Positions 1 to 64,000 of a stretch of 64,000 nt of DNA are shown here, piece by piece (positions within the stretch are counted from its first letter, which is position 1; the number at the start of each line of letters is the position of its first letter). The notes under the pieces are model-generated. The model did no database searches, was not told where the DNA came from, and saw only the letters and a list, made by a program, of their open reading frames with translations. The stretch lies in the sequence record MN882349.1; one strand, 5' to 3'. A program made the position numbers and the translations under genes. The stretch is from Escherichia phage Ec_Makalu_003.

Positions 1-60
1 TTAATCAAACAGTATTAATATTGTCCATATGTAAACTAAAATTATGTCAGTAATAGATAC

Positions 61-86
61 AAAAAAAGCCGCCCCGAAGGACGGCT
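61..86 (-). terminator. rho-independent terminator after ORF 95..532
   Basis: hairpin agccgccccgaaggacggct (67-86) followed on the minus strand by a U-run (plus A7 at 61-67). Confidence 0.6.
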
Positions 87-94
87 AATGTTAA

Positions 95-532
95 TTATTT
101 GTTGATAACGATCTGATTTCGGCGAATGGTGACATTGCTCTTAGAGATGACCAGATCATCCGGCACTACGTTAGTTTTGTATGGTTGGAAGCGAACAAGC
201 ATCTGATTGCGTTTAGACCCTTCCTTAATCTTGATTTCCATCTGGATATTGTTGCCTACGTGAGCAACCGCAATTTCACCTTTATTCTCATAGACCCACT
301 TGCTGGTAACGTCTCCCGCAAAAGCCTTAATAACTTGCAATGCTTCGTCGTATGCGGTAGAGCTGTGAACTTTCAGAAGGCCAGCCGTAGCAAGACGGGA
401 GCAGGTGATCGCCGGAGATTGCCAAACATCAACATTAATTTGCTCAATCAGAGTAACACCGCCCTGATCAACTGCTTTGAATGCTTCGAACATTGCCTTT
501 TTCATTGCTACGTGGTTTTTACGGAATTTCAT
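95..532 (-). CDS. hypothetical protein, 145 aa (occupies the T4 24.x/rnlB position but is not RnlB-like)
   Basis: long ORF with terminator downstream; no motif recognised. Confidence 0.5.
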   Translation of the reverse strand: MKFRKNHVAMKKAMFEAFKAVDQGGVTLIEQINVDVWQSPAITCSRLATAGLLKVHSSTAYDEALQVIKAFAGDVTSKWVYENKGEIAVAHVGNNIQMEIKIKEGSKRNQMLVRFQPYKTNVVPDDLVISKSNVTIRRNQIVINK

Positions 533-578
533 AATTAGTCACCTCTATTGATTAGTTATTCAGAATATTAATTACAAA

Positions 579-854
579 TCAGGACATTGCCCGTTTGAAT
601 GCGTCCATTATAACAGTGTTATTTGGCTTGTCAACACGTTTTTGAACTTTATTTTTAAATTTTTTGTTTATGTGGTGTTTACGATAAACAACCTTTTCAC
701 GGCTGGCGTAAGCCTCGCGTGCATCTTTTACCATCAACCATGCCTTAGCCGCATCTTGTCCGCTGATCCCGCCAATCTTCTTAGCAATATCAACAAAATT
801 AAGACCGTGATCTTCGCGTAGCATGTAAACCATTAACGCTGTTTTCTTGTCCAT
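579..854 (-). CDS. hypothetical protein, 91 aa, possible HTH
   Basis: ORF co-oriented with neighbours; basic C-terminus. Confidence 0.4.
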   Translation of the reverse strand: MDKKTALMVYMLREDHGLNFVDIAKKIGGISGQDAAKAWLMVKDAREAYASREKVVYRKHHINKKFKNKVQKRVDKPNNTVIMDAFKRAMS

Positions 855-1051
855 TACTTCGCCTCATTGACGATTAACAGGATAGTGATCAGTACCGGAA
901 ACTGGATCATGACAGTACCAATAAACCGGATAAACGCATTTTCTGACTTCCACACATGACATGCGACTAGCTGATAGACCATTGTTGCAACCAAAGCCAG
1001 AAAATACATCTCGATTGGCGTTTCTTTGATCAATCGTACAATCTCATTCAT
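854..1051 (-). CDS. small membrane protein, 65 aa
   Basis: two hydrophobic stretches; stop/start abuts ORF 579..854. Confidence 0.4.
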   Translation of the reverse strand: MNEIVRLIKETPIEMYFLALVATMVYQLVACHVWKSENAFIRFIGTVMIQFPVLITILLIVNEAK

Positions 1052-1210
1052 ACTTCACCTCATACATTCATAAACACAACAACGAATAGGACAGTAACAG
1101 TTATTAAAGCCATTTTCAACCCCATATTCATAATATTTTCTTCGCCTCACGATGACAGTAGCATGTCGATGCGTGCCATTATAGGCATCTAAATCGCTCT
1201 GTCAAGCACA

Positions 1211-1240
1211 AAAACAAAAAAGCCACCCCGAAGGATGGCT
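1211..1240 (-). terminator. rho-independent terminator after hoc
   Basis: hairpin agccaccccgaaggatggct (1221-1240) plus plus-strand A-run 1211-1220. Confidence 0.6.
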
Positions 1241-1251
1241 GATAGATTTCA

Positions 1252-2454
1252 TTAATCACGAATGCGTAGAACTCGCTCTAACGTCTCTCGGTCCAGTTTA
1301 TGTAACTCTTTGGAATGATACATGAAACCATTGCGAGATTCCATGCAAGTGCAATCACTATATTTTTCTTCCGCTGCCGCGATTGTCTCCAGATCTTTGG
1401 CGTACTTGCTGGTTGAATAAACTTCTCGGTTACGCCACTCTAAACCAGCCTCATTGAATTTAACAATCTCGTCAAATACCCACCATCCAATGTAGATAAA
1501 TGAAGTTTTGCGCCACGGGATCGGGTGTACGTAACGAAACATTTTAACAACTTCCATTGAACATTTTCTACTTGTACTTGTTGCAACTTCTACTGTTTCA
1601 TCTTCGATCTGTTGATATAGTTTAGCAACACACCAGAATTTGGCTGTGTCATCGTAAGTAGCACTCTCTTTGAACAGATGACCGTCTGGCATGATAGAAA
1701 ATCCTTCCAGTGCTTCGCCGACCTCACTACCGATTAGAGTCGGTGACATTTGCCCTTCGCGCTGCAAATACCAGTTATATTTGATCGTCAAATTAGGCAT
1801 ACCGCTAGAATCGCCTACAATGTTCTCTGACACAACATAATTAAGTAAGATCTCATTACCTAGTGCCACGGTCTTTGATTCCACCACATCCTGATCTACG
1901 TTCATTGTTGCCAGCATGATTTTAGTCGATGCGCTATCGGCTGAATCTTCCGACTCACCCCACACTTTTACAGTATACACGCCGTTTTTATCTGCTGTAA
2001 ATTTTTGGATCGTAATATCCTGTGTTGTGTCTATAACTTCTTCGCCCTTACTCCAACTATAATGTAGTTCATAGTTGTCTGCTGGAGTCTTCCCACCCGA
2101 AAATTTTACTGTTGCATGTAATTCTACGTTTGTTTGTGATGATACGTAGAATTGCTGCGGTTCGGTGATATTTACGATTAATTCAGCTTCTTCCATGAGG
2201 AAAACTTCAGATTCTACTGATTCCATCGTATCGGTATCTTGTACCGTTACTTTATAGCTACCCGCATTTTCACTTGTTGCGTCTGCTACAGTTAGCGTAG
2301 CTGTGCTATTTTCATGCGGTTGGTCGTCTTTTGTCCATGTATATGTCAAATTGCTGGGTAATGGTTCGTCACCCGCTACAGTCGCCGTTAAGGTGAAACC
2401 ATCTCCAGCAAGAAAACATCTTTTGTTAGATTGTATTGATACTGTGAAAGCCAT
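1252..2454 (-). CDS. hoc: Hoc, highly immunogenic outer capsid protein
   Basis: 400 aa; C-terminal HPIPWRKTSFIYIGWWVFDEI and ESRNGF match the T4 Hoc capsid-binding region as recalled; Ig-like repeats upstream. Confidence 0.85.
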   Translation of the reverse strand: MAFTVSIQSNKRCFLAGDGFTLTATVAGDEPLPSNLTYTWTKDDQPHENSTATLTVADATSENAGSYKVTVQDTDTMESVESEVFLMEEAELIVNITEPQQFYVSSQTNVELHATVKFSGGKTPADNYELHYSWSKGEEVIDTTQDITIQKFTADKNGVYTVKVWGESEDSADSASTKIMLATMNVDQDVVESKTVALGNEILLNYVVSENIVGDSSGMPNLTIKYNWYLQREGQMSPTLIGSEVGEALEGFSIMPDGHLFKESATYDDTAKFWCVAKLYQQIEDETVEVATSTSRKCSMEVVKMFRYVHPIPWRKTSFIYIGWWVFDEIVKFNEAGLEWRNREVYSTSKYAKDLETIAAAEEKYSDCTCMESRNGFMYHSKELHKLDRETLERVLRIRD

Positions 2455-2538
2455 ATAAAGCCACTCCCATAGAAAATCCGAATTTAATTAATTGAAATAG
2501 TTGATTGCTATCAACCAGATAACCATTGCGAGATTCCA
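1326..2538. repeat. 18-bp exact direct repeat aaccattgcgagattcca (1326-1343 and 2521-2538) flanking hoc
   Basis: identical 18-mer inside the hoc 3' coding end and in the hoc upstream region. Confidence 0.7.
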
Positions 2539-2549
2539 ATACATGAGTA

Positions 2550-2714
2550 TTAGAATAGTGATGTAACGAGGCCGAAATAGTATCGATCTCGTCTTGGTAT
2601 TTGTTCTGTTATAAAGTCTGCTGTACTAACAACAATCTTTAACAGAAGTGGATGACCAACGGAGCCATAAACCGGACCTTCTGTTTGATGTAATACATTG
2701 ATTTTGTTAGACAT
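2550..2714 (-). CDS. small hypothetical protein, 54 aa
   Basis: ATG at 2714 preceded by AGAGGA; lies between inh and hoc. Confidence 0.35.
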   Translation of the reverse strand: MSNKINVLHQTEGPVYGSVGHPLLLKIVVSTADFITEQIPRRDRYYFGLVTSLF

Positions 2715-2792
2715 GTAGTATCCTCTTTTAATTGCATAACGGAACTACAATTAAAATTATAACAAATATTTCACAACTTTTATCACCCAAAA

Positions 2793-3509
2793 TTACTTGA
2801 GTGTGTGGAATTGGCTATGTTTAGTCTCTCTCACCTTGACAGACCCATCGCGTTTGATATAATAGATCAGTGACTTGAGGGTGTCGTGTACATACGCGTG
2901 CGGGAAACGCTCTGGATACTTCTTCCAATCTGGAGTATTAACGATCCAGTCGAAAATCCACCACGGGCAGGAGTAGTAACCACGACCGCCACCGATCAAG
3001 CAAATGGTCGGACGGAAACCAGTAAGATCACAAAATGAATCAGTGTCATGTGCAGGAGAACGATGCTCTGCTTCGTCAGAGAAAATGTTTGCTACCGGAG
3101 ATTCCACTTTAACTTCCGGTACAACCACAATTTCAACTGGTACTGTGTGTGGTTTGGCTTCTTCTACAACTGTAACTGGTTCTTCTTTTTGTTCTGGTTC
3201 TTTCATTGCTTCAACCAGAGACGGATCAACTTCGTCGAATACCACTTTATCATCTGCGGTGTCTGCTGCCAGAATAAGATCGTTAATACTGGTTCCTTCT
3301 GCCGGAGTTTCTTCTTCCATTTCGGAAGCCAGTTTAGTTAATTCGGTTTCTACGAACTCGATCATGTTCTCTAGTGATAAAGTCTTTTTGACCTTAATAT
3401 CAAATTGTTTTGCGTAGTCAGCTAATTCTGTTTTAGCTGTTTTCTGTGCTTCTTTGTCGTCGGACGCCGCAATAGCGCGGAGTTCTTCGAAATATTCTTT
3501 ATCAAACAT
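2793..3509 (-). CDS. inh: Inh-like prohead core protein (assigned by position)
   Basis: 238 aa acidic protein in the T4 inh slot between hoc and uvsW; sequence-level identity not verified. Confidence 0.5.
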   Translation of the reverse strand: MFDKEYFEELRAIAASDDKEAQKTAKTELADYAKQFDIKVKKTLSLENMIEFVETELTKLASEMEEETPAEGTSINDLILAADTADDKVVFDEVDPSLVEAMKEPEQKEEPVTVVEEAKPHTVPVEIVVVPEVKVESPVANIFSDEAEHRSPAHDTDSFCDLTGFRPTICLIGGGRGYYSCPWWIFDWIVNTPDWKKYPERFPHAYVHDTLKSLIYYIKRDGSVKVRETKHSQFHTLK

Positions 3510-3535
3510 GCTATTCTCCTGATTGGGGGTGTTTG

Positions 3536-3543
3536 TATAAATA
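3536..3543 (+). promoter_or_regulatory. T4-type late promoter TATAAATA upstream of uvsW
   Basis: exact TATAAATA about 40 nt before the uvsW ATG. Confidence 0.5.
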
Positions 3544-3579
3544 TTTGTATACTGTATTTATTGAGTGAGGCTATTCGCT

Positions 3580-5082
3580 ATGCAAGATATTAAAATTCAC
3601 TTTCTGAACTACTCCCATGTTCAAATTGAATGTAGCGATTCAATTTTATTAGAAATGCGAGATTATTTTAGTTTTGAAGTCGAGGGAGCGCGGTTTCAAA
3701 AAAGATTTAAGTATGGCGGATGGGATGGGCGTATTCGTCTATTAGATTACAATGGAAAGTTGCCAATCGGCCTAACTAAAACCGTTGGCATCTTCGCTAA
3801 AAATATGGGTTATTCTGTTTGGGTAGACCCTCGCTTATTCGAGAAAGAACAGGTTACAGAAGAAGAGATCACAAAATGGTGTAACGACTTAGAATTATAT
3901 TCCGGTGCTAACAGGATCACCCCGCATTGGTATCAATCAAAGGCTGTCTTTGAAGGTATTCATCATAAACGCCGTATGTTAGTTTTGCCTACGTCCGCTG
4001 GTAAATCTGCGATTGCTTGTATGTTGTCTCGCTGGTACTTAGAGAACTACGAAGGGAAAGTGCTGATCATCGTTCCTACCACGTCGCTAGTGCTGCAAAT
4101 GCGTGATGATTTTGTTGATTATCGCCAGTTTCCATATGAAGCAATTCATACTATCATGAGCGGTACTAGTAAACACGTAGGTGATCGCCTGATCGTTGTT
4201 AGTACGTGGCAATCAGCATGTAAACAGCCTCGTGAGTGGTTCCAACAATTCGGGATGGTTATTGTTGACGAATGTCACAAGGCCACGGCTAAAAACCTGC
4301 TAAACATCGTTACTGATATGGATCATTGCCAATTTAAGATCGGTATGACTGGTTCCCCTCGTGACGGGAAAGCTAACATGATGCAGTATGTCGGGCTTTT
4401 CGGTGATATTTCTAAGATCGTGAGTATTGACCGCCTGATGGAAGAAGGGCAGGTGACAAAACTGAAAATTAACTGTCTTTTTCTTCGTTATACCGATGAG
4501 GAATGTAGCGCGGTTAAGGGGAGAGAATATGCGGAAGAGATCAAGTATATTACATCTAACCCACGACGTAATAAGTTTGCTTGCAATTTGGCGCTAAAAC
4601 TCGCTAAGAAGGGCGAAAACGTATTCCTGATGTTCCGCAACACTAAGCACGGAAAACTTATGTATGATGCGTTACAGAAGGTACACGACAAGGTTTATTA
4701 TATTGACGGTGGAGTTAAGACAGAAGAACGTGATGAATTTAAGAAAATGGCGGAAGGTGACACTGGCTTAATCTGTGTTGCGTCTTATGGTGTGTTCTCT
4801 ACTGGTGTTTCCATCAAGAACTTGCATCATGTTATTTTCGGTCATCCAGTGAAGGAATCAACTATCGTTCGTCAGAGTATCGGTCGTGCATTGCGTAAAC
4901 ATGGTTCTAAGGATATTGCTACCGTTTGGGATCTTATCGATCATTTGGCGGTGAAGACAAAGAGCAAGAATGCTAAGAAACAGTTTAGCCACCTTAATTA
5001 TGCTCTTAAACATGCCCTTGAAAGAATAAAAATTTACAACACCGATCGATTCGAATATGTCACGAAAACAATCGAGATTTAA
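3580..5082 (+). CDS. uvsW: UvsW DNA helicase (SF2)
   Basis: near-collinear match to recalled T4 UvsW (FSFEV..YGGWDGRIRLLDYN, LPTSAGKS, VDECH, KLKINCLFLRY); ATG 3580 with SD GAGTGAGG; the track start 3565 is a GTG. Confidence 0.9.
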   Translation: MQDIKIHFLNYSHVQIECSDSILLEMRDYFSFEVEGARFQKRFKYGGWDGRIRLLDYNGKLPIGLTKTVGIFAKNMGYSVWVDPRLFEKEQVTEEEITKWCNDLELYSGANRITPHWYQSKAVFEGIHHKRRMLVLPTSAGKSAIACMLSRWYLENYEGKVLIIVPTTSLVLQMRDDFVDYRQFPYEAIHTIMSGTSKHVGDRLIVVSTWQSACKQPREWFQQFGMVIVDECHKATAKNLLNIVTDMDHCQFKIGMTGSPRDGKANMMQYVGLFGDISKIVSIDRLMEEGQVTKLKINCLFLRYTDEECSAVKGREYAEEIKYITSNPRRNKFACNLALKLAKKGENVFLMFRNTKHGKLMYDALQKVHDKVYYIDGGVKTEERDEFKKMAEGDTGLICVASYGVFSTGVSIKNLHHVIFGHPVKESTIVRQSIGRALRKHGSKDIATVWDLIDHLAVKTKSKNAKKQFSHLNYALKHALERIKIYNTDRFEYVTKTIEI

Positions 5083-5087
5083 TAAAT

Positions 5088-5112
5088 AGGGGCTTTAATG
5101 CCCCTTTATTCT
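5088..5112 (+). terminator. rho-independent terminator after uvsW
   Basis: aggggctttaatgcccct hairpin followed by ttattct. Confidence 0.55.
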
Positions 5113-5125
5113 ACGGAGATTAAAA

Positions 5126-5362
5126 ATGATTAGCTTTAAACGTTTTTTGGTTGAGGCCGCTATTGACGGTTTTATGAGTAAGATTTATTCTTGTAATACT
5201 ATCGAGGGATTGAATGAACTTGAGGCATATTATGAGAAGCGCAAGAAAGAAACAGAATTGAAACCTGCTGATGATATTTCGATTCGTGATGCCATCGCTG
5301 GACGCCGTAAGCAATTGGAGGCCGACAACGAGCCAGAAGAGGAGCCGGAAGAGGATTTTTAA
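5126..5362 (+). CDS. uvsW.1: UvsW.1-like small protein
   Basis: 78 aa acidic protein immediately after uvsW, as in T4. Confidence 0.65.
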   Translation: MISFKRFLVEAAIDGFMSKIYSCNTIEGLNELEAYYEKRKKETELKPADDISIRDAIAGRRKQLEADNEPEEEPEEDF

Positions 5363-5363
5363 G

Positions 5364-5392
5364 ATATAAAAAAGCCCCATCATTGATGGGGC
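5364..5392 (-). terminator. terminator-like hairpin downstream of the uvsY operon
   Basis: gccccatc/gatggggc stem followed on the minus strand by a U-run. Confidence 0.45.
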
Positions 5393-5425
5393 AAAATAAA
5401 CCAATTAAAATCGGTTATCAACAAA

Positions 5426-5602
5426 TTACATTAACAGCATTGTTTGCTCTACGAGTTGTTCTTGTTCTTCGCCGTTCGCATCTTCACTGATCGAACGTTC
5501 TGTTACTAGCTGTAAGCAGTAGCCAGTGTGAACAACGCCGTTTTCTGTCTGGACGGCTAACGCATCCTCGACAGGTTGTTTACAACAAATACAGATTTTC
5601 AT
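5426..5602 (-). CDS. small Cys-rich protein, 58 aa (uvsY.-2 position)
   Basis: ATG at 5602; MKICICCKQP start; not in the ORF track because under 60 aa. Confidence 0.45.
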   Translation of the reverse strand: MKICICCKQPVEDALAVQTENGVVHTGYCLQLVTERSISEDANGEEQEQLVEQTMLLM

Positions 5603-5623
5603 AAAAATTCCTCCTGCATGTAT

Positions 5624-6031
5624 TTAGCGACCAGATTCCAGCATACGCAATTCTATTGCATTCTTGATCGCAAAGCCACGAGATTTAACGATATCAAGTG
5701 CGCGACCAGCGAAATCCATTACCATCTGGTAATATGCAATTTTCGTATCAAGTGGTAAGATCTCGTCGTCTGCTGCCATGACAACTTTCAATTCTGATTT
5801 CTCATACTCAGCGCGACACCAGTCATCACTACGGTTAGTGTAAAAGTCAAGACGATTTTTCATAGCCTTTTTCTTTTTAGCCTCAAGTGCAATCGTCTCT
5901 CGCTTCGCCTCGCTGTAAATCCTTAACCACTTTGAGTATACTACCGGATTATTCAGCGCCTCCCATTGCAACTTAGTCGCATCGATCTTCATGTCAGCTT
6001 CTAATTGTTCTTTCAAATCGTTTAGGTCCAT
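5624..6031 (-). CDS. uvsY: UvsY recombination mediator
   Basis: 135 aa; KSRGFAIK and TKLQWEALNN align to recalled T4 UvsY. Confidence 0.9.
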   Translation of the reverse strand: MDLNDLKEQLEADMKIDATKLQWEALNNPVVYSKWLRIYSEAKRETIALEAKKKKAMKNRLDFYTNRSDDWCRAEYEKSELKVVMAADDEILPLDTKIAYYQMVMDFAGRALDIVKSRGFAIKNAIELRMLESGR

Positions 6032-6078
6032 AATATCCCCTTATTCACACTAAGACCTATATCATATCACCCACAAAA

Positions 6079-6465
6079 TCACTTTGCAAGTCTTATGCGT
6101 AGTTGTTCAAGATCATCTGGGTTATCTATTACTGAAAAGTAGATTGATACTATGATTGAGTTATCGTCGTACTGCGGAGTTACTTCTACTGTCAGGTTTC
6201 GGACCCGTGGTTCATAGTTTCGGATCGCCTCATTAATGTTTTTTGATAAGGTATCCACTGTCAGTGGGTTCATGTTCTCAAACAGTGATTTATTGAGATC
6301 ACATCCAAACAGTGGATCAAATGGACGAGATCCCTTGCGAGTAGTCACGATCAGTAGAATCGAATCCTTAACCGCTTTAATTCCTATGTTCTTTTTAACG
6401 TCGTTATTCCATGACCTGGATATATTGAGATCCAAATCAGTATACATCTGATTAATAGTTGCCAT
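6079..6465 (-). CDS. 25: baseplate wedge protein gp25
   Basis: TTRKGSRPFDP.FGCDL and FSVIDNPDD match T4 gp25; ATG at 6465 (track start 6477 is a TTG). Confidence 0.9.
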   Translation of the reverse strand: MATINQMYTDLDLNISRSWNNDVKKNIGIKAVKDSILLIVTTRKGSRPFDPLFGCDLNKSLFENMNPLTVDTLSKNINEAIRNYEPRVRNLTVEVTPQYDDNSIIVSIYFSVIDNPDDLEQLRIRLAK

Positions 6466-6473
6466 GTTATACC

Positions 6474-7103
6474 TCAAAGAATTTTAAGGAAACTGGATAG
6501 ACCTGATAATGAATATACACCAGATTCCCCGCATTCGCATTTGATCGGTACTGCCAGCGTGATTTGATTTCTTGTTAGCTCGTCGATCACTTCTTCCACT
6601 TTATCCGTGGTAAGCATATCCAGCACGCGGTCAAAGTCCTGTGCGTTCAGGTCGTCTATATTGAATTGCTGATCGCCGATCACGATATATTCGATACATG
6701 CAATTACCATCTGCATAATATCAACATCTTCTGTAAACTTAGGTTGACGAAACTTGATTTTTACTTGTCCTAAGTCCAGAATATACGGTTCAACTTCTGG
6801 TATCTGTGTGCGTGAAACATCAAGAGAATATACTTTCTCTTTATTACATACACCACACACCCAAGTAGCATCAATTTTCATCTTATTGAGGCTGTGACAC
6901 CATAAGAGAAGAAAAATATATTCTGCTTCGCATTTCTCTAGCTCTAATGCATTGATTCCCGTACATTCGTATATAATCTCTATAACAACATCTGACAGCT
7001 TGCCAGTCTCTTTTGCTGCTACCAGTTTTTGAAATTCGCCGAAGGTGAAAGCACGGGCGTGTATCAACTTTTCGCCTATTTGGATCTTGAAAAAGTATTG
7101 CAT
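6474..7103 (-). CDS. 26: baseplate hub protein gp26 (by position and size)
   Basis: 209 aa, divergent from gp51 as in T4. Confidence 0.7.
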   Translation of the reverse strand: MQYFFKIQIGEKLIHARAFTFGEFQKLVAAKETGKLSDVVIEIIYECTGINALELEKCEAEYIFLLLWCHSLNKMKIDATWVCGVCNKEKVYSLDVSRTQIPEVEPYILDLGQVKIKFRQPKFTEDVDIMQMVIACIEYIVIGDQQFNIDDLNAQDFDRVLDMLTTDKVEEVIDELTRNQITLAVPIKCECGESGVYSLSGLSSFLKIL

Positions 7104-7145
7104 AATAAAACACCCTTTATAAACACATAGAATTATTTAGTATTT

Positions 7146-7153
7146 TATAAATA
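7146..7153 (+). promoter_or_regulatory. T4-type late promoter TATAAATA upstream of gene 51
   Basis: exact TATAAATA 20 nt before the gp51 ATG, in the divergent 26/51 intergenic region. Confidence 0.5.
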
Positions 7154-7173
7154 CCCGAAAGGGGGATTATACC

Positions 7174-7944
7174 ATGAATATTATCCGAATAAAACTACCG
7201 GAAGGTGTACAGCGATTTAAACCTTTCACGGTTAAAGATTACAGAGATTTCCTTCTGGTGTCAACTGAAATTAAGATGAATCCAGAAGAAGAACAAACTA
7301 TCCTGGATGAGCTACTAGAAGAAATATACCCAGACGTAGACCCTGCATTTCGTGAATATATTTTCCTGAACGTTTTTACTAGCTCAATAGGTAAAACAAA
7401 GATACCGCTTTGCTTTACTTGCCCGACTTGCAACAAAGAAAGAAAAATGTTGCTCAACTTACAGGTCGAAGCACTAAAACCAATCGTTCTGGAGGCCGCA
7501 GGGCTTAAAATAACTTTCCGGTATGTGAAACCATCAACCGACTATGCAAAAACGTTTCTAGATGCGATAGAGCGTGTATCTGATGGTGTTAATGATTATC
7601 TGTGGACTGAATTGCCGGAAGACGTTCGAGATCAGGTTATTGATTCAATCTCATTTGCTGAATTTGAAGAAGTTGTTAAGCAGATGCACACGATCAAGAT
7701 CGAACAAAAGATATCTTGTTGTGAAAGTCATGACCTAAAATACATAGGTCTTCTTCCATTATTCAAATTGTTGTTGAATCCAGATGAGTTATTCATCTTT
7801 TATCGAATAAACCATCTATTGGCAAAATCAAATTATTCTATCAGTGATCTTATGGACATGTTACCCGTCGAGAGAAACATTGCACTGACACTGGTCGAGA
7901 AAGACGTAAAAGAGGCAAACAATGCAAAGAACGGGGTTTCCTAA
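7174..7944 (+). CDS. 51: baseplate hub assembly protein gp51 (by position and size)
   Basis: 256 aa; Cys pairs CFTCPTC; first gene of the 51-27-28-29 block. Confidence 0.7.
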   Translation: MNIIRIKLPEGVQRFKPFTVKDYRDFLLVSTEIKMNPEEEQTILDELLEEIYPDVDPAFREYIFLNVFTSSIGKTKIPLCFTCPTCNKERKMLLNLQVEALKPIVLEAAGLKITFRYVKPSTDYAKTFLDAIERVSDGVNDYLWTELPEDVRDQVIDSISFAEFEEVVKQMHTIKIEQKISCCESHDLKYIGLLPLFKLLLNPDELFIFYRINHLLAKSNYSISDLMDMLPVERNIALTLVEKDVKEANNAKNGVS

Positions 7945-9031
7945 TGTCTCAATAAAACTTTATCAGGATTATGAGGCGTTTCTAAATCATCGCTTTATAG
8001 AATTGGGTGCTACCTTTGTTACAATGACTCTGCGTGATTCGATTCGTGGGGTGAACGAAGGATTGTTGCAATTCTATGATAATAAAGCGATGCATACAAA
8101 ATTAAACGGGCGGGAGATCATTCAGATTTCGTTATCTACTGCCAACACAGATGAAGTGTTCAACCGAATCTATGGGATCTCTCATAGTAATGTAACGCTT
8201 GACCAAAAATCTGACAACATTTTAACATTCCAGTTAAAGAGCTATCACGAAACACTAAACCTTAAATTTTCTCGCGCATTGACAAATAACGCTGTTAATA
8301 ACGTAACCAGCATGATTGACGCTATCTATAAAGAAGTTCCTTTATGGAAACCAACCATAAAAGGTGATAACGTGGTTATTCCTCGTTGTCCGTGGGTTAG
8401 TACCATAAATGACTATATGGATTTTGTGAGGGCATACGGGCAAAGCGTAGAAACCGAGTCTTTCGTGTATTGCTGGGAAGATTTTGATGGTATAACGATC
8501 GCTGGACATGATACAATATTAAAAAATGAGCCAATACCAGCTATAATCTGTGAGCCTAGACTCATTGGGCAATTTATTGATATGTCGCCTAATCTGATGG
8601 TTTTTAATTTCGAGTGGAAGACTAAGAGCAATGCTAAAGTTAAAAATTCATTTAGCAATGTGACATACACAACTATTGATTTTGTTACTAAGCAGTATAA
8701 TAAAATTATTGTTGGTAATGGGGATAATATTGCACACTTTGCTCATGGTGGCGCTTATGGCGATTTAACTTATAAGAATGCGTTTTTGGAAGGTTCTAAA
8801 CTTGCCACAATAGAACAATATGATTCATATGCTACCGCCGTGTGTCACGGTAATTTTTCGTTGCGCCCCGGTATGGTTATTCGATTCTTTGATGAGAAGC
8901 AACAAGCACGCAATGATTTTATTGTTGACGAAGTGGTGCATGAAATTAGCCGAGAGCAATCATTAACTCACCTGTATATGATCGGTAACAGCGAAGAATT
9001 GCAGGAAGTCAAATTTGAAGGTAAGATATAA
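7922..9031 (+). CDS. 27: baseplate hub subunit gp27
   Basis: 369 aa in T4 order; overlaps the gp51 end. Confidence 0.75.
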   Translation: MQRTGFPNVSIKLYQDYEAFLNHRFIELGATFVTMTLRDSIRGVNEGLLQFYDNKAMHTKLNGREIIQISLSTANTDEVFNRIYGISHSNVTLDQKSDNILTFQLKSYHETLNLKFSRALTNNAVNNVTSMIDAIYKEVPLWKPTIKGDNVVIPRCPWVSTINDYMDFVRAYGQSVETESFVYCWEDFDGITIAGHDTILKNEPIPAIICEPRLIGQFIDMSPNLMVFNFEWKTKSNAKVKNSFSNVTYTTIDFVTKQYNKIIVGNGDNIAHFAHGGAYGDLTYKNAFLEGSKLATIEQYDSYATAVCHGNFSLRPGMVIRFFDEKQQARNDFIVDEVVHEISREQSLTHLYMIGNSEELQEVKFEGKI

Positions 9032-9549
9032 TGACAGAAACTAAACCTATGTTAAAATTTGTTGTTCCTGTAAAAAAATTAGAGATAAACGGGAAACATA
9101 TCAAGATCCCAAAAATGGGGATTAAGCAACATCGATTATTAAAAGATGTTCGTAGCTGTGATGAAACATTAAAGATTCTTCTTGATTCAATCTGTCCTGG
9201 GTTAAACGCTGCCGAGTCTGAATTGGTTATGCTTAACCTTTGTGCGTTTAACGGTAAGTGTCTGGAAGAAAAAGATGGTCTTAAGCTGTCTGATGTGTAT
9301 ATTTGTACAGAGACTGAATTTACTTTAAATGGTAAAGTCTTTAAATTTAAAAATCCAATGTATACTTCTGACCCCATTATCGATGACGCTGATTTCTTGA
9401 GTCATCATTATCACGATCCTAGTGTAGACTTCCATGATTTCCCAGCTTTTATTATGGATTGGGCTACAGGATTAAGAAAAACTATTGCGCTGGATACACC
9501 GGAAGGTACTATCTATGGTGGAATTAACATATTGGATCGCCTATCATGA
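9031..9549 (+). CDS. 28: baseplate hub distal subunit gp28
   Basis: 172 aa; ATGA-type coupling with gp27 and gp29. Confidence 0.7.
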   Translation: MTETKPMLKFVVPVKKLEINGKHIKIPKMGIKQHRLLKDVRSCDETLKILLDSICPGLNAAESELVMLNLCAFNGKCLEEKDGLKLSDVYICTETEFTLNGKVFKFKNPMYTSDPIIDDADFLSHHYHDPSVDFHDFPAFIMDWATGLRKTIALDTPEGTIYGGINILDRLS

Positions 9550-11279
9550 ATGACGCATTAACATCATTTCGCGGGATGCGCAAGGAAGCGGAAGAAAACC
9601 CGATTGATAAACTTAACAAATTAGATAAACTTGATTCTATTGATAATTTGCAAGCCGCGACCGAATTGGTAGCGGAGACAGTAGAACAAAAATCTAATGA
9701 AGTTGTTGGTGCGGTAGAGGATAACACCGCAGCCAACGAATTGACGGCAGAAAATACACAATCTACCGCTGGCAATACCCAAAAAACTTATGAAGAATTG
9801 CAAAAACTCAATAATTTCTCTTCTCAGATGAATGAGAAATTACGTGGTTTTGGTGTTATGATGGAACGTAGATTTGGTGTTGTCAGTAAAATGGCTAGTG
9901 GTATTGGTGCGATTGAAGAAGCACTGAAAAAACCGGAACAACCGCAAACAATGCCATCACCTCAGCCAGTTTTGCCTACTGTACCTGAACAGCCTAATAA
10001 TGACAACTATCAAGGTCTTCCAAAGAAAAAACCAGATGTTGATGACCGAAAGAAAAAGAACGCCACAGATAAGCGTAATGCGGATTCTATGGAAAATCTT
10101 CTTAAAGTTGTTCGTGGAGGATTTAAAGAAACCATAGGTATCTCTAATAAGGTCTTAGGGATGTTATTTAAGATCACTTTGACCGCTATGGCAGAAGCCG
10201 CAAAATGGGGTGCTATTTTGATGGGTATTGTTTTTGTCATTGATACCCTGATGGTTCATTTCAGATATTGGAGCGATTTATTCGAGACAAAATTCAGTGA
10301 ATTTATGGATAAGGCCGGAGATTGGGCTGGTCCTATTAGCGATATTTTAACTACTGTTCGTCAGGTTAGAGATTATTGGTCTAAAGGAGAATATAAAGAA
10401 TTAATTAAATCGCTGGTTATGGGTATTGGTGATGCATTCTATAAAACCTTTATCCAACTTGATCGAATTATCACTACTGGTATTGCTAAAATTCTTCGCA
10501 TGATCCCTGGTATGGGTGATTATGCCGATAATTTAGAATACGGTGCTTTAAAGTCTGCTGTTGCTAAAGGCTATAAGCCAAATGACCGAGAACTCGAATT
10601 AATGGATAAGATCGAGTCTGAACACGAAGAAGACAAATATGGAGAGCGCACAGGATGGACAGGAAAAGCCCGTGATATTGGCGAGGCCATAGGCGAATCT
10701 ATTAAAGATAAATTTAATGAAGGTCTTGTTAGTCTGGGCTGGAGAGATCAAAAGGATGTTGACGCAGAGAAACGACAAGAAGAATTAAAACGCGGGGAAT
10801 ACAAGTCTGTTTCTGCTGAACAACGATCTGCTAGTCGTAAACTTAAAATTAAAAGCGAGGGAGCGATCAATAATATTAATGAAGTTATGGAGAATTTGAG
10901 CGGTGACTATGACAAAGAAAGAATGGAAGAGTTGAAAAAGGATATTGATGTTTACCGTGAGCAAGTTCAAGATCCTACATTAGTTGAAAGTGATCGTTCT
11001 CAGTTAGAGCGTCTTATTGAAAAATTTGATGAGATGTATGCTGATAAAACTAAGGGTGTGGTTCCAACTAATCCTGTTCCTGCAACTGAAACGGAAACAG
11101 CAAAACAAGCGGAACGTACTGAACAAATGCAGAAACAAGCTGCAATCCAGCAACAAACGACAAATCAGACCTCAAACGTAAATAATACACAAATTGTAAC
11201 AAACAATAGAACTATTAAACAGGGTGCACCAACAACTAGAATTGATGCCCCCGGTACAATTAATATGGGGAACTTTTAA
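9546..11279 (+). CDS. 29: baseplate hub / tail length determinator gp29
   Basis: 577 aa; size and position as T4 gp29; hydrophobic central segment. Confidence 0.75.
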   Translation: MNDALTSFRGMRKEAEENPIDKLNKLDKLDSIDNLQAATELVAETVEQKSNEVVGAVEDNTAANELTAENTQSTAGNTQKTYEELQKLNNFSSQMNEKLRGFGVMMERRFGVVSKMASGIGAIEEALKKPEQPQTMPSPQPVLPTVPEQPNNDNYQGLPKKKPDVDDRKKKNATDKRNADSMENLLKVVRGGFKETIGISNKVLGMLFKITLTAMAEAAKWGAILMGIVFVIDTLMVHFRYWSDLFETKFSEFMDKAGDWAGPISDILTTVRQVRDYWSKGEYKELIKSLVMGIGDAFYKTFIQLDRIITTGIAKILRMIPGMGDYADNLEYGALKSAVAKGYKPNDRELELMDKIESEHEEDKYGERTGWTGKARDIGEAIGESIKDKFNEGLVSLGWRDQKDVDAEKRQEELKRGEYKSVSAEQRSASRKLKIKSEGAINNINEVMENLSGDYDKERMEELKKDIDVYREQVQDPTLVESDRSQLERLIEKFDEMYADKTKGVVPTNPVPATETETAKQAERTEQMQKQAAIQQQTTNQTSNVNNTQIVTNNRTIKQGAPTTRIDAPGTINMGNF

Positions 11280-12337
11280 TGAAAATTAGTGTTATCAATG
11301 ATGCCGTTGATAGCTTTAAAGCGGGGGTTAAAACCTCCGCTGGTTTTACCTCAAAAAATAAAGGGAAAACATTAACCGCTCAATTCCCCGCTGAACGTGC
11401 TAGCGGTAATGATGCTAGCGGTTATTATATCAACGACTTATATAATAATGGTCTGTTATTCACTGCATACGATTATACATCTCGTACTACCGGATCGTTG
11501 CGTGATTTCAGGAAAAAGAAAAATGTTGCTAGTGGTTTTGGTGGTAGCGTTAATATCGCTGGTTTTGATTTAAATTTGGGTGGAAGAAATGCTGCATTTG
11601 ACCGAGAGGCAATTGCTAATATTCTTCTTCCTCGTAGTCAATCTGACGTTGACGCTGCTAGCCATAAGTTTAATGATGTTGGTGAATCTGTTATTTCTCG
11701 CGGTGGTGGTACTTTAGGGGGTGCTCTTTCTAATATGGCATCTACTGCCGTTTTTGGTGGTATCGAAAGTATTACTGGTGGATATCTTGCCGATCACGGT
11801 GAACAGATTTATAATACTGCTCGAAGCATGTATGCTGGTGCTGACGCACGAACTAAAAACTACGTATGGCATCTAACCCCACGTAGTATTGAAGACCTTC
11901 GCAATATTCTAATCATATACGAAACGTTTTTAGAATTGTCTTATGGTTCTAGTGGTATTTCCAGCACCGCAAAAGAATTAAAAGCGGAAGTTGATGCGTG
12001 GTATAAAAATACACTATTGAGAAAATCCACCCCAGAGGAAGCGAAGAGAAATGATACTCTGTTTGAAGGGATCACCGATTTTCTATCAAACGTAATTACT
12101 GTATCTAACCCGACAATATGGATGATCTCTAACTTCGGCAAGCGTACATCGTTTGAAGGGCGTAGCGATGCATTTGGTCCCGCTCAGATCTCAAGTGTAC
12201 GTCTGGACAAGTCGCCTGATGGTAAGTTTAATGGCCTTGCTATTTCTCCTAACTTGCCGAGTACCTTTGTTCTGGAAGTATCATTTAGAGAGATCTTGAC
12301 ACTTTCCCGTGGTACTATATTTGGGAGTGCGGCATAA
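11279..12337 (+). CDS. 48: baseplate tail tube cap gp48
   Basis: 352 aa in T4 order. Confidence 0.75.
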   Translation: MKISVINDAVDSFKAGVKTSAGFTSKNKGKTLTAQFPAERASGNDASGYYINDLYNNGLLFTAYDYTSRTTGSLRDFRKKKNVASGFGGSVNIAGFDLNLGGRNAAFDREAIANILLPRSQSDVDAASHKFNDVGESVISRGGGTLGGALSNMASTAVFGGIESITGGYLADHGEQIYNTARSMYAGADARTKNYVWHLTPRSIEDLRNILIIYETFLELSYGSSGISSTAKELKAEVDAWYKNTLLRKSTPEEAKRNDTLFEGITDFLSNVITVSNPTIWMISNFGKRTSFEGRSDAFGPAQISSVRLDKSPDGKFNGLAISPNLPSTFVLEVSFREILTLSRGTIFGSAA

Positions 12338-13269
12338 TGTTTGATTTAAATGACTTTAACGAACAAGCCGCTAACCTTGACTTTCAGCGATCTAACTTAT
12401 TCAGCGTGGCATTTGCCACCACTCCAAGTAATAAGACACAAGCGATCCTAGAAAGTATGGGCGGTGCGGTATATGATATTATACCAAATGCATTAAATGA
12501 CTATTTCGGGATTACTCGTGGTGATTATACTGACGCATTAACAAATCTTGCTGTACAGGGTGTTAGGCGTGCTGTTGATTCATCCGGTGTCAAAAAGTAT
12601 CTTTTAGGTGCAATGTCATCCCGCGTAGTTCAATCTCTTCTGGGGCAATTTGATGTTGGTACATATGCGCTTGACTGGTTCAATATGGCATATAAGACAA
12701 GCGGTCTTCTGGTGTATGCTGTTAAGGTTCCAGAAAACAGATTGAATTATGAAATAGACCGCAACCACAATGCGCCAAACATTCGAATTACGGGACGTGA
12801 TTTTGATCCGCTTGTATTGAGCTTTAGAATGGACTCTAGCGCATCAAACTATAGAGCAATGCAGGATTGGGTTAACTCAGTAGAAGACCCCGTTACAGGG
12901 CTTCGTGCGCTTCCTGTTGACGTTGAAGCAGATATTCAGGTTAACTTACATAACCGAATGGGAGTTCCTCACACGATCATGATGTTTAATGGTTGTGTTC
13001 CTGTTGGTGTGAGTGCACCGGAATTAACCTATGAAAATAACAACGAAATTACAACATTCGATGTTACTTTTGCGTATAGGACTATGCAAACTGGTGCTGT
13101 AGGAGAGCAAGCCGCGCGAGAATGGATTGAGGATAAGGCAATAAACGCAATAACAAACACTTTCGGCAACAATTTACTTGATAGTGGGTTATCTGCTGCT
13201 GGTAATGCTTTATCGCGTCTAAATGGCGTCGGTGGGCGTGTGGTGAATACTGTCACTAACTGGTTCTGA
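12337..13269 (+). CDS. 54: baseplate tail tube initiator gp54
   Basis: 310 aa; last gene of the hub block. Confidence 0.75.
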   Translation: MFDLNDFNEQAANLDFQRSNLFSVAFATTPSNKTQAILESMGGAVYDIIPNALNDYFGITRGDYTDALTNLAVQGVRRAVDSSGVKKYLLGAMSSRVVQSLLGQFDVGTYALDWFNMAYKTSGLLVYAVKVPENRLNYEIDRNHNAPNIRITGRDFDPLVLSFRMDSSASNYRAMQDWVNSVEDPVTGLRALPVDVEADIQVNLHNRMGVPHTIMMFNGCVPVGVSAPELTYENNNEITTFDVTFAYRTMQTGAVGEQAAREWIEDKAINAITNTFGNNLLDSGLSAAGNALSRLNGVGGRVVNTVTNWF

Positions 13270-13277
13270 TAAGCGAA

Positions 13278-13310
13278 AGGCGGGGGACAATCCCCCGCCT
13301 TTTTATTTTG
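13278..13310. terminator. bidirectional rho-independent terminator
   Basis: aggcgggggacaatcccccgcct hairpin with T-runs on both sides. Confidence 0.6.
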
Positions 13311-13788
13311 CTAAATCATTGCAATATTTTAGTGCCTTAGTTTGAAACTCTGCGCTGTTAAGTTCTTCATAACGGTCATAATCACCGTTTAATGCTGCCT
13401 TTCTTGCTTCTTGTTCTATCTGCATGTCAGACATGATAATACAACGATCCCGCGATTTCATCTTCTCAAGTTGTATAGACTCTTCTTGTTGCTTGCGCAA
13501 TTCTTCTTGATGCTTCTTTTCTTCTCGTGCTTTCTCTTCCCGCGCTTCTTTGATTGCATCTTTGAACATCTGCGTTTGTGGTGCTAAACCAACTTTAACG
13601 CGATCCACGTCTCGACGTTCCATTTTAGAAATAAAACATGATTCGATCTGGTCATCGCTTGCATATGCTGCTTTACATTCACGAAGCAAGAAAACCGGAT
13701 CTGATTTAGCATTCATCATAGCTTCCATGTTAGTACAACCAGTAAGCATGAATGCAGCCGCAAGACCAATCAGTTTAATCATTTTCAT
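13303..13788 (-). CDS. lipoprotein, 161 aa
   Basis: signal peptide with lipobox LTGC; charged coiled-coil-like C-terminus. Confidence 0.6.
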   Translation of the reverse strand: MKMIKLIGLAAAFMLTGCTNMEAMMNAKSDPVFLLRECKAAYASDDQIESCFISKMERRDVDRVKVGLAPQTQMFKDAIKEAREEKAREEKKHQEELRKQQEESIQLEKMKSRDRCIIMSDMQIEQEARKAALNGDYDRYEELNSAEFQTKALKYCNDLAK

Positions 13789-14609
13789 TTAGTCACCTCA
13801 CCGAAAATTGTAAATTGTCTACGATTCTCATCGCCGAAAGATTCTACTACGTCGTTTACCTTGATGCAAGTCCCGCGCGGTAAAATTACTTCACATTCGC
13901 AAGGATTCCATGCAATAGACCCAACAACAAAACCTTTATGATCTTTTACGTCAATTACCCATGATACATTACAAGAATGTTGCATCTTTCCGGTCATTGA
14001 TTCATATCGATTCTCACAATAAAGGCTAGTGCTGTTTGAAAGCCATCCTCCAAAGATGATCGGTGTCATGCTGGTCGATACAAAGTTTTTAAAGGTAAAT
14101 TCCTTATCTTCAATAATACGCTCTATTGTCTGAATGTCAAGATGTTGACCGCGATAAAGAGTACCGTTTAACTTTTCGGTTTTATCCATGACACAATCCA
14201 TCAAATCGACAATCTCTGATATCTCATCGGTCATGTCTTCTTCCCCTAAGAGAGCACCATTTACCCATTCGTATTGTTCAGACACATAATCGCAGATTGC
14301 ATTATATTCTGCTGGGGTTATGTTGTTATGTTTGTAATGTTTGAATACATTATCTCCAAAATCTTCGGAATGTACTTCATACATCACATTAATGATTTTC
14401 TTGACAAATCCATAATCTTGCGTTTCTCGCTCAAGGAAACGGATAACTTTCACGTAATCATCAAAGTTAATATGATCGCTGATCATTTCAGTGATCATGT
14501 AACCATTAATCCCCTCAATGCCATATGTTTCGATGTAATTATCCATACGTTCCATCATTGATTCGCGTGATTCTTCGGAAAGGCGAAAATCCTGTAATTT
14601 CTTGAACAT
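13785..14609 (-). CDS. Alt-like ADP-ribosyltransferase paralogue
   Basis: R-S-E triad: LYRGQ, FVSTSMTPIIFGGW, CECEVILPRG, parallel to the motifs in the adjacent Alt. Confidence 0.7.
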   Translation of the reverse strand: MFKKLQDFRLSEESRESMMERMDNYIETYGIEGINGYMITEMISDHINFDDYVKVIRFLERETQDYGFVKKIINVMYEVHSEDFGDNVFKHYKHNNITPAEYNAICDYVSEQYEWVNGALLGEEDMTDEISEIVDLMDCVMDKTEKLNGTLYRGQHLDIQTIERIIEDKEFTFKNFVSTSMTPIIFGGWLSNSTSLYCENRYESMTGKMQHSCNVSWVIDVKDHKGFVVGSIAWNPCECEVILPRGTCIKVNDVVESFGDENRRQFTIFGEVTK

Positions 14610-14624
14610 TTTAAATCTCCCATA

Positions 14625-14660
14625 TAACAGAAAACGGGGCTAGTATAAAACTAGTCCCCG
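14625..14660 (-). terminator. terminator-like hairpin after alt
   Basis: perfect 10-bp stem cggggctagt/actagtccccg followed on the minus strand by a U-rich run. Confidence 0.5.
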
Positions 14661-14687
14661 TTTGAGTCAACCATTATTTCTTAAAAA

Positions 14688-16739
14688 TTACATTTTAAAT
14701 TTATCCGGCATAGCGTCTACAGACACAAGATCAGCGATAAGCTGACGTAGAGTTGCCTTATCTGCTTTCTTACGTTCGGTTTTAGCTTCGGTAATGAAGC
14801 TGGAGAAAGACAGGTCAGAAGCAGGTTTAACAACACCTTCACGGATGAATGCATCACCGTCCGCGATCATCTCACCAGATTCTTGTAATGCTGCCAGTTC
14901 ATTTTTGTTCATAATATGTGCCTCAATGTAATAAGTTTCTTGTGAATCCGTCGATGCCGTAGCACGAGTTACCGTATCAAAGGATAACACAACACCGCGA
15001 GGAAGTAAAATCTCGCATTCTTTGTAAGCAAATGCTTTGTTACCTACTGGCAATACAGGGATGTTTTCCGCGCCAGCAATGGAGAAAGCAACATTAGCGC
15101 CACCTTCACCGCGAGATCCAGCCATAGAATCAACACCAGCAACGGCACTAGCCACGTTTGCATTCCATCCACCAAAAATATTAGGTGCAAGGGAAGTGCT
15201 CACATAGTTTTTAAAGTAAAACGCTTTTTGCTTACGTGCAGTTTCCCACATTTGAGAACGGAAGTCCATACCACGATACAAGATAGTACCTGGATCAAGT
15301 TTAACACCATAGTTAGCAAATGCGTTATCCAGTGCATCACACATCTTGACCAATTCTTCTGGGTCTGCGATGCCTTCAAACTCTTCCAGCTTACGGTCGG
15401 TTAGGAAGTTGTTCATATTGATGTATGCTGCATCCGCATATTCGCTCAACACAAAACCTTCCGCGCCAGGCAGATCAAGATCAATATCTGCCATCATTTC
15501 ACCCATGTTGCTAGCAATTGCTTCAAACATACCGGAAGCAACATTACGCAGGGCATCGGTTTTAATCTGCGTGATGTGACTACGCAGCATTTCAGCTTTT
15601 ACATCTGCTGGCATAGACTGGTCGACGCGATCCATTGCCAGGGCGGTGATCTTGTTTTCGAATACTTCCTCGCTCATGATTTCTTTTAAGCGTTTGATTG
15701 ATGCTGCGATAACTTCCGCAGACAACGGATCATATTGATCCTGAACTTTTACCAGTTCGCTTACTGCATATTTTGCATCGGCTTCGCTTTCAAAAATAGT
15801 ACGCATGAAACCATAGCGAGTGATAATATCACTTGTCCAGTCATTCAGAGAACGGGCGGTTGAACGTTCTAAGGCTTGACGGTCAATCAGAGTATTAAAC
15901 TGTTTCTTAGGTTCTGCTTCGGTGATATCTTCTTCCGGTTTAAGATTAATTTTTTCTGGATGATTCACATAGTCGCTGTTATAGGTCGCTTGAGTTTTCA
16001 GCATTTCTTCTTTAGTCAAACGAGATTTAGCCGCTACGCGTTGTTCTGCTTCCGCGTTTCGTTCTTCTTCCGACACAAGACTAGCCGCATACGCCTCATC
16101 TTTAGTCAGAGATTCACCAGTAGCCTTAGATACCCAGCGATCACCTAAATCACTTTCTACTTTAGTGAACAGGGATTCATCGAGTTTAATCCCTTTAATC
16201 TTATCAATCGCCATCCCGCGACGTTTGACAACAACTAAAGCGATCTTTTTGCTGGTCATTACTTCCTGCTGGAATACTTCAAACTTCGGTGTACGACGCA
16301 CCAAACGCTCTATAACGCGCTTAACCAGTTCGGTCTTACCTTTCATGCGGGATACGTTAAAACGGAACATAACAGCGTCTAATTGCGCTTTACGGGCTGT
16401 TTCCATGACCACATCAAAAGCACTTGACATAACTGCAATCGGGTTATCTCCTAGACCATTTTTAAGCTGTACAATACGACCGCTTTTGTTCATTTCGCAC
16501 AGTACAACATGTGCGGTCTTGTCACCCATACGAATGATTTTAGGTGTTTTGTTGGTGAAGTTACAAAGACGGACAATCACATCTTTATCGCGTGTCTGTA
16601 CTGCAAAAAGCTGTTTAGGATTCTGCTTAGGCTTTAAGCACTGTACCGGAGCAATACTGCCAAAGTTTTCTTCCTCTTCCGTCAACAGCCATTTCTCGAA
16701 AGATTCAATCATTAGATCGTCGATTTCTAAGTTAAACAT
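14688..16739 (-). CDS. alt: Alt ADP-ribosyltransferase
   Basis: 683 aa (T4 Alt is about 682); R-S-E motifs LYRGMDFR, YVSTSLAPNIFGGW, KECEILLPRG; T4 position. Confidence 0.8.
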   Translation of the reverse strand: MFNLEIDDLMIESFEKWLLTEEEENFGSIAPVQCLKPKQNPKQLFAVQTRDKDVIVRLCNFTNKTPKIIRMGDKTAHVVLCEMNKSGRIVQLKNGLGDNPIAVMSSAFDVVMETARKAQLDAVMFRFNVSRMKGKTELVKRVIERLVRRTPKFEVFQQEVMTSKKIALVVVKRRGMAIDKIKGIKLDESLFTKVESDLGDRWVSKATGESLTKDEAYAASLVSEEERNAEAEQRVAAKSRLTKEEMLKTQATYNSDYVNHPEKINLKPEEDITEAEPKKQFNTLIDRQALERSTARSLNDWTSDIITRYGFMRTIFESEADAKYAVSELVKVQDQYDPLSAEVIAASIKRLKEIMSEEVFENKITALAMDRVDQSMPADVKAEMLRSHITQIKTDALRNVASGMFEAIASNMGEMMADIDLDLPGAEGFVLSEYADAAYINMNNFLTDRKLEEFEGIADPEELVKMCDALDNAFANYGVKLDPGTILYRGMDFRSQMWETARKQKAFYFKNYVSTSLAPNIFGGWNANVASAVAGVDSMAGSRGEGGANVAFSIAGAENIPVLPVGNKAFAYKECEILLPRGVVLSFDTVTRATASTDSQETYYIEAHIMNKNELAALQESGEMIADGDAFIREGVVKPASDLSFSSFITEAKTERKKADKATLRQLIADLVSVDAMPDKFKM

Positions 16740-16806
16740 TTTATATCCTCTAGTTGATAACCTATAAACCTATATTTATGAAAAAGGGGCTTAACACCCC
16801 CATTTA

Positions 16807-17019
16807 TTATAATGCACCATCGAGCAATTGCTCTAAGGTGTATCCTGAATAGTCTTTTTCAATCAGGATATATTTTCCTACTCGTTTAATACAACCGCGC
16901 ATTTCAACGTATTCTGCGTAGTTGATGGTGCGAGTTGTTCCATCTTCTAGTAAAGCAGTACCGATTTCGTTAATGCGGTCATAAGTTACGTCGGTAATGA
17001 TGATTTCGATGTTAGCCAT
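16807..17019 (-). CDS. hypothetical protein, 70 aa
   Basis: ORF directly downstream of the PeSL promoter at 17050-17084. Confidence 0.45.
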   Translation of the reverse strand: MANIEIIITDVTYDRINEIGTALLEDGTTRTINYAEYVEMRGCIKRVGKYILIEKDYSGYTLEQLLDGAL

Positions 17020-17049
17020 TTGATACTCCTTAGTAGTTCGTTTCGGTAT

Positions 17050-17084
17050 GGGTGTATTATGATATACACCCTCTGTTATGTCAA
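17050..17084 (-). promoter_or_regulatory. early promoter with stem-loop (PeSL-like)
   Basis: minus strand reads TTGACA, then palindrome GGGTGTAT..ATACACCC around CATAAT, then conserved leader with AGGAG. Confidence 0.6.
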
Positions 17085-17090
17085 CAACTT

Positions 17091-17270
17091 TTAGAACATT
17101 TTTGAAATTAATTCTGCTTTGATTTCGCAGAGAACATCTAAAGATTTCTCGTCACCCGCTTTTGCTGCTTCTGCTTGCATTTTTGAAATGGCTTCAATGT
17201 CAGTGCAATTATAAGCCGCTTGAACTTTAGCGATTGCGATGATTGCCGATTCGATGGTTAAGTGTTTCAT
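17091..17270 (-). CDS. hypothetical protein, 59 aa
   Basis: ATG at 17270 preceded by AGGAGAATCAAAC; downstream of the PeSL at 17303. Confidence 0.4.
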   Translation of the reverse strand: MKHLTIESAIIAIAKVQAAYNCTDIEAISKMQAEAAKAGDEKSLDVLCEIKAELISKMF

Positions 17271-17302
17271 GTTTGATTCTCCTTTCGTTTCGGTATGTGT
17301 GC

Positions 17303-17331
17303 AGTATAGGGGATCGCCGATCCCCTGTCAA
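17303..17331 (-). promoter_or_regulatory. early promoter with stem-loop (PeSL)
   Basis: minus strand: TTGACA, 17-bp perfect palindrome GGGGATCGGCGATCCCC as the spacer, TATACT. Confidence 0.65.
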
Positions 17332-17338
17332 CAACTTT

Positions 17339-17857
17339 TTAGTTATTTTTTAATTGCTCATCTTGCAATAATGCAATCACATGCTGGCGATGTTCTTCCG
17401 ATTGAGGAACACCGAAAAAGTTTGTTTTGTAGAAATACTCTAATCGGTCTTCTCGTGTGCTCTCTTCCATCATGATCGCGGGTAGTCCAAGATTTCGGAA
17501 ACGTCGCTTTTCTGCTGGCGTAAAATCACTGTAATACAACATAGAATCATCATTACCAGCAATGCTAAACTCATCCTTCATAAAGGAGAATATTGCGTTT
17601 AAACGCTGTTTACCGTCCACGATTTCGATCTCATAGCGAGAGCCATCATCAATCTTAGCCATTGCGATAGCACCAACCGGAAAATCATTAATCAGGTTTT
17701 CGATAAACATACGTTTGTTTTCGGTGTCCCATACCAAAGGACGCTGATAATCTGGGTTCATGTTGATATAGCCATCTTCTAACCACGCCTCATAAACAGA
17801 GATGACAAAGTTTTTAGTATTGGTATAGTAACGGCGTTTAGGCGTTAAACGGTTCAT
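17339..17857 (-). CDS. DUF262 / ParB-like (DGQQR-type) domain protein
   Basis: motifs DYQRPLVWD and VDGKQRL; ATG at 17857 with AGGAGA inside the upstream gene end (track start 17893 is a TTG). Confidence 0.6.
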   Translation of the reverse strand: MNRLTPKRRYYTNTKNFVISVYEAWLEDGYINMNPDYQRPLVWDTENKRMFIENLINDFPVGAIAMAKIDDGSRYEIEIVDGKQRLNAIFSFMKDEFSIAGNDDSMLYYSDFTPAEKRRFRNLGLPAIMMEESTREDRLEYFYKTNFFGVPQSEEHRQHVIALLQDEQLKNN

Positions 17858-17858
17858 G

Positions 17859-18191
17859 TTATAGTCTCCTGAATGGATCATCACGTAAATCAATATCTTT
17901 TAAGAACTCATCCCATGAATGGCGGATAATGTTCTTAATTCTCCAGATAAGCGCAGGGATTGAACGCTCTCCCATCTGGAAGTAAGGATCATATGATCCA
18001 TATGCCCAATATGCTACTACAATTCCACAATCGGCGCAATAATATTCTATTTCACTTGCTGGCGACCAAAGTCCATCAATATGATCACGGATCTTGCTTT
18101 CGATGTTATGGCTATGGCAATCAGGGCAACGGATGCAATGACCTTGTTTATCGTAATTTGACGTTAGCGAATACTTAAACAATCTCATCAT
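17859..18191 (-). CDS. zinc-ribbon protein, 110 aa
   Basis: CIRCPDCHSH...YYCADCG; coupled to both neighbours. Confidence 0.5.
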   Translation of the reverse strand: MMRLFKYSLTSNYDKQGHCIRCPDCHSHNIESKIRDHIDGLWSPASEIEYYCADCGIVVAYWAYGSYDPYFQMGERSIPALIWRIKNIIRHSWDEFLKDIDLRDDPFRRL

Positions 18192-18904
18192 AGATCCTTA
18201 TTGGCTTCAAATACTGCCTTTGCGAATCCTCGCGGGGTAAGTGACCTGATAGTCTTTGTTCTGGTTCCTTTCCCGCCTAGCTTAGAATGCTGTTTACTGT
18301 ACCCTTTATTAATCTGCAACGGTTTCTTTTCTGGCATTATAAAGCCTTGTCCGGTCCATAAGCAAGTCTTTTTCGGGTACATATCACGGGCGGCAATATA
18401 CTCAGGAAACGTAGGATGCTTATCATCTTCCGGCAAATAACCGCCATATTCCCACGGATGGAACATGTAATCAGGCTTACGCCACATGCTAGAGATAACG
18501 CTTACAGGATTCTCTATCATGTAGGGAACTCCTAGCCATTCACCCAAATAAGCGGTTATTTTAGCTGCCCTTACATCATGAACTTGAATTAATGGTCCTT
18601 GTTCTCGTTTCTTTCGTTCAAAGTGCGCAGCGCCACTAACAGCTAAATTGGTGCATGGTGGGAATGCAAAGATAATATCCGGTTTCCCCCATTCAAGGTC
18701 CATTGCTCTTTCCAGCCAATTTAAATCAATCCATGTGTTTACATATGTAATGTTTGGATGTTCAAATCTGGTATTATATTTTTTGTATGTACCGTGGTCG
18801 CCATCGTCAGCATTAAAGCAGATCACCTTATGACCTGCTTTAGCCCATTCTAACCCCATTATCCCCGATCCGTCAAAGTTGCAGAATATTAATTTTTGTT
18901 TCAT
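18188..18904 (-). CDS. minimal C5-methyltransferase-fold protein
   Basis: motif I-like FCNFDGSGIMG, motif IV-like FAFPPCTNLAVSG, motif VI-like YMIENP; only 238 aa with no obvious target-recognition domain. Confidence 0.55.
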   Translation of the reverse strand: MKQKLIFCNFDGSGIMGLEWAKAGHKVICFNADDGDHGTYKKYNTRFEHPNITYVNTWIDLNWLERAMDLEWGKPDIIFAFPPCTNLAVSGAAHFERKKREQGPLIQVHDVRAAKITAYLGEWLGVPYMIENPVSVISSMWRKPDYMFHPWEYGGYLPEDDKHPTFPEYIAARDMYPKKTCLWTGQGFIMPEKKPLQINKGYSKQHSKLGGKGTRTKTIRSLTPRGFAKAVFEANKDL

Positions 18905-19146
18905 ATACGCCCCTTTAACCCAACACAGATTTTAGAAGGTTCTTTGCCGTGCCACATTAAGTAAATTCCGTTAATGCGTCCTTGTTTTGTATATGATTCT
19001 TTTCTGATCTTCTTATAGTGTCGTGCTTCCTCAGCCGATTGTTTAGAATGTCGATCATAAAGGAAGAGGAACAAAGGCCAACCATTAGCGGCCTTAATGC
19101 AGTTATTCAAAAATTCCTTATTTCGTTTAATTAATTTTCTTTTCAC
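18901..19146 (-). CDS. hypothetical basic protein, 81 aa
   Basis: ATGA-type overlap with both neighbours. Confidence 0.45.
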   Translation of the reverse strand: MKRKLIKRNKEFLNNCIKAANGWPLFLFLYDRHSKQSAEEARHYKKIRKESYTKQGRINGIYLMWHGKEPSKICVGLKGRI

Positions 19147-19394
19147 GCTGCCCCCATTGGTTTGATAGTAACAGAATCTAAAAGACCTTTGTTAGCCAGT
19201 TCGCGGCAAGTTTTCAGATCCGCAACTTCCCAGCCAGCCGCAATAAGGTTATCAATGAGGCTGTTAGCAACTTCTTCGCTCATGAAAGAGCACTGTTTGC
19301 CGATGGTGTAGCGTACACGCTGTAATTTCAGTTTACGGAAGCCTTTAACGTTCAGGTCTTTAGCGATTTTCTTTGCGGTTTCGATGTTAGCCAT
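19143..19394 (-). CDS. hypothetical protein, 83 aa
   Basis: first gene after the PeSL at 19435. Confidence 0.5.
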   Translation of the reverse strand: MANIETAKKIAKDLNVKGFRKLKLQRVRYTIGKQCSFMSEEVANSLIDNLIAAGWEVADLKTCRELANKGLLDSVTIKPMGAA

Positions 19395-19434
19395 TGTTTG
19401 ATTCTCCTAAGTGGTATCTCGTCTTGATGGTTGT

Positions 19435-19463
19435 ATTGTAGGGGAGTTATCCTCCCCTGTCAA
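19435..19463 (-). promoter_or_regulatory. early promoter with stem-loop (PeSL)
   Basis: TTGACA, spacer GGGGAGGATAACTCCCC, TACAAT. Confidence 0.6.
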
Positions 19464-19477
19464 CACTTTTTATAAAA

Positions 19478-19645
19478 TTATTTGTTAATTTCTGGTGCGT
19501 TGCTAGGATAGTAACCTTCTTTAACTCCGAGGTATTTTGCAACCATCCCTACAATCTTCTGTGCTACTACAATGTCAAATTTCAGATAATCTTCGCCGTG
19601 GGTTTCAATGATATATGCTTCACATGCTGCTTTAGTCTCGAACAT
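19478..19645 (-). CDS. small conserved protein, 55 aa (copy 1; paralogue at 22760..22927)
   Basis: MFETKAACEAYII...GVKEGYYPSNAPEINK; second copy differs by about ten amino acids, with additional synonymous differences. Confidence 0.55.
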   Translation of the reverse strand: MFETKAACEAYIIETHGEDYLKFDIVVAQKIVGMVAKYLGVKEGYYPSNAPEINK

Positions 19646-19678
19646 TTTGATTCTCCTATTTCGTTTCGGTATGTGTGT

Positions 19679-19707
19679 ATTATAGGGGATCTCCCGATCC
19701 CCGTCAA
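19679..19707 (-). promoter_or_regulatory. early promoter with stem-loop (PeSL)
   Basis: TTGACG, spacer GGGATCGGGAGATCCCC, TATAAT. Confidence 0.6.
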
Positions 19708-19721
19708 CAACTTTTTTAAAA

Positions 19722-20003
19722 TTATTCGTGATTAGTTTCGATATTGTGCATTTTGCACCAGTTCAGCCAATCGCCAAGATCTTGATAGTTGATGCTTTTA
19801 TCTGCTGCCATCGTTTTTGTCTTGATACCCATATGTGCGTTATGAGTAAGCATTTTTACAGTGAACTCAATTTTATCGCCTTTAGCTTTAACATCAACCA
19901 GTTTGGTCCACTGGCTACCAGCACCGCGAATGTTCATACCAACGATGTTTCCGATGTATGCTTCTTTGTTGTTCAGGATTTCGGTTGCTTTGATGAATTT
20001 CAT
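19722..20003 (-). CDS. hypothetical protein, 93 aa
   Basis: ORF after a PeSL-family promoter. Confidence 0.5.
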   Translation of the reverse strand: MKFIKATEILNNKEAYIGNIVGMNIRGAGSQWTKLVDVKAKGDKIEFTVKMLTHNAHMGIKTKTMAADKSINYQDLGDWLNWCKMHNIETNHE

Positions 20004-20036
20004 TTTTGATTCTCCAGTTCGTTTCGGTATGGGTGT

Positions 20037-20065
20037 ATTATGCTATGTTCTTACTTTGGTGTCAA
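20037..20065 (-). promoter_or_regulatory. early promoter, PeSL family with degenerate stem
   Basis: TTGACA, 17 nt, CATAAT, conserved leader. Confidence 0.5.
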
Positions 20066-20073
20066 CAACTTTT

Positions 20074-20343
20074 TTAGATATTTTCAGAAATAAATTTTAA
20101 AACTTGACGTAAATGTTTCTCATCTTTGATAGTCGCCGGAAGTTCTTCTTTTACTTCCTGTGCAAGATAGATATTTCCGTTCCAAGTGAAAGACCCGTCT
20201 TCGTTTACGCGATAGCTGAACATCCATTCGCAATCATTTTCGATTTCATATACACACAGAAGGGTGTAATCTTCAAAGCTATTGATTTCAAGGTCGAAGC
20301 CGTGGCGTTTTGCAAAGTTGGTAGTGGTTTTAGTCAGTGCCAT
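20074..20343 (-). CDS. hypothetical protein, 89 aa
   Basis: ORF after a PeSL-family promoter. Confidence 0.5.
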   Translation of the reverse strand: MALTKTTTNFAKRHGFDLEINSFEDYTLLCVYEIENDCEWMFSYRVNEDGSFTWNGNIYLAQEVKEELPATIKDEKHLRQVLKFISENI

Positions 20344-20383
20344 TGTTTGATTCTCCTAAGTGGTATCTCGTTTCGATGGGTGT

Positions 20384-20412
20384 ATTATGCTATAGGCGTG
20401 ATCAGGTGTCAA
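20384..20412 (-). promoter_or_regulatory. early promoter, PeSL family
   Basis: TTGACA, 17 nt containing TGATCA, CATAAT. Confidence 0.5.
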
Positions 20413-20469
20413 TGCCTTTTTTAAAATTTTATGCAATAAAAAAGCCGACACTAAGGTCGGCTAATAAAA

Positions 20470-20778
20470 TCATTTAGACAAATAATCATTCAGTGCAATC
20501 CGGTCGGCATGTTCCGGCGTTACATCAATCGCAATCACTTTAACGCGTGCTTTCTTGCGACCTGGGTTTTCTCGTAACCAGTGCTCATGACCGTGAACAT
20601 TTTTATACTGCGATGCTTCTTCGAAGGTACGGATCGGACCAGGGTAATCAGCGTAAAGGATCTCTAGGTCATCGGTGATGTAAAAATATACGTTGTAATT
20701 ACTGTTCTCTAGCTTAAGCAGAGACTTTCGGAACATTGGGAGATTTTCGCGGGTAAATTCAAAAGTAATATCTTTCAT
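20470..20778 (-). CDS. HxH-HW family protein A, 102 aa
   Basis: ATG at 20778 with GAGGA; motifs YFYITDD, HGHEHWL, VIAIDV. Confidence 0.5.
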   Translation of the reverse strand: MKDITFEFTRENLPMFRKSLLKLENSNYNVYFYITDDLEILYADYPGPIRTFEEASQYKNVHGHEHWLRENPGRKKARVKVIAIDVTPEHADRIALNDYLSK

Positions 20779-20827
20779 AGTATTATCCTCAATAGTTGGA
20801 TGAAAAGGGGGCTTAACGCCCCATATA

Positions 20828-21115
20828 TTAAAACAGTCCTTCCTGTACACCGTAGTAGAGTTCGTCGCTGATAATTTCATTAATGCGACGGTGTGCATAT
20901 TCCTGATTTGCGAAGTTGTCAGCAAGTTCTACTTTAGTTTCACCGTCATGAGTCCATTTAGTGATAACTTTACCATCTGCAAATTTGAAGTTGAACTCTT
21001 TAGCTACTGCATCGCGTACCAGACGTGCGAACTTGTTGTTACGGATTGCATTATCGGTTTCGTGTGCAGCGTGAGCAAATTTGTTAACTTTCAGAGTGAT
21101 AGTGATGTATGCCAT
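20828..21115 (-). CDS. hypothetical protein, 95 aa
   Basis: ORF followed by hairpin ggggcttaacgcccc and a T-run. Confidence 0.5.
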   Translation of the reverse strand: MAYITITLKVNKFAHAAHETDNAIRNNKFARLVRDAVAKEFNFKFADGKVITKWTHDGETKVELADNFANQEYAHRRINEIISDELYYGVQEGLF

Positions 21116-21161
21116 AATTTGATTCTCCTAGTTAGAAAGTGTATCTCGTTTCGATGGGTGT

Positions 21162-21190
21162 ATTATGCTATACACCCGATCTTATGTCAA
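21162..21190 (-). promoter_or_regulatory. early promoter with stem-loop (PeSL)
   Basis: TTGACA, then GGGTGTAT/ATACACCC inverted repeat flanking CATAAT. Confidence 0.55.
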
Positions 21191-21197
21191 CACTTTT

Positions 21198-21476
21198 TTA
21201 TAAAATAATTTTTTGATATTTTTCTATGATGTTTGTGTAATCCACATCAACCGCTATCACCGTTGCTTCGAATCCACCGTTTAGCCAATGGCTATGGTCA
21301 TGATCGTGAAAGAAACCAAGACCAGTACGAAGACCTTCTTTATATTCGGCGCGTACATTTAGATCATCATCGATAAACAGATAAAACCATGAATTTTTAC
21401 TAGGATTGATGATACAACCTTTCAGATTAGGGAGAATATCACGACTAAGAATAAACTTATCACCTACTTTGAACAT
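21198..21476 (-). CDS. HxH-HW family protein B, 92 aa
   Basis: ATG at 21476 with GTGAGGA; motifs FYLFIDDD, HDHDHSHWL, VIAVDV. Confidence 0.5.
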   Translation of the reverse strand: MFKVGDKFILSRDILPNLKGCIINPSKNSWFYLFIDDDLNVRAEYKEGLRTGLGFFHDHDHSHWLNGGFEATVIAVDVDYTNIIEKYQKIIL

Positions 21477-21480
21477 AATA

Positions 21481-21801
21481 TTAGTCCTCACTTATAAGGT
21501 CAAACCAATTGTTTTTCGCATAATGCTTAATGCGTGCTTGATCTGCTTCCGCTGGTGATAGATTCCATGCAACCACTACAACTTCTGACGCGTCGTCATC
21601 CGTTTCTGATACCCAATGATTGTGATTCATACAGTTATTTGCGATCGAGTGAGCAAATGATTTCATCACTGGAGACGTATAATCATAGTAACGGATTTTC
21701 AGATTTTCATCAACATACAAGTAGATCGTATAAGGTTTATATTCAGTAACCAGTAACAGACAGTTACGCAATTCTGGGAAAATCTTTTTAGTTAATTTCA
21801 T
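21481..21801 (-). CDS. HxH-HW family protein C, 106 aa
   Basis: ATG at 21801 with GAGGA; motifs IYLYVDEN, NHNHWV, VVVVAWN. Confidence 0.45.
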   Translation of the reverse strand: MKLTKKIFPELRNCLLLVTEYKPYTIYLYVDENLKIRYYDYTSPVMKSFAHSIANNCMNHNHWVSETDDDASEVVVVAWNLSPAEADQARIKHYAKNNWFDLISED

Positions 21802-21802
21802 T

Positions 21803-22021
21803 TTATAATCCTCGGTCGCGGCTATAGTACACGGTACGCCATACAATTTCATGTTTCGTGTCGCTCCAGCACACGATCTCATTTACTCTTAAATCTTTGT
21901 TATCAACAAAAGATGAACATTGTGACGCTTCTTTCATCATTTTATCTGCTGTTTTCTCATCAAATACAGCACAGATTTCTTTATACACTCGATAATCTTT
22001 GAATTGACTCTGGATACCCAT
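21803..22021 (-). CDS. small protein, about 72 aa (paralogue of 21981..22238)
   Basis: QFKDYRVYKEICAVFDEKTADKMMKEASQCSSF vs KFKDYKAYQQILRVYDAEFAEKMMEDASKCPSF. Confidence 0.45.
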   Translation of the reverse strand: MGIQSQFKDYRVYKEICAVFDEKTADKMMKEASQCSSFVDNKDLRVNEIVCWSDTKHEIVWRTVYYSRDRGL

Positions 22022-22238
22022 AATTAACACCATTCCAACCAATTGTTTTTGAGAAAACGTTTATCCACTGTTGAGTGTAGCATGTTTCTTTCCATGATAC
22101 AATACGAGTAGAATAATGGTTTTTGTTTCCAGAAAAGGACGGGCATTTTGATGCATCTTCCATCATCTTTTCGGCGAACTCCGCGTCATATACCCGCAGG
22201 ATCTGTTGATATGCTTTATAATCTTTAAATTTGCTCAT
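21981..22238 (-). CDS. small protein, 85 aa (paralogue of 21803..22021)
   Basis: tandem paralogue overlapping the next gene in another frame. Confidence 0.45.
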   Translation of the reverse strand: MSKFKDYKAYQQILRVYDAEFAEKMMEDASKCPSFSGNKNHYSTRIVSWKETCYTQQWINVFSKTIGWNGVNYGYPESIQRLSSV

Positions 22239-22503
22239 AATTGTTAACTACCTTATCAGCTTCTTTTATTGTTTTTACATCAACTGCGATAATCCGTAAA
22301 GGTTCGTCGAAGGTCCACCAGTGGTCATGAATATCAGCTTGTGATTTATCACCAAAGGAATCACGAATATCATTTTTACATTTATAGCTAATATGGCCTT
22401 CATAGTCAACATAAAGGTAATTATCGAAAATCGGAGTTTTTAAGATCATACCGAAAAATCTTTCTTTGTGTGTCTTATCAAGTGTTGCAGTAATTCGCAT
22501 CAT
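22225..22503 (-). CDS. HxH-HW family protein D, 92 aa
   Basis: motifs YLYVDYEG, IHDHWW, IIAVDV. Confidence 0.5.
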   Translation of the reverse strand: MMRITATLDKTHKERFFGMILKTPIFDNYLYVDYEGHISYKCKNDIRDSFGDKSQADIHDHWWTFDEPLRIIAVDVKTIKEADKVVNNYEQI

Positions 22504-22515
22504 AATATATTCCTC

Positions 22516-22695
22516 TTAGAAAGGGATGGTCATTTCTTGAGCTTGTACATTCTCGTTAGGATTAAACTTCATCCAACCGATATTGTCTACCAGCATATGT
22601 ACATTTTTATCATATCCTACGTGAGTAGTCAACACTAAATGTGCTTTACCTTCAACGATGATTTCCATGTACTTCTGAACTTCGATAGCTTTCAT
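22516..22695 (-). CDS. hypothetical protein, 59 aa
   Basis: ATG at 22695 after the conserved leader GGAGAATCAAA. Confidence 0.35.
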   Translation of the reverse strand: MKAIEVQKYMEIIVEGKAHLVLTTHVGYDKNVHMLVDNIGWMKFNPNENVQAQEMTIPF

Positions 22696-22721
22696 TTTGA
22701 TTCTCCGTTTGTTGTCTTGAT

Positions 22722-22756
22722 GGGAGTATCTTACTACTCCCTTTAATCATTGTCAA
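22722..22756 (-). promoter_or_regulatory. early promoter with stem-loop (PeSL)
   Basis: TTGACA followed by palindrome GGGAGTAGTAAGATACTCCC. Confidence 0.55.
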
Positions 22757-22759
22757 CTA

Positions 22760-22927
22760 TTATTTGTTAATTTCTGGTGCGTTGCTCGGATAGTAACCTT
22801 CTTTAACACCCAGATATTTTGCAACCATTCCGGTGATCTTCTGTGCTACTACGATATCGAATTTCAGGTAGTCTTCACCGTGGTTTGCTACAATGTATGC
22901 TTCGCATTCTGCTTTAGTCTGGAACAT
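22760..22927 (-). CDS. small conserved protein, 55 aa (copy 2; paralogue of 19478..19645)
   Basis: MFQTKAECEAYIV...GVKEGYYPSNAPEINK. Confidence 0.55.
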   Translation of the reverse strand: MFQTKAECEAYIVANHGEDYLKFDIVVAQKITGMVAKYLGVKEGYYPSNAPEINK

Positions 22928-22961
22928 TTTTGATTCTCCTATATCTCGTTGGTATGTGTGC

Positions 22962-22990
22962 ATTATAGGGGATCACCGATCCCCTGTCAA
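22962..22990 (-). promoter_or_regulatory. early promoter with stem-loop (PeSL)
   Basis: TTGACA, spacer GGGGATCGGTGATCCCC, TATAAT. Confidence 0.65.
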
Positions 22991-22995
22991 CAACT

Positions 22996-23289
22996 TTATA
23001 ATGCTTTATACGCGTATTTCATAAATTTGTCTGCCACTTCATTGGCATGTTCAGATTCTACGCCTGATTCGAGAACAATAGCTAGGTCGGTTTCGTCATT
23101 CCCGCCGTACCAATGATTTGATGTTCGATTTTTTTCAATTGGAAATTGGTCACTTTTATCTGTGCGACAAAATACATCTAAATGCTCGTCGATGTAAAAG
23201 ATCCAATCTTCATAAAGAATAACGGTATTAGCAAGATTTTTATTGCCTTCAACGAAAGGTTCCGCGACAAATAGCTTAGTTTGTTCCAT
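22996..23289 (-). CDS. HxH-HW family-like protein F, 97 aa
   Basis: ATG at 23289 with GAGGA; FYIDEHLDV...SNHWYGG; weakest family member. Confidence 0.4.
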   Translation of the reverse strand: MEQTKLFVAEPFVEGNKNLANTVILYEDWIFYIDEHLDVFCRTDKSDQFPIEKNRTSNHWYGGNDETDLAIVLESGVESEHANEVADKFMKYAYKAL

Positions 23290-23305
23290 AGTAATTTCCT
23301 CAAAA

Positions 23306-23497
23306 TTATACAGTTTCGTAAACTTCCCAATGTTCAGCGCCAACACGCTTAACGAAAAGGTTTTCTTTGATGTTATTCATAAACGTCTGGATGGATTTAA
23401 TGCGGTTTGAAGGTTTCCATTCTTCGTTGGCATTGCGTCGATACATCATAACATTACCAGTTCGCTTATATTCAGCAACCATTTTAAGACCACACAT
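23306..23497 (-). CDS. hypothetical protein, 63 aa
   Basis: ORF between family members. Confidence 0.4.
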   Translation of the reverse strand: MCGLKMVAEYKRTGNVMMYRRNANEEWKPSNRIKSIQTFMNNIKENLFVKRVGAEHWEVYETV

Positions 23498-23554
23498 AAT
23501 ATTATCCTCAATTTGTGGGAGAGTATTACCCCTCCCAATGATTGTTATGTTATA

Positions 23555-23875
23555 TCACACAAAATGGCGTGTCAATGCTTCTTTTGCGGTTCCGCTAAGA
23601 CTTTCAATCTCGCCTGGCATAACATCAACCGCCAGAACTTCTACAACATCTTCGGACCCTAACCAGTGAGTATGGCCTTTGTAGAACTTGATAACCAGAC
23701 CACCTTCCTCGTCCCATTTAACGCTATCGCTAGCCCACCACACATCACCGTCGATAAAGTTGATGTAAAGCACACTACGCCACATTGAATTAATTACTTT
23801 CAATACTGCGCCTTTCATCTCTTCCACGGTATGGTCTTCCATTTTGAAGACCTCACCTACCTGAACTTTTGCCAT
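23555..23875 (-). CDS. HxH-HW family protein E, 106 aa
   Basis: motifs LYINFIDGD, KGHTHWL, VLAVDV. Confidence 0.5.
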   Translation of the reverse strand: MAKVQVGEVFKMEDHTVEEMKGAVLKVINSMWRSVLYINFIDGDVWWASDSVKWDEEGGLVIKFYKGHTHWLGSEDVVEVLAVDVMPGEIESLSGTAKEALTRHFV

Positions 23876-23892
23876 TTAGTCACCTCTCTTTA

Positions 23893-24072
23893 TTACATAA
23901 CAATCACGCCAGCCGTTGAAAGTTGATGTTTCAACTGAGCATTTTCTGCTACTGTCAAATCAATGATTTCTTGTGACGCTGCAATCATATAACCATTGGT
24001 GATATTGTTTTGCATCAGTTCAATGGTTTCTTCGTTGTAGCGGATTTTAGCGATGATTTCGTTGAAGTTCAT
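23893..24072 (-). CDS. hypothetical protein, 59 aa
   Basis: ATG at 24072 downstream of the PeSL at 24107. Confidence 0.4.
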   Translation of the reverse strand: MNFNEIIAKIRYNEETIELMQNNITNGYMIAASQEIIDLTVAENAQLKHQLSTAGVIVM

Positions 24073-24106
24073 AATTGATTCTCCTAGTTCGTTTCGGTAT
24101 GTGTGC

Positions 24107-24135
24107 AGTATAGGGGATCGCCGATCCCCTGTCAA
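24107..24135 (-). promoter_or_regulatory. early promoter with stem-loop (PeSL)
   Basis: identical to the 17303-17331 element: TTGACA, GGGGATCGGCGATCCCC, TATACT. Confidence 0.65.
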
Positions 24136-24148
24136 CAACTTTTTTGAA

Positions 24149-24625
24149 TTATTTTTCTTGATGCTCGCGCTCGTACTTTTCGAAATAAAATTCTACTGGC
24201 TGATCGTGGATTGAAAGCAAGCCAAAGCGTTTAGCCGCACGTAATCCCATGTTACGTTGAATGTACTTCTGGAAGTTCTCGCGTATACACTTACGCCAGT
24301 ATTCTAAGCCCATACAGCTTTTGTAAAGATTGCATTGCACACAAGCCGGATTCATGTTGTCAAGTATATCGTGCTCCGGTTTATGCATTCCTACAACCTT
24401 ATACTTCCACGATCCATCATCATTACGGGCAATTCGTCCATTTTCATCATAGACTACTTTTGAGCGTCGCAATACTGGTTTGATGTGGTCTGCGTGCCAG
24501 CGATCCCCTAGTTCCTCGCCACAATAGGCACAACGCCCACCGTATTTCATTTTCAGGATCTGGCGTTGCTCTTTCTTTGACAATTTTTTAGGTTTAGGGG
24601 CTTTCGCCCCTTCATTATCACACAT
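24149..24625 (-). CDS. HNH endonuclease
   Basis: CAYCGEELGDRWHADHIKPV and NMNPACVQCN; start overlaps the DNA ligase stop by 8 nt. Confidence 0.7.
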   Translation of the reverse strand: MCDNEGAKAPKPKKLSKKEQRQILKMKYGGRCAYCGEELGDRWHADHIKPVLRRSKVVYDENGRIARNDDGSWKYKVVGMHKPEHDILDNMNPACVQCNLYKSCMGLEYWRKCIRENFQKYIQRNMGLRAAKRFGLLSIHDQPVEFYFEKYEREHQEK

Positions 24626-26114
24626 CGAATACCTCTTTTACTGTATTTGCAGTGGTCTTGTCGTAGCGAATACGTTTGATGATTGGGAGAAATAAAGAGA
24701 ACTCCGGTTCATCTTCTTTACGTGATTTGCTGCGGATATATCCGTTGCATGTCATCTCAATGACTTTTCCGATCAGGTTATGACGGTCAGCCCATAACAT
24801 TTCTCGGTCGAGTTCATTTCGACGATCGAACGGAATTACACGTTCAATACCATCATCATCTTTTTCGGTTGTGGTGTCGGTCAATCCCGATCCGGTGTTA
24901 GTCGTCATTCGTCCGCACGCACTACGGACAGTAAAACCGCCTACCTTGTTAGGATCTTTACTATGCGGATATACATCAACAATTTCCGCGTCGAAGTCAA
25001 TCACTTCTTTAAATTTAACCTGATCTTTACTGCGACGATCTTCAAATACACCATGTAAATTTTTAAGGATAATACCTTCTAATCCCATGTTGACATAACG
25101 ATGATATACTTCGCGAGCTTCATCGATATTGTTAACTACAGTGTTTTCGATTATCTGAACACGAGGATCGTTAAGTTCTTCAACAATCTGTTTTAGTTCT
25201 TCGAATCGATCTTTATATTGCTTCGTTGCTTTCTCGTTTCCGTAATACACATCACGGTCGATAACATCCCAGACAGTGTAAACAATACATTGGGCTTCTT
25301 CTTTTGGAATAGTTCCTTTCAGTGATTTGTTGAGGATACCATTTCCGGTCTGACGGTCTGCAACAACGGATTCTTTCACTGCTTCCGCTACTGGCGTTAA
25401 TGGCATTTCCTCTTCTTCAAATATCCATGATAGAGTACCATCATAAACGCTCTCAACGAAGTTCTGCGCTGGTGTTTGAGAAAGGGTAGGCATATATACC
25501 AACTCACCATCTAAAACAATTCCACGGCCTCGTAGACGCTCTAAAACAGCAAACAAATCATCCAGCCCCTGATAGGTATTACCTGAACGGGTATAGATTG
25601 CTAATGTTTCTCCGTCAATATCAGCCATACCACGAGCGCCATCGCTTTTAAGTTGTGCATACGCCGGATATTTGATATTGGCAATAGTCTTATCAGAACA
25701 TGACGATGCAAGGTGGCACGGCTGCTGAGGAATCAGCTTCTTCCATACCTTGTTTGCGGTGGTAGCGGAACAACCGCATTCCAGATCACGATTCAGGACC
25801 ATCATTGCAACTTTAGCATCATCTTCTGACAAGCAAGTCAGAGTATCGGTAACTAGCTGTAATGCAGCATTACCAGTTACTTGACGCGTGGCAAGTTTAT
25901 TTTTAAAGACCTGTAATGCACCGGATAAAGACAATACAGACGAATAGCGAGACGGTTTATCGTATTTCTTTACGCCAAACGTAACCTGCTTGCAATATGC
26001 CAGATAAAAGCATTCTTTCAGCGTTTCATTGCTTGCAGATTCTTTCAGGATCTTTTCTTTCAGCGATGTTTTGTCAGTGGCTGCAAGCTGATTAATGATA
26101 TTAAGAATTGACAT
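24618..26114 (-). CDS. 30: ATP-dependent DNA ligase gp30
   Basis: motifs QLKSDGAR (KxDG adenylation), VLDGELVY, RDLECG, as recalled from T4 ligase; ATG at 26114 (track start 26120 is a GTG). Confidence 0.9.
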   Translation of the reverse strand: MSILNIINQLAATDKTSLKEKILKESASNETLKECFYLAYCKQVTFGVKKYDKPSRYSSVLSLSGALQVFKNKLATRQVTGNAALQLVTDTLTCLSEDDAKVAMMVLNRDLECGCSATTANKVWKKLIPQQPCHLASSCSDKTIANIKYPAYAQLKSDGARGMADIDGETLAIYTRSGNTYQGLDDLFAVLERLRGRGIVLDGELVYMPTLSQTPAQNFVESVYDGTLSWIFEEEEMPLTPVAEAVKESVVADRQTGNGILNKSLKGTIPKEEAQCIVYTVWDVIDRDVYYGNEKATKQYKDRFEELKQIVEELNDPRVQIIENTVVNNIDEAREVYHRYVNMGLEGIILKNLHGVFEDRRSKDQVKFKEVIDFDAEIVDVYPHSKDPNKVGGFTVRSACGRMTTNTGSGLTDTTTEKDDDGIERVIPFDRRNELDREMLWADRHNLIGKVIEMTCNGYIRSKSRKEDEPEFSLFLPIIKRIRYDKTTANTVKEVFDV

Positions 26115-26580
26115 TTTCACCTCGTTTTGTTAAACGTTCACGAATATCATTTAGGATACTACAAAATTCCGATTCGGTCAATATGGTCTTTAACGGATCA
26201 GTTCCACCTATGCTATGACGCAATTTCTTATTTCCGGTAGCGAGCAATGCTTTACAAAAATCTGGGTTATTTCGTGCCATCGTAACAAATGCCAGATGTA
26301 CCAGTCTGTAATAATGCTCACTCATTCGATGAATCGGGCGACCCTGAAAATATAGCATGTGATTCTCTATCTTTTCAGTCCTTCCGGTTCTTTTTGCTTT
26401 GCAGCCGTGCATCAAAAAGATTTCTCTTTGTCTCTGAGGGTTCTTAAATCTTAGCCCCTGTAAAAATCCTTCTGTGCTGTTAATATCGCAACCAAATAGA
26501 CGGAATGGCCTTTTATTGAAATTACTCAACTCGCCAGATGGATAAGGTCCACCCGCATAGATATCAATTTCAGAAGTCAT
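26101..26580 (-). CDS. NADAR-like domain protein (YbiA-like)
   Basis: 159 aa; GELSNFN, STEGFLQGLRF, ALLATGNKKL and ILNDIRERL parallel E. coli YbiA as recalled; overlaps the ligase start. Confidence 0.55.
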   Translation of the reverse strand: MTSEIDIYAGGPYPSGELSNFNKRPFRLFGCDINSTEGFLQGLRFKNPQRQREIFLMHGCKAKRTGRTEKIENHMLYFQGRPIHRMSEHYYRLVHLAFVTMARNNPDFCKALLATGNKKLRHSIGGTDPLKTILTESEFCSILNDIRERLTKRGENVNS

Positions 26581-26734
26581 TGAAACTAATCTCGCTAATC
26601 AGAGAGAACGGATCATAATCGTCATGAGGAATATCGATAGTAATCGAGTGAGGATTTACCCATACACCAAACTGGTCTTCTTCGGTGAATACTTCGGTAT
26701 GGATTTCGTGGATGTTTACATTCATAGTTTTCAT
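26570..26734 (-). CDS. hypothetical protein, 54 aa
   Basis: ATG at 26734 with AAGGAA; its stop overlaps the start of the NADAR-like gene. Confidence 0.35.
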   Translation of the reverse strand: MKTMNVNIHEIHTEVFTEEDQFGVWVNPHSITIDIPHDDYDPFSLISEISFNDF

Positions 26735-26780
26735 AATAAAAATTCCTTAATAATCAATAACTTACAAAATCATATAGCCA

Positions 26781-26806
26781 AAATATAGGCGGGATTATTT
26801 CCCGCC
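26781..26806 (-). terminator. rho-independent terminator after gene 31
   Basis: ggcgggattatttcccgcc hairpin followed on the minus strand by a U-rich run. Confidence 0.55.
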
Positions 26807-26817
26807 GTTTAAACTCA

Positions 26818-27141
26818 TTAACCGTAAACTACCACAATATTCTGTTTGTGTGTTACAGTCCATTTCAGGTCGATCTCTTCTTCCTTCTTAACGCCGTTAA
26901 TAACGTCTGGATGAGGAACTTTATTCATCTTGCCGTGTGGCAGTAGAACAGTTTTACCCAGCAATTCTTTATCTACAGTTTCACCAATATCAATAATCTT
27001 ACCTACCAGCGGAATCTCGCCCATAGTGCGCTTTTGCTCAATAATGATCCCCATAGAGCTTTTTACTTCGGTTCCTGCGCTTTCTGCTTTAGCTTCGATA
27101 ATTACATAATCACCAAGTGCTTTAGGAGTTTTAACGGTCAT
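26818..27141 (-). CDS. 31: co-chaperonin gp31 (GroES-like)
   Basis: 107 aa; KVPHPDV and overall pattern like T4 gp31. Confidence 0.75.
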   Translation of the reverse strand: MTVKTPKALGDYVIIEAKAESAGTEVKSSMGIIIEQKRTMGEIPLVGKIIDIGETVDKELLGKTVLLPHGKMNKVPHPDVINGVKKEEEIDLKWTVTHKQNIVVVYG

Positions 27142-27181
27142 AATTTCTTACCTCTTCAAATCAATACAGTTTAATGATGAA

Positions 27182-27502
27182 TTATTTATAAATTTCGACG
27201 ATCTGCGCTGGAGTCAGCCCGTCTACATTAATCAGACTATCAAGCCCAAAACTACGGAAACCTTCAACTGCAATTTCATATACTGGCAAAGATGTTTCTG
27301 ATTCTTTACGCGGTTTTTCTACATTAGGAACTAACCATTTTTCGTATGTTTCAAAAGGCATCAGTGCCGGATCTCGCGTGGCGATCATCTCGCGGACAGT
27401 ACCATCTTTCTTAGTAAACTGCAAAGAGTGAGTACCGACCGAAAACATTTTCTTTAGTGCTTCACGAAGTGCGATAATATCAATTTGTTCAGTCATTATC
27501 AA
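27182..27502 (-). CDS. hypothetical protein, 106 aa (31.x position)
   Basis: ORF between cd and 31. Confidence 0.5.
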   Translation of the reverse strand: MIMTEQIDIIALREALKKMFSVGTHSLQFTKKDGTVREMIATRDPALMPFETYEKWLVPNVEKPRKESETSLPVYEIAVEGFRSFGLDSLINVDGLTPAQIVEIYK

Positions 27503-28016
27503 TACCCTTCAAATCAGTCAGTAATGCTTTTGGAATACGCGTAACCGTAATGTCAGCTTTATCCAAAATATCAGCCCAATCACGCCCACCATTTCGATCA
27601 TATGTGTCGCAATAGTATAGATGTTTAATTCCACTGTTTGCAATTGCTTTAGCGCAATCTGGACACGGTGAAGCCGTACACCACATACTAGCTCCTTCAA
27701 TCGATACACCGCTACGGGCAGCAAACAAAATAGCATTTAATTCAGCATGGATCTCGTTTTTCTGTGACCATGCACTATGCTCTGGTCGTTTTTCTGGGAT
27801 CATTTTACCTTCATCATCCAGCCAACCGCTTTTATGTGCATGACAGCTACAGTTTTCTTGTCCTGCTGGAGTACCATTAAATCCAGTAGAAATGATTCGC
27901 CCGTCTTTTTCAATTAGTGCGCCTACCTTCCACGAAACACATTTAGAGTTCTTTGCGATCAGGTAGGCGATCTGCATGTAAGTTTGTGATAACATAATAT
28001 AATCCTCACATATCAA
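27489..28016 (-). CDS. cd: dCMP deaminase
   Basis: zinc-binding HAELNAI and PCPDCAKAI motifs of cytidine/dCMP deaminases. Confidence 0.85.
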   Translation of the reverse strand: MICEDYIMLSQTYMQIAYLIAKNSKCVSWKVGALIEKDGRIISTGFNGTPAGQENCSCHAHKSGWLDDEGKMIPEKRPEHSAWSQKNEIHAELNAILFAARSGVSIEGASMWCTASPCPDCAKAIANSGIKHLYYCDTYDRNGGRDWADILDKADITVTRIPKALLTDLKGIDND

Positions 28017-28220
28017 TTAACCGTATACGCGAAAGTATTCTACTGACCCGTCGCTATACTGTTTTACATTGAATGTATTCACACCATGATTATTTCTCAT
28101 GATGACATATAAACTACGACGTTCATCGCTAAACGGCATAACTGGTGCTGGTTCAATGTCAACATTAAAACCACGTTTAGCAAGTGCTTCGCCTAATTTC
28201 TTGATTTTATCGGTAAACAT
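28017..28220 (-). CDS. hypothetical protein, 67 aa
   Basis: abuts cd and pseT. Confidence 0.45.
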   Translation of the reverse strand: MFTDKIKKLGEALAKRGFNVDIEPAPVMPFSDERRSLYVIMRNNHGVNTFNVKQYSDGSVEYFRVYG

Positions 28221-29098
28221 TAAAAGTCTCCGTAGTTAACCTGAAAACATTCTACACCGATTGTGCGGTACATGTCAACCACTTGGTCACGGTCATCCAC
28301 TGCCAAAACAACATGATAACGTGGTGCAATTTCCGAGAAAAAGATCTCTTTCTTCACTTCATGATCTGGACGTCGATCATTAGTTTCACGTTGAAAGTGA
28401 TCGCTAGGTTCAATACCCTGTTCACGCAACCATTGCAGAGTATCTTCTTCGCAAACATCCTCACGCCCTGAGCATGTAATGATACGATAACCATTATCAC
28501 GATACAGTTTAAGCATTTCGATCACTTGCGGACGCGGTTTATCTTCTTTGACCTTTGTCCAGTCAAACGGATGACGACCGCCCTTATCCGCTAATGTTCC
28601 ATCAATATCAAAGATCACTGCCTTTGGCAGCATGGTATTCGGTTTGTATACTTCTTGACCCATATATTCTTGCATCAGATAAAATTGGTTACGTAAATGA
28701 GATAGCGGAATTGCTTTCTCGCCGCGATAGAAATTACGTTTCTTTAGTGTCTCAAACGGTTCATTGAACACTTGTTCAGTATACACCGCGTTAAATTCTT
28801 TTGCAAGTTCTTTGTAGAATACACGATGTTTTTCTTTCAGGTTGGTATCAGAGATAATTATACTCAATCCGCGTGATAGAGTCTCGCGAGCAATCATTCT
28901 CTGAACAGACTCTACCAGCTTTTCCTTTTCCTTAGTATATTTGTATTTCAAAGGTGAGTCAACACCAAACAACATAAGACGAAGATCATCACGATTCACA
29001 TTACGATAATTACTAAACCGTTTACACGTTTCCATAGCCCATGTAGTTTTACCGGACCCAGAACAACCAACGGTTAAAATCACTTCACATTTCGGCAT
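28220..29098 (-). CDS. pseT: polynucleotide kinase / 3'-phosphatase
   Basis: P-loop GCSGSGKTT at the N-terminus and HAD motif VIFDIDGTLA in the C-terminal half. Confidence 0.85.
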   Translation of the reverse strand: MPKCEVILTVGCSGSGKTTWAMETCKRFSNYRNVNRDDLRLMLFGVDSPLKYKYTKEKEKLVESVQRMIARETLSRGLSIIISDTNLKEKHRVFYKELAKEFNAVYTEQVFNEPFETLKKRNFYRGEKAIPLSHLRNQFYLMQEYMGQEVYKPNTMLPKAVIFDIDGTLADKGGRHPFDWTKVKEDKPRPQVIEMLKLYRDNGYRIITCSGREDVCEEDTLQWLREQGIEPSDHFQRETNDRRPDHEVKKEIFFSEIAPRYHVVLAVDDRDQVVDMYRTIGVECFQVNYGDF

Positions 29099-29550
29099 TA
29101 TTTCTCCTTCGGTTTACACCGTTCCTCATTGAGTTCTTTGCGATAATAACACATGATCAACTTACTTTCAAGTGTATATCTCTTAATATCAGCCAACCAG
29201 ACTCTAAATTTTTGGGAGTCCTCCCATGACATAGAAACTCTAGGCTTACCGTCTATTGTATCCACATTCAGGTCAATGTCAACTTTTTCTATTGGTGCTG
29301 GTAGTGGTGGATGTAATTTCGGTTCCTGTGAATAATGGTCCAGTGTACACGAAGAAAGAGCAAATACAATAGGCACAGCGAAGACATGGATTATGGCGGT
29401 CTGAAAATTCTTATGTGTTTTCTTAAATATCCAGTGTATCACGAAAATTGAAAACACCATCAGGATAATAATGCTTGCACCTATCCACAGATAATCAACC
29501 AGATTAAAATTGCTTATCTGCTCTTGCGTAGGCAATATTTCTATGCTCAT
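29098..29550 (-). CDS. probable o-spanin lipoprotein
   Basis: internal signal peptide with lipobox FALSSC; at the T4 pseT.2/pseT.3 locus; true start may be an internal Met. Confidence 0.5.
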   Translation of the reverse strand: MSIEILPTQEQISNFNLVDYLWIGASIIILMVFSIFVIHWIFKKTHKNFQTAIIHVFAVPIVFALSSCTLDHYSQEPKLHPPLPAPIEKVDIDLNVDTIDGKPRVSMSWEDSQKFRVWLADIKRYTLESKLIMCYYRKELNEERCKPKEK

Positions 29551-29870
29551 TTAGTAGCCTCCTTTAATTCTTCGGTAAACTCCTTAAATGAGTCATTAAG
29601 CTGTTTCTCTACCAACTTGGGTTTTTGTGCTACTACATAGCCTCGTGTAGCGTCTTTCATTGCTTTGTTTTGTTCTTCTGCAAACTTAGTTCTTATTCCG
29701 TACATATCCTTTTGTAGTGAGTCTACGACCTTCATCTTTTCATCTGTCTTTTTCTTATACTCTGTAAATTCCTGATTCAGTCGATCTACCTCCTTTTTAT
29801 TTTCCCACCACATATTGCCACCTACCCCCAGCAACACAGATATGATAACAATGTATATCAGCTTTGACAT
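29547..29870 (-). CDS. probable i-spanin
   Basis: ATG at 29870; N-terminal TM helix then charged coiled-coil; coupled to the o-spanin candidate. Confidence 0.5.
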   Translation of the reverse strand: MSKLIYIVIISVLLGVGGNMWWENKKEVDRLNQEFTEYKKKTDEKMKVVDSLQKDMYGIRTKFAEEQNKAMKDATRGYVVAQKPKLVEKQLNDSFKEFTEELKEATK

Positions 29871-29882
29871 ATTACCCCCAAC

Positions 29883-29908
29883 GACAAAAGGCGGGGAACT
29901 AGCCCCGC
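29883..29908 (-). terminator. terminator-like hairpin after rnlA
   Basis: gcgggg..ccccgc hairpin followed on the minus strand by CUUUUGU. Confidence 0.4.
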
Positions 29909-29914
29909 TTATTA

Positions 29915-31084
29915 TTACCAATCAATCTTATCAGCCGGAATAAGTTTCTTATAATTCCGTAGATAGTAAGTTTTCATTGAATCCAGAATACGGTCATAAT
30001 CAAGGCCATCAAATGCAATCATCAGACACATGAAAATATATGCTTGTGCATCACCATGTTTACGTGATTCGATAGTCGCATTTGATGCATATGTCTTTCT
30101 GTCTTCTCCAGCGTGTGCGTTATAAAATTCTGTTGCTGTCGTGAAGGCATTGCGAAGAATAGACCTGAATGCTTCCTCGAATAGCTCGATTCGTTCCAGT
30201 GCTCCCGGTTCGCCTTCATATGCAGCACGCAAATCATCGGTTTCGCTTTCTACGACATAGTAGATCAAGTTATTAGGAAACATCGATGTATTTTTAATGT
30301 TATGCACACCAATATACCATTCACTTTTCACCTTGAACATCTGTCCGTCTTTGGTTCGTGCAACAATTCCTTCGATACCTTCTGCGGTCCGAACTTCGTC
30401 AAGAATATTGCCAAAACGCGCTGAATCAACCTGTAACGCATTTACCAGATGAGGACGTAGGATTGCGTCAGCAAATAGCATTTGATGCGGTACGTACTCT
30501 CCTGTGACGTTATGGCGTACATTCAGAAGTGTTAGCGACGGTTCAGAATATTCTACAACAATTCGGTTGCTGGGTGCTGTATATTCAAAGTTGAAAGTAT
30601 AATCAGACCCAATATCAGCAATCTTAGCGCGTAGATCCGCATACTTCTCTGAATACAGAAGACCGTTTGCTCTCTCTGCCTGGCTTGAGTACAAGGCCGC
30701 TTTAGACTTCAACTGAACATAGCCGTTATCAATGTATGTGCTTACTAGACTACCGTCCATTTTGTCCATGACCATTTCCACATCTTCCGGCTTAAAGCGA
30801 GCGCGATCATTCTCACCTAAATTAAAAAACTTCTCCATAGGACGAGATGCAATGCGGACCGGACGACCTTTATCGTCAATTTCAAACATGATCCCGCGAC
30901 ACTCTAACGCATCTGGTTTATTCCACATTTCCGGTTTGCTCAAGTACAGATAGCTAAAAATGCGCATACGGGTTTGCATCGCCGTAATTTCATCTTTGTA
31001 ATAGAACGTATCAGATCCGTCACATAGTGCCATCAGATTTTTGAACAATGCTAAAACTTTTTTGTTGTTTTCTTTTGTTGACAT
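29915..31084 (-). CDS. rnlA: RNA ligase 1
   Basis: ALECRGIMFE and IASRPMEKFFNL match T4 RnlA as recalled. Confidence 0.85.
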   Translation of the reverse strand: MSTKENNKKVLALFKNLMALCDGSDTFYYKDEITAMQTRMRIFSYLYLSKPEMWNKPDALECRGIMFEIDDKGRPVRIASRPMEKFFNLGENDRARFKPEDVEMVMDKMDGSLVSTYIDNGYVQLKSKAALYSSQAERANGLLYSEKYADLRAKIADIGSDYTFNFEYTAPSNRIVVEYSEPSLTLLNVRHNVTGEYVPHQMLFADAILRPHLVNALQVDSARFGNILDEVRTAEGIEGIVARTKDGQMFKVKSEWYIGVHNIKNTSMFPNNLIYYVVESETDDLRAAYEGEPGALERIELFEEAFRSILRNAFTTATEFYNAHAGEDRKTYASNATIESRKHGDAQAYIFMCLMIAFDGLDYDRILDSMKTYYLRNYKKLIPADKIDW

Positions 31085-31481
31085 AATTTGTGTTCCATTC
31101 TGGTTTAAATTTGGTGATCAAAACAGGTTCTTCGATATCGGCAGTGCTTATAATATCTTTACCCGTTGGATTCTCAATATATAACTCAAAACACTGGCGG
31201 TAATAGAATGTTACTGTCTTGCCTTCCTCTAGCGCCTTATGAATATTCTTACTCTTGCGAGTATCCGCTGTTGGTGTTTGTCTGTTAATGCTAGTCCGGT
31301 AATAATTGATCCGCTTTCTTAGATTGACAGTCTGACCAATATATACCAGTTCATCATCAACCACAATAGCGTAAAGAACATTTAAACGGTTCTTCTGAGG
31401 CGGTAGAATCACATCACCATCTTTACACTCTAAACATGAATATTTAACGAATCCATAGTTTTCTATTAGCTCATTAATCAT
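31020..31481 (-). CDS. denA: endonuclease II (GIY-YIG)
   Basis: VLYAIVVDDELVYIGQTVNLRKRINYYRT matches the T4 DenA GIY-YIG core; 3' end overlaps rnlA. Confidence 0.75.
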   Translation of the reverse strand: MINELIENYGFVKYSCLECKDGDVILPPQKNRLNVLYAIVVDDELVYIGQTVNLRKRINYYRTSINRQTPTADTRKSKNIHKALEEGKTVTFYYRQCFELYIENPTGKDIISTADIEEPVLITKFKPEWNTNYVNKRKQQKSFSIVQKSDGTM

Positions 31482-31500
31482 TATCCTTTCCTCACGTCAC

Positions 31501-31524
31501 AACAAAGGCGGGATTTCTCCCGCC
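31501..31524 (-). terminator. terminator-like hairpin upstream of denA
   Basis: ggcggga-tttc-tcccgcc hairpin followed on the minus strand by UUUGUU. Confidence 0.4.
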
Positions 31525-31531
31525 CACCTTA

Positions 31532-31930
31532 TTAACTTTCCAGAATATCGCGAGCTTCGTTACGCTCTTTGATGATTTTCAGGACAAATTCCAGTTTTTC
31601 TTTGTTCAGTGTCCCGTTTTCCATCGCTTCTTTTACGGTGAACACTCCGCCACCTTGCCCGTATACAGTGACAGTGATTTCGCCTAACATCGTGGTATGA
31701 AAACCGCCAATTTTCGGTGATTCGAACGAAACAATCACCTCGCGGACAGTATTACCGTCGTTGATTTCTGAGAGGGTAATGTCGTTTTTGTAGGCGGTTG
31801 CTTTAACCATACGGATCAGCATAGTCTGATCTGGGGAGATGGTCATTTTATCCATTGCATGTTGCAATGCAGCGTAACCGAAAACTTTAACGAAGTCCAG
31901 AACGTCTTTGCGAGTTTGAAATTTAATCAT
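31532..31930 (-). CDS. hypothetical protein, 132 aa
   Basis: first ORF of a PeSL cassette. Confidence 0.5.
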   Translation of the reverse strand: MIKFQTRKDVLDFVKVFGYAALQHAMDKMTISPDQTMLIRMVKATAYKNDITLSEINDGNTVREVIVSFESPKIGGFHTTMLGEITVTVYGQGGGVFTVKEAMENGTLNKEKLEFVLKIIKERNEARDILES

Positions 31931-31965
31931 CTTGATACTCCTTAGTAAGTTAGTTTCGTTTCGAT

Positions 31966-32001
31966 GGGGGGTATATTACTACTCCCGTGATATGCTGTCA
32001 A
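31966..32001 (-). promoter_or_regulatory. early promoter with stem-loop (PeSL)
   Basis: TTGACA followed by imperfect palindrome GGGAGTAGTAATATACCCCC. Confidence 0.55.
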
Positions 32002-32009
32002 TTGCTTTT

Positions 32010-32159
32010 TTATGCAACCGCAAACATCAACATTTGAACATTCTTGGCTGTCTGGCTTTCAAAGTTCTGACATTCTTTGATAATGTCCTCTACTTTCTCG
32101 CCAGAGATCTCCGCGTAAGTTTCGATTGCCATTTTCAGTACCGCGTCAAAGTTGTTCAT
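32010..32159 (-). CDS. hypothetical protein, 49 aa
   Basis: ATG at 32159 after a conserved leader. Confidence 0.3.
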   Translation of the reverse strand: MNNFDAVLKMAIETYAEISGEKVEDIIKECQNFESQTAKNVQMLMFAVA

Positions 32160-32191
32160 TTGGTTCTCCTTAAAGTGTATTTCGTTTCGAT

Positions 32192-32226
32192 GGGGGTATA
32201 TTACTACCCCCGTTATTCAGTGTCAA
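32192..32226 (-). promoter_or_regulatory. early promoter with stem-loop (PeSL)
   Basis: TTGACA followed by perfect palindrome GGGGGTAGTAATATACCCCC. Confidence 0.6.
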
Positions 32227-32445
32227 CTACTTTTTAATGACAAGTTCGAATTTTGCTACCTTGCGTCCTCGTTTATTGAAAGCAACCCACGGACGGTTTT
32301 CAATGTAGAACAATTCTTCACCAATAATGAATATTGGCTGATTGTAAAGGCGACCCATCAGGTCACGTTGGCGAATAGTAGTAGATTCGTATACTTCGCC
32401 TACTACAAAGTGTTTGCTGATAGAGTCGGTGCAAGTAAATTTCAT
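32227..32445 (-). CDS. small protein, 72 aa (paralogue of 59488..59694)
   Basis: shared C-terminal NKRGRKVAKFELVIKK vs TKRNGDPVAKFEIIK. Confidence 0.5.
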   Translation of the reverse strand: MKFTCTDSISKHFVVGEVYESTTIRQRDLMGRLYNQPIFIIGEELFYIENRPWVAFNKRGRKVAKFELVIKK

Positions 32446-32472
32446 TTTGATTCTCCTTTGTTTCGTTTCGAT

Positions 32473-32507
32473 GGGAGTATCTTACAACTCCCAATATTCA
32501 GTGTCAA
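32473..32507 (-). promoter_or_regulatory. early promoter with stem-loop (PeSL)
   Basis: TTGACA followed by palindrome GGGAGTTGTAAGATACTCCC. Confidence 0.6.
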
Positions 32508-32514
32508 CTGCTTT

Positions 32515-32733
32515 TTACTTGTTGTATTCATTCCACCAACGAGTAAGTTTATCGATTATTTTTGTGTTTCTATCCAATTTCTCCCACCGTTTACGCGGGT
32601 TTATAAGCCGGAATAGGTAGGGTGTACTTGTTAAGTGAACTCGGTCAAAATAATGGTTGATAAGCTGGCATTCAATTCTCAATTTCATCTTTTTACGATG
32701 AAAATATGCAATCACTTGTTCTTCTGTTTCCAT
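32515..32733 (-). CDS. hypothetical protein, 72 aa
   Basis: ORF after a PeSL-family promoter. Confidence 0.45.
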   Translation of the reverse strand: METEEQVIAYFHRKKMKLRIECQLINHYFDRVHLTSTPYLFRLINPRKRWEKLDRNTKIIDKLTRWWNEYNK

Positions 32734-32757
32734 ATGTTCCTCCGTTTCGATGCGTGC

Positions 32758-32786
32758 ATTATGCTATACCCCGGTCCGATTGTCAA
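32758..32786 (-). promoter_or_regulatory. early promoter, PeSL family with degenerate stem
   Basis: TTGACA, 17 nt, CATAAT. Confidence 0.5.
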
Positions 32787-32833
32787 CACCCAATAACAAA
32801 AAAGTCGCCACTATGGGCGACTTAGGTTAAACA

Positions 32834-33310
32834 TTAATCATGACCGTGGTTGGCAAGATCCGCTCGTGTCTTATCTTTGTGATTTCCTACGTCAAAGACA
32901 CGATAGCCGTTTTCTCGGAGAACTTTAATCACTTCTGGGTTATCCTCAAAGACTCCCACCACTTCATCTTTATCAAATGATTTAATTACCTCTAATTTGA
33001 TGTGATAGTCTTTACGGGAATCGGTACGGCCTCTCATAAAGATTTTATCAAAACACACCCCGTTAGAAATTAACCAATCAATTGTTTCCATGTAAGCATG
33101 TGAACTTCGTCCGGTGAGGATGTAAATCAAATGCCCGTTGTCGGAAAGAGCATTAATAACACGAATTACATCGTAAATGGGGGAATCTCCCCCACATGCC
33201 TTGTTATATTCGATCCATGACTCGACTTTATCAAGATTTTCGGTTGGCATCTTTGCTAGTCGATGCGTTGGATCTGTGATCGTAAAATCTAAATCGACAA
33301 AATATATCAT
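32834..33310 (-). CDS. HAD-superfamily phosphatase-like protein
   Basis: N-terminal DLDFTIT (DxDxT) motif. Confidence 0.5.
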   Translation of the reverse strand: MIYFVDLDFTITDPTHRLAKMPTENLDKVESWIEYNKACGGDSPIYDVIRVINALSDNGHLIYILTGRSSHAYMETIDWLISNGVCFDKIFMRGRTDSRKDYHIKLEVIKSFDKDEVVGVFEDNPEVIKVLRENGYRVFDVGNHKDKTRADLANHGHD

Positions 33311-34467
33311 AGATATTTCCCGAATCGGTTGTAGTCATCGTCTGTTAAATCGGTATTAACCTGAGATACCAGATACATAATCTCTACTTCCTGCGCTGCA
33401 TTCTGTACTTCGTCAGAGTTCAACCATTTACGCATCCACGGTAAAGGATGACGACGAACACTAAACGGGCTTTTCAGTCCGGCAGCACGCATACGGGAAT
33501 CTGCCAGGTATTCTACATAGGTTTTCAGAATTTCCGGTGACAGGTTAGGAATTGCCCCCATTGCGAATAAGTGATCTACCCATTCTTTTTCTTGCTCGAC
33601 AACATCCAGAAAGATTTTCGTTGCTTCGTCTTCAAGTTCTTCCGCAATCTGTTTCCACTCATCACCATCAGCCCCCGTTTGCCATTGACGAATAATGTAT
33701 TGTGTGCCTTTTAGGTGAAGTTGTTCGTCACGCGCAATAAATTTCATGATCTTCGCGTTACCTTCCAGTAAACCACGTTCGGCAAAGCTGAAAGTACATG
33801 CAAAGGACACATAAAAACGGATTGCTTCCAAAGCATTAACGCAGTGTGCACACAGATAAATCGACGCCATCAGATCTCGTTTTGTATCTTCAAAAAATCT
33901 TCTTGCATCATCTAATGCTGTCTGGTCGTCTCGTTCTTCCCAATAGCGGAGATCTTCTTTTGCATTCTCATACTTACGAATCCAATAAAGAACATCGTCA
34001 TAGTATTGTCCGATAGATTCCGCTCGCTTCATGATCGCAGGGTTATCGATGATCTGGTCAAACTCACTAGCCGGATCAATGAAACAGTTACGCATAATGT
34101 GAGTATAACTGCGGCTATGAATTGTCTCGCTGAATGTCCAGGTTTGTAACCATGTATCGAGAGTTGGATCAGATACAATTGGACCAAATGCTGCGGACGG
34201 TGCGCGACCTTGAATAGAATCAAGTAATGTCTGATACTTCAAGTTTTCTGTAAAGAAACGTTTTTCAACATCGCCCATATTCAGATATTGAATGCGGTCG
34301 GTTGCAAGTGAAATCTCTTCTGGACGCCAGAAAAATGACAGAGATTTTTCAATTAATTCTTCAAATACTTGATGACGCTGAATGTCATAGCGAGCAATCC
34401 CTAAATCACTACCCAGAAACATTGGTTCGTTCATAATATCAACATGTTCGCGGTTAAATACGCTCAT
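33307..34467 (-). CDS. nrdB: ribonucleotide reductase small subunit
   Basis: 386 aa; ferritin-like di-iron pattern; T4 position. Confidence 0.85.
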   Translation of the reverse strand: MSVFNREHVDIMNEPMFLGSDLGIARYDIQRHQVFEELIEKSLSFFWRPEEISLATDRIQYLNMGDVEKRFFTENLKYQTLLDSIQGRAPSAAFGPIVSDPTLDTWLQTWTFSETIHSRSYTHIMRNCFIDPASEFDQIIDNPAIMKRAESIGQYYDDVLYWIRKYENAKEDLRYWEERDDQTALDDARRFFEDTKRDLMASIYLCAHCVNALEAIRFYVSFACTFSFAERGLLEGNAKIMKFIARDEQLHLKGTQYIIRQWQTGADGDEWKQIAEELEDEATKIFLDVVEQEKEWVDHLFAMGAIPNLSPEILKTYVEYLADSRMRAAGLKSPFSVRRHPLPWMRKWLNSDEVQNAAQEVEIMYLVSQVNTDLTDDDYNRFGKYL

Positions 34468-34482
34468 TAATTCACCTCACTA

Positions 34483-34650
34483 TCACTTTTTAATACAAAA
34501 GAACTTAGTATTTCTGTTTATGTCTCTATCCTGTTGCAATTCCTGCATGGCTTCAAAACAACTTTGATGTGATGAAAACTCTACGCTGGTAACAGTTCCT
34601 TTATTATATACCCCGACACTAACGGAAAGCAATAACCATAATGTAGCCAT
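34483..34650 (-). CDS. small protein, 55 aa (tandem paralogue)
   Basis: MATLWLLLSV... hydrophobic N-terminus; TAATG coupling. Confidence 0.4.
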   Translation of the reverse strand: MATLWLLLSVSVGVYNKGTVTSVEFSSHQSCFEAMQELQQDRDINRNTKFFCIKK

Positions 34651-34823
34651 TAGTTCACCTTCTGCTTTTCAATGCAATACAGATTCATAAAGCGTTTATT
34701 GTCTTCGCGGATAATCTCGCGAGCTTTAACGCAATCCTGCTTTGTTGCAAATTCAATGCTTGACATATTTCCGTAATTATACATTGAATTGCTTATTGCA
34801 ATCAATAACCATACAGTAGCCAT
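34650..34823 (-). CDS. small protein, 57 aa (tandem paralogue)
   Basis: MATVWLLIAI...; TAATG coupling to both neighbours. Confidence 0.4.
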   Translation of the reverse strand: MATVWLLIAISNSMYNYGNMSSIEFATKQDCVKAREIIREDNKRFMNLYCIEKQKVN

Positions 34824-34990
34824 TATCCGACAACCTCAAAACATTTATCATCAGGAAGAATAGCCCATTCTACGCCGTATTCATCCTTAACGTAGTAGCA
34901 AGTCCCATCATGTCGAGCATCATATTCATCACCGACAACAAAGCTATCAGCTAGCTCAAAATCTACAGCAACACATTTTAATTTTGCCAT
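34823..34990 (-). CDS. small protein, 55 aa
   Basis: ATG at 34990 with GAGGA, directly after the PeSL at 35022. Confidence 0.4.
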   Translation of the reverse strand: MAKLKCVAVDFELADSFVVGDEYDARHDGTCYYVKDEYGVEWAILPDDKCFEVVG

Positions 34991-35021
34991 AATAAAATCC
35001 TCATTTGTTTTTGATGGTTGC

Positions 35022-35050
35022 AGTATAGCGGGGATTTCTCCCCGCGTCAA
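35022..35050 (-). promoter_or_regulatory. early promoter with stem-loop (PeSL)
   Basis: TTGACG, spacer CGGGGAGAAATCCCCGC, TATACT. Confidence 0.6.
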
Positions 35051-35058
35051 CACTTATT

Positions 35059-37302
35059 TTACAGTTTGCAAGATGAACATTCGCTAGCGTCTTCCGTACC
35101 ATCAGCACCATCACGCACGTTAGCGTAATACAGTGTCTTGAGGCCGTAATATTGAGCAAACAGCATATCATCTAACACATCAGCAATATCGACTTTACCA
35201 GTCTTATAAGTGCTTGGATCATAGGATGTATTGGAACTGATCGCCTGATCTACAAACTTCTGCATGATCGCTGCCAGTGTCAGATAAGGTTTGTTACCCT
35301 TCTTGATCAGTGTCCAAAGCAGGTCAATAACATCAGCATTATTCTCTACGTTCGGAATAACCTGATTAAATTGCCCTTCTTTCGATCCTTTAACCGATAC
35401 AATCCCGCGAGGCGGTTCTATTCCATTGGTGCTATTAGATACCTGAGAAGACGACTCACAAGGCATCAGCGCCGATAGTGTACTGTTACGAATGCCATAT
35501 TTTTTCAGGTCTTCGCGCAGTTCTTCCCAATCCATTTCATACACCGGGTCAACCAGTTCATCTACTGTCTTTTTGTACCAGTCAATAGGAAGTTCACCGC
35601 GACCATAACGTGTTTCGTGCATCAGTTCGCAAGCGCCCTTCTCTTTTGCTAGCTGCACACTAGCTTTAATCAGAGCATATTGCAAGCGTTCAAACGTTTT
35701 ATGCGTAAACTCGTTAGCGTCTTCATATGTGAAGAAATTATCCGCCAGATATGATGCAAAGTTAGTCACACCAACACCCAGAGAGCGACGTTTTTTGGCT
35801 GTCAGTGCTTGTTCTACAGGATAATCCTGGTAATCTAACAAGTTGTCAAGCGCACGCACCATAACCATAGCGATCCGCTCTACTTCTTCCATATTTTCGA
35901 TATCGAAATTACCTAAAACATATGCTGCCAAAGTACACAGAGCAATTTCGGAGTCATCATGCCCCATTGGTTTAGTAGGCAGTGCAATTTCACAACACAG
36001 GTTAGATTGTTTAATCGGTGCTACATTACGAATAAACGCCCCGTGATTGTTCATGTTGTCTGTGAACGCTGGATAGATTCGACCAGTGTTAAAACGTTCA
36101 ATTGCCACCGCTAAAAACAGGTCTTCGGCTTTAACACGAGTTTTACGAACACTCGGATCTTTTTCCAGTTTTTCATAAAGCTGGCGGAATCCTTCCTCAT
36201 CTCGGAAGTACAGATCCCACAACAAGCCACCCGCAACATCTGGACTAAACAGAGTAATGTAATCACGTTTAAGGAATCGCTCTACCATCAGGTTATTAAT
36301 CTGTACGCCGTAATCAAGATGACGAATGCGGTTATCTTCTACCCCTTTGTTGTTCTTCAACACAATAAGACTTTCAAACTCTAAATGCCACATTGGGTAA
36401 TAGAGAGTCGCCGCCCCGCCACGAATACCGCCTTGTGAGCATGACTTAACGGCAGTCTGAAAATGCTTCCAGAATGGGATAACGCCAGTATGACGAACTT
36501 CACCATGCCCGATCTTAGATCCTTCCGCGCGAATCATACCAGCATTGATACCGATACCAGCACGCTTACTAATATACTTGATGATTGCATTTGCTGTTTC
36601 GTTGATGCCCTGCAATGAGTCATCACTTTCAATCACCACACACGAACTAAATTGTCGTGTTGGAGTACGCACACCAGCCATAATCGGAGTAGGCAGAGAA
36701 ATTTGCTTATTCGCAACAGCATTATAAAAATCAATCACATGTTCGAGTCGATTTTCTGTCTCTTCTTGATGTAAACACATACCGATCAGCATATACGCAA
36801 ATTGCGGTGTTTCAATGATTTTCTTAGTGCTGCGATCCTGAACAAGATATTTCTCTTTTAACTGCATCGCACCAGCATAGGTCATTTTAAAGTCAAGTTT
36901 ATGGTCGATGAATTTCTCCAGATATTCCACTTCTTCACGGGAATACTTTTGCAGAATTTCGCGATCATATTTTCCGGTTGCAATATTACGCTCAATATGG
37001 CTGTAAAAATCAATAGGTTGGAATTGACCGTATACTGATTTACGAAGCGCGAACATTGCAAGGTTACTTGCTACATATTGATAATCAGGCGTTTCTACCG
37101 TGATGTTATCTGCGGCGACCTTAATCAATACTTTCTGGATATCGTTGGTAGACATACCTTCTGTCAGAAGTGGTTCAACCATATCAAACAATTCATATGG
37201 ATCAACGTTATGACCTTCGGCTGCCGCTTCCAGAATTTTCATTACTTTTTCTTTTTCAAACGGAACAGTCAGACCGGAAGACTTAACAACATTTTTAATC
37301 AT
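35059..37302 (-). CDS. nrdA: ribonucleotide reductase large subunit
   Basis: 747 aa; N-terminal ATP-cone-like region and catalytic Cys/Glu-rich core typical of class Ia NrdA. Confidence 0.9.
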   Translation of the reverse strand: MIKNVVKSSGLTVPFEKEKVMKILEAAAEGHNVDPYELFDMVEPLLTEGMSTNDIQKVLIKVAADNITVETPDYQYVASNLAMFALRKSVYGQFQPIDFYSHIERNIATGKYDREILQKYSREEVEYLEKFIDHKLDFKMTYAGAMQLKEKYLVQDRSTKKIIETPQFAYMLIGMCLHQEETENRLEHVIDFYNAVANKQISLPTPIMAGVRTPTRQFSSCVVIESDDSLQGINETANAIIKYISKRAGIGINAGMIRAEGSKIGHGEVRHTGVIPFWKHFQTAVKSCSQGGIRGGAATLYYPMWHLEFESLIVLKNNKGVEDNRIRHLDYGVQINNLMVERFLKRDYITLFSPDVAGGLLWDLYFRDEEGFRQLYEKLEKDPSVRKTRVKAEDLFLAVAIERFNTGRIYPAFTDNMNNHGAFIRNVAPIKQSNLCCEIALPTKPMGHDDSEIALCTLAAYVLGNFDIENMEEVERIAMVMVRALDNLLDYQDYPVEQALTAKKRRSLGVGVTNFASYLADNFFTYEDANEFTHKTFERLQYALIKASVQLAKEKGACELMHETRYGRGELPIDWYKKTVDELVDPVYEMDWEELREDLKKYGIRNSTLSALMPCESSSQVSNSTNGIEPPRGIVSVKGSKEGQFNQVIPNVENNADVIDLLWTLIKKGNKPYLTLAAIMQKFVDQAISSNTSYDPSTYKTGKVDIADVLDDMLFAQYYGLKTLYYANVRDGADGTEDASECSSCKL

Positions 37303-37313
37303 ATTACCTCACT

Positions 37314-37616
37314 TCATATATCAAGCGTATTTTCTGGAGTATCGCCGAAAACTCTATTAACGAGATCCGCCAATACTTCACCGTGGCATTTCTTAGGGTA
37401 GCAAGTACAACCTAAGCGCATATGTCTTAATACTTCTAAATGCGCCCGTGTTATCTCACCATTTCGAATCTTATTATACAACCACTCTTTGTATAATGCA
37501 ATAGCTTTCTCTCGTCCGTATTCTTTGGCGGTGTATGGATTTCCCCACATAGTACCACGCTGAATATTAACATCAAAATCGCTATTGTATTTGTTTACAA
37601 CGCGGCATATTTTCAT
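37314..37616 (-). CDS. hypothetical protein, 100 aa
   Basis: ORF preceded by a GC palindrome directly abutting its SD. Confidence 0.5.
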   Translation of the reverse strand: MKICRVVNKYNSDFDVNIQRGTMWGNPYTAKEYGREKAIALYKEWLYNKIRNGEITRAHLEVLRHMRLGCTCYPKKCHGEVLADLVNRVFGDTPENTLDI

Positions 37617-37652
37617 TTGATACTCCTTGCGGGGATTCCTCCCCGCAATTGT

Positions 37653-38885
37653 TTATACTGCCATTTGAGCGGTGATCGCTGGATGGCTTTGATAGTTGTG
37701 AATTTTAAAGTCTTTCGGAGTTTTTGTCAATACCTCATCTAAAGATTTAAATTCCGGCAACTCAATTGTTGGTTTATCAAACGGAACACGGCTTAACTGT
37801 TCCATCACTTGGTCAAAGTGATTTTTGTAAATGTGAGTATCTCCGCCGGAGAAAATCAGTTCTCCTACTTCGAGATCACACATTTTCGCTATGATGTGAG
37901 TTAACAGCGCATAGCTGGCGACGTTAAAGGGCAAACCCAAAAAGCTGTCTACGCTTCGCTGAAACCACATACAAGACAGTTTACCCTCATTGACATAGAA
38001 TTGCACGAACGGATGACATACACCTAATACAGCATTATGTGTTCCTTGTACGTTCCATGAGTCAATGATGATACGTCGATCCGTTGGATTGTTTTTAATT
38101 TGTTCAATCACGTTTTGTAACTGGTCTTCCCAAATCTTCGGGCGATAGACATATTCTTCATCGTCTTTAGTGCTCGATGTGTCTATGTCCATACTAGCAA
38201 AGATCGTGGTATCCGGTGCTAAAATGTCACCGCCTAGATAATCACTATCAAGCAGATAACCGAAATAACCATCATCTACCCATTCCTGGAATCCCCACAA
38301 GCAATATGCATCATTAACAAAATTAGATTGAGTCTTCCAGTGGTCCGCTACTAAGAATTGATTATATTCAGAATCAAACTCTTCATAACGCATACCACGC
38401 CAGATAGCACATAAACGCTCTTCTGTGTCATTGTTTGGCGTAAAGTCTTCTACCCACGGGTGTTTAAATGTATGTGTATATTTGCTCTTAACGCGCTTAA
38501 TTTTGATTTCACCGTGTGGATGAATCGGTTTGCGTCGCCACGCCATACCATACATATTGCCGACATTATAACCATTGAATCGCAAGGGATTCTTTTCTTT
38601 CATATCAAGACAGTTGCCGCGCCAAATATCAAATGCTTCCTCGTCAAACTTTCCGCGTGTAATTTCCTGTAAGCGACGGCGGTCAAGTGATCCCTCCATA
38701 AACCATAGCAATTCGCCAATTACAGAGGCTGTAGCCATCTTTTTAGTGGTCAGTAATGGGAAACCCTTGCTTAAATCAATTCGCATCTCTGTGCCGAATT
38801 TAGAGAGCGTACCTACCCCCGTGCGGTCTTCACGAGGCCAGCCATTATCAAGAACATCACGCAATAGTTTCAAATATTCTTTCAT
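37653..38885 (-). CDS. td: thymidylate synthase with a large internal insertion
   Basis: DRTGVGT, FPLLTTKK, DRRIIIDSWN, CHPF, LGLPFNVASYALL; 410 aa versus about 286 in T4. Confidence 0.8.
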   Translation of the reverse strand: MKEYLKLLRDVLDNGWPREDRTGVGTLSKFGTEMRIDLSKGFPLLTTKKMATASVIGELLWFMEGSLDRRRLQEITRGKFDEEAFDIWRGNCLDMKEKNPLRFNGYNVGNMYGMAWRRKPIHPHGEIKIKRVKSKYTHTFKHPWVEDFTPNNDTEERLCAIWRGMRYEEFDSEYNQFLVADHWKTQSNFVNDAYCLWGFQEWVDDGYFGYLLDSDYLGGDILAPDTTIFASMDIDTSSTKDDEEYVYRPKIWEDQLQNVIEQIKNNPTDRRIIIDSWNVQGTHNAVLGVCHPFVQFYVNEGKLSCMWFQRSVDSFLGLPFNVASYALLTHIIAKMCDLEVGELIFSGGDTHIYKNHFDQVMEQLSRVPFDKPTIELPEFKSLDEVLTKTPKDFKIHNYQSHPAITAQMAV

Positions 38886-39126
38886 CCCACATCACCTTTT
38901 TCTTATTGATTGCTTTCTTACGCAGTTTTGCTACTGTCTCGTCAATATCGATAAAGACAACGCCACGGTCGAATATAGTAGCAGGTCTTGAGATATCGCT
39001 ATTTTCTTGCACAGGAAGCCATGATGCGCTCGCTTCATCATAGAGATATTGTAAACCGTAATAATCTACGGCTACTGCGTAGTTTTCACTGGTAGCCGTC
39101 CATAATTGAATAATACCGATTTTCAT
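38857..39126 (-). CDS. hypothetical protein, about 89 aa
   Basis: ATG at 39126 coupled (TAATG) to the upstream mini-ORF. Confidence 0.4.
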   Translation of the reverse strand: MKIGIIQLWTATSENYAVAVDYYGLQYLYDEASASWLPVQENSDISRPATIFDRGVVFIDIDETVAKLRKKAINKKKVMWDERIFETIA

Positions 39127-39218
39127 TATTGTTCCCGTCCGCAATGTAAGCACCGACTACCAGCAAACATCAAAGATTCACCACAATGTTTGCACTCATA
39201 ATCTGTAAGAATTTTCAT
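39126..39218 (-). CDS. zinc-ribbon mini-protein, 30 aa
   Basis: MKILTDYECKHCGESLMFAGSRCLHCGREQ; sits between frd and the next ORF. Confidence 0.3.
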   Translation of the reverse strand: MKILTDYECKHCGESLMFAGSRCLHCGREQ

Positions 39219-39219
39219 G

Positions 39220-39789
39220 TTACGCCTTCTTACGTTCTAAAATTTGTTCGCTGATCAGGTAATTATCAAGGAAGTAATTATGTTCTTCTTTGGTTACAAA
39301 GTCAAAATACAATTCCTGAATCATTTCCTTAGAGATACCAACATCATATTCAAATGGATCGTTGACCCCTGATCGTTGAACATACGTTAACACAATACGG
39401 TCCGCAAAGTCAACCGCTTTTTCAATCAGGGAAGGTCCGCCGATAACACTTACCAAACCTTGCGTTTTCTCCAGGACTTTTAACAGATCCTTTAATTCAA
39501 TTCCAGTATACACATTAGGCTGGTCGCCGTTTTTGGCTTTCGGTGTCGGCTTGCTGGCATCGGTACTAATAACCACATTAAGACGACCTTCCAGTGCTTT
39601 AGGGAGACTTTCAAAGGTATTACGTCCCATTACAACCGCCGCAAGATCAACATCTCCCATAGTGCGCATTTTAAAGTTTTCCATGTCCTTTTTGATTGGA
39701 CGACCCCACGGTAAACCGCCTTTAAAACCAAAAGCCCAATTTTCATCTGACATTTTAGTGTCACCAATCGCAAATACACATTGAATCAT
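39220..39789 (-). CDS. frd: dihydrofolate reductase
   Basis: GLPWGRP and VVMGRNTFESLP DHFR motifs. Confidence 0.8.
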   Translation of the reverse strand: MIQCVFAIGDTKMSDENWAFGFKGGLPWGRPIKKDMENFKMRTMGDVDLAAVVMGRNTFESLPKALEGRLNVVISTDASKPTPKAKNGDQPNVYTGIELKDLLKVLEKTQGLVSVIGGPSLIEKAVDFADRIVLTYVQRSGVNDPFEYDVGISKEMIQELYFDFVTKEEHNYFLDNYLISEQILERKKA

Positions 39790-39804
39790 AATATAAATCT
39801 CCCA

Positions 39805-40134
39805 TCAAATCAGTTTGAAATAGTTTTCGTTTACATTTTCTTCTGTGATTGCTGTCTTAAATTCAGCTTCATCATCAGGCGAAACATAATAGCGTTCGGA
39901 ATAATCACGCCACATTTTCAGTAAGCTAACACCAACATTAACACCGTTTTCCCAGAAACGGAATACAATTTTATGTGCGGTGTAACGGTAATCACTTTGA
40001 ATCAAGCTACCATCCCCGCGACGGGCTTCATAAACCGTAATACATTCACGATTAGCGGCTTTAAGGCATTCTTCAATAGTTCCGCATGAGACAATTTCGG
40101 TTGATTCGTCTACGATTTTTTCTACTGTCCACAT
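39805..40134 (-). CDS. hypothetical protein, 109 aa
   Basis: ORF after a PeSL-family promoter. Confidence 0.5.
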   Translation of the reverse strand: MWTVEKIVDESTEIVSCGTIEECLKAANRECITVYEARRGDGSLIQSDYRYTAHKIVFRFWENGVNVGVSLLKMWRDYSERYYVSPDDEAEFKTAITEENVNENYFKLI

Positions 40135-40165
40135 AATATAATCCTCTCTTTGTTTCGATGTTTGT

Positions 40166-40193
40166 ATTATACATCATCTGTATTCGGTGTCAA
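40166..40193 (-). promoter_or_regulatory. early promoter, PeSL family without a clear stem
   Basis: TTGACA, 16 nt, TATAAT. Confidence 0.5.
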
Positions 40194-40519
40194 CCTTTTT
40201 GTTCCATGAAAAGCGGTGCTGTTTCTTCTTTCAGTTTAATAACTAGCGCGGAAACTTCATCAAGAAAATCTTTTTCCATATGAGCAAGCATTGATTTAGA
40301 ATCTTTGATGACTTTCAAAGAATATTCACTTAGATTTCCTTTTCCTAACAATAATGCAGGATACACACTATGTGGGATCTCGATTTCATGATATTCGCTC
40401 ATAGTATAATATTTGTGAATTTTTAAATCTATATTTCTTCGTTGTACGTCCACATCAGCAATGACATACAGAAGTTCGATTTTATCACTTTTCTGGGAAA
40501 GGGTAGCATTCAAAAACAT
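40190..40519 (-). CDS. hypothetical protein, 109 aa
   Basis: ATG at 40519 preceded by GGAGGA. Confidence 0.5.
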   Translation of the reverse strand: MFLNATLSQKSDKIELLYVIADVDVQRRNIDLKIHKYYTMSEYHEIEIPHSVYPALLLGKGNLSEYSLKVIKDSKSMLAHMEKDFLDEVSALVIKLKEETAPLFMEQKG

Positions 40520-40549
40520 TGTTAATCCTCCGTTGTTTCGATGTGTGGT

Positions 40550-40577
40550 ATTATACATTACCGCGCCAGAATGTCAA
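40550..40577 (-). promoter_or_regulatory. early promoter, PeSL family
   Basis: TTGACA, 16 nt, TATAAT. Confidence 0.5.
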
Positions 40578-40638
40578 TATATTTTTCATAAAAATTTAGG
40601 CAATAAAAAGCCTCCCCGAAGGAAGGCTTTAAAATTCA

Positions 40639-41613
40639 TTACATCCCTAACAGAGCGTCAAGATCATCCAGATCAGAAGCGGAGGAAGTACCGCCACCCA
40701 GGTCCAGAGATGCCATCAGGTCATCAGCGGAAGAATCTAACGCCGTGCTAGCTGCGTTAATACCAACTACAGTGCTAGCTGCGGTAGTACCAGCGTCGAA
40801 TGCATTCATCTGTGCGTCAAAATCATCAAGCTGGCTGTTAATCGCTGCCGCAGCACTGGAAGCCGCAGCACCAGCTACCATAGAAACGCCCATAGTTTTC
40901 TTAAATTTGGTTTCCAGTTCATCGAACGGTTTAAACTGGCTAGGCGCTACAATCTCACTCAGATCAACCATGTTTTCCATCAGATATTTCTGATATGCTT
41001 CGTCTTCAATTTTCGGAAGCTGTGATTGCTGCATGAAACGAGAATCATCATAGTTCTGGTGTTTATCAACCTTCTTAGCTTTCAGGAGGAAGTTAGCACC
41101 GGAGAACACACAAGTTACATCTACCGGAACTTCGCCCATGTCGGTATTCACGTTAACCATCGCAACGATCTTATCATAAATTTTCTGACCGAAGCGGAAT
41201 TTAAATACCTTACCTTCGTTTTCTGGTGCTTGAGGATCTTTCAGTACCAGAATGTTTGCGTAGTAAGACGCTTTACGCTTAATCAGTTGCCATTCGGTTT
41301 TATCGGTATTGTACAAATCTTTTTCGTTAATATATTTGCACACAGGGCAAGAATCAAAATCACCGTGGGTGCTGGAGCAGTTTTCCCAATACCATTTTCC
41401 ATTAACTTTGAAGGAATGGTTTACCAGTTTCACAATCGGCAGACCGTCTTCTGTCTTAGACGGCAGGAAGCGAATCAGGGCTTCACCGTTACCTGCTGCA
41501 TCAGTCTTAATCTTCCACTCTTTCGGGTCTTCTTTGGAGAAACCGTTGCCACCTTTCAGTGCGGCCAGTTGAGCTTGCAGTTTGGAAGAATCTTGGCGTT
41601 TAAACATATTCAC
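40639..41613 (-). CDS. 32: single-stranded DNA-binding protein gp32
   Basis: [24 protein letters not shown] and acidic C-terminal tail match T4 gp32. Confidence 0.9.
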
Positions 41614-41667
41614 TATTCCTTCTTTTGATTAATTTACGAGACTATTATACAGATTTAAATTTACTTG

Positions 41668-42348
41668 TCAACTATTTGTTTCGGCTTTTAATTGAGATAT
41701 TTCTTTACACTCTTTAACGACTTTAACAAATAATGCTCTTGCTTTTGCGGCGTCAATAACAAGTAGTTTCTTGTACGCCTTCATTTTAACACTATAAGTT
41801 TGCCAAATCAAGTCTTTGGCTACCTTGTCGTGTTCGTCGATTATATTTAGAAAGCTATCTAACAACATAAACGACTCAAACGATATAATCCGATTTTGCA
41901 GTAGTTTAAAGATACCGCTAGTTTCGGTTGCGGGATTGTATGTAATTAGCTCTTTAAGAGTAACCCCGCGTTTCTCGGAGAAGTATACCAGACTTTTAAC
42001 GTCATCGTCAAATCTTGTTGCTGCATCGGTTATCTTTCCTATGTATTCCATATAAAAGCCGTATGCGTCAACATCAGTGATTTCACCTACCCATGCATCG
42101 GTATTAGCTACCAGATTGCTTAGGAATAGGAAGTATAATTCTCTTAGATTGTACTTTTCCGCTAATTTTGCGAAATAATACTTATCTCTGCGTTTATTGA
42201 ATGCGGCATCAGACAACCGCATCCTCCAATTGTATTTTACGCAATCATAACGCCCGTTCATATGAGCTTTCATCATGCAATATAACATATACACAGATTT
42301 AGCATTAATTCGCATATCTGGATCTGGAGGAAGACGGTTTCTGATCAT
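41668..42348 (-). CDS. 59: helicase loader gp59
   Basis: KSVYMLYCMMKAHMNGRYDCVKYNWRMRLSDAAFNKRRDKYYF closely parallels T4 gp59. Confidence 0.85.
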   Translation of the reverse strand: MIRNRLPPDPDMRINAKSVYMLYCMMKAHMNGRYDCVKYNWRMRLSDAAFNKRRDKYYFAKLAEKYNLRELYFLFLSNLVANTDAWVGEITDVDAYGFYMEYIGKITDAATRFDDDVKSLVYFSEKRGVTLKELITYNPATETSGIFKLLQNRIISFESFMLLDSFLNIIDEHDKVAKDLIWQTYSVKMKAYKKLLVIDAAKARALFVKVVKECKEISQLKAETNS

Positions 42349-42357
42349 ACATACCCC

Positions 42358-42627
42358 TTAAATATCGAGAGTGTTGGTCGGTTCGTCGATCACTCCCTTC
42401 CTGAGCGTTCTATTTACTATACATTCTTGTGTGATCTTGTCAATAATGGACACCGGAATATACTTCTGATAGTGACCATATTCGATAGAGTTTTCCTCTA
42501 CAAACTGAGTTGTCGCTTCAAGATAAGTCAATCCCTCTTCAACAACCAGTTTTTCGATTGCAAGACCGTTTGCTGTTTTGTTCGCGGCTTTTACCGCATG
42601 TTCATTAAGCATTGAACACCCGATCAT
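42358..42627 (-). CDS. 33: late transcription co-activator gp33
   Basis: YLEATTQFVEENSI matches the T4 gp33 core. Confidence 0.75.
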   Translation of the reverse strand: MIGCSMLNEHAVKAANKTANGLAIEKLVVEEGLTYLEATTQFVEENSIEYGHYQKYIPVSIIDKITQECIVNRTLRKGVIDEPTNTLDI

Positions 42628-42880
42628 AGAGTTCTACCGCTTCGTCGCGTTCTGCTTCGAAGGTTTCGCGCTGTTGCTGGTGATATAGTTTAAACAGAAT
42701 ACCCCACATTTTACCATCTACGCCTAATTCTTCTTTAGCACGCTGTTTGATCTCTTTGATCTTATCGCCATATGCTTCTTGAATGGTTTTCTGATCGCTG
42801 GCTTCTTTAATCAGTTGTGCCAGTGTATTTCCGTGTACTGCTTCATCAAATACTACTTTTTCTTTTTTCTGTTCAGTCAT
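42605..42880 (-). CDS. dsbA: dsDNA-binding protein DsbA-like (by position)
   Basis: 91 aa ORF in the T4 dsbA slot. Confidence 0.55.
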   Translation of the reverse strand: MTEQKKEKVVFDEAVHGNTLAQLIKEASDQKTIQEAYGDKIKEIKQRAKEELGVDGKMWGILFKLYHQQQRETFEAERDEAVELYDRVFNA

Positions 42881-42884
42881 AATA

Positions 42885-43484
42885 TTAACCCTCTTTAGTC
42901 ATTAATTGAAAACCACGTTCAGCTTTTGAGATTTCGCTAGGACGTAAATCATCACCTACATATTCTAGCATCATTTCTCTGATAATGTCAAGTGCTTTTT
43001 CATCACCTGATTTTAACTCGAACTCAAGTTCATAATGAGCAGTGTCGCCCAATCCTTCGCCTACTTTGCCATAATAGAAAGTGTCTTTGCACATTTCCAC
43101 TATACCACAACCCATATCTAGAGTCAATGACTTGCGATATGTCATTACTTGCATTATTGTAGTGATATAGTCTGAGTTTACCTCTAGACTATCAATAAAA
43201 TGGACGAACTCATCCCAATTTGAAAATGTCGTTTCCTCGCGGTTGAATAGTCCAGATTCATTATCACCAATTTTGACCATGATCTCTGATTTTCTACAGT
43301 CAAGTCGTGCATAAATTCCTTTTTGACGTAGCGCATGGTCTTCGGTATCATAATAAAATTCGTGTTTTAATATGTTATCTCGATCTACGATATTATAACC
43401 GTCATACATTGCCACCCACAAATCACAGATGGTTTCGACGCCAATTTGTGAGTGTGCATAGTATTTTAACTCAAGTTCTTTCAT
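42885..43484 (-). CDS. CYTH-like (triphosphate tunnel metalloenzyme) protein
   Basis: N-terminal ELELKYYA (ExExK), YARLD, NREETTF, C-terminal HYELEFELK (ExE), about 200 aa. Confidence 0.55.
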   Translation of the reverse strand: MKELELKYYAHSQIGVETICDLWVAMYDGYNIVDRDNILKHEFYYDTEDHALRQKGIYARLDCRKSEIMVKIGDNESGLFNREETTFSNWDEFVHFIDSLEVNSDYITTIMQVMTYRKSLTLDMGCGIVEMCKDTFYYGKVGEGLGDTAHYELEFELKSGDEKALDIIREMMLEYVGDDLRPSEISKAERGFQLMTKEG

Positions 43485-43494
43485 GTGTCAACCC

Positions 43495-44442
43495 TTAGAA
43501 CTCACCAATTTTCTGCAACATTTTAACTAACGCATTTGTTACAAAATAGTTATAAATTTTACCGCGTGGTGCTGGTTTAGATTTTTCCCATGCTAACAAA
43601 ATTTCATATTCGATGTTATCAGGAATAAATTCAAAATCAATAAGTTCGCGGTTTTCGTCAAAGCGTTGTGCTTCTTCCTCTGTCATCAAAGACTTTGGAT
43701 CTTCGGCATCGAAAATTTGCTCTAACCATTTGGTTGCAATTGGTTTAGCTCGTTCCCCTTCCAGCCGTGAGATAATGAAATCACTACGGCACTTGATGGA
43801 AGCTACACCGTCTTTTGCGTCACCCTTAACACATTTTACCATAAGGTCTTTGTAAGGACTACCATATTTGCATTTCTTCCATGCTTTCTGTACTGGTGCC
43901 CACTGTTTCACGTTTTTGTATTTGTGCAACTGTGTGTAGTCACCATCGCCGGAGTTGATTAGCACCTGGCGACCTTCTACAGAAAACTTTTTAGTTAACA
44001 CAGCGATTATATCGTCTGCCTCAACTTTGTCAACCTTAATAACGTGATAAGGCATGTTCTCTTTAAACTCTTCGGTGATCTTATTGATCGCAGCAAAGAT
44101 CATCTCCCAATCACGCGGATCTGCGTCTCGCTTTTCCTTACGGTTACGCTTGTAATAAGGTGCGATATCACGTCGCCAGTAACCTTTGCTAGAGTCAAAG
44201 GCAAGTACCGTAATCGGGTATTGCTCTTTGAATTTTGTCATATTATAACGCATGGTGTCAAGGATAAGATGACGGATCATACCTTCATTAATCGGATCTT
44301 CCGGCTTAAATGTATGAGAGATAGTAGCAATCATAAGCTGCGACATATCAATCAAATGCACACCTTCCGGCAGTTTATCTTCTGGATCATCGAAGAAATC
44401 ATTAAGTGTAGCGGTAGTTTTTGTAAACGGGTTATACGTCAT
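43495..44442 (-). CDS. rnh: RNase H (5'-3' exonuclease, FEN-like)
   Basis: GYWRRD, ADDIIAV, SGDGDYTQLHKYKNVKQW, PRGKIYNYFV parallel T4 RNase H. Confidence 0.85.
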   Translation of the reverse strand: MTYNPFTKTTATLNDFFDDPEDKLPEGVHLIDMSQLMIATISHTFKPEDPINEGMIRHLILDTMRYNMTKFKEQYPITVLAFDSSKGYWRRDIAPYYKRNRKEKRDADPRDWEMIFAAINKITEEFKENMPYHVIKVDKVEADDIIAVLTKKFSVEGRQVLINSGDGDYTQLHKYKNVKQWAPVQKAWKKCKYGSPYKDLMVKCVKGDAKDGVASIKCRSDFIISRLEGERAKPIATKWLEQIFDAEDPKSLMTEEEAQRFDENRELIDFEFIPDNIEYEILLAWEKSKPAPRGKIYNYFVTNALVKMLQKIGEF

Positions 44443-44444
44443 AA

Positions 44445-44657
44445 TTAAGTTCTCTCCACTCTCACAACAACATATTCGCCAAACGAGTTAGATACTTCAC
44501 GGTCATACCCGTATTTCTCCATAACTCGCAGAATTGCATTGTTTAATTCAGCACGGAAATAATTGTAATCCTTATCTGGGATTCTGTCAACTATCCATTT
44601 TGCACCGTCTGACAAATCAACTTTAACCATAATATCATCCTCTTTTGTTTCTATCAA
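44445..44657 (-). CDS. hypothetical protein, 70 aa
   Basis: ORF abutting the rnh end. Confidence 0.45.
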   Translation of the reverse strand: MIETKEDDIMVKVDLSDGAKWIVDRIPDKDYNYFRAELNNAILRVMEKYGYDREVSNSFGEYVVVRVERT

Positions 44658-44666
44658 GCCTCATTT

Positions 44667-44674
44667 TATAAATA
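44667..44674 (+). promoter_or_regulatory. T4-type late promoter TATAAATA upstream of gene 34
   Basis: exact TATAAATA about 30 nt before the gp34 ATG, followed by AAGGAGA. Confidence 0.55.
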
Positions 44675-44702
44675 TGAACATACTATAAAAGGAGACCCAA
44701 TA

Positions 44703-47700
44703 ATGGCAGATTTTTCTCAACATTTCAAGGCCACATTTGGCTTTGACGCTGGTAATGAAAAGGTCGTCAATGTAGCATTGGCTGATAAGAATGTCAACAC
44801 CGATGCGGTCAACGTTGAATTTTTCAATTACCATAATGGTATTACTCAGTATGACACAACTCGCGGTTATGATCAATACGGAACTACAATCTATCAAAAC
44901 CGTCCGTATTATGCAAAAGAAGATATCACAAAGCCAGCAGGTGATTTTGACCCGACTAAATGGCAAGCACTGCGCACGGACCCACGTTGGGATTATATTG
45001 CAGCAACTTCCGGTGATACTCCTTTACAGTCTGGTGATTATATCGCAGCAGATGGTCAATTTGCAAACTTGACTTTCTCTATGCCATCTAAACCAGCAGA
45101 GGGGGACACTATAACAGTAAAAGATATCGGTGGCAAGTGTGGTGTTAACGAATTATCGTTCTTGAGTTCAGGACATGAGTTTTATCATAACGGTAATGTG
45201 TATAACCGAAAATGGTATTGCACTACCCCGTATGCAATGAACTATTTCATCTTTGTTCGTAATCGTTGGCATGTTTATCAGACAGGAACAGAGCCACGCG
45301 GTGTGTACGCACAGCCAGCGATTGATGCTATTCAAATGCAGAATGGTGATCAGGTATTTCGTCGTAGTTCTTTGGGTAATATTACCTTAGTGCTTCCTAA
45401 GTTTGCCAACAATGGCGACATGATCCAGACTACAGACCTTGACGGATTAACCGCAACCAACCACGTTACGGTTAAAGTTCATGAGCACGCAGAAGAACAA
45501 TCAATTGGCACGTCCGGTCTAAAAGAGATTATCGGTAAGCGTAGCGGTCATGGTGTATTCATCTTTGACAAGACGGAAAACTTATGGCGTTTGTGGGATG
45601 GTGATCAGTCTGTTCGTCTTAAACCGATCATCGATGACACTCGCTTGCAACCTAATAGCTATGTTGCCGTATTTGGTGATCGTGATGTTACTCTGACGCT
45701 GCCGACCAATGTCGAGCCGGGTGATCGTATTCAAGTTTCTATGCAGTATATGCACGGAAACCAGAATTGCCGTATTATCACCGCCACAGAGGATACAAAA
45801 ATCCTCATGTCGAAAAACATGGTTCAGTTTCCGAAGCGTAGCGAGTACCCATTCAACGGGACCGACACATGGAAGGAAGTGTCTGAATTGTCGTTCAATG
45901 CGGCTAGTGATTATGTACCTTATCTGGAGTTCTCTTATTCAGAAGGTGATGATGGTAAGAAACATTGGCTGGTAGCACACTCTCATCCGATCGTCGAACG
46001 AGTAGACCCTACTCGTAAAGATCGTGTTGGTGTCATTGCACTGGCTACCCAGACTGAAACGAATAAAAACCATGAAGAGAATCCTAGCGACGAAGTTGCC
46101 GTAACACCAAAAATGCTGGCTAATAAAACAGCCAACGAAACTCGACGCGGTATTGCTCGTATTGCTACTCAGGCGGAAACGCATCAAGATACTGGTTCCA
46201 GCTTCCTGGATGATGTTATCGTTACACCTAAAAAGTTAAATGACTGTGTTGCTACCGAAGCCCGTCGTGGTGTGATGGAAATTGCAACCCAGCACGAAAC
46301 CAATGAAGGTTTAGACGATACACGCGCTATTACTCCTAAGAAATTAGAAGAACGTCGCGCTTCCGAAGACCTCGCTGGTATTGCTGAAATTGTTCAGGTA
46401 GGCGGTCGTGCTGCCGCTCGACGTGGTGAAGCTGGTACAGGGATCTATAACATCAATGACCATGCTAAAATTGTTACACCACAAAACATCAACGAGGTCA
46501 AGGCGACCGAAACTTCCCGTGGTGTTGGCTATCTGGCAACTGACGCGGAAGTGCAAGGGGCTACAGAATCAACCCCGCAAGATGCTTTACTAATCACGAC
46601 TCGCACGCTAACGAAACGTACTGCTACCGAATCGCGCACTGGTATCGCTGAAATTGCAACTCAGGAAGAAACAAACTTAGGTCAAAGTGATAACCATATC
46701 ATCACGCCTAAAAAGCTGCATACTCGCCGTGCGACGGAAACTCTACACGGTTTAGCAGAAATTGCAACTCAGCCGGAATTTGACGCAGGTCTTGACGATG
46801 CTCGCATTTCTACCCCATTGAAGATTAAAACCTTCTTTGAGAATGCACAGCGTTTGAAAGTAGATCCGACTCAGGGGCTTAACCTTACTGGTGATTTGTG
46901 GCAAGGTATCATGATCAGCGGTCTGGACGCAACCGAAGACACAAAAGGTGTCGCTAAAGTTGCTACTACTCAGCTTACTGACGCTGGTCAAGATGATACT
47001 ACAATCATCACGCCTAAAAAGCTGCAAGGCAAAAAGGCCACCGAAGGTAAAGAAGGTATTATCCGAGTTGGTACTCAAGCCGAAACCGTGGCTGGTACAC
47101 TGGCTAATGTAGCAATTTCTCCGAAGAACTTCAAATATGTTGTTCAGACAGAGGATACATGGAAAGCAACCGAAGCTCGTCGTGGTTTCTTGAAAGTTGC
47201 TACTCAGGAAAACTGTTTTGTTGGTGACAATCTGCAAGGTTCTACTCAAGAACTAGGAAACTATCAGCATGACGGAATTGCTGTTACTCCGAAAGGATTA
47301 AACTACGCACTTGCTAATTTCTTGCCTAAGATGGCAACCGCTCAGAATAGTTTGAAATTGGGTAACGTAGAGGCCGCTAAATGGGCGCGTAGAGACATTG
47401 ACCAGACCATAGAGAGCAATTACACGTTTAATAAAAACGTTAACGTGAAGGGCGATTTAGAGTGCTTAAAATCAGGTTCCTTTGAAACTCTGTATGTGAC
47501 TAAGAACTCTACTGATGATCCGAGTAATGGTCATCTGGTGTTGGGTGAGCGTGGAGTTGACGGTCACACCGGAATTACTCTGCATGGCACAACCGCATCG
47601 GAAGGCATGAAAAACTCCTGGTCTATTATCGTTGGTGGTACTGGAACGGCGCAAGCAGTTAATAGTGGCGCTATCGCTTTCGGTCAAATCAATGATGGTG

Positions 47701-48443
47701 GAGTCGTCGAGCATTACGCCTTTGCTATGGAACACAATGGCGACGCGACAGCATATAGAGACTTTATTGCAGGTCGTAACCTGTATGCGAAACAAGGCGG
47801 TTTATACATTGTTGACCAGTCTAATCCGGCAATGACTCGTTCCCCAGATGGTATGCTGAATATCGGTCACGGTGGAAGTGTTAACATCAAGGCAGGTTCT
47901 CAAACGTTAACTACAGAGATCGCCGGACAGAAATATCAGATCGTACACGCAGGAAACGCCGACGAAGTTCTTAACCGTCGGTTTGTTAAGAATGCTGGCG
48001 ATACAATGGTCGGTAAGCTGACTATGGATAATGCGCCTATTGTTTCTGTTAAACATGAAGCTAGCGCGGCAACCGCTCCGGCAATTGGTAACATCGGTTT
48101 CTGGAATATGCGAGTTACTACCCAGAACATCAAAGAAACTTATCCAGAGAAGAAAAACGGTACTCTGATGCAATGGGGTACTGACGCGGACGGGCTTACC
48201 CAGCTTTGGTCCCCTGATGGTACTCATAAACATTATATCCGTTCCGGTACTGGTGGTCAATGGACCGCATGGGGTGAAATTTACACCAAACAGAATAAGC
48301 CTACCGCTCAGGAAATCGGGGCAGTAGTTGCAGAAGGTGGTTTAATGAACTCTATGACGGTGCGTGACTGGATCAAGGTTGGTAATGTTAAAATCATCGC
48401 CAATAATCTGACTCGTACCGTAGATTTTATCTGGGAAGACTAA
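44703..48443 (+). CDS. 34: long tail fiber proximal subunit gp34
   Basis: 1246 aa; repeated IATQxET...TPKKL fibre repeats in the central region. Confidence 0.85.
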   Translation: MADFSQHFKATFGFDAGNEKVVNVALADKNVNTDAVNVEFFNYHNGITQYDTTRGYDQYGTTIYQNRPYYAKEDITKPAGDFDPTKWQALRTDPRWDYIAATSGDTPLQSGDYIAADGQFANLTFSMPSKPAEGDTITVKDIGGKCGVNELSFLSSGHEFYHNGNVYNRKWYCTTPYAMNYFIFVRNRWHVYQTGTEPRGVYAQPAIDAIQMQNGDQVFRRSSLGNITLVLPKFANNGDMIQTTDLDGLTATNHVTVKVHEHAEEQSIGTSGLKEIIGKRSGHGVFIFDKTENLWRLWDGDQSVRLKPIIDDTRLQPNSYVAVFGDRDVTLTLPTNVEPGDRIQVSMQYMHGNQNCRIITATEDTKILMSKNMVQFPKRSEYPFNGTDTWKEVSELSFNAASDYVPYLEFSYSEGDDGKKHWLVAHSHPIVERVDPTRKDRVGVIALATQTETNKNHEENPSDEVAVTPKMLANKTANETRRGIARIATQAETHQDTGSSFLDDVIVTPKKLNDCVATEARRGVMEIATQHETNEGLDDTRAITPKKLEERRASEDLAGIAEIVQVGGRAAARRGEAGTGIYNINDHAKIVTPQNINEVKATETSRGVGYLATDAEVQGATESTPQDALLITTRTLTKRTATESRTGIAEIATQEETNLGQSDNHIITPKKLHTRRATETLHGLAEIATQPEFDAGLDDARISTPLKIKTFFENAQRLKVDPTQGLNLTGDLWQGIMISGLDATEDTKGVAKVATTQLTDAGQDDTTIITPKKLQGKKATEGKEGIIRVGTQAETVAGTLANVAISPKNFKYVVQTEDTWKATEARRGFLKVATQENCFVGDNLQGSTQELGNYQHDGIAVTPKGLNYALANFLPKMATAQNSLKLGNVEAAKWARRDIDQTIESNYTFNKNVNVKGDLECLKSGSFETLYVTKNSTDDPSNGHLVLGERGVDGHTGITLHGTTASEGMKNSWSIIVGGTGTAQAVNSGAIAFGQINDGGVVEHYAFAMEHNGDATAYRDFIAGRNLYAKQGGLYIVDQSNPAMTRSPDGMLNIGHGGSVNIKAGSQTLTTEIAGQKYQIVHAGNADEVLNRRFVKNAGDTMVGKLTMDNAPIVSVKHEASAATAPAIGNIGFWNMRVTTQNIKETYPEKKNGTLMQWGTDADGLTQLWSPDGTHKHYIRSGTGGQWTAWGEIYTKQNKPTAQEIGAVVAEGGLMNSMTVRDWIKVGNVKIIANNLTRTVDFIWED

Positions 48444-48448
48444 TTAAA

Positions 48449-48464
48449 GGGGGCGAAAGCCCCC
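48449..48464 (+). other. GC hairpin with GAAA tetraloop between genes 34 and 35
   Basis: gggggcgaaagccccc; no T-run, so likely an RNA structure rather than a strong terminator. Confidence 0.4.
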
Positions 48465-48476
48465 TATGGGGTTATT

Positions 48477-49616
48477 ATGACACAAGATATAGAATTACGC
48501 AACACTGGAATTAGGTTTGCGCATTTCGATGAGGACTCCGCGACATTTACCAGCATTTCAGAAAACAACTCTGTGATGTATAAGCTGGAAGTGCGCGGAT
48601 CTAATGCGGATTCTACCAAACCAGCAAGGATTAGATTTAATGGAGTGGAGATCGTTGGCACTGGCTATGAAAATGGCCTAAATTTTAAAGTTCTTACTCC
48701 AACTGGACAACTACACGAAGAAAAGGTATTCTATGGTCGCGGTGCTGTTTTGGCAATGCGTGATTATCTTTCTTTGCTGAAAGGTGACTATATCATTGCG
48801 ATGGCAACGCATGGAGAATTGTTTGCAGATCCGGTAAGTGATGTTGTATTTTCTAAGCTGGGATCTGTATCATTCCCGAATCACATTTTGTTACAGCAAA
48901 TGCCTCGTGTATCCTATGCAGCAATTTATTCTACGAAAATGGGTAAAATTGTGTGCGAAGGTATGCAAGCGACCCACGGGGAAGGACAAGATTCATCTAT
49001 ACAAATTGAGAAAGTCTATGATACTATAGATGATCTTGCTATAACAGGAACACCACAACGATTTTTAGATTATCCGGTTGAGTATGTTAGCGAAGATGCC
49101 GAACATTTCGAGCTAATACAATGGCCTCATGATGAGATCAGCTCACCACTTGAAGATTTTAACATAAAGGCAGGTGACAAACTATCAATATCTTTTGAAT
49201 TGTTCCGTGATAGTGCCGCAGCCGCAGCCAACGTAACAGCGCGTTTCTATCACAACTACTTCACCGATGGACAATATCAAACTGGTGTTCGATACAATGC
49301 CAGCAAAAAAGACCAATGGGAAAAGTTTGAAGCCGTCTATACCGTACCGGAAGGAGTTGATAGTGTAGTAACTGGTTGTATCAGATATCCAACCAACTCC
49401 AATGAAGGTATTGTTAAAATTAGAAACATACTAATAACGCCGATCAGTGGAGTCGTCAAAACTACTGGTCCTACTTCATTTGGCGTTAATGGTGTTAGAA
49501 CAACTCATATTCAGGATAACGGTGATTTTACTAACCCTGTAATGAGTCTTCTTAAACTACCTAGAGATAATAAACACATCACATCCAACAACTTTAAAGA
49601 GTTCGATGTTGATTAA
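48477..49616 (+). CDS. 35: long tail fiber hinge protein gp35 (by position and size)
   Basis: 379 aa after gp34. Confidence 0.7.
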   Translation: MTQDIELRNTGIRFAHFDEDSATFTSISENNSVMYKLEVRGSNADSTKPARIRFNGVEIVGTGYENGLNFKVLTPTGQLHEEKVFYGRGAVLAMRDYLSLLKGDYIIAMATHGELFADPVSDVVFSKLGSVSFPNHILLQQMPRVSYAAIYSTKMGKIVCEGMQATHGEGQDSSIQIEKVYDTIDDLAITGTPQRFLDYPVEYVSEDAEHFELIQWPHDEISSPLEDFNIKAGDKLSISFELFRDSAAAAANVTARFYHNYFTDGQYQTGVRYNASKKDQWEKFEAVYTVPEGVDSVVTGCIRYPTNSNEGIVKIRNILITPISGVVKTTGPTSFGVNGVRTTHIQDNGDFTNPVMSLLKLPRDNKHITSNNFKEFDVD

Positions 49617-49627
49617 CATTTTTAACA

Positions 49628-49656
49628 AGCCGATCCATGTGGTCGGCTTTATTTTT
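49628..49656 (+). terminator. rho-independent terminator after gene 35
   Basis: agccgatcc..ggtcggct hairpin followed by TTTATTTTT. Confidence 0.55.
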
Positions 49657-49777
49657 ATACAGTTGGTTAAATTGTAACCAAAACGAAGAAAGATCTTTAG
49701 AATAATAGAAAATTTGTTTCGGTTAAAAATTAGACAGTGCCGTAGGCACGTCGCGAAGCGATATTTTGTTAACATTC

Positions 49778-49785
49778 TATAAATA
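49778..49785 (+). promoter_or_regulatory. T4-type late promoter TATAAATA upstream of gene 36
   Basis: exact TATAAATA about 35 nt before the gp36 ATG. Confidence 0.55.
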
Positions 49786-49818
49786 CTCGGAACTATAACT
49801 AATTTTTGAGGTTACTTT

Positions 49819-51309
49819 ATGGCAGATTTGAAATATGGATCTACTGTAGGTGGATCTCCCATTTGGACGCAAGGAAACTTGACGATCCAGCCAGCGGGGG
49901 ATCAGCTTTTCTACAAAGGTCATAAAATCTATACCGCTTTTGATAGACCTTCGGCTACCGATTTTGATGCTGTTAGTGCATCCGAAGGTGGCACATTTCA
50001 AAAGCAAGTTCATTTCGAGGAAGGTTTAAGCGTAGGTAGCGCATCGGCTGGAGAAACCAAAAAGAATGGTATCTTTAAAGGTCAGAGTGACGCTGCTAAT
50101 TTTGACGGCGTAAGCTGGGGTTTGCATTCATGGAAGTCAATCGGCTTTGTTAATGCCCGTGATGGCGTTATTATGGCGTATATTGACACCACAACGGGCG
50201 AATTTAAGTCTAAAGGGACTATCGAAGGGACAACCATTAAAGACACAGGTCAACGCGTCTATAGCCCTGTTAATAAACCAACGAATAATGATTTAGATTT
50301 GGTGTCTCGTCGCGGTGATACCCTCACAGGAACATATAATTTAAACACTGTCACTGTTAAACTATCGGTTGATTCGAAATTAATTGCAAGGGAACGTGAT
50401 TTAATTAATTTTGATGCGACTAAGATCTATTATGGTAACGTTCTTGATACGTTGGTATTCCGAAGTAAAGATGAGCCTACCATTTTTGTTAATGGCAAAG
50501 AAGGTCGTTTTTATCACACCAACAATAAACCAACTAAAGCCGATGTGGGACTAGGCAATGTCACCAATGATGCACAGGTTAAACGTGCTGGTGATATTAT
50601 GGAAGGTAACTTGCAAGCGCCTAGAATGTTGGCGACAAACGATCCTGCTGGTCCGAATGAATTGGTTCGTTTGAGCTACTTTGAGAGAAAATCAATGGTA
50701 GCAAATCCAACCATCATAGGAAACGTTGATTGGAACACTCTTATTAATCGCGGTATCTATCGTGTGGAAAATGCGGGATCAGGTACTAATAAACCGTCTG
50801 ATAGCTATTATAACGGCGTTTTGATGGTATACCGACCAGAAGATGCGGTCGGTACTCGTCGAATTGTTCAGGTGTATTATCCTGAATCTATTGACCATCC
50901 GATGTGCTGGCGTTCTTGTTCTAATGAATCGTGGACTGCATGGAACTATGTAGATCACCGTAAATTAGCCGATATTCGCTATGTTAACGTAACTGGTGAT
51001 ACCATGACAGGACCGTTAACTGTTCCGGCTGCAAATGGCGTTAGAACGGCTAGAGGTGCATATAATGGTGATAACTACTATGCTGGGTTAAATAGTGCCG
51101 ATGGCACGGCTATGATTCACCGTATCAGCGATATTAAAGCCACCGAAAAATTGGGGATCACCCACGACTCAAAGGTCGTGTTTTTCCGTTCTAGAAACAA
51201 TACTCAAACCGTGGATCGCTATCAGCTTTATCATGAAGGTAATAAACCTACTCCGGCTGATGTTGGTGCGGTTCCACTTAATGCGGTGATTGATTTTGGT
51301 ACTTTCTAA
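49819..51309 (+). CDS. 36: long tail fiber distal connector gp36 (enlarged)
   Basis: 496 aa in the gp36 slot, versus about 221 aa in T4. Confidence 0.6.
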   Translation: MADLKYGSTVGGSPIWTQGNLTIQPAGDQLFYKGHKIYTAFDRPSATDFDAVSASEGGTFQKQVHFEEGLSVGSASAGETKKNGIFKGQSDAANFDGVSWGLHSWKSIGFVNARDGVIMAYIDTTTGEFKSKGTIEGTTIKDTGQRVYSPVNKPTNNDLDLVSRRGDTLTGTYNLNTVTVKLSVDSKLIARERDLINFDATKIYYGNVLDTLVFRSKDEPTIFVNGKEGRFYHTNNKPTKADVGLGNVTNDAQVKRAGDIMEGNLQAPRMLATNDPAGPNELVRLSYFERKSMVANPTIIGNVDWNTLINRGIYRVENAGSGTNKPSDSYYNGVLMVYRPEDAVGTRRIVQVYYPESIDHPMCWRSCSNESWTAWNYVDHRKLADIRYVNVTGDTMTGPLTVPAANGVRTARGAYNGDNYYAGLNSADGTAMIHRISDIKATEKLGITHDSKVVFFRSRNNTQTVDRYQLYHEGNKPTPADVGAVPLNAVIDFGTF

Positions 51310-51314
51310 TTTTA

Positions 51315-51337
51315 GCGGGGATTCTCTCCCCGCTTTT
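51315..51337 (+). terminator. terminator-like hairpin after gene 36
   Basis: gcgggga-ttctc-tccccgc followed by TTTT. Confidence 0.5.
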
Positions 51338-51379
51338 CTAAATAATATTATTCTAATAACCGTTTAAGGATTTTATAAA

Positions 51380-54322
51380 ATGGCAGATTTAAGCAGAATC
51401 CAATTTAAACGTACTAGCACTAAAGGCCGTCGACCTGATGCTGGTACGATGAATCCGGGGGAATTGGCAATCAACCTTGCGGATCAATATCTTCTTACTA
51501 AAAATGATTCCGGCGCTATTATCAATTTAAGTTGTCCTCCGGTTTATGACCGTGATGTTACAATGGCGGGTAAGGTTAAAGGAAATAATTATATTTTAAG
51601 TAAAACCGCCAATTATCTGGAAGACCAGACAGCGAGAGATCTTAACTACTTTGGTGCTTTCCGTACCAATAGTCTAGATGGACTCATGGATCTAACCCTT
51701 AACGTTCCTCACTCTTCCGGTAAAGCGCATGGTCGAGGATTTACTTTCCGTTATGGGACTGGCGGATCTCGTGTTGAAACCTATGGTTTTGATGTTCAGG
51801 GACAAAAAGCATTTAGTTATAAAATGTATCATGAAGGGGATAAACCGACTCCCTCAGAATTGAACGTTTATAGCAAACAAGAAGTTGACCGTATGTTTGT
51901 TAAAACCGTTAAACTTGCTACAGTTCCTGTTGATATCGTTGACGGTTATTTTAAATTAGCAACTGCATTGATTCCGCAAAACGGTCGTAGTGTATTTTTC
52001 CGTATTCATGGTGGTAACGGATATAACGTTACTGCATACGATCAAGTTGATATTGTAGAAATTGTTATTCGCAGTGGAAATAATCGTCCTAAAGGTGTTA
52101 ACGTTATTGCATACCGCCGAAATACAAACAAAGCATTTGATGTTTTGGCTGTTAATACTTCTGGTGATAACTATGATATCTACGTGAAATATCAGCGTTA
52201 CACTGATAACGTTATTGTTGAATTTGGTAAAAGTGTTGATGTTGATCTGGTGGTTCATGACGTTCCAGACTTTGTTGTTGATCGTCCTGTTGGTGATAAT
52301 GTTATTGGCGGTCGCGCGGTAACTCTTTTTAACACCGAAAACAAACGAGGTGTGTTGAGTTTTGACGATAACACACAAAATAGTTATGATATTGTTCACT
52401 TGAGTAATGATAAAGGTACTGGAAGGAAATATATTCGTAAATTCCGTAGTAACTATAATGAAATGATCTGGCATGAGACGGTTCAAGGTTCCAGTTATCG
52501 ACTCGCCACGGGTAGTACAGATGCTCAGGAAATTATAACTATTGAATCTAGTAGCTCAATTGCTGGAACTCATAAAGGTAATATTATTTCTGGTCGTATG
52601 CTGTTAAATGGCGGATCTAATGCCATTACACTACGCCGACCTGCTGGTCAGTCTAATCATATCGCTTTTCAGGATAACCGCACCGGAGATATTACTCGTC
52701 AAGGATGGATCGGTTATGCAAACGCTGATACTAACGTTTTTGAATGGTATAGTGATGTAGGCGGTAGTTCTATTCGTCAACATATTGACGGCCAGATAGA
52801 ACTTCAAACTGGCAATATGAAGCGAGTTTATACTAACGCTCAATTCATCTCAATGAATAGCGACGCCTACCGTATGCTCTATGGTAATTATGGTGCATTC
52901 TGGCGTAATGACGGCGTTAAAGTTTATCTTCTTTCTACTGCCGAAAATGATAAATTGGGCGGATGGAATACTTATCGTCCATTCATTTATGATTTAACTT
53001 CCGGTAACGTTCAATTAGGTGGTGATGGTAACGAAGATGCATTAACTTTAGAATGTGCTTCTCGTGCCGCTCGCTTTAGTAATGACGTTTACATTAAGAA
53101 AGGGCATTTGACTTTCGATGCTGGTCGATTAAATTCTCGTGATTACTTCCGGTTTAACCATTGGGGTGATAGCAATAACGCCCGTGATAACATCCTACAG
53201 CTTGACGATAGCAAAGGTGCACACTTCACCACTGAACGTACTTTAGCAACTGGTGCGATTAGAACTAAATTCTTCGGTGATTTGGAAGCTGCTGGTCAAA
53301 TTAAATGGGGTAAAGGGACCGCCGCATCTACGTTTACTCTACGTGTATGGGGTAACGATAGTCGTAAACAAATATTTGAATGCGGCGATGAAAGCGGGTG
53401 GCATTGGTATACCCAACGCGCTGGCGGTCCAGATACTTCTGCAATTGAGTTTGCCATCAACGGTACTGTTAAGCCTCAAGCAATTCACACTGGCGGTAAT
53501 ATCACTATCAACGGTGCTGATATTGAGTTTAAACGCACTGGCAATAAGCACATCTGGTTTAGAGACCCGAACGGTTTAGAGTTAGGCTTGATGTACTGCG
53601 ATGATGCTGGTGCTATTCGCTTCCGTGGTCAGAAACAAGCCCAGGCGTGGAAATTTGCAGATAAAATGATCCAGTTGGAATCTGGCACTGTATCCGGTGG
53701 CGGTAATGGCCTGATTCGTGGTGAAGTTGCTGGCGGTAGTTGGGCTAGCTGGCGTGACCGTGCTGCTGGCCTTATGGTTGGGTGTCCTCAATCCGTTGAT
53801 TCGGCACATAACGTATGGAAAGCGACGCATTGGGGTAAATATCATATCGCAGCAATGGGTGTACATGTTCCTAGTGGTACGATTACCAATGCTTTAGCTC
53901 GCCTAAACGTTCATGACGCTAACTTTGACTTTAGCGCCTCCGGTGACCTGTCGGTAGGGCGTAATGGTTCGTTTAACGATGTTTATATTCGTTCTGATGC
54001 TCGCCTTAAAATCAACAAAGAAGAGTATAAAGAGAATGCCACCGATAAAGTTAATCGCTTGACGGTATACACCTATGACAAGGTTAAATCTTTAACCGAC
54101 CGCACTGTCATTGCTCATGAAGTTGGTATTATTGCTCAGGATCTTGAAAAAGAATTGCCGGAAGCAGTAACAACTTCTAAGGTCGGCGATCCTGATAAGC
54201 CAGAAGAGATCTTAACAATTTCTAACTCTGCTGTCAACGCTCTTTTAATTAAGGCGTTTCAGGAAATGAGCGAAGAATTGAAAGTCGTTAAAGCTGAACT
54301 AGCGGAACTTAAAAAGAATTAA
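51380..54322 (+). CDS. 37: long tail fiber distal subunit gp37 with C-terminal intramolecular chaperone domain
   Basis: 980 aa; C-terminal YIRSDARLKINKEEY...TVYTYDK resembles the S74 chaperone/autoprotease domain of phage fibres. Confidence 0.75.
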   Translation: MADLSRIQFKRTSTKGRRPDAGTMNPGELAINLADQYLLTKNDSGAIINLSCPPVYDRDVTMAGKVKGNNYILSKTANYLEDQTARDLNYFGAFRTNSLDGLMDLTLNVPHSSGKAHGRGFTFRYGTGGSRVETYGFDVQGQKAFSYKMYHEGDKPTPSELNVYSKQEVDRMFVKTVKLATVPVDIVDGYFKLATALIPQNGRSVFFRIHGGNGYNVTAYDQVDIVEIVIRSGNNRPKGVNVIAYRRNTNKAFDVLAVNTSGDNYDIYVKYQRYTDNVIVEFGKSVDVDLVVHDVPDFVVDRPVGDNVIGGRAVTLFNTENKRGVLSFDDNTQNSYDIVHLSNDKGTGRKYIRKFRSNYNEMIWHETVQGSSYRLATGSTDAQEIITIESSSSIAGTHKGNIISGRMLLNGGSNAITLRRPAGQSNHIAFQDNRTGDITRQGWIGYANADTNVFEWYSDVGGSSIRQHIDGQIELQTGNMKRVYTNAQFISMNSDAYRMLYGNYGAFWRNDGVKVYLLSTAENDKLGGWNTYRPFIYDLTSGNVQLGGDGNEDALTLECASRAARFSNDVYIKKGHLTFDAGRLNSRDYFRFNHWGDSNNARDNILQLDDSKGAHFTTERTLATGAIRTKFFGDLEAAGQIKWGKGTAASTFTLRVWGNDSRKQIFECGDESGWHWYTQRAGGPDTSAIEFAINGTVKPQAIHTGGNITINGADIEFKRTGNKHIWFRDPNGLELGLMYCDDAGAIRFRGQKQAQAWKFADKMIQLESGTVSGGGNGLIRGEVAGGSWASWRDRAAGLMVGCPQSVDSAHNVWKATHWGKYHIAAMGVHVPSGTITNALARLNVHDANFDFSASGDLSVGRNGSFNDVYIRSDARLKINKEEYKENATDKVNRLTVYTYDKVKSLTDRTVIAHEVGIIAQDLEKELPEAVTTSKVGDPDKPEEILTISNSAVNALLIKAFQEMSEELKVVKAELAELKKN

Positions 54323-54362
54323 GGAAACTCCCAGGGAAGGGAACTACTAAGGAGAAACGGCT

Positions 54363-54602
54363 ATGGTCTATAATATCGTCATTGGTGCTTTGTCTAATTT
54401 CGGAATGAAATTATTGTCAAAGTTAATTAGTGAAAAGATGCTCACTAAAATTTTCTTCTATTGCGCTCGTCGTCTTGCGGCTTATACCAATACGCCAATT
54501 GATGATCGTTTTGTGGAAGAACTTTATAAGGAGTTTAATAAAGATCAGTCAGAAGATAGTAACGAGCAAGATAAACCTAGTGATAGTCAACTACCTAAAT
54601 AA
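54363..54602 (+). CDS. hypothetical protein, 79 aa, in the gene 38 position
   Basis: hydrophobic N-terminal segment, acidic C-terminus; too small to be a gp38 adhesin. Confidence 0.4.
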   Translation: MVYNIVIGALSNFGMKLLSKLISEKMLTKIFFYCARRLAAYTNTPIDDRFVEELYKEFNKDQSEDSNEQDKPSDSQLPK

Positions 54603-54635
54603 GAGTACACTGTCATAGTTATCTTAGGGCATTAT

Positions 54636-55292
54636 ATGCAAGTTTCTGAAAAAGGGAAAGACTTTGCTATCTCAAATGTCCTGCGCGCTATTTTCACAAC
54701 TAAAAGCACGGAGTTGCTCGTACTTCGTGTTTTTGCTGCCGTCGTGTTGTCCATATTAGCATTTGTCGTTTATAGTAAAAACGAGTTATTCGCGCTTTAT
54801 AAAGAGACTCGTTATGAGACTTATGCTCACATTCTCCAGGTAGAGAAAGACCGCAATTTTGATAATGCAGCACAGGAGCAGTTACAGATAGTTCATGTAT
54901 CGGCTGATGCCGATTTTTCTGCTGTTTTTAGTTTTCGTCCGAAAAACCTAAACTATTTTGTTGATTTGGTGGCATATGAAGGAAAGCTACCGCATACAAT
55001 CGATGAAAAAAATTTAGGCGGATTCCCTATCAATAAAACGAGTGAAGAATATCGTAGGCATCTTTTAGGTAAATCATATTTTACCGATAAAGATTTCCAG
55101 TATATTCCATCAAGAGAAAAGAAATTAGAGAATATCGATATAGGTTTCATGTATTCTTGTCCTATATTCAATCTCGATAATGTCTATTCTGGTAGTATCG
55201 CCATTTCATGGAAGAATAAACCGGATATTGACATTGAGAATTTAGATACTCTTTGCAATCAATCTGCCAGAATCCTCGGAAGGATTAGATAA
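54636..55292 (+). CDS. t: holin
   Basis: 218 aa; single N-terminal TMD; LQIVHVSADADFSAVFSFRPKNLNYFVDLVAYEGKLP and MYSCPIFNLDNVY parallel T4 holin T. Confidence 0.85.
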   Translation: MQVSEKGKDFAISNVLRAIFTTKSTELLVLRVFAAVVLSILAFVVYSKNELFALYKETRYETYAHILQVEKDRNFDNAAQEQLQIVHVSADADFSAVFSFRPKNLNYFVDLVAYEGKLPHTIDEKNLGGFPINKTSEEYRRHLLGKSYFTDKDFQYIPSREKKLENIDIGFMYSCPIFNLDNVYSGSIAISWKNKPDIDIENLDTLCNQSARILGRIR

Positions 55293-55298
55293 ATTAAA

Positions 55299-55329
55299 GG
55301 GGAAGCCTTTCGGCCTCCCCTTCTTTTTT
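55299..55329 (+). terminator. rho-independent terminator after t
   Basis: ggggaagcctttcggcctcccc hairpin followed by TTCTTTTTTA. Confidence 0.6.
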
Positions 55330-55576
55330 ATTGGCGCATAGAAGCCCCTGAATCGCATTTTGACGCTGTATGATGAAAACAGGTAGCGTACCAGTCATCG
55401 GCTTGTTTGTCTTCGTCAGAAAACGCGTAATTTCGTTGTATGCCGTTTTCTACTTTGACCAGTGCAATAGCTGTTTCTGGAAGATCAATTAATCTGACAA
55501 AATCACCATCTTCCCACTCTACACGAGCAATATCATAGCCCATCTCAAAGTATACAATCGCTTGTTCTAGTTTCAT
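55328..55576 (-). CDS. hypothetical protein, 82 aa
   Basis: ORF in the t-52 variable block. Confidence 0.45.
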   Translation of the reverse strand: MKLEQAIVYFEMGYDIARVEWEDGDFVRLIDLPETAIALVKVENGIQRNYAFSDEDKQADDWYATCFHHTASKCDSGASMRQ

Positions 55577-55905
55577 TTTGGAAACTTCCCGTAAATGTTT
55601 TCTGCCAGCTTACGTGCATCGATGATAATGTCATTCATGCTATGCCCGTAGTGTTCAGCCATTGACATAATACAATCAACAAAGAAATTATATCGGCAAC
55701 GATTCAAGATTTGCTCTTTGCTGTAAACTTCATACTTGACGGTCGCGTGTACTTTCTCGATTGCCTTAATCGCTGTATTGACTTCACTGATAATGGTTTT
55801 CGCATTGTATGCACCACGACGGATCAGGATTTGAGTCAATTCTCTTGCAATATCTTGCATTTCTTCATATTCATGTTCAAGCATAATTAACCTCTCAAAA
55901 TACAA
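55573..55905 (-). CDS. hypothetical protein, 110 aa
   Basis: ATGA-type coupling with neighbours. Confidence 0.45.
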   Translation of the reverse strand: MYFERLIMLEHEYEEMQDIARELTQILIRRGAYNAKTIISEVNTAIKAIEKVHATVKYEVYSKEQILNRCRYNFFVDCIMSMAEHYGHSMNDIIIDARKLAENIYGKFPK

Positions 55906-55908
55906 TAC

Positions 55909-56241
55909 TTACAGATGAAAACCTGTTACGATCACCGCGTCGATCATACCGCTAGGGATAAACGGTTCACCCTCTTTTATCTCAACTTTGAATTGATGCC
56001 ATTTCGCTAATACTTCTTCCGGTACACCCAGCGATTCGGCATCTGCTTTAGTTTCATCCATAATCCAGCTAGGCTGCATGAGAGCATAGTTTACATAGTC
56101 CATTTCTGGGGTCATGTCATCAATGTTAATATATTTGCAGTTGACGCGTTTCAGAATTTCAAATTCTTTTTCATCAACCTGTACCATGTATAATTCAGTA
56201 GTTTCTGGAATCAGTTCCCACACAATCAGTACATTTTTCAT
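55909..56241 (-). CDS. hypothetical protein, 110 aa
   Basis: ORF in the t-52 variable block. Confidence 0.45.
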   Translation of the reverse strand: MKNVLIVWELIPETTELYMVQVDEKEFEILKRVNCKYINIDDMTPEMDYVNYALMQPSWIMDETKADAESLGVPEEVLAKWHQFKVEIKEGEPFIPSGMIDAVIVTGFHL

Positions 56242-56249
56242 AGTTCACC

Positions 56250-56618
56250 TCACTTAACAAAGATTTTCTTTAATGCTTTCAGGATCGTTGCTTCCGGCGC
56301 TTCTTCCGGTGGAGGAAGCAATTCTACCACTTCCTCTTCCAACTCGATATAGTCTACCAGATATTCTACATAGAATGCAAGTGCTTCCATGAAATTAGAT
56401 GCTACATCCGATTCACCACAAGCGCCTACATGCATTGTATAAACATCACTGCGATCAAGTTTGTGGATGCTTCCCAGATAGTTCCGGTTATACCAGACTT
56501 CCCACACTTTCAGTTTTCCGGTTTTAGTTGCTGTCTTATAATCTGTTTCGTAGTGGTGCAGTTGACGTTGCAGATCATTGATAATAACACATTTTTCGTA
56601 ATTGTTTTGAATTTCCAT
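56250..56618 (-). CDS. hypothetical protein, 122 aa
   Basis: ORF in the t-52 variable block. Confidence 0.45.
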   Translation of the reverse strand: MEIQNNYEKCVIINDLQRQLHHYETDYKTATKTGKLKVWEVWYNRNYLGSIHKLDRSDVYTMHVGACGESDVASNFMEALAFYVEYLVDYIELEEEVVELLPPPEEAPEATILKALKKIFVK

Positions 56619-56628
56619 GATGTAATCC

Positions 56629-56820
56629 TCACTTATCGTTAAGAAGTTCTAAAACTTTCTGTCGTACTTTGTCAATATTAGTTGACTCAAATACTGTACG
56701 GTATCCCCAACTTTGACCGTATGATCGAGAGCAATCCCCGTATCCCCATTGTTCAACCTGATAGTATTCAAGGAATGGGTGTTGCCGAACTATGATACCA
56801 TCGCGATTAAAAATTACCAT
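56629..56820 (-). CDS. hypothetical protein, 63 aa
   Basis: ORF in the t-52 variable block. Confidence 0.4.
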   Translation of the reverse strand: MVIFNRDGIIVRQHPFLEYYQVEQWGYGDCSRSYGQSWGYRTVFESTNIDKVRQKVLELLNDK

Positions 56821-56843
56821 AATATAATCCTCACGTCAACAAA

Positions 56844-57122
56844 CTATTTTCGGTTATACTTCTGCCACTTTCGGTAATACTGCTTGTAATGTTGTTTAAT
56901 GTTTGGCGGTTCGTCACTATACATGTTATCAACCATCATGTCAATAAGACCCTCCGGTGTTTGATAGCTCCCCGCTCGAATAAGTTCCTTAATTAAAAGA
57001 TCTTGCGTCGCTTTATACTCTACAATAACAACTGTCTTTTCTGCCTTTCCAATTCCGATCTGGTCGTTAGCTCTCATAGCATCCCACCAGTCTTTTTTAA
57101 ACTTCATGTTATTGAATTGCAT
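56844..57122 (-). CDS. hypothetical protein, 92 aa
   Basis: ORF in the t-52 variable block. Confidence 0.45.
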   Translation of the reverse strand: MQFNNMKFKKDWWDAMRANDQIGIGKAEKTVVIVEYKATQDLLIKELIRAGSYQTPEGLIDMMVDNMYSDEPPNIKQHYKQYYRKWQKYNRK

Positions 57123-57133
57123 AATTTAACCTC

Positions 57134-57892
57134 TTACTTGCAAACGTATTGATCTACATCAATTGCGCCACCGAATGTAGGATGACGTTTTTCAAATCGA
57201 ATAGTTCCGTCGTTTGGTTCGAAAACGGAGTATTCATATAGATCTTTCTTGCCAACATTCTTATAAAACCCGCCTTTAGTCATAACGGTTTCTTGTACGT
57301 TTGCTTTGTGTACATTGTATTCATCAATGTACACAAAATCAACCATCTTCCCATTTTTAATAGTTACTTTAAGATCCCCTGGCTGGTTTCCATATTTTGC
57401 ATACAGTGGAGATTCTTTAATTTTGGTGGAAATTCCATCTTTCATACTCCACTCATAACGAACGGTGCATTGATAGGTAAAAGTTTCGACCTTCGGTTCT
57501 TCCACCACTTTTGCTTCCTGTTTCGGTTGTTCTTCTTCAACCTTCGCAGAAGTCTCTGAATCGCTTTCTGACGCTGTTTCTTCTTTGGGTAATACATTCA
57601 TCAAGTTTTGGATTTGAGCGTTGTATACAGCCTCAAGTGGCTGAATCTGCCCTATATTGATCATTGTATCACGAACAGTTTTATTCCAGTTGCGTTGCTC
57701 TTGTTTCAGAGACGGATCAATCTTAACAGCCTTAACATATACTTCATGAAGTTTAGAATCAAGTGCGGAGATTGACTCGTTAGCACAAATAAACTTCTCT
57801 GATTTGGTGGTAGCCTTAGTGCAATCAAAGGACGCAGCATTAGCACCGATGGCAGTAGCAGAAAGAAAGATAGCAGCGATAATGTTTTTCAT
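57134..57892 (-). CDS. secreted protein with DUF1311 / LprI-like N-terminal domain
   Basis: signal peptide MKNIIAAIFLSATAIGANA then CTKATTKSEKFICANESISALDSKLHEVY...QRNW. Confidence 0.55.
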   Translation of the reverse strand: MKNIIAAIFLSATAIGANAASFDCTKATTKSEKFICANESISALDSKLHEVYVKAVKIDPSLKQEQRNWNKTVRDTMINIGQIQPLEAVYNAQIQNLMNVLPKEETASESDSETSAKVEEEQPKQEAKVVEEPKVETFTYQCTVRYEWSMKDGISTKIKESPLYAKYGNQPGDLKVTIKNGKMVDFVYIDEYNVHKANVQETVMTKGGFYKNVGKKDLYEYSVFEPNDGTIRFEKRHPTFGGAIDVDQYVCK

Positions 57893-57920
57893 AATATATT
57901 CCTCAATGTCTTGTCTTGAT

Positions 57921-57955
57921 GGGAGTATCTTACTACTCCCTTAATCCGGTGTCAA
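57921..57955 (-). promoter_or_regulatory. early promoter with stem-loop (PeSL)
   Basis: TTGACA followed by palindrome GGGAGTAGTAAGATACTCCC, same stem as the 22722 element. Confidence 0.6.
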
Positions 57956-57962
57956 CTACTTT

Positions 57963-58118
57963 TTAAATTTCTTCTACAGTAAAGTCTTCAATGTTGTTGT
58001 GCTCGGAGAACGTTGCCAGACCAGCATTCCATGCATCATCCTCAGAGAAGAATACACCGTAACGTTCATATCCTTTAGCGCCTTCAAATTTAATCATTAA
58101 TTTGTGAGTATGTTTCAT
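57963..58118 (-). CDS. hypothetical protein, 51 aa
   Basis: ATG at 58118 after the conserved leader. Confidence 0.35.
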   Translation of the reverse strand: MKHTHKLMIKFEGAKGYERYGVFFSEDDAWNAGLATFSEHNNIEDFTVEEI

Positions 58119-58149
58119 TTTGATTCTCCATCGTTGTCTTGATGAGTTT

Positions 58150-58178
58150 AGTATAGGGGATCACCGATCCCCTGTCAA
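58150..58178 (-). promoter_or_regulatory. early promoter with stem-loop (PeSL)
   Basis: TTGACA, spacer GGGGATCGGTGATCCCC, TATACT. Confidence 0.65.
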
Positions 58179-58187
58179 CAACTATTT

Positions 58188-58400
58188 TTAATTTTTACCC
58201 ACGCGTAAATTAATGCGCATTTTCTGCATAGCCATGATCTGGTTTACTGCTTCTTCTTTACGCTCTTTCGTGATAATGTGACCAGATTCCGCAAACGCTC
58301 CCGCAACTTCTTCTACGATCTCGCGAACTTGAGAACGTCCAAAGATGCGATTTCCTTCGTAGCTCATAAACTCGGTTACTACTTGCTCAATAGATTTCAT
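58188..58400 (-). CDS. hypothetical protein, 70 aa
   Basis: ORF after a PeSL. Confidence 0.45.
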   Translation of the reverse strand: MKSIEQVVTEFMSYEGNRIFGRSQVREIVEEVAGAFAESGHIITKERKEEAVNQIMAMQKMRINLRVGKN

Positions 58401-58427
58401 GTGATTCTCCTTCTTTCGTTTCGGTGT

Positions 58428-58462
58428 GGGAGTATGTTAATACTCCCGTTTCTTTACATCAA
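58428..58462 (-). promoter_or_regulatory. early promoter with stem-loop (PeSL variant)
   Basis: TTGATG followed by perfect palindrome GGGAGTATTAACATACTCCC. Confidence 0.55.
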
Positions 58463-58469
58463 CCAGTTT

Positions 58470-58712
58470 TTAGAAATTTTTCGCTTCTTCTTCGGTCATC
58501 ATAACCGCGCATTCGTGCATAACTTTGAAAACCGGATCAATCATGTCGAATGCCTCGCGAGACAATTTACGAGAAGCGATTTTGATTGCTTCAACGTCTT
58601 CTACTACAGGAACAAAAACAGTTTTCAGTTCATCGAGCACAGCAGCTTCTTTTTCATTCAGGAAGATTCCAGCGTCGTACAGTGCAACTTCGATAACATT
58701 AACTTTAACCAT
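58470..58712 (-). CDS. hypothetical protein, 80 aa
   Basis: ATG at 58712. Confidence 0.45.
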   Translation of the reverse strand: MVKVNVIEVALYDAGIFLNEKEAAVLDELKTVFVPVVEDVEAIKIASRKLSREAFDMIDPVFKVMHECAVMMTEEEAKNF

Positions 58713-58746
58713 TTTTATTTCCTCCAGTTCGTTTCGGTATGTGAGT

Positions 58747-58775
58747 ATAATACTACCGATGACCTTTGGCGTCAA
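58747..58775 (-). promoter_or_regulatory. early promoter, PeSL family with degenerate stem
   Basis: TTGACG, 17 nt, TATTAT. Confidence 0.5.
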
Positions 58776-58976
58776 CTAGTTTTTGTTATTTTCGTGAAAA
58801 TTTTTCGTCGCCTCATGTGCTTTTCGCTGGGCTTCTTGTTGTGCTTGCTGGCGTGCTGCCTCTTGTGAAGCCATAACGGAAGCATTTGCAGCAGTTACAG
58901 CCGCTACCATCGCTGCGGTATTAGCATTTACAGTACATGCACTAGCCAGCAAAGCAATTGCAATCATTTTCTTCAT
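58776..58976 (-). CDS. small secreted protein, 66 aa
   Basis: signal peptide MKKMIAIALLASACTVNA; Ala/Gln-rich mature part. Confidence 0.45.
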   Translation of the reverse strand: MKKMIAIALLASACTVNANTAAMVAAVTAANASVMASQEAARQQAQQEAQRKAHEATKNFHENNKN

Positions 58977-59158
58977 AGTTTCCCCTTTAGGTTATCTTCG
59001 ACCTTCATCCATTCCGCGTATTCTTGCGCAGCTACTTTCGGATTTAGTCCGTCTTCGTACATTGCATCGAGTAATTCTTCGTCGGTGGGCTTATACCCTA
59101 GATAAGCCTCCACCTGATTTTTCCAAATTTTATACCAGTTCATATTATCACCAATCAA
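58973..59158 (-). CDS. hypothetical protein, 61 aa
   Basis: coupled to neighbours. Confidence 0.4.
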   Translation of the reverse strand: MIGDNMNWYKIWKNQVEAYLGYKPTDEELLDAMYEDGLNPKVAAQEYAEWMKVEDNLKGKL

Positions 59159-59420
59159 GAGCGCGTGTCTCTGCGTCTTCCCATGCTTGATCCATTACAG
59201 CCTTAAAAACATACTCTAAGGTATCATCTTTAGAGAATCCGAAGACTTTAGACGGAATATCTTCGATTGCCACTCCCGCAACTTCTGCATTACGCGCTTG
59301 GCAATAATGCAACTCTAAGTTATCGAGATAGCGACCGCCTAATTTCTCCATATCGTCCCAACATTTCCAATAACCGACTTTATCGGCAATTGCTAACACT
59401 TTGCTGTTTTTGTTGCTCAT
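59148..59420 (-). CDS. hypothetical protein, 90 aa
   Basis: ORF after the PeSL at 59446. Confidence 0.45.
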   Translation of the reverse strand: MSNKNSKVLAIADKVGYWKCWDDMEKLGGRYLDNLELHYCQARNAEVAGVAIEDIPSKVFGFSKDDTLEYVFKAVMDQAWEDAETRALDW

Positions 59421-59445
59421 CTTTGATTCTCCTTTTGTTTGGTGT

Positions 59446-59481
59446 GGGGAGTATTTTACTACTCCCTTGTTCTGGTGTCAA
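59446..59481 (-). promoter_or_regulatory. early promoter with stem-loop (PeSL)
   Basis: TTGACA followed by palindrome GGGAGTAGTAAAATACTCCCC. Confidence 0.55.
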
Positions 59482-59487
59482 TAGACT

Positions 59488-59694
59488 TTATTTGATTATT
59501 TCAAATTTTGCTACCGGATCACCATTTCGTTTGGTTGCAGTAAGTTGTTGCTTGTCAAAGTAAAACCAAATATAGTCACCATGAACTACATCAAATGTAT
59601 TTCCGCTATTGTCCGTGAATGCATCAACATCATAATCACACCCGACACTAAAGCTATAATTGATGTGGTCGGTTTCAATGCAACGTACTTTCAT
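59488..59694 (-). CDS. small protein, 68 aa (paralogue of 32227..32445)
   Basis: ATG at 59694; C-terminal TKRNGDPVAKFEIIK. Confidence 0.45.
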   Translation of the reverse strand: MKVRCIETDHINYSFSVGCDYDVDAFTDNSGNTFDVVHGDYIWFYFDKQQLTATKRNGDPVAKFEIIK

Positions 59695-59727
59695 TTTTTG
59701 ATTCTCCTGTTGTTTCAGTTTGGGTGT

Positions 59728-59756
59728 ATTATGCAATGTTTGATTATGGGAGTCAA
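59728..59756 (-). promoter_or_regulatory. early promoter, PeSL family with degenerate stem
   Basis: TTGACT, 17 nt, CATAAT. Confidence 0.5.
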
Positions 59757-59805
59757 CAACTTTTCAAATAAAAAAGCCGACCACAAGGATCGGCTTAATA
59801 ATCAA

Positions 59806-60201
59806 TTACTTACTAAATTTCTTTTTGGCTTCGTCTACTGCATGAGATGCTAGTACCGCTGCCGCATGTGCACTTTTATCTGTGTTACAGAGAACACCCA
59901 GATAAACATCACGCCAAAGTTTAATCATCTCGTAGATCATATCAATATCATTTTCTTGTTTGTTGGCGATGCTATTCGTCGTTATCTGGTAAGGCAACGG
60001 TTTGATCTGTACTGGTTCCGCCATCGGGCTAATCGGTTTCGGATCGGTCATAATAGGTTCTGTTGTCGGTGATGTTTTCCATACGCCATTATCCCACGGT
60101 TTAATCGTTGTATCGTACAGTTTATAAGGATTTTTGTCTGGATTAACCATCCATGCATGATGATTACCCAAACCATTTGCAGTGATGCGTCGTTCAGTCA
60201 T
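59806..60201 (-). CDS. hypothetical protein, 131 aa
   Basis: ORF upstream of gene 52; not MotA-like. Confidence 0.45.
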   Translation of the reverse strand: MTERRITANGLGNHHAWMVNPDKNPYKLYDTTIKPWDNGVWKTSPTTEPIMTDPKPISPMAEPVQIKPLPYQITTNSIANKQENDIDMIYEMIKLWRDVYLGVLCNTDKSAHAAAVLASHAVDEAKKKFSK

Positions 60202-60204
60202 AAT

Positions 60205-60408
60205 TTATTTCCTCTCTGATAATTCTTTCATCAAGCTGTCGATCTTTGCTCTGTGTTCTGGCGTGTTTGTCATCTCTGCTAATTTGCTCAGAGATTCACT
60301 GGTGATCCGGTTGGATTCTTCCAGTGTTTCAACGACCATTGGCACAATCTTTTTATTTTTGTACACAAATGCAATATAACCGCCTTCTGGATACTCTTTC
60401 ATAATCAA
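60205..60408 (-). CDS. hypothetical protein, 67 aa
   Basis: ATGA overlap with gene 52. Confidence 0.45.
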   Translation of the reverse strand: MIMKEYPEGGYIAFVYKNKKIVPMVVETLEESNRITSESLSKLAEMTNTPEHRAKIDSLMKELSERK

Positions 60409-61784
60409 CCCTTCTTAAGTTCTTTAAGATCTTTCTTATATTCCTTCATTGCGGTCGTCTTTGTCCAATACTCATATTCACTATGATGTTTATCGGCATC
60501 TTTGACCAGTCGATCATACTCTTCTTGGGTAACGCTGTACAATGGCATAGAAACTAGCTTATCGGCGTATGGACGCAGTTTTTCATGTCCATTGATGGAT
60601 TGCATTACCTCGGCCTTTTTCTTTCCCTGTAGCTCGATTTCGCCCTTAATTACGCGATCGATAAATTCTGCTTTAGCCATTGCATAATTGTATGCTTCCA
60701 GTGTTTCGGCTTGCATCAATTCAATGCGTTTATCTACATAGCCTAATCGGATTTCGACGAATCGACGGATCAGATCGCTCGCTTTCTCGAATACTTCAAC
60801 TAAACCACGTTCGTTAACTACTACGATATTTTGGGCTACTAACTGCGTTAGTTTAAAATCCTTCATGATTTGCTCATGTCGAGCGGATTCATCTTCGCTT
60901 TTGAAATAATCGCGTTTCAGTGTTACTTCAAATCTGAATCCATCCTTAGAGCAACGGTCATTATACGATACAATCAGATCTTTTTCTTCCAGTGCATCCA
61001 GTACCGCTACATATTCTTCACGGTCGAACTTATAAGGAACTTCTGATATTGTCAGTTTAGTCTTGCCGTTTAGTTCATATGTACCCTCAAGAATCACACC
61101 ATCGCGATCATCTCGCGGGATAACTTTACCCGTGAATTTCGGGAATTGAACAGTAGGTTCTTTATCCAGTTTTCCGGCAAGTGCTAGCTCTGTGCATTCG
61201 ATGAGGCTTTCCAGTGAATGCGGTAAAATGTCAGTTTTATACCCTGTAGCAATACCACTAATACCATTAGCCAATACCATTGGTACAACTGGCAAGTAGA
61301 ATGCTGGCGGGATGTGTTCCAGATCTTCGTGCTTAGGTGCGCAATTCATATCTTTATAGATTTTAAAGAAGTTTTCATGCACACGAGCAAAGATATAACG
61401 TGCTGCCCCCGCTTTCTGGACTAAACGCGATCCAAAGTTACCTTGACCGTCAAGCAGCGGAGTATTATTGCTCCATGTATTCGCCATGAGCGATCCGGCT
61501 TCTACGGCATTAGTTTCCCCGTGATGATAACCTAACTCAGCAACACCAGATCCAATATCTGCCATCTTACGGAATTTTTTACGGTCGCCTTTACTCTTTT
61601 GCAAAGCACATTCCATAACAAAGCGTTGCACTGGTTTAAGCCCATCTACTAATTGAGGAATCCCGCGTTCCTCGGCAGAATAGATCGCATATTCCTTAGC
61701 TTCATTATGTACAATGCTTTCAAGGCTACGGTAAGTAATTGTGTTTATAATTTGACTAATTTTATCCATCTTCACCTCATACAC
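60405..61784 (-). CDS. 52: DNA topoisomerase II medium subunit gp52
   Basis: GyrA-type motifs GLKPVQRF and ARY (active-site Tyr); 459 aa. Confidence 0.85.
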   Translation of the reverse strand: MYEVKMDKISQIINTITYRSLESIVHNEAKEYAIYSAEERGIPQLVDGLKPVQRFVMECALQKSKGDRKKFRKMADIGSGVAELGYHHGETNAVEAGSLMANTWSNNTPLLDGQGNFGSRLVQKAGAARYIFARVHENFFKIYKDMNCAPKHEDLEHIPPAFYLPVVPMVLANGISGIATGYKTDILPHSLESLIECTELALAGKLDKEPTVQFPKFTGKVIPRDDRDGVILEGTYELNGKTKLTISEVPYKFDREEYVAVLDALEEKDLIVSYNDRCSKDGFRFEVTLKRDYFKSEDESARHEQIMKDFKLTQLVAQNIVVVNERGLVEVFEKASDLIRRFVEIRLGYVDKRIELMQAETLEAYNYAMAKAEFIDRVIKGEIELQGKKKAEVMQSINGHEKLRPYADKLVSMPLYSVTQEEYDRLVKDADKHHSEYEYWTKTTAMKEYKKDLKELKKG

Positions 61785-62139
61785 GCTTACAAATCACATT
61801 CTTTACTTTATCAGATTTATCAGCCCAATCCAATAGCCATTTTAACGGAAGGATGGAAACAATAAACGGGGCAGCAATCAAAGCAAACATGATACACCGG
61901 ATAATCAGGAAAACGCAAGTAACAAAGCTAGCGATAGTGATCCCGACAAAACAAAATACCATAGAAAACAGAGTAATGATATAGAAAGGCCAGAATACCC
62001 ACTCCCGCATCTTAACGCCTTTGTATTCCCTGAATTGCTTAAAGTCTACAAACAATTCGCGGATAGACGCATACAGAACAGAAAAATCATCTTTCATTGC
62101 TCTGAATGAGCAATCTTCTATTTTAGAATGACCTAGCAT
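61777..62139 (-). CDS. membrane protein, 120 aa
   Basis: two strongly hydrophobic segments. Confidence 0.45.
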   Translation of the reverse strand: MLGHSKIEDCSFRAMKDDFSVLYASIRELFVDFKQFREYKGVKMREWVFWPFYIITLFSMVFCFVGITIASFVTCVFLIIRCIMFALIAAPFIVSILPLKWLLDWADKSDKVKNVICKRV

Positions 62140-62141
62140 TA

Positions 62142-62435
62142 TTAACCGCCTTTCATCATTGATACTGGAATTGTTTTCTGGTTTGTGTATAGGTGTCCTA
62201 CTTCAAATTTTTCTTGAATCACCACAACGTTACAATATCCGCTGTCTTTAAGTTTTCTGATAATGTCTCGCTTTTGTTCGTCGGTGATAGGATTGACGGT
62301 TCGAACAAGTTCACCGCAAATAATAGCACCATCTTTACAATTACCAGTAACTTTCATGCTACGACCGTGAACAACAACCACATCACCGTAAATCACATTT
62401 TCGTCGTCGTATTTGGTAATAATCGTGACCGTCAT
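62142..62435 (-). CDS. hypothetical protein, 97 aa
   Basis: ORF between 52 and rIIB. Confidence 0.45.
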   Translation of the reverse strand: MTVTIITKYDDENVIYGDVVVVHGRSMKVTGNCKDGAIICGELVRTVNPITDEQKRDIIRKLKDSGYCNVVVIQEKFEVGHLYTNQKTIPVSMMKGG

Positions 62436-62480
62436 AATATATTCCCTCTAAGAAAGGCCGCGCAAAGCGGCCTACGTTGA

Positions 62481-62804
62481 TTATTGTTCTACAGTATAAC
62501 CGTTGTTTTCAAGCCATGCAATAACAATCTTTTCGCCAATTTCATCGAGCATTTCATCAGCGCCATATTCTTTAATGAAAGTCGATGGGTCATTATTGCT
62601 TACTACATGCTGAATAACAACATGTTCAGGGATTGCATCTAACAGTTCATCATGGTCATACTCGTTAGCAATATCTTCAACGGTAACATTATTAGCCAGA
62701 TCCACATCGTCTAAAGTCACCGTAACGCGATGAGATGGATATAATACCTGTTCTACTTCAACATGTGCACTTTCGCAAGTAACCTTCATATCAATCATAA
62801 TCAA
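62481..62804 (-). CDS. acidic hypothetical protein, 107 aa
   Basis: ORF between 52 and rIIB. Confidence 0.45.
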   Translation of the reverse strand: MIMIDMKVTCESAHVEVEQVLYPSHRVTVTLDDVDLANNVTVEDIANEYDHDELLDAIPEHVVIQHVVSNNDPSTFIKEYGADEMLDEIGEKIVIAWLENNGYTVEQ

Positions 62805-62812
62805 TTCCTCTG

Positions 62813-63814
62813 TTAGTAATGGCTAAAACCTTCGGTTACATCTTCAACCACATAGTAACGATGACAGCGCATTTTGGCATTCGCATAATCTTTCGGGATA
62901 CTTACAACGTGACGCGGGTCAACTTTACATTTAATGATTCGGCCTCGTCCACCGCCATAGTGTGGAATATAGTGTTTCGCTGCAACGTGGAGGCCATTAG
63001 AGCAAGTGCGATCATCATCTGGGTCCACGTCTTTACGCTTCATTTTAACCGTGCGCCCTGGGCTATTATCAAACGTATGCGTAAAGAAATCTTTATAATC
63101 AACATCAACACGTTTCCATGCATAGAAACAACCATCTTCCCCGATCTCAATGTCGTTGTGCTCTAAGAAGTCAAACAGACGATCTACCGCCTTACGGCTA
63201 GGATTCTTCTTGCACTTCTCAAAGAAGTTCAGATAGTGCGTATATGGCTTATTCTCTTTAATCGACTCAACAACTCGACGAGTCAGATTATTATCAAGAA
63301 CAATATTATGATAATACACAATACCATTTTCGATACGGAAAGCGCCGTGATAATATACTTCAACCGCTTTCTTAATGTCAATCAGCGTAATAGCTTTGAT
63401 GAAATCATTTTGTTTAATCGCTTCCAGTGCTTCATTAAAGTTAACATGTGATGGGTCAGCAGTATAAACAATGTCACCACATGTAATAGTAATGAATTTA
63501 GATGAGGCTATTGCTACGATTTTTGAGGAAGTGGTCACGGGCTTTTTTGCGCGTTCACCGCCTTTTCCTTTACTGGTTTTACGGCGTGCTTTACGGTTTT
63601 CCAGTGCCTTGCGACCTTCCGCTACTGCGTCTTTCTGAATCAGTAATACACGGGAGGCAGTGCGACGAGATACACCAAATGCTGCCGCAAGTGCTTCGCG
63701 GGTAGTAAACTTACCTTCGCCCCACTGTTTAGCCAGTTTGATTTGTTTCGCAGAGTCCAGGCATTGAACGTTACGGTCAGAGACGGTGATTTTTGCTTTA
63801 GTCATAGTATTCAT
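62813..63814 (-). CDS. rIIB: rIIB
   Basis: FYAWKRVD, TFDNSPGRTVKMKR, CSNGLHVAAK, DPRHVVSIP, YYVVEDVTE match T4 RIIB as recalled. Confidence 0.8.
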   Translation of the reverse strand: MNTMTKAKITVSDRNVQCLDSAKQIKLAKQWGEGKFTTREALAAAFGVSRRTASRVLLIQKDAVAEGRKALENRKARRKTSKGKGGERAKKPVTTSSKIVAIASSKFITITCGDIVYTADPSHVNFNEALEAIKQNDFIKAITLIDIKKAVEVYYHGAFRIENGIVYYHNIVLDNNLTRRVVESIKENKPYTHYLNFFEKCKKNPSRKAVDRLFDFLEHNDIEIGEDGCFYAWKRVDVDYKDFFTHTFDNSPGRTVKMKRKDVDPDDDRTCSNGLHVAAKHYIPHYGGGRGRIIKCKVDPRHVVSIPKDYANAKMRCHRYYVVEDVTEGFSHY

Positions 63815-63866
63815 TCCTCTATTAGTGGGCGACTATCGCCGCCCGATTCACAACATTATACCAGAA

Positions 63867-64000
63867 TTATTTTGCTTCGACAACCTTGCGGATCGTGCGG
63901 TCTGATACATTATAGATTCGTGCCAGTTCGCCTTTAGTCAAGCCGCGAGCGTATTGTTTACGGATGGTTTCTTTCTGGATAGCGGTCAGTTTAGTCATAA
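63867..64000 (-). CDS. partial ORF with HTH-like region, truncated by the window edge
   Basis: reading frame open to the window end; could be the 3' end of a longer gene such as rIIA. Confidence 0.3.
   Translation of the reverse strand, partial: MTKLTAIQKETIRKQYARGLTKGELARIYNVSDRTIRKVVEAK

What the first reader, a model, noticed from the sequence alone, without database searches (positions are those of the whole stretch)
57134..57892. Secreted protein with an LprI/DUF1311-like N-terminal domain
The 252-aa ORF has a cleavable signal peptide followed by the Cys-flanked motif CTKATTKSEKFICANESISALDSKLHEVY...QRNW that I associate with DUF1311, the domain of the mycobacterial lysozyme inhibitor LprI. 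A periplasmic protein of this kind made early from a PeSL promoter could modulate envelope enzymes or superinfection exclusion.
Basis: partly seen in the sequence, partly recalled or inferred. Interest (0 to 1): 0.5.

Follow-up and report, generated by a model that had tools for sequence, protein, structure and literature searches.

The report
Exported two-domain phage protein, swappable barrel
This early gene of an RB49-like (T4-type) E. coli phage encodes an exported protein with a near-invariant LprI/DUF1311 domain joined to a beta-barrel that exists in several very old, interchangeable versions, and some E. coli prophages carry the same gene; it probably protects the cell envelope from incoming cell-wall-cutting enzymes, but this is untested.

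Summary
Window 57134..57892 (-) is a 252-aa ORF with a Sec-type signal peptide, a Pfam LprI/DUF1311 match above the curated cut-off (26.3 vs 22 bits), and a PeSL-type early promoter. The domain call is not new. UniProt already names the RB49 ortholog this way, NCBI names the E. coli homologs likewise, and a 2006 paper listed a weak DUF1311 match.

Three things were added here.
- The protein has two domains. A helical DUF1311 domain (aa 20-100) is joined by a disordered acidic linker to an orphan 8-stranded beta-barrel (aa 136-252) with invariant Cys in the first and last strands. This parallels M. tuberculosis LprI (DUF1311 + MliC barrel) but lacks MliC sequence features.
- The N-domain is nearly invariant, while the barrel occurs as at least four deeply diverged cassettes exchanged at the linker.
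- 26 of 5426 complete E. coli genomes carry the gene as the last cargo gene of a prophage. Two of the three prophage copies examined keep a truncated piece of the Krischvirus downstream gene.

The most likely role is a periplasmic binder or inhibitor of incoming peptidoglycan hydrolases, giving superinfection exclusion or immunity (confidence about 0.4). "Lysozyme inhibitor" is not established for this domain.

The parts
57921..57965 (-). PeSL-type early promoter cassette. It runs from the stop codon of the upstream ORF (57965-57963) in an AT-rich stretch, through the -35 TTGACA (57955-57950) and a 17-nt spacer, to the -10 TAAGAT (57932-57927). The stem-loop GGGAGUA/UACUCCC (57940-57921) overlaps the -10 box.
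   Evidence: 10 of 12 consensus matches; stem-loop in the MFE and centroid folds, z = -2.55. The layout matches the PeSL description in PMC2839356. The cassette is conserved in RB49, Phi1 and UPWr_E1 but absent from the prophage copies.
57890..57904 (-). Shine-Dalgarno GAGGA (57904-57900) and start codon ATG (57892-57890).
57836..57892 (-). Signal peptide, aa 1-19 (MKNIIAAIFLSATAIGANA). Predicted signal peptidase I cleavage is after Ala19. There is no lipobox.
   Evidence: hydropathy. The A-x-A|ASFDC junction is conserved in distant homologs.
57593..57835 (-). N-terminal LprI/DUF1311-like helical domain, aa 20-100, with the Cys24/Cys36 pair. It is nearly invariant across the family.
   Evidence: Pfam PF07007, 26.3 bits against a cut-off of 22, aa 24-76. 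AF2 predicts four helices with pLDDT about 72-87. dN is 0.00-0.03 and dS is 0.05-0.26 between alleles.
57488..57592 (-). Disordered acidic linker rich in E, K, P and S, aa 101-135. Its 3' part, about 57522-57485, is the 5' junction of the allelic cassettes.
   Evidence: pLDDT is below 50 for aa 104-132. Homology to the prophage copies ends at nt 371-408 of the gene.
57137..57487 (-). C-terminal orphan beta-barrel of about 8 strands, aa 136-252, here the class A cassette. Cys142 lies in the first strand and Cys251 in the last.
57134..57136 (-). Stop codon TAA. This is the 3' boundary of the variable cassette.
56844..57122 (-). Downstream 92-aa ORF (phrog_15915, function unknown), probably co-transcribed: its ATG is 11 nt after the stop and has its own GAGG. 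Its first ~24 codons survive as a truncated remnant behind the gene in the E. coli prophages.

Best explanation
**Proposed mechanism.** The gene is transcribed early from a sigma-70 PeSL promoter. The product is exported by Sec and cleaved after Ala19, and each domain is locked by one disulfide. The mature protein is a soluble 26.6-kDa periplasmic protein with two binding modules on a flexible acidic tether of about 35 residues.

I propose that it protects the envelope of the infected cell, or of the lysogen in the prophage version. It would do so by binding and neutralising peptidoglycan-cleaving proteins that arrive from outside. The foremost candidates are the tail-tip lysozymes of superinfecting contractile phages, a job like that of T4 Spackle. 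Muramidase-type T6SS effectors are the second possibility.

The invariant DUF1311 module would be the constant part, binding a conserved partner. The beta-barrel would be the specificity module, held in the population as old interchangeable cassettes.

**Shown here:** the ORF, the promoter motif, the export signal, the domain family, the fold prediction, the cassette polymorphism and the presence in prophages.

**Inferred:** periplasmic location, disulfides, binding, and the identity of any target.
For: 1. **Family precedent.** The protein is a PF07007 member. The DUF1311 protein Etsi4 rescues E. coli from the periplasm-acting toxin Etse4 (PMC12981562). LprI-domain proteins are predicted immunity proteins next to lysozyme-like T6SS effectors (PMC9796082; PMC12135965).
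3. **Timing and location.** The gene has an early promoter plus an export signal, and each domain carries one Cys pair, also in the Klebsiella and Aeromonas phage homologs.
4. **Works without the phage.** 26 of 5426 complete E. coli genomes carry the gene as the last gene of a ~35-kb prophage, in a variable cargo slot beside the attachment site. A weak promoter-like site and a terminator-like hairpin flank that copy. Two of the three prophage copies examined still carry a truncated piece of the Krischvirus downstream gene. So the gene was taken from a virulent phage and kept where only a host-envelope or anti-invader function makes sense.
5. **Allele pattern.** The N-domain has dN 0.00-0.03. 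The barrel has dN 0.37-1.3 between classes, with synonymous sites near or beyond saturation. Virulent phages and prophages share the same classes. This pattern is typical of specificity loci in antagonistic interactions.
6. **No conflict with the phage's own lysis.** The RB49 endolysin is a Peptidase_M15_4, not a lysozyme, and the only lysozyme domain identified is in tail protein gp5.
7. **No Spackle found.** A Spackle query found no homolog in RB49 1-100 kb plus this window.
Against: - No experiment exists for this protein.
- The PF07007 domain alone has never been shown to inhibit lysozyme, and ScwA does not.
- The match covers only two thirds of the profile.
- The barrel is a generic fold. 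The Cap15 barrel, outer-membrane barrels, lipocalins and FABPs score as well as or better than PliC-like inhibitors.
- There is no MliC Pfam hit, and the motifs SxSGAxY and YxxxTKG are absent.
- gp5 is at least 99% identical in 57 phage records, essentially all Krischvirus. Barrel diversity therefore cannot track gp5 variation within the genus.
- Klebsiella T4-like phages carry both Spackle and an LprI-N-domain protein, so the latter is not simply a Spackle substitute.
- Pairwise dN/dS of the barrel is 0.14-0.3, which gives no gross signal of positive selection.
Confidence: 0.4

Rival explanations
1. The protein is a ScwA-like modulator of the host's own peptidoglycan enzymes. The periplasmic DUF1311 domain would bind or stabilise an endogenous lytic transglycosylase or endopeptidase, as ScwA raises MltD levels. 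This would tune wall remodelling, lysis timing or lysis inhibition during infection.
For: ScwA is the only enterobacterial PF07007 protein studied in detail. It is soluble, periplasmic and disulfide-dependent, it changes the levels of MltD and other hydrolases, and its overproduction causes lysis (PMC7933661). The near-invariance of the N-domain fits a conserved host target. The gene lies about 1.8 kb from the holin gene t.
Against: It does not explain why the second domain exists as deeply diverged cassettes, since host E. coli peptidoglycan enzymes are conserved. ScwA carries its LprI domain at the C-terminus of a different, all-helical protein. A prophage cargo gene that perturbs wall homeostasis would more likely be costly.
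Confidence: 0.2
2. The protein is an orphan immunity protein against bacterial T6SS (or colicin-like) muramidase effectors. Phages and prophages would carry it to keep the host alive in dense communities.
For: DUF1311/LprI-domain proteins with signal peptides act as, or are predicted to be, T6SS immunity proteins, and orphan copies are common. The polymorphic C-terminal cassette resembles the diversity of immunity repertoires. A prophage cargo slot is a typical home for orphan immunity genes.
Against: No effector gene lies next to it in the phage or the prophages. The benefit to a virulent phage with a short latent period is doubtful. The DUF1311 immunity proteins cited in those papers are not reported to carry a second domain, whereas this protein has an extra barrel.
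Confidence: 0.12
3. The protein excludes phages by masking a non-enzymatic envelope component. The variable barrel would bind the periplasmic face of an outer-membrane receptor or a Tol/Ton-type component and block adsorption or DNA entry, as T5 Llp does for FhuA.
For: The layout of a constant part plus a variable part resembles receptor-recognition proteins. Other phage hits for the barrel fold include a protein annotated as a lipoprotein. The prophage location fits lysogenic-conversion exclusion genes.
Against: Barrel class does not follow the type of the phage's own gp37 fibre tip. Class A occurs with tips 66-97% identical to the window's, and other classes with tips 66-94% identical. There is no lipid anchor, unlike Llp or Cor. 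The DUF1311 family link points to wall enzymes, not receptors.
Confidence: 0.13

Closest known systems
Pfam PF07007 (LprI/DUF1311) proteins, including the E. coli T6SS immunity protein Etsi4 and Salmonella ScwA
   Same: The N-domain matches the family model above its curated threshold. It is secreted, helical and carries the N-terminal Cys pair. Family members act in the periplasm on cell-wall-related proteins.
   Different: Only profile positions 1-71 of 106 are matched, and the domain has two Cys rather than the four conserved cysteines reported for ScwA and its orthologs. It is fused through a long acidic linker to an orphan beta-barrel. It is encoded by a virulent T4-type phage and has no adjacent effector gene.
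Mycobacterium tuberculosis LprI (DUF1311 + MliC lipoprotein lysozyme inhibitor) and the MliC/PliC/ACP/PhiA barrels
   Different: There is no MliC Pfam match, and the motifs SxSGAxY and YxxxTKG and a lipobox are absent. Unrelated barrels such as Cap15, OmpW and lipocalins score as high or higher, so homology is unproven.
Bacteriophage T4 Spackle (gp61.3)
   Same: Both are early, signal-peptide-bearing periplasmic proteins of T4-type phages. Spackle is the known solution to the task proposed here, inhibiting the gp5 tail lysozyme of superinfecting phage. No Spackle homolog was found in the Krischvirus sequences searched.
   Different: There is no sequence or fold relation. Spackle is a small helical bundle of about 90-100 aa. 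Klebsiella T4-like phages have both proteins.
PeSL cassettes of RB49/Phi1 (Arbiol et al. 2010)
   Same: The upstream element has every described component: a stop codon in an AT-rich stretch, -35 and -10 boxes, a stem-loop over the -10 box, and a Shine-Dalgarno site.
   Different: The allelic exchange seen in this gene is not PeSL-mediated. Its junctions lie inside the ORF, in the linker, and at the stop codon.

Membership tests
Pfam PF07007 LprI/DUF1311 | Profile HMM score at or above the curated gathering score | tested here: met
   The score is 26.3 bits against a cut-off of 22, E = 1e-5. Seventeen of 18 relatives match. Distant phage homologs score 25-30 bits.
Pfam PF07007 LprI/DUF1311 | Match over the whole domain model | tested here: not met
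   Only profile positions 1-71 or 1-72 of 106 align in every member. The last third of the model is not recognisable.
Pfam PF07007 LprI/DUF1311 | Secreted, all-helical domain with conserved cysteines | tested here: met
   The signal peptide is supported. AF2 predicts four helices over aa 30-98. Cys24 and Cys36 are invariant.
MliC/PliC lysozyme inhibitors (the C-domain of M. tuberculosis LprI) | Pfam MliC (PF09864) match | tested here: not met
   No MliC hit at E <= 1 in any of 18 members or in 6 further alleles at E <= 0.1.
MliC/PliC lysozyme inhibitors (the C-domain of M. tuberculosis LprI) | Motifs SxSGAxY (loop 4) and YxxxTKG (strand 6) | tested here: not met
   A regex search over representatives of all four cassette classes found neither motif. 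A lone TKG occurs in class A only. The motifs are as given in PMC5507604.
MliC/PliC lysozyme inhibitors (the C-domain of M. tuberculosis LprI) | Eight-stranded antiparallel barrel with a beta1-beta8 disulfide | tested here: inconclusive
MliC/PliC lysozyme inhibitors (the C-domain of M. tuberculosis LprI) | Inhibition of lysozyme activity | not testable with these tools
   This needs purified protein and a muramidase assay.
M. tuberculosis LprI-type lipoprotein | Lipobox and lipid anchor | tested here: not met
   The first Cys follows ...ANAASFD, which does not fit the L-[AS]-[GA]-C lipobox consensus. An A-x-A signal peptidase I site is present instead.
T4 Spackle | Sequence homology to Spackle | tested here: not met
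   A tblastn search with a Klebsiella-phage Spackle against this window and RB49 1-100 kb gave nothing below E = 0.19. This protein has a different size and fold.
T4 Spackle | Binding and inhibition of the gp5 lysozyme domain | not testable with these tools
A biochemical assay is needed.
T6SS DUF1311 immunity proteins | Encoded next to the cognate effector | tested here: not met
   The neighbours are small phage ORFans in Krischvirus. In E. coli they are a terminase-small-subunit-like gene and hicB.
PeSL regulatory cassette | Sigma-70 consensus boxes with an associated stem-loop in an intergenic AT-rich stretch, followed by a Shine-Dalgarno site | tested here: met
   with the definition taken from PMC2839356.

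The most novel reading that the evidence does not exclude
The gene is a modular periplasmic exclusion or immunity locus in phage-against-phage conflict. A constant DUF1311 module would carry a specificity barrel that is swapped as ancient cassettes by recombination in the acidic linker. The cassette pool would be shared between virulent Krischvirus phages and a temperate E. coli prophage that captured the gene from a virulent phage. Different cassettes would neutralise different incoming tail lysozymes or other envelope-breaching proteins, making this a new, polymorphic counterpart of T4 Spackle.
Probability: 0.2. Interest if true: 0.7.

Novelty: new variant of a known kind. Interest (0 to 1): 0.45.

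Why it matters
If the proposed role holds, three things follow.
- RB49-like phages, in which I found no Spackle homolog and no annotated imm or sp in the RB49 regions I read, would have a defined periplasmic exclusion factor.
- The widespread but functionally vague DUF1311/LprI domain would gain a tractable phage model.
- It would document a virulent-phage gene taken over and kept by prophages, with specificity cassettes still shared between the two pools.

For phage therapy cocktails built from Krischvirus phages, such a factor could decide which phages interfere with each other, and which lysogens resist them. If the role does not hold, this remains a correctly annotated domain in one of many T4-type ORFans.

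Tried and rejected
- **MliC/PliC membership of the barrel.** Rejected at the sequence level. There is no Pfam hit, the motifs are absent, and profile searches of PDB sequences gave only noise. The fold evidence is not specific.
- **Barrel class tracks the phage's own receptor-binding fibre.** No association was found with gp37 tip identity.
- **Barrel diversity tracks Krischvirus gp5.** gp5 is at least 99% identical in 57 records.
- **Known defence-system protein.** PADLOC gave only noise, E >= 0.004 at 13-14 bits.
- **Solved-structure relatives by sequence.** None were found for the full protein, the barrel profile or the N-domain profile.
- **Deep search for barrel relatives.** Seven hits came from 1.84 billion representative proteins. 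Only one is a family member, so the barrel is an orphan.
- **Close relatives in other bacterial species.** The species-representative genome scan found only distant DUF1311 proteins, 29-59% identical over short stretches. The profile search of 5.8 billion proteins found mainly short proteins of 80-142 aa, about half with a precomputed PF07007 hit.
- **Class D homology to classes A-C.** The profile-profile probability is 2.6%. Only the first strand (FxYxC...IDG) is alike, so whether class D has the same fold is open.
- **AlphaFold-database fold search.** That library was not available.
- **Literature on this protein or its accessions.** Only the 2006 genome paper was found.

Full report
**Where the window comes from**

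The region 56600-58500 is 99.6% identical to Escherichia phage Ec_Makalu_002 and about 91% identical to RB49. The window is therefore from an RB49-like T4-type phage (genus Krischvirus, Straboviridae). The ORF corresponds to RB49p262. It lies in the stretch of small early genes between the holin gene t and topoisomerase gene 52.

**Checking the observation**

- Pfam PF07007 (LprI, formerly DUF1311) matches aa 24-76 at 26.3 bits against a curated cut-off of 22, E = 1e-5. Only positions 1-71 of the 106-position model are covered.
- The match recurs in 17 of 18 relatives and in distant homologs from Klebsiella and Aeromonas T4-type phages.
- PHROGs places the whole protein in phrog_14799 and the N-terminal half in phrog_4675. 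Both are of unknown function.
- The N-terminus has a basic residue, a 12-residue hydrophobic core and ANA|ASFDC. The A-x-A|ASFDC junction is kept in homologs that are only 42-56% identical in the N-domain. There is no lipobox.
- Upstream lie TTGACA, a 17-nt spacer and TAAGAT, with a 7-bp stem-loop over the -10 box, then GAGGA and ATG. This is the layout published for PeSL cassettes of RB49 and Phi1, which are described as early promoters and terminators (PMC2839356).

Export and early expression are inferences from sequence.

**The domain call is already public**

- UniProt names the RB49 ortholog Q7Y3G7 [quoted passage not shown].
- NCBI names the E. coli homologs "lysozyme inhibitor LprI family protein".
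- Nolan et al. 2006 listed a DUF1311 match (E = 0.2) for RB49ORF260c, which is most likely this gene under an older ORF numbering (PMC1524935).
- No paper was found that studies the protein.

**Anatomy**

AlphaFold2 on the full protein gives three regions:
- a four-helix N-domain, aa 30-98, with pLDDT about 72-87;
- a disordered acidic segment, aa 104-132, with pLDDT below 50;
- a beta-rich C-domain.

Predicted alone, the C-domain (aa 136-252) is confident, with pLDDT 90.8 and pTM 0.84. It is an up-and-down barrel of about eight strands. Cys142 sits in the first strand and Cys251 in the last. Both Cys are conserved in all but one distant relative. The N-domain has its own pair, Cys24 and Cys36. 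One Cys pair per domain is also seen in the unrelated C-domains of the Klebsiella and Aeromonas phage homologs. This fits an oxidising compartment.

Fold searches show a generic barrel:
- Foldseek against PDB gave the NHBA C-domain, FABPs and fHbp/TbpB barrels, all weak.

By sequence the barrel is an orphan. It gave seven hits among 1.84 billion representative proteins, only one of them a credible relative.

**Comparison with M. tuberculosis LprI**

Published work states that M. tuberculosis LprI is a PF07007 domain followed by an MliC domain. It also states that MliC, not PF07007, is the part shown to confer lysozyme resistance (PMC7933661). MliC/PliC/ACP proteins are eight-stranded barrels with a conserved disulfide between the first and last strands (PMC5507604).

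The phage protein therefore repeats the LprI architecture at the level of fold and Cys placement. It fails every sequence criterion for MliC: no Pfam hit, neither motif and no lipobox. I record this as "works-like is possible, membership is not shown".

**Evolution: the unexpected part**

*Identity profile.* Aligning 18 homologs shows aa 1-110 almost invariant and the C-domain hypervariable. I then aligned the gene with its flanks from the window, RB49, Phi1, UPWr_E1 and three prophage copies.
- Krischvirus genomes are mostly 87-100% identical upstream of the gene, apart from an extra ORF in Phi1. They are 85-98% identical through nt 1 to about 370.
- For other cassette classes, identity drops to about 35-60% from about nt 380 to the stop codon.
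- Identity recovers after the stop codon, apart from a second variable gene downstream.

*Substitution rates.*
- N-domain: dN 0.00-0.03, dS 0.05-0.26.
- Barrel between classes: dN 0.37-1.3, with dS from 1.4 to beyond saturation.
- Barrel between close alleles of one class: dN/dS 0.14-0.3.

The barrels are therefore old lineages joined to a recently shared N-domain by recombination in the repetitive acidic linker. They are not a fast-evolving tail of one gene.

*Classes.* I distinguish four.

| Class | Example phage | Phage records |
|---|---|---|
| A | window, RB49 | 44 |
| B | UPWr_E1 | 1 |
| C | Phi1, GEC-3S | 11 |
| D | JSE | 2 (same phage) |

Classes A-C are 27-40% identical to each other. 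Class D is not detectably related beyond the first strand. Metagenomic proteins add further sublineages.

**Prophage copies**

- 26 of 5426 complete E. coli genomes carry a chromosomal copy. Its first 371-408 nt are 94-96% identical to the window gene, after which homology stops.
- In the three genomes examined it is the last gene of a prophage inserted into hicB. In IMG/VR it sits at the very end of proviruses of about 23-36 kb.
- Homology with Krischvirus begins at the start codon, and the PeSL promoter is absent.
- In two of the three prophage copies examined (classes B and C), homology continues past the stop. It runs into a 24-codon truncated remnant of the Krischvirus downstream ORF. This is good evidence that the prophage copy derives from a Krischvirus-like genome.
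- The prophage population carries classes B, C and D. The counts are about 8, 12 and 6, inferred from match lengths plus the sequenced examples. Class A was not seen.
- Related prophages inserted in ycdX have nothing, or a different small ORF, at the same position. The position is therefore a variable cargo slot.
- A weak promoter-like site and a terminator-like hairpin flank the prophage copy.

**Tests of specific ideas**

- *Barrel class versus fibre tip.* Barrel class is not associated with the type of the phage's own gp37 tip. This argues against a receptor-matching role.
- *gp5 variation.* gp5, the tail lysozyme, is at least 99% identical in 57 records. If gp5 of the same genus is a target, it fits the invariant N-domain rather than the variable barrel.
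- *Own lysis.* The RB49 endolysin is a Peptidase_M15_4 and gp5 carries the Phage_lysozyme domain. A periplasmic muramidase inhibitor would therefore not interfere with the phage's own lysis.
- *Spackle.* A Klebsiella-phage Spackle finds nothing in RB49 1-100 kb plus this window. The window corresponds to roughly 100-164 kb of such a genome, judging from the Makalu_002 coordinates. The RB49 annotation names no sp or imm in the regions read. This is a single-query, sequence-level negative.
- *Both proteins together.* Klebsiella T4-type phages have both Spackle and an LprI-N-domain protein.

**Most likely mechanism**

I commit to the following. The product is an early, Sec-exported, disulfide-stabilised periplasmic protein with two binding modules. 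It protects the envelope by neutralising incoming peptidoglycan hydrolases. Tail lysozymes of superinfecting phages are the first candidates, and T6SS muramidases the second. Confidence is about 0.4.

Four things support this:
- DUF1311 proteins have precedents as periplasmic immunity proteins.
- The architecture resembles that of LprI.
- Prophages retain the gene as cargo.
- The allele pattern looks like that of a specificity locus.

Four things weigh against it:
- There are no data for this protein.
- ScwA gave a negative lysozyme result.
- The barrel fold is generic.
- Pairwise comparisons show no overall sign of positive selection.

The rivals are a ScwA-like modulator of host wall enzymes (0.2), receptor or envelope-component masking (0.13), and a purely T6SS-directed orphan immunity protein (0.12).

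**Verdict**

- The finding is real and the domain call is right but already annotated.
- The name "lysozyme inhibitor" should not be read as a function.
- As far as I could find, three points are undescribed: the orphan barrel, its cassette polymorphism, and the transfer from virulent phage to prophage.
- I rate it a new variant of a known kind, of moderate interest. A clear set of experiments could raise or end that interest.

Noticed in passing
window 58776..58976 (-): A 66-aa ORF starts MKKMIAIALLASACTVNA, which looks like a signal peptide with a possible lipobox-like ...LASAC. The rest is rich in Ala and Gln. It matches no PHROG family. It may be another exported early protein in the same gene cluster.
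   Followed up: partly
window 53420..54319 (+), distal part of gene 37: The long-tail-fibre tip is 96.7% identical in protein to Ec_Makalu_001 but only 66.9% identical to Ec_Makalu_002. Yet the DNA 3 kb away (56600-58500) is 99.6% identical to Makalu_002. The fibre tip is therefore mosaic relative to the closest genome.
   Followed up: partly
window 56844..57122 (-): The downstream 92-aa ORF (phrog_15915) has a conserved start (about 25 codons, MQFNNMKFKKDWWDAM...). Its remainder exists in two forms: the window groups with Phi1, and RB49 groups with UPWr_E1. The form does not follow the barrel class of the neighbouring gene.
   Followed up: partly
window 58150..58178 (-): A second PeSL-type element lies here: TTGACA, a 17-nt spacer and TATACT (11 of 12 consensus matches). 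The stem-loop GGGGATC..GATCCCC sits between the boxes, upstream of the 51-aa ORF 57963..58118.
   Followed up: no
L003 and L004 (E. coli 266917_2 and DEC5A); L045 and L046 (GN4741 and UTME-12): The same prophage backbone is integrated either in hicB, truncating the antitoxin gene, or in ycdX. The slot between a terminase-small-subunit-like gene and the attachment site is empty, holds an unrelated 101-aa ORF, or holds the LprI-family gene.
   Followed up: partly
L023 4719..5108 (RB49p102) and 15150..16952 (gene 5): The RB49 endolysin is a Peptidase_M15_4, not a T4 e-type lysozyme. The only Phage_lysozyme domain identified in the RB49 regions read is in tail protein gp5.
   Followed up: yes
L019 2501..3256 (Klebsiella phage Clarke_MM3) and L020 2474..3193 (Aeromonas phage AS-sw): Other T4-type phages encode proteins of similar length (239-251 aa). 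They share the same signal-peptide junction and LprI-like N-domain but have unrelated C-domains that look non-barrel, each with its own Cys pair. In the Klebsiella phage the gene lies near primase and Spackle.
   Followed up: partly
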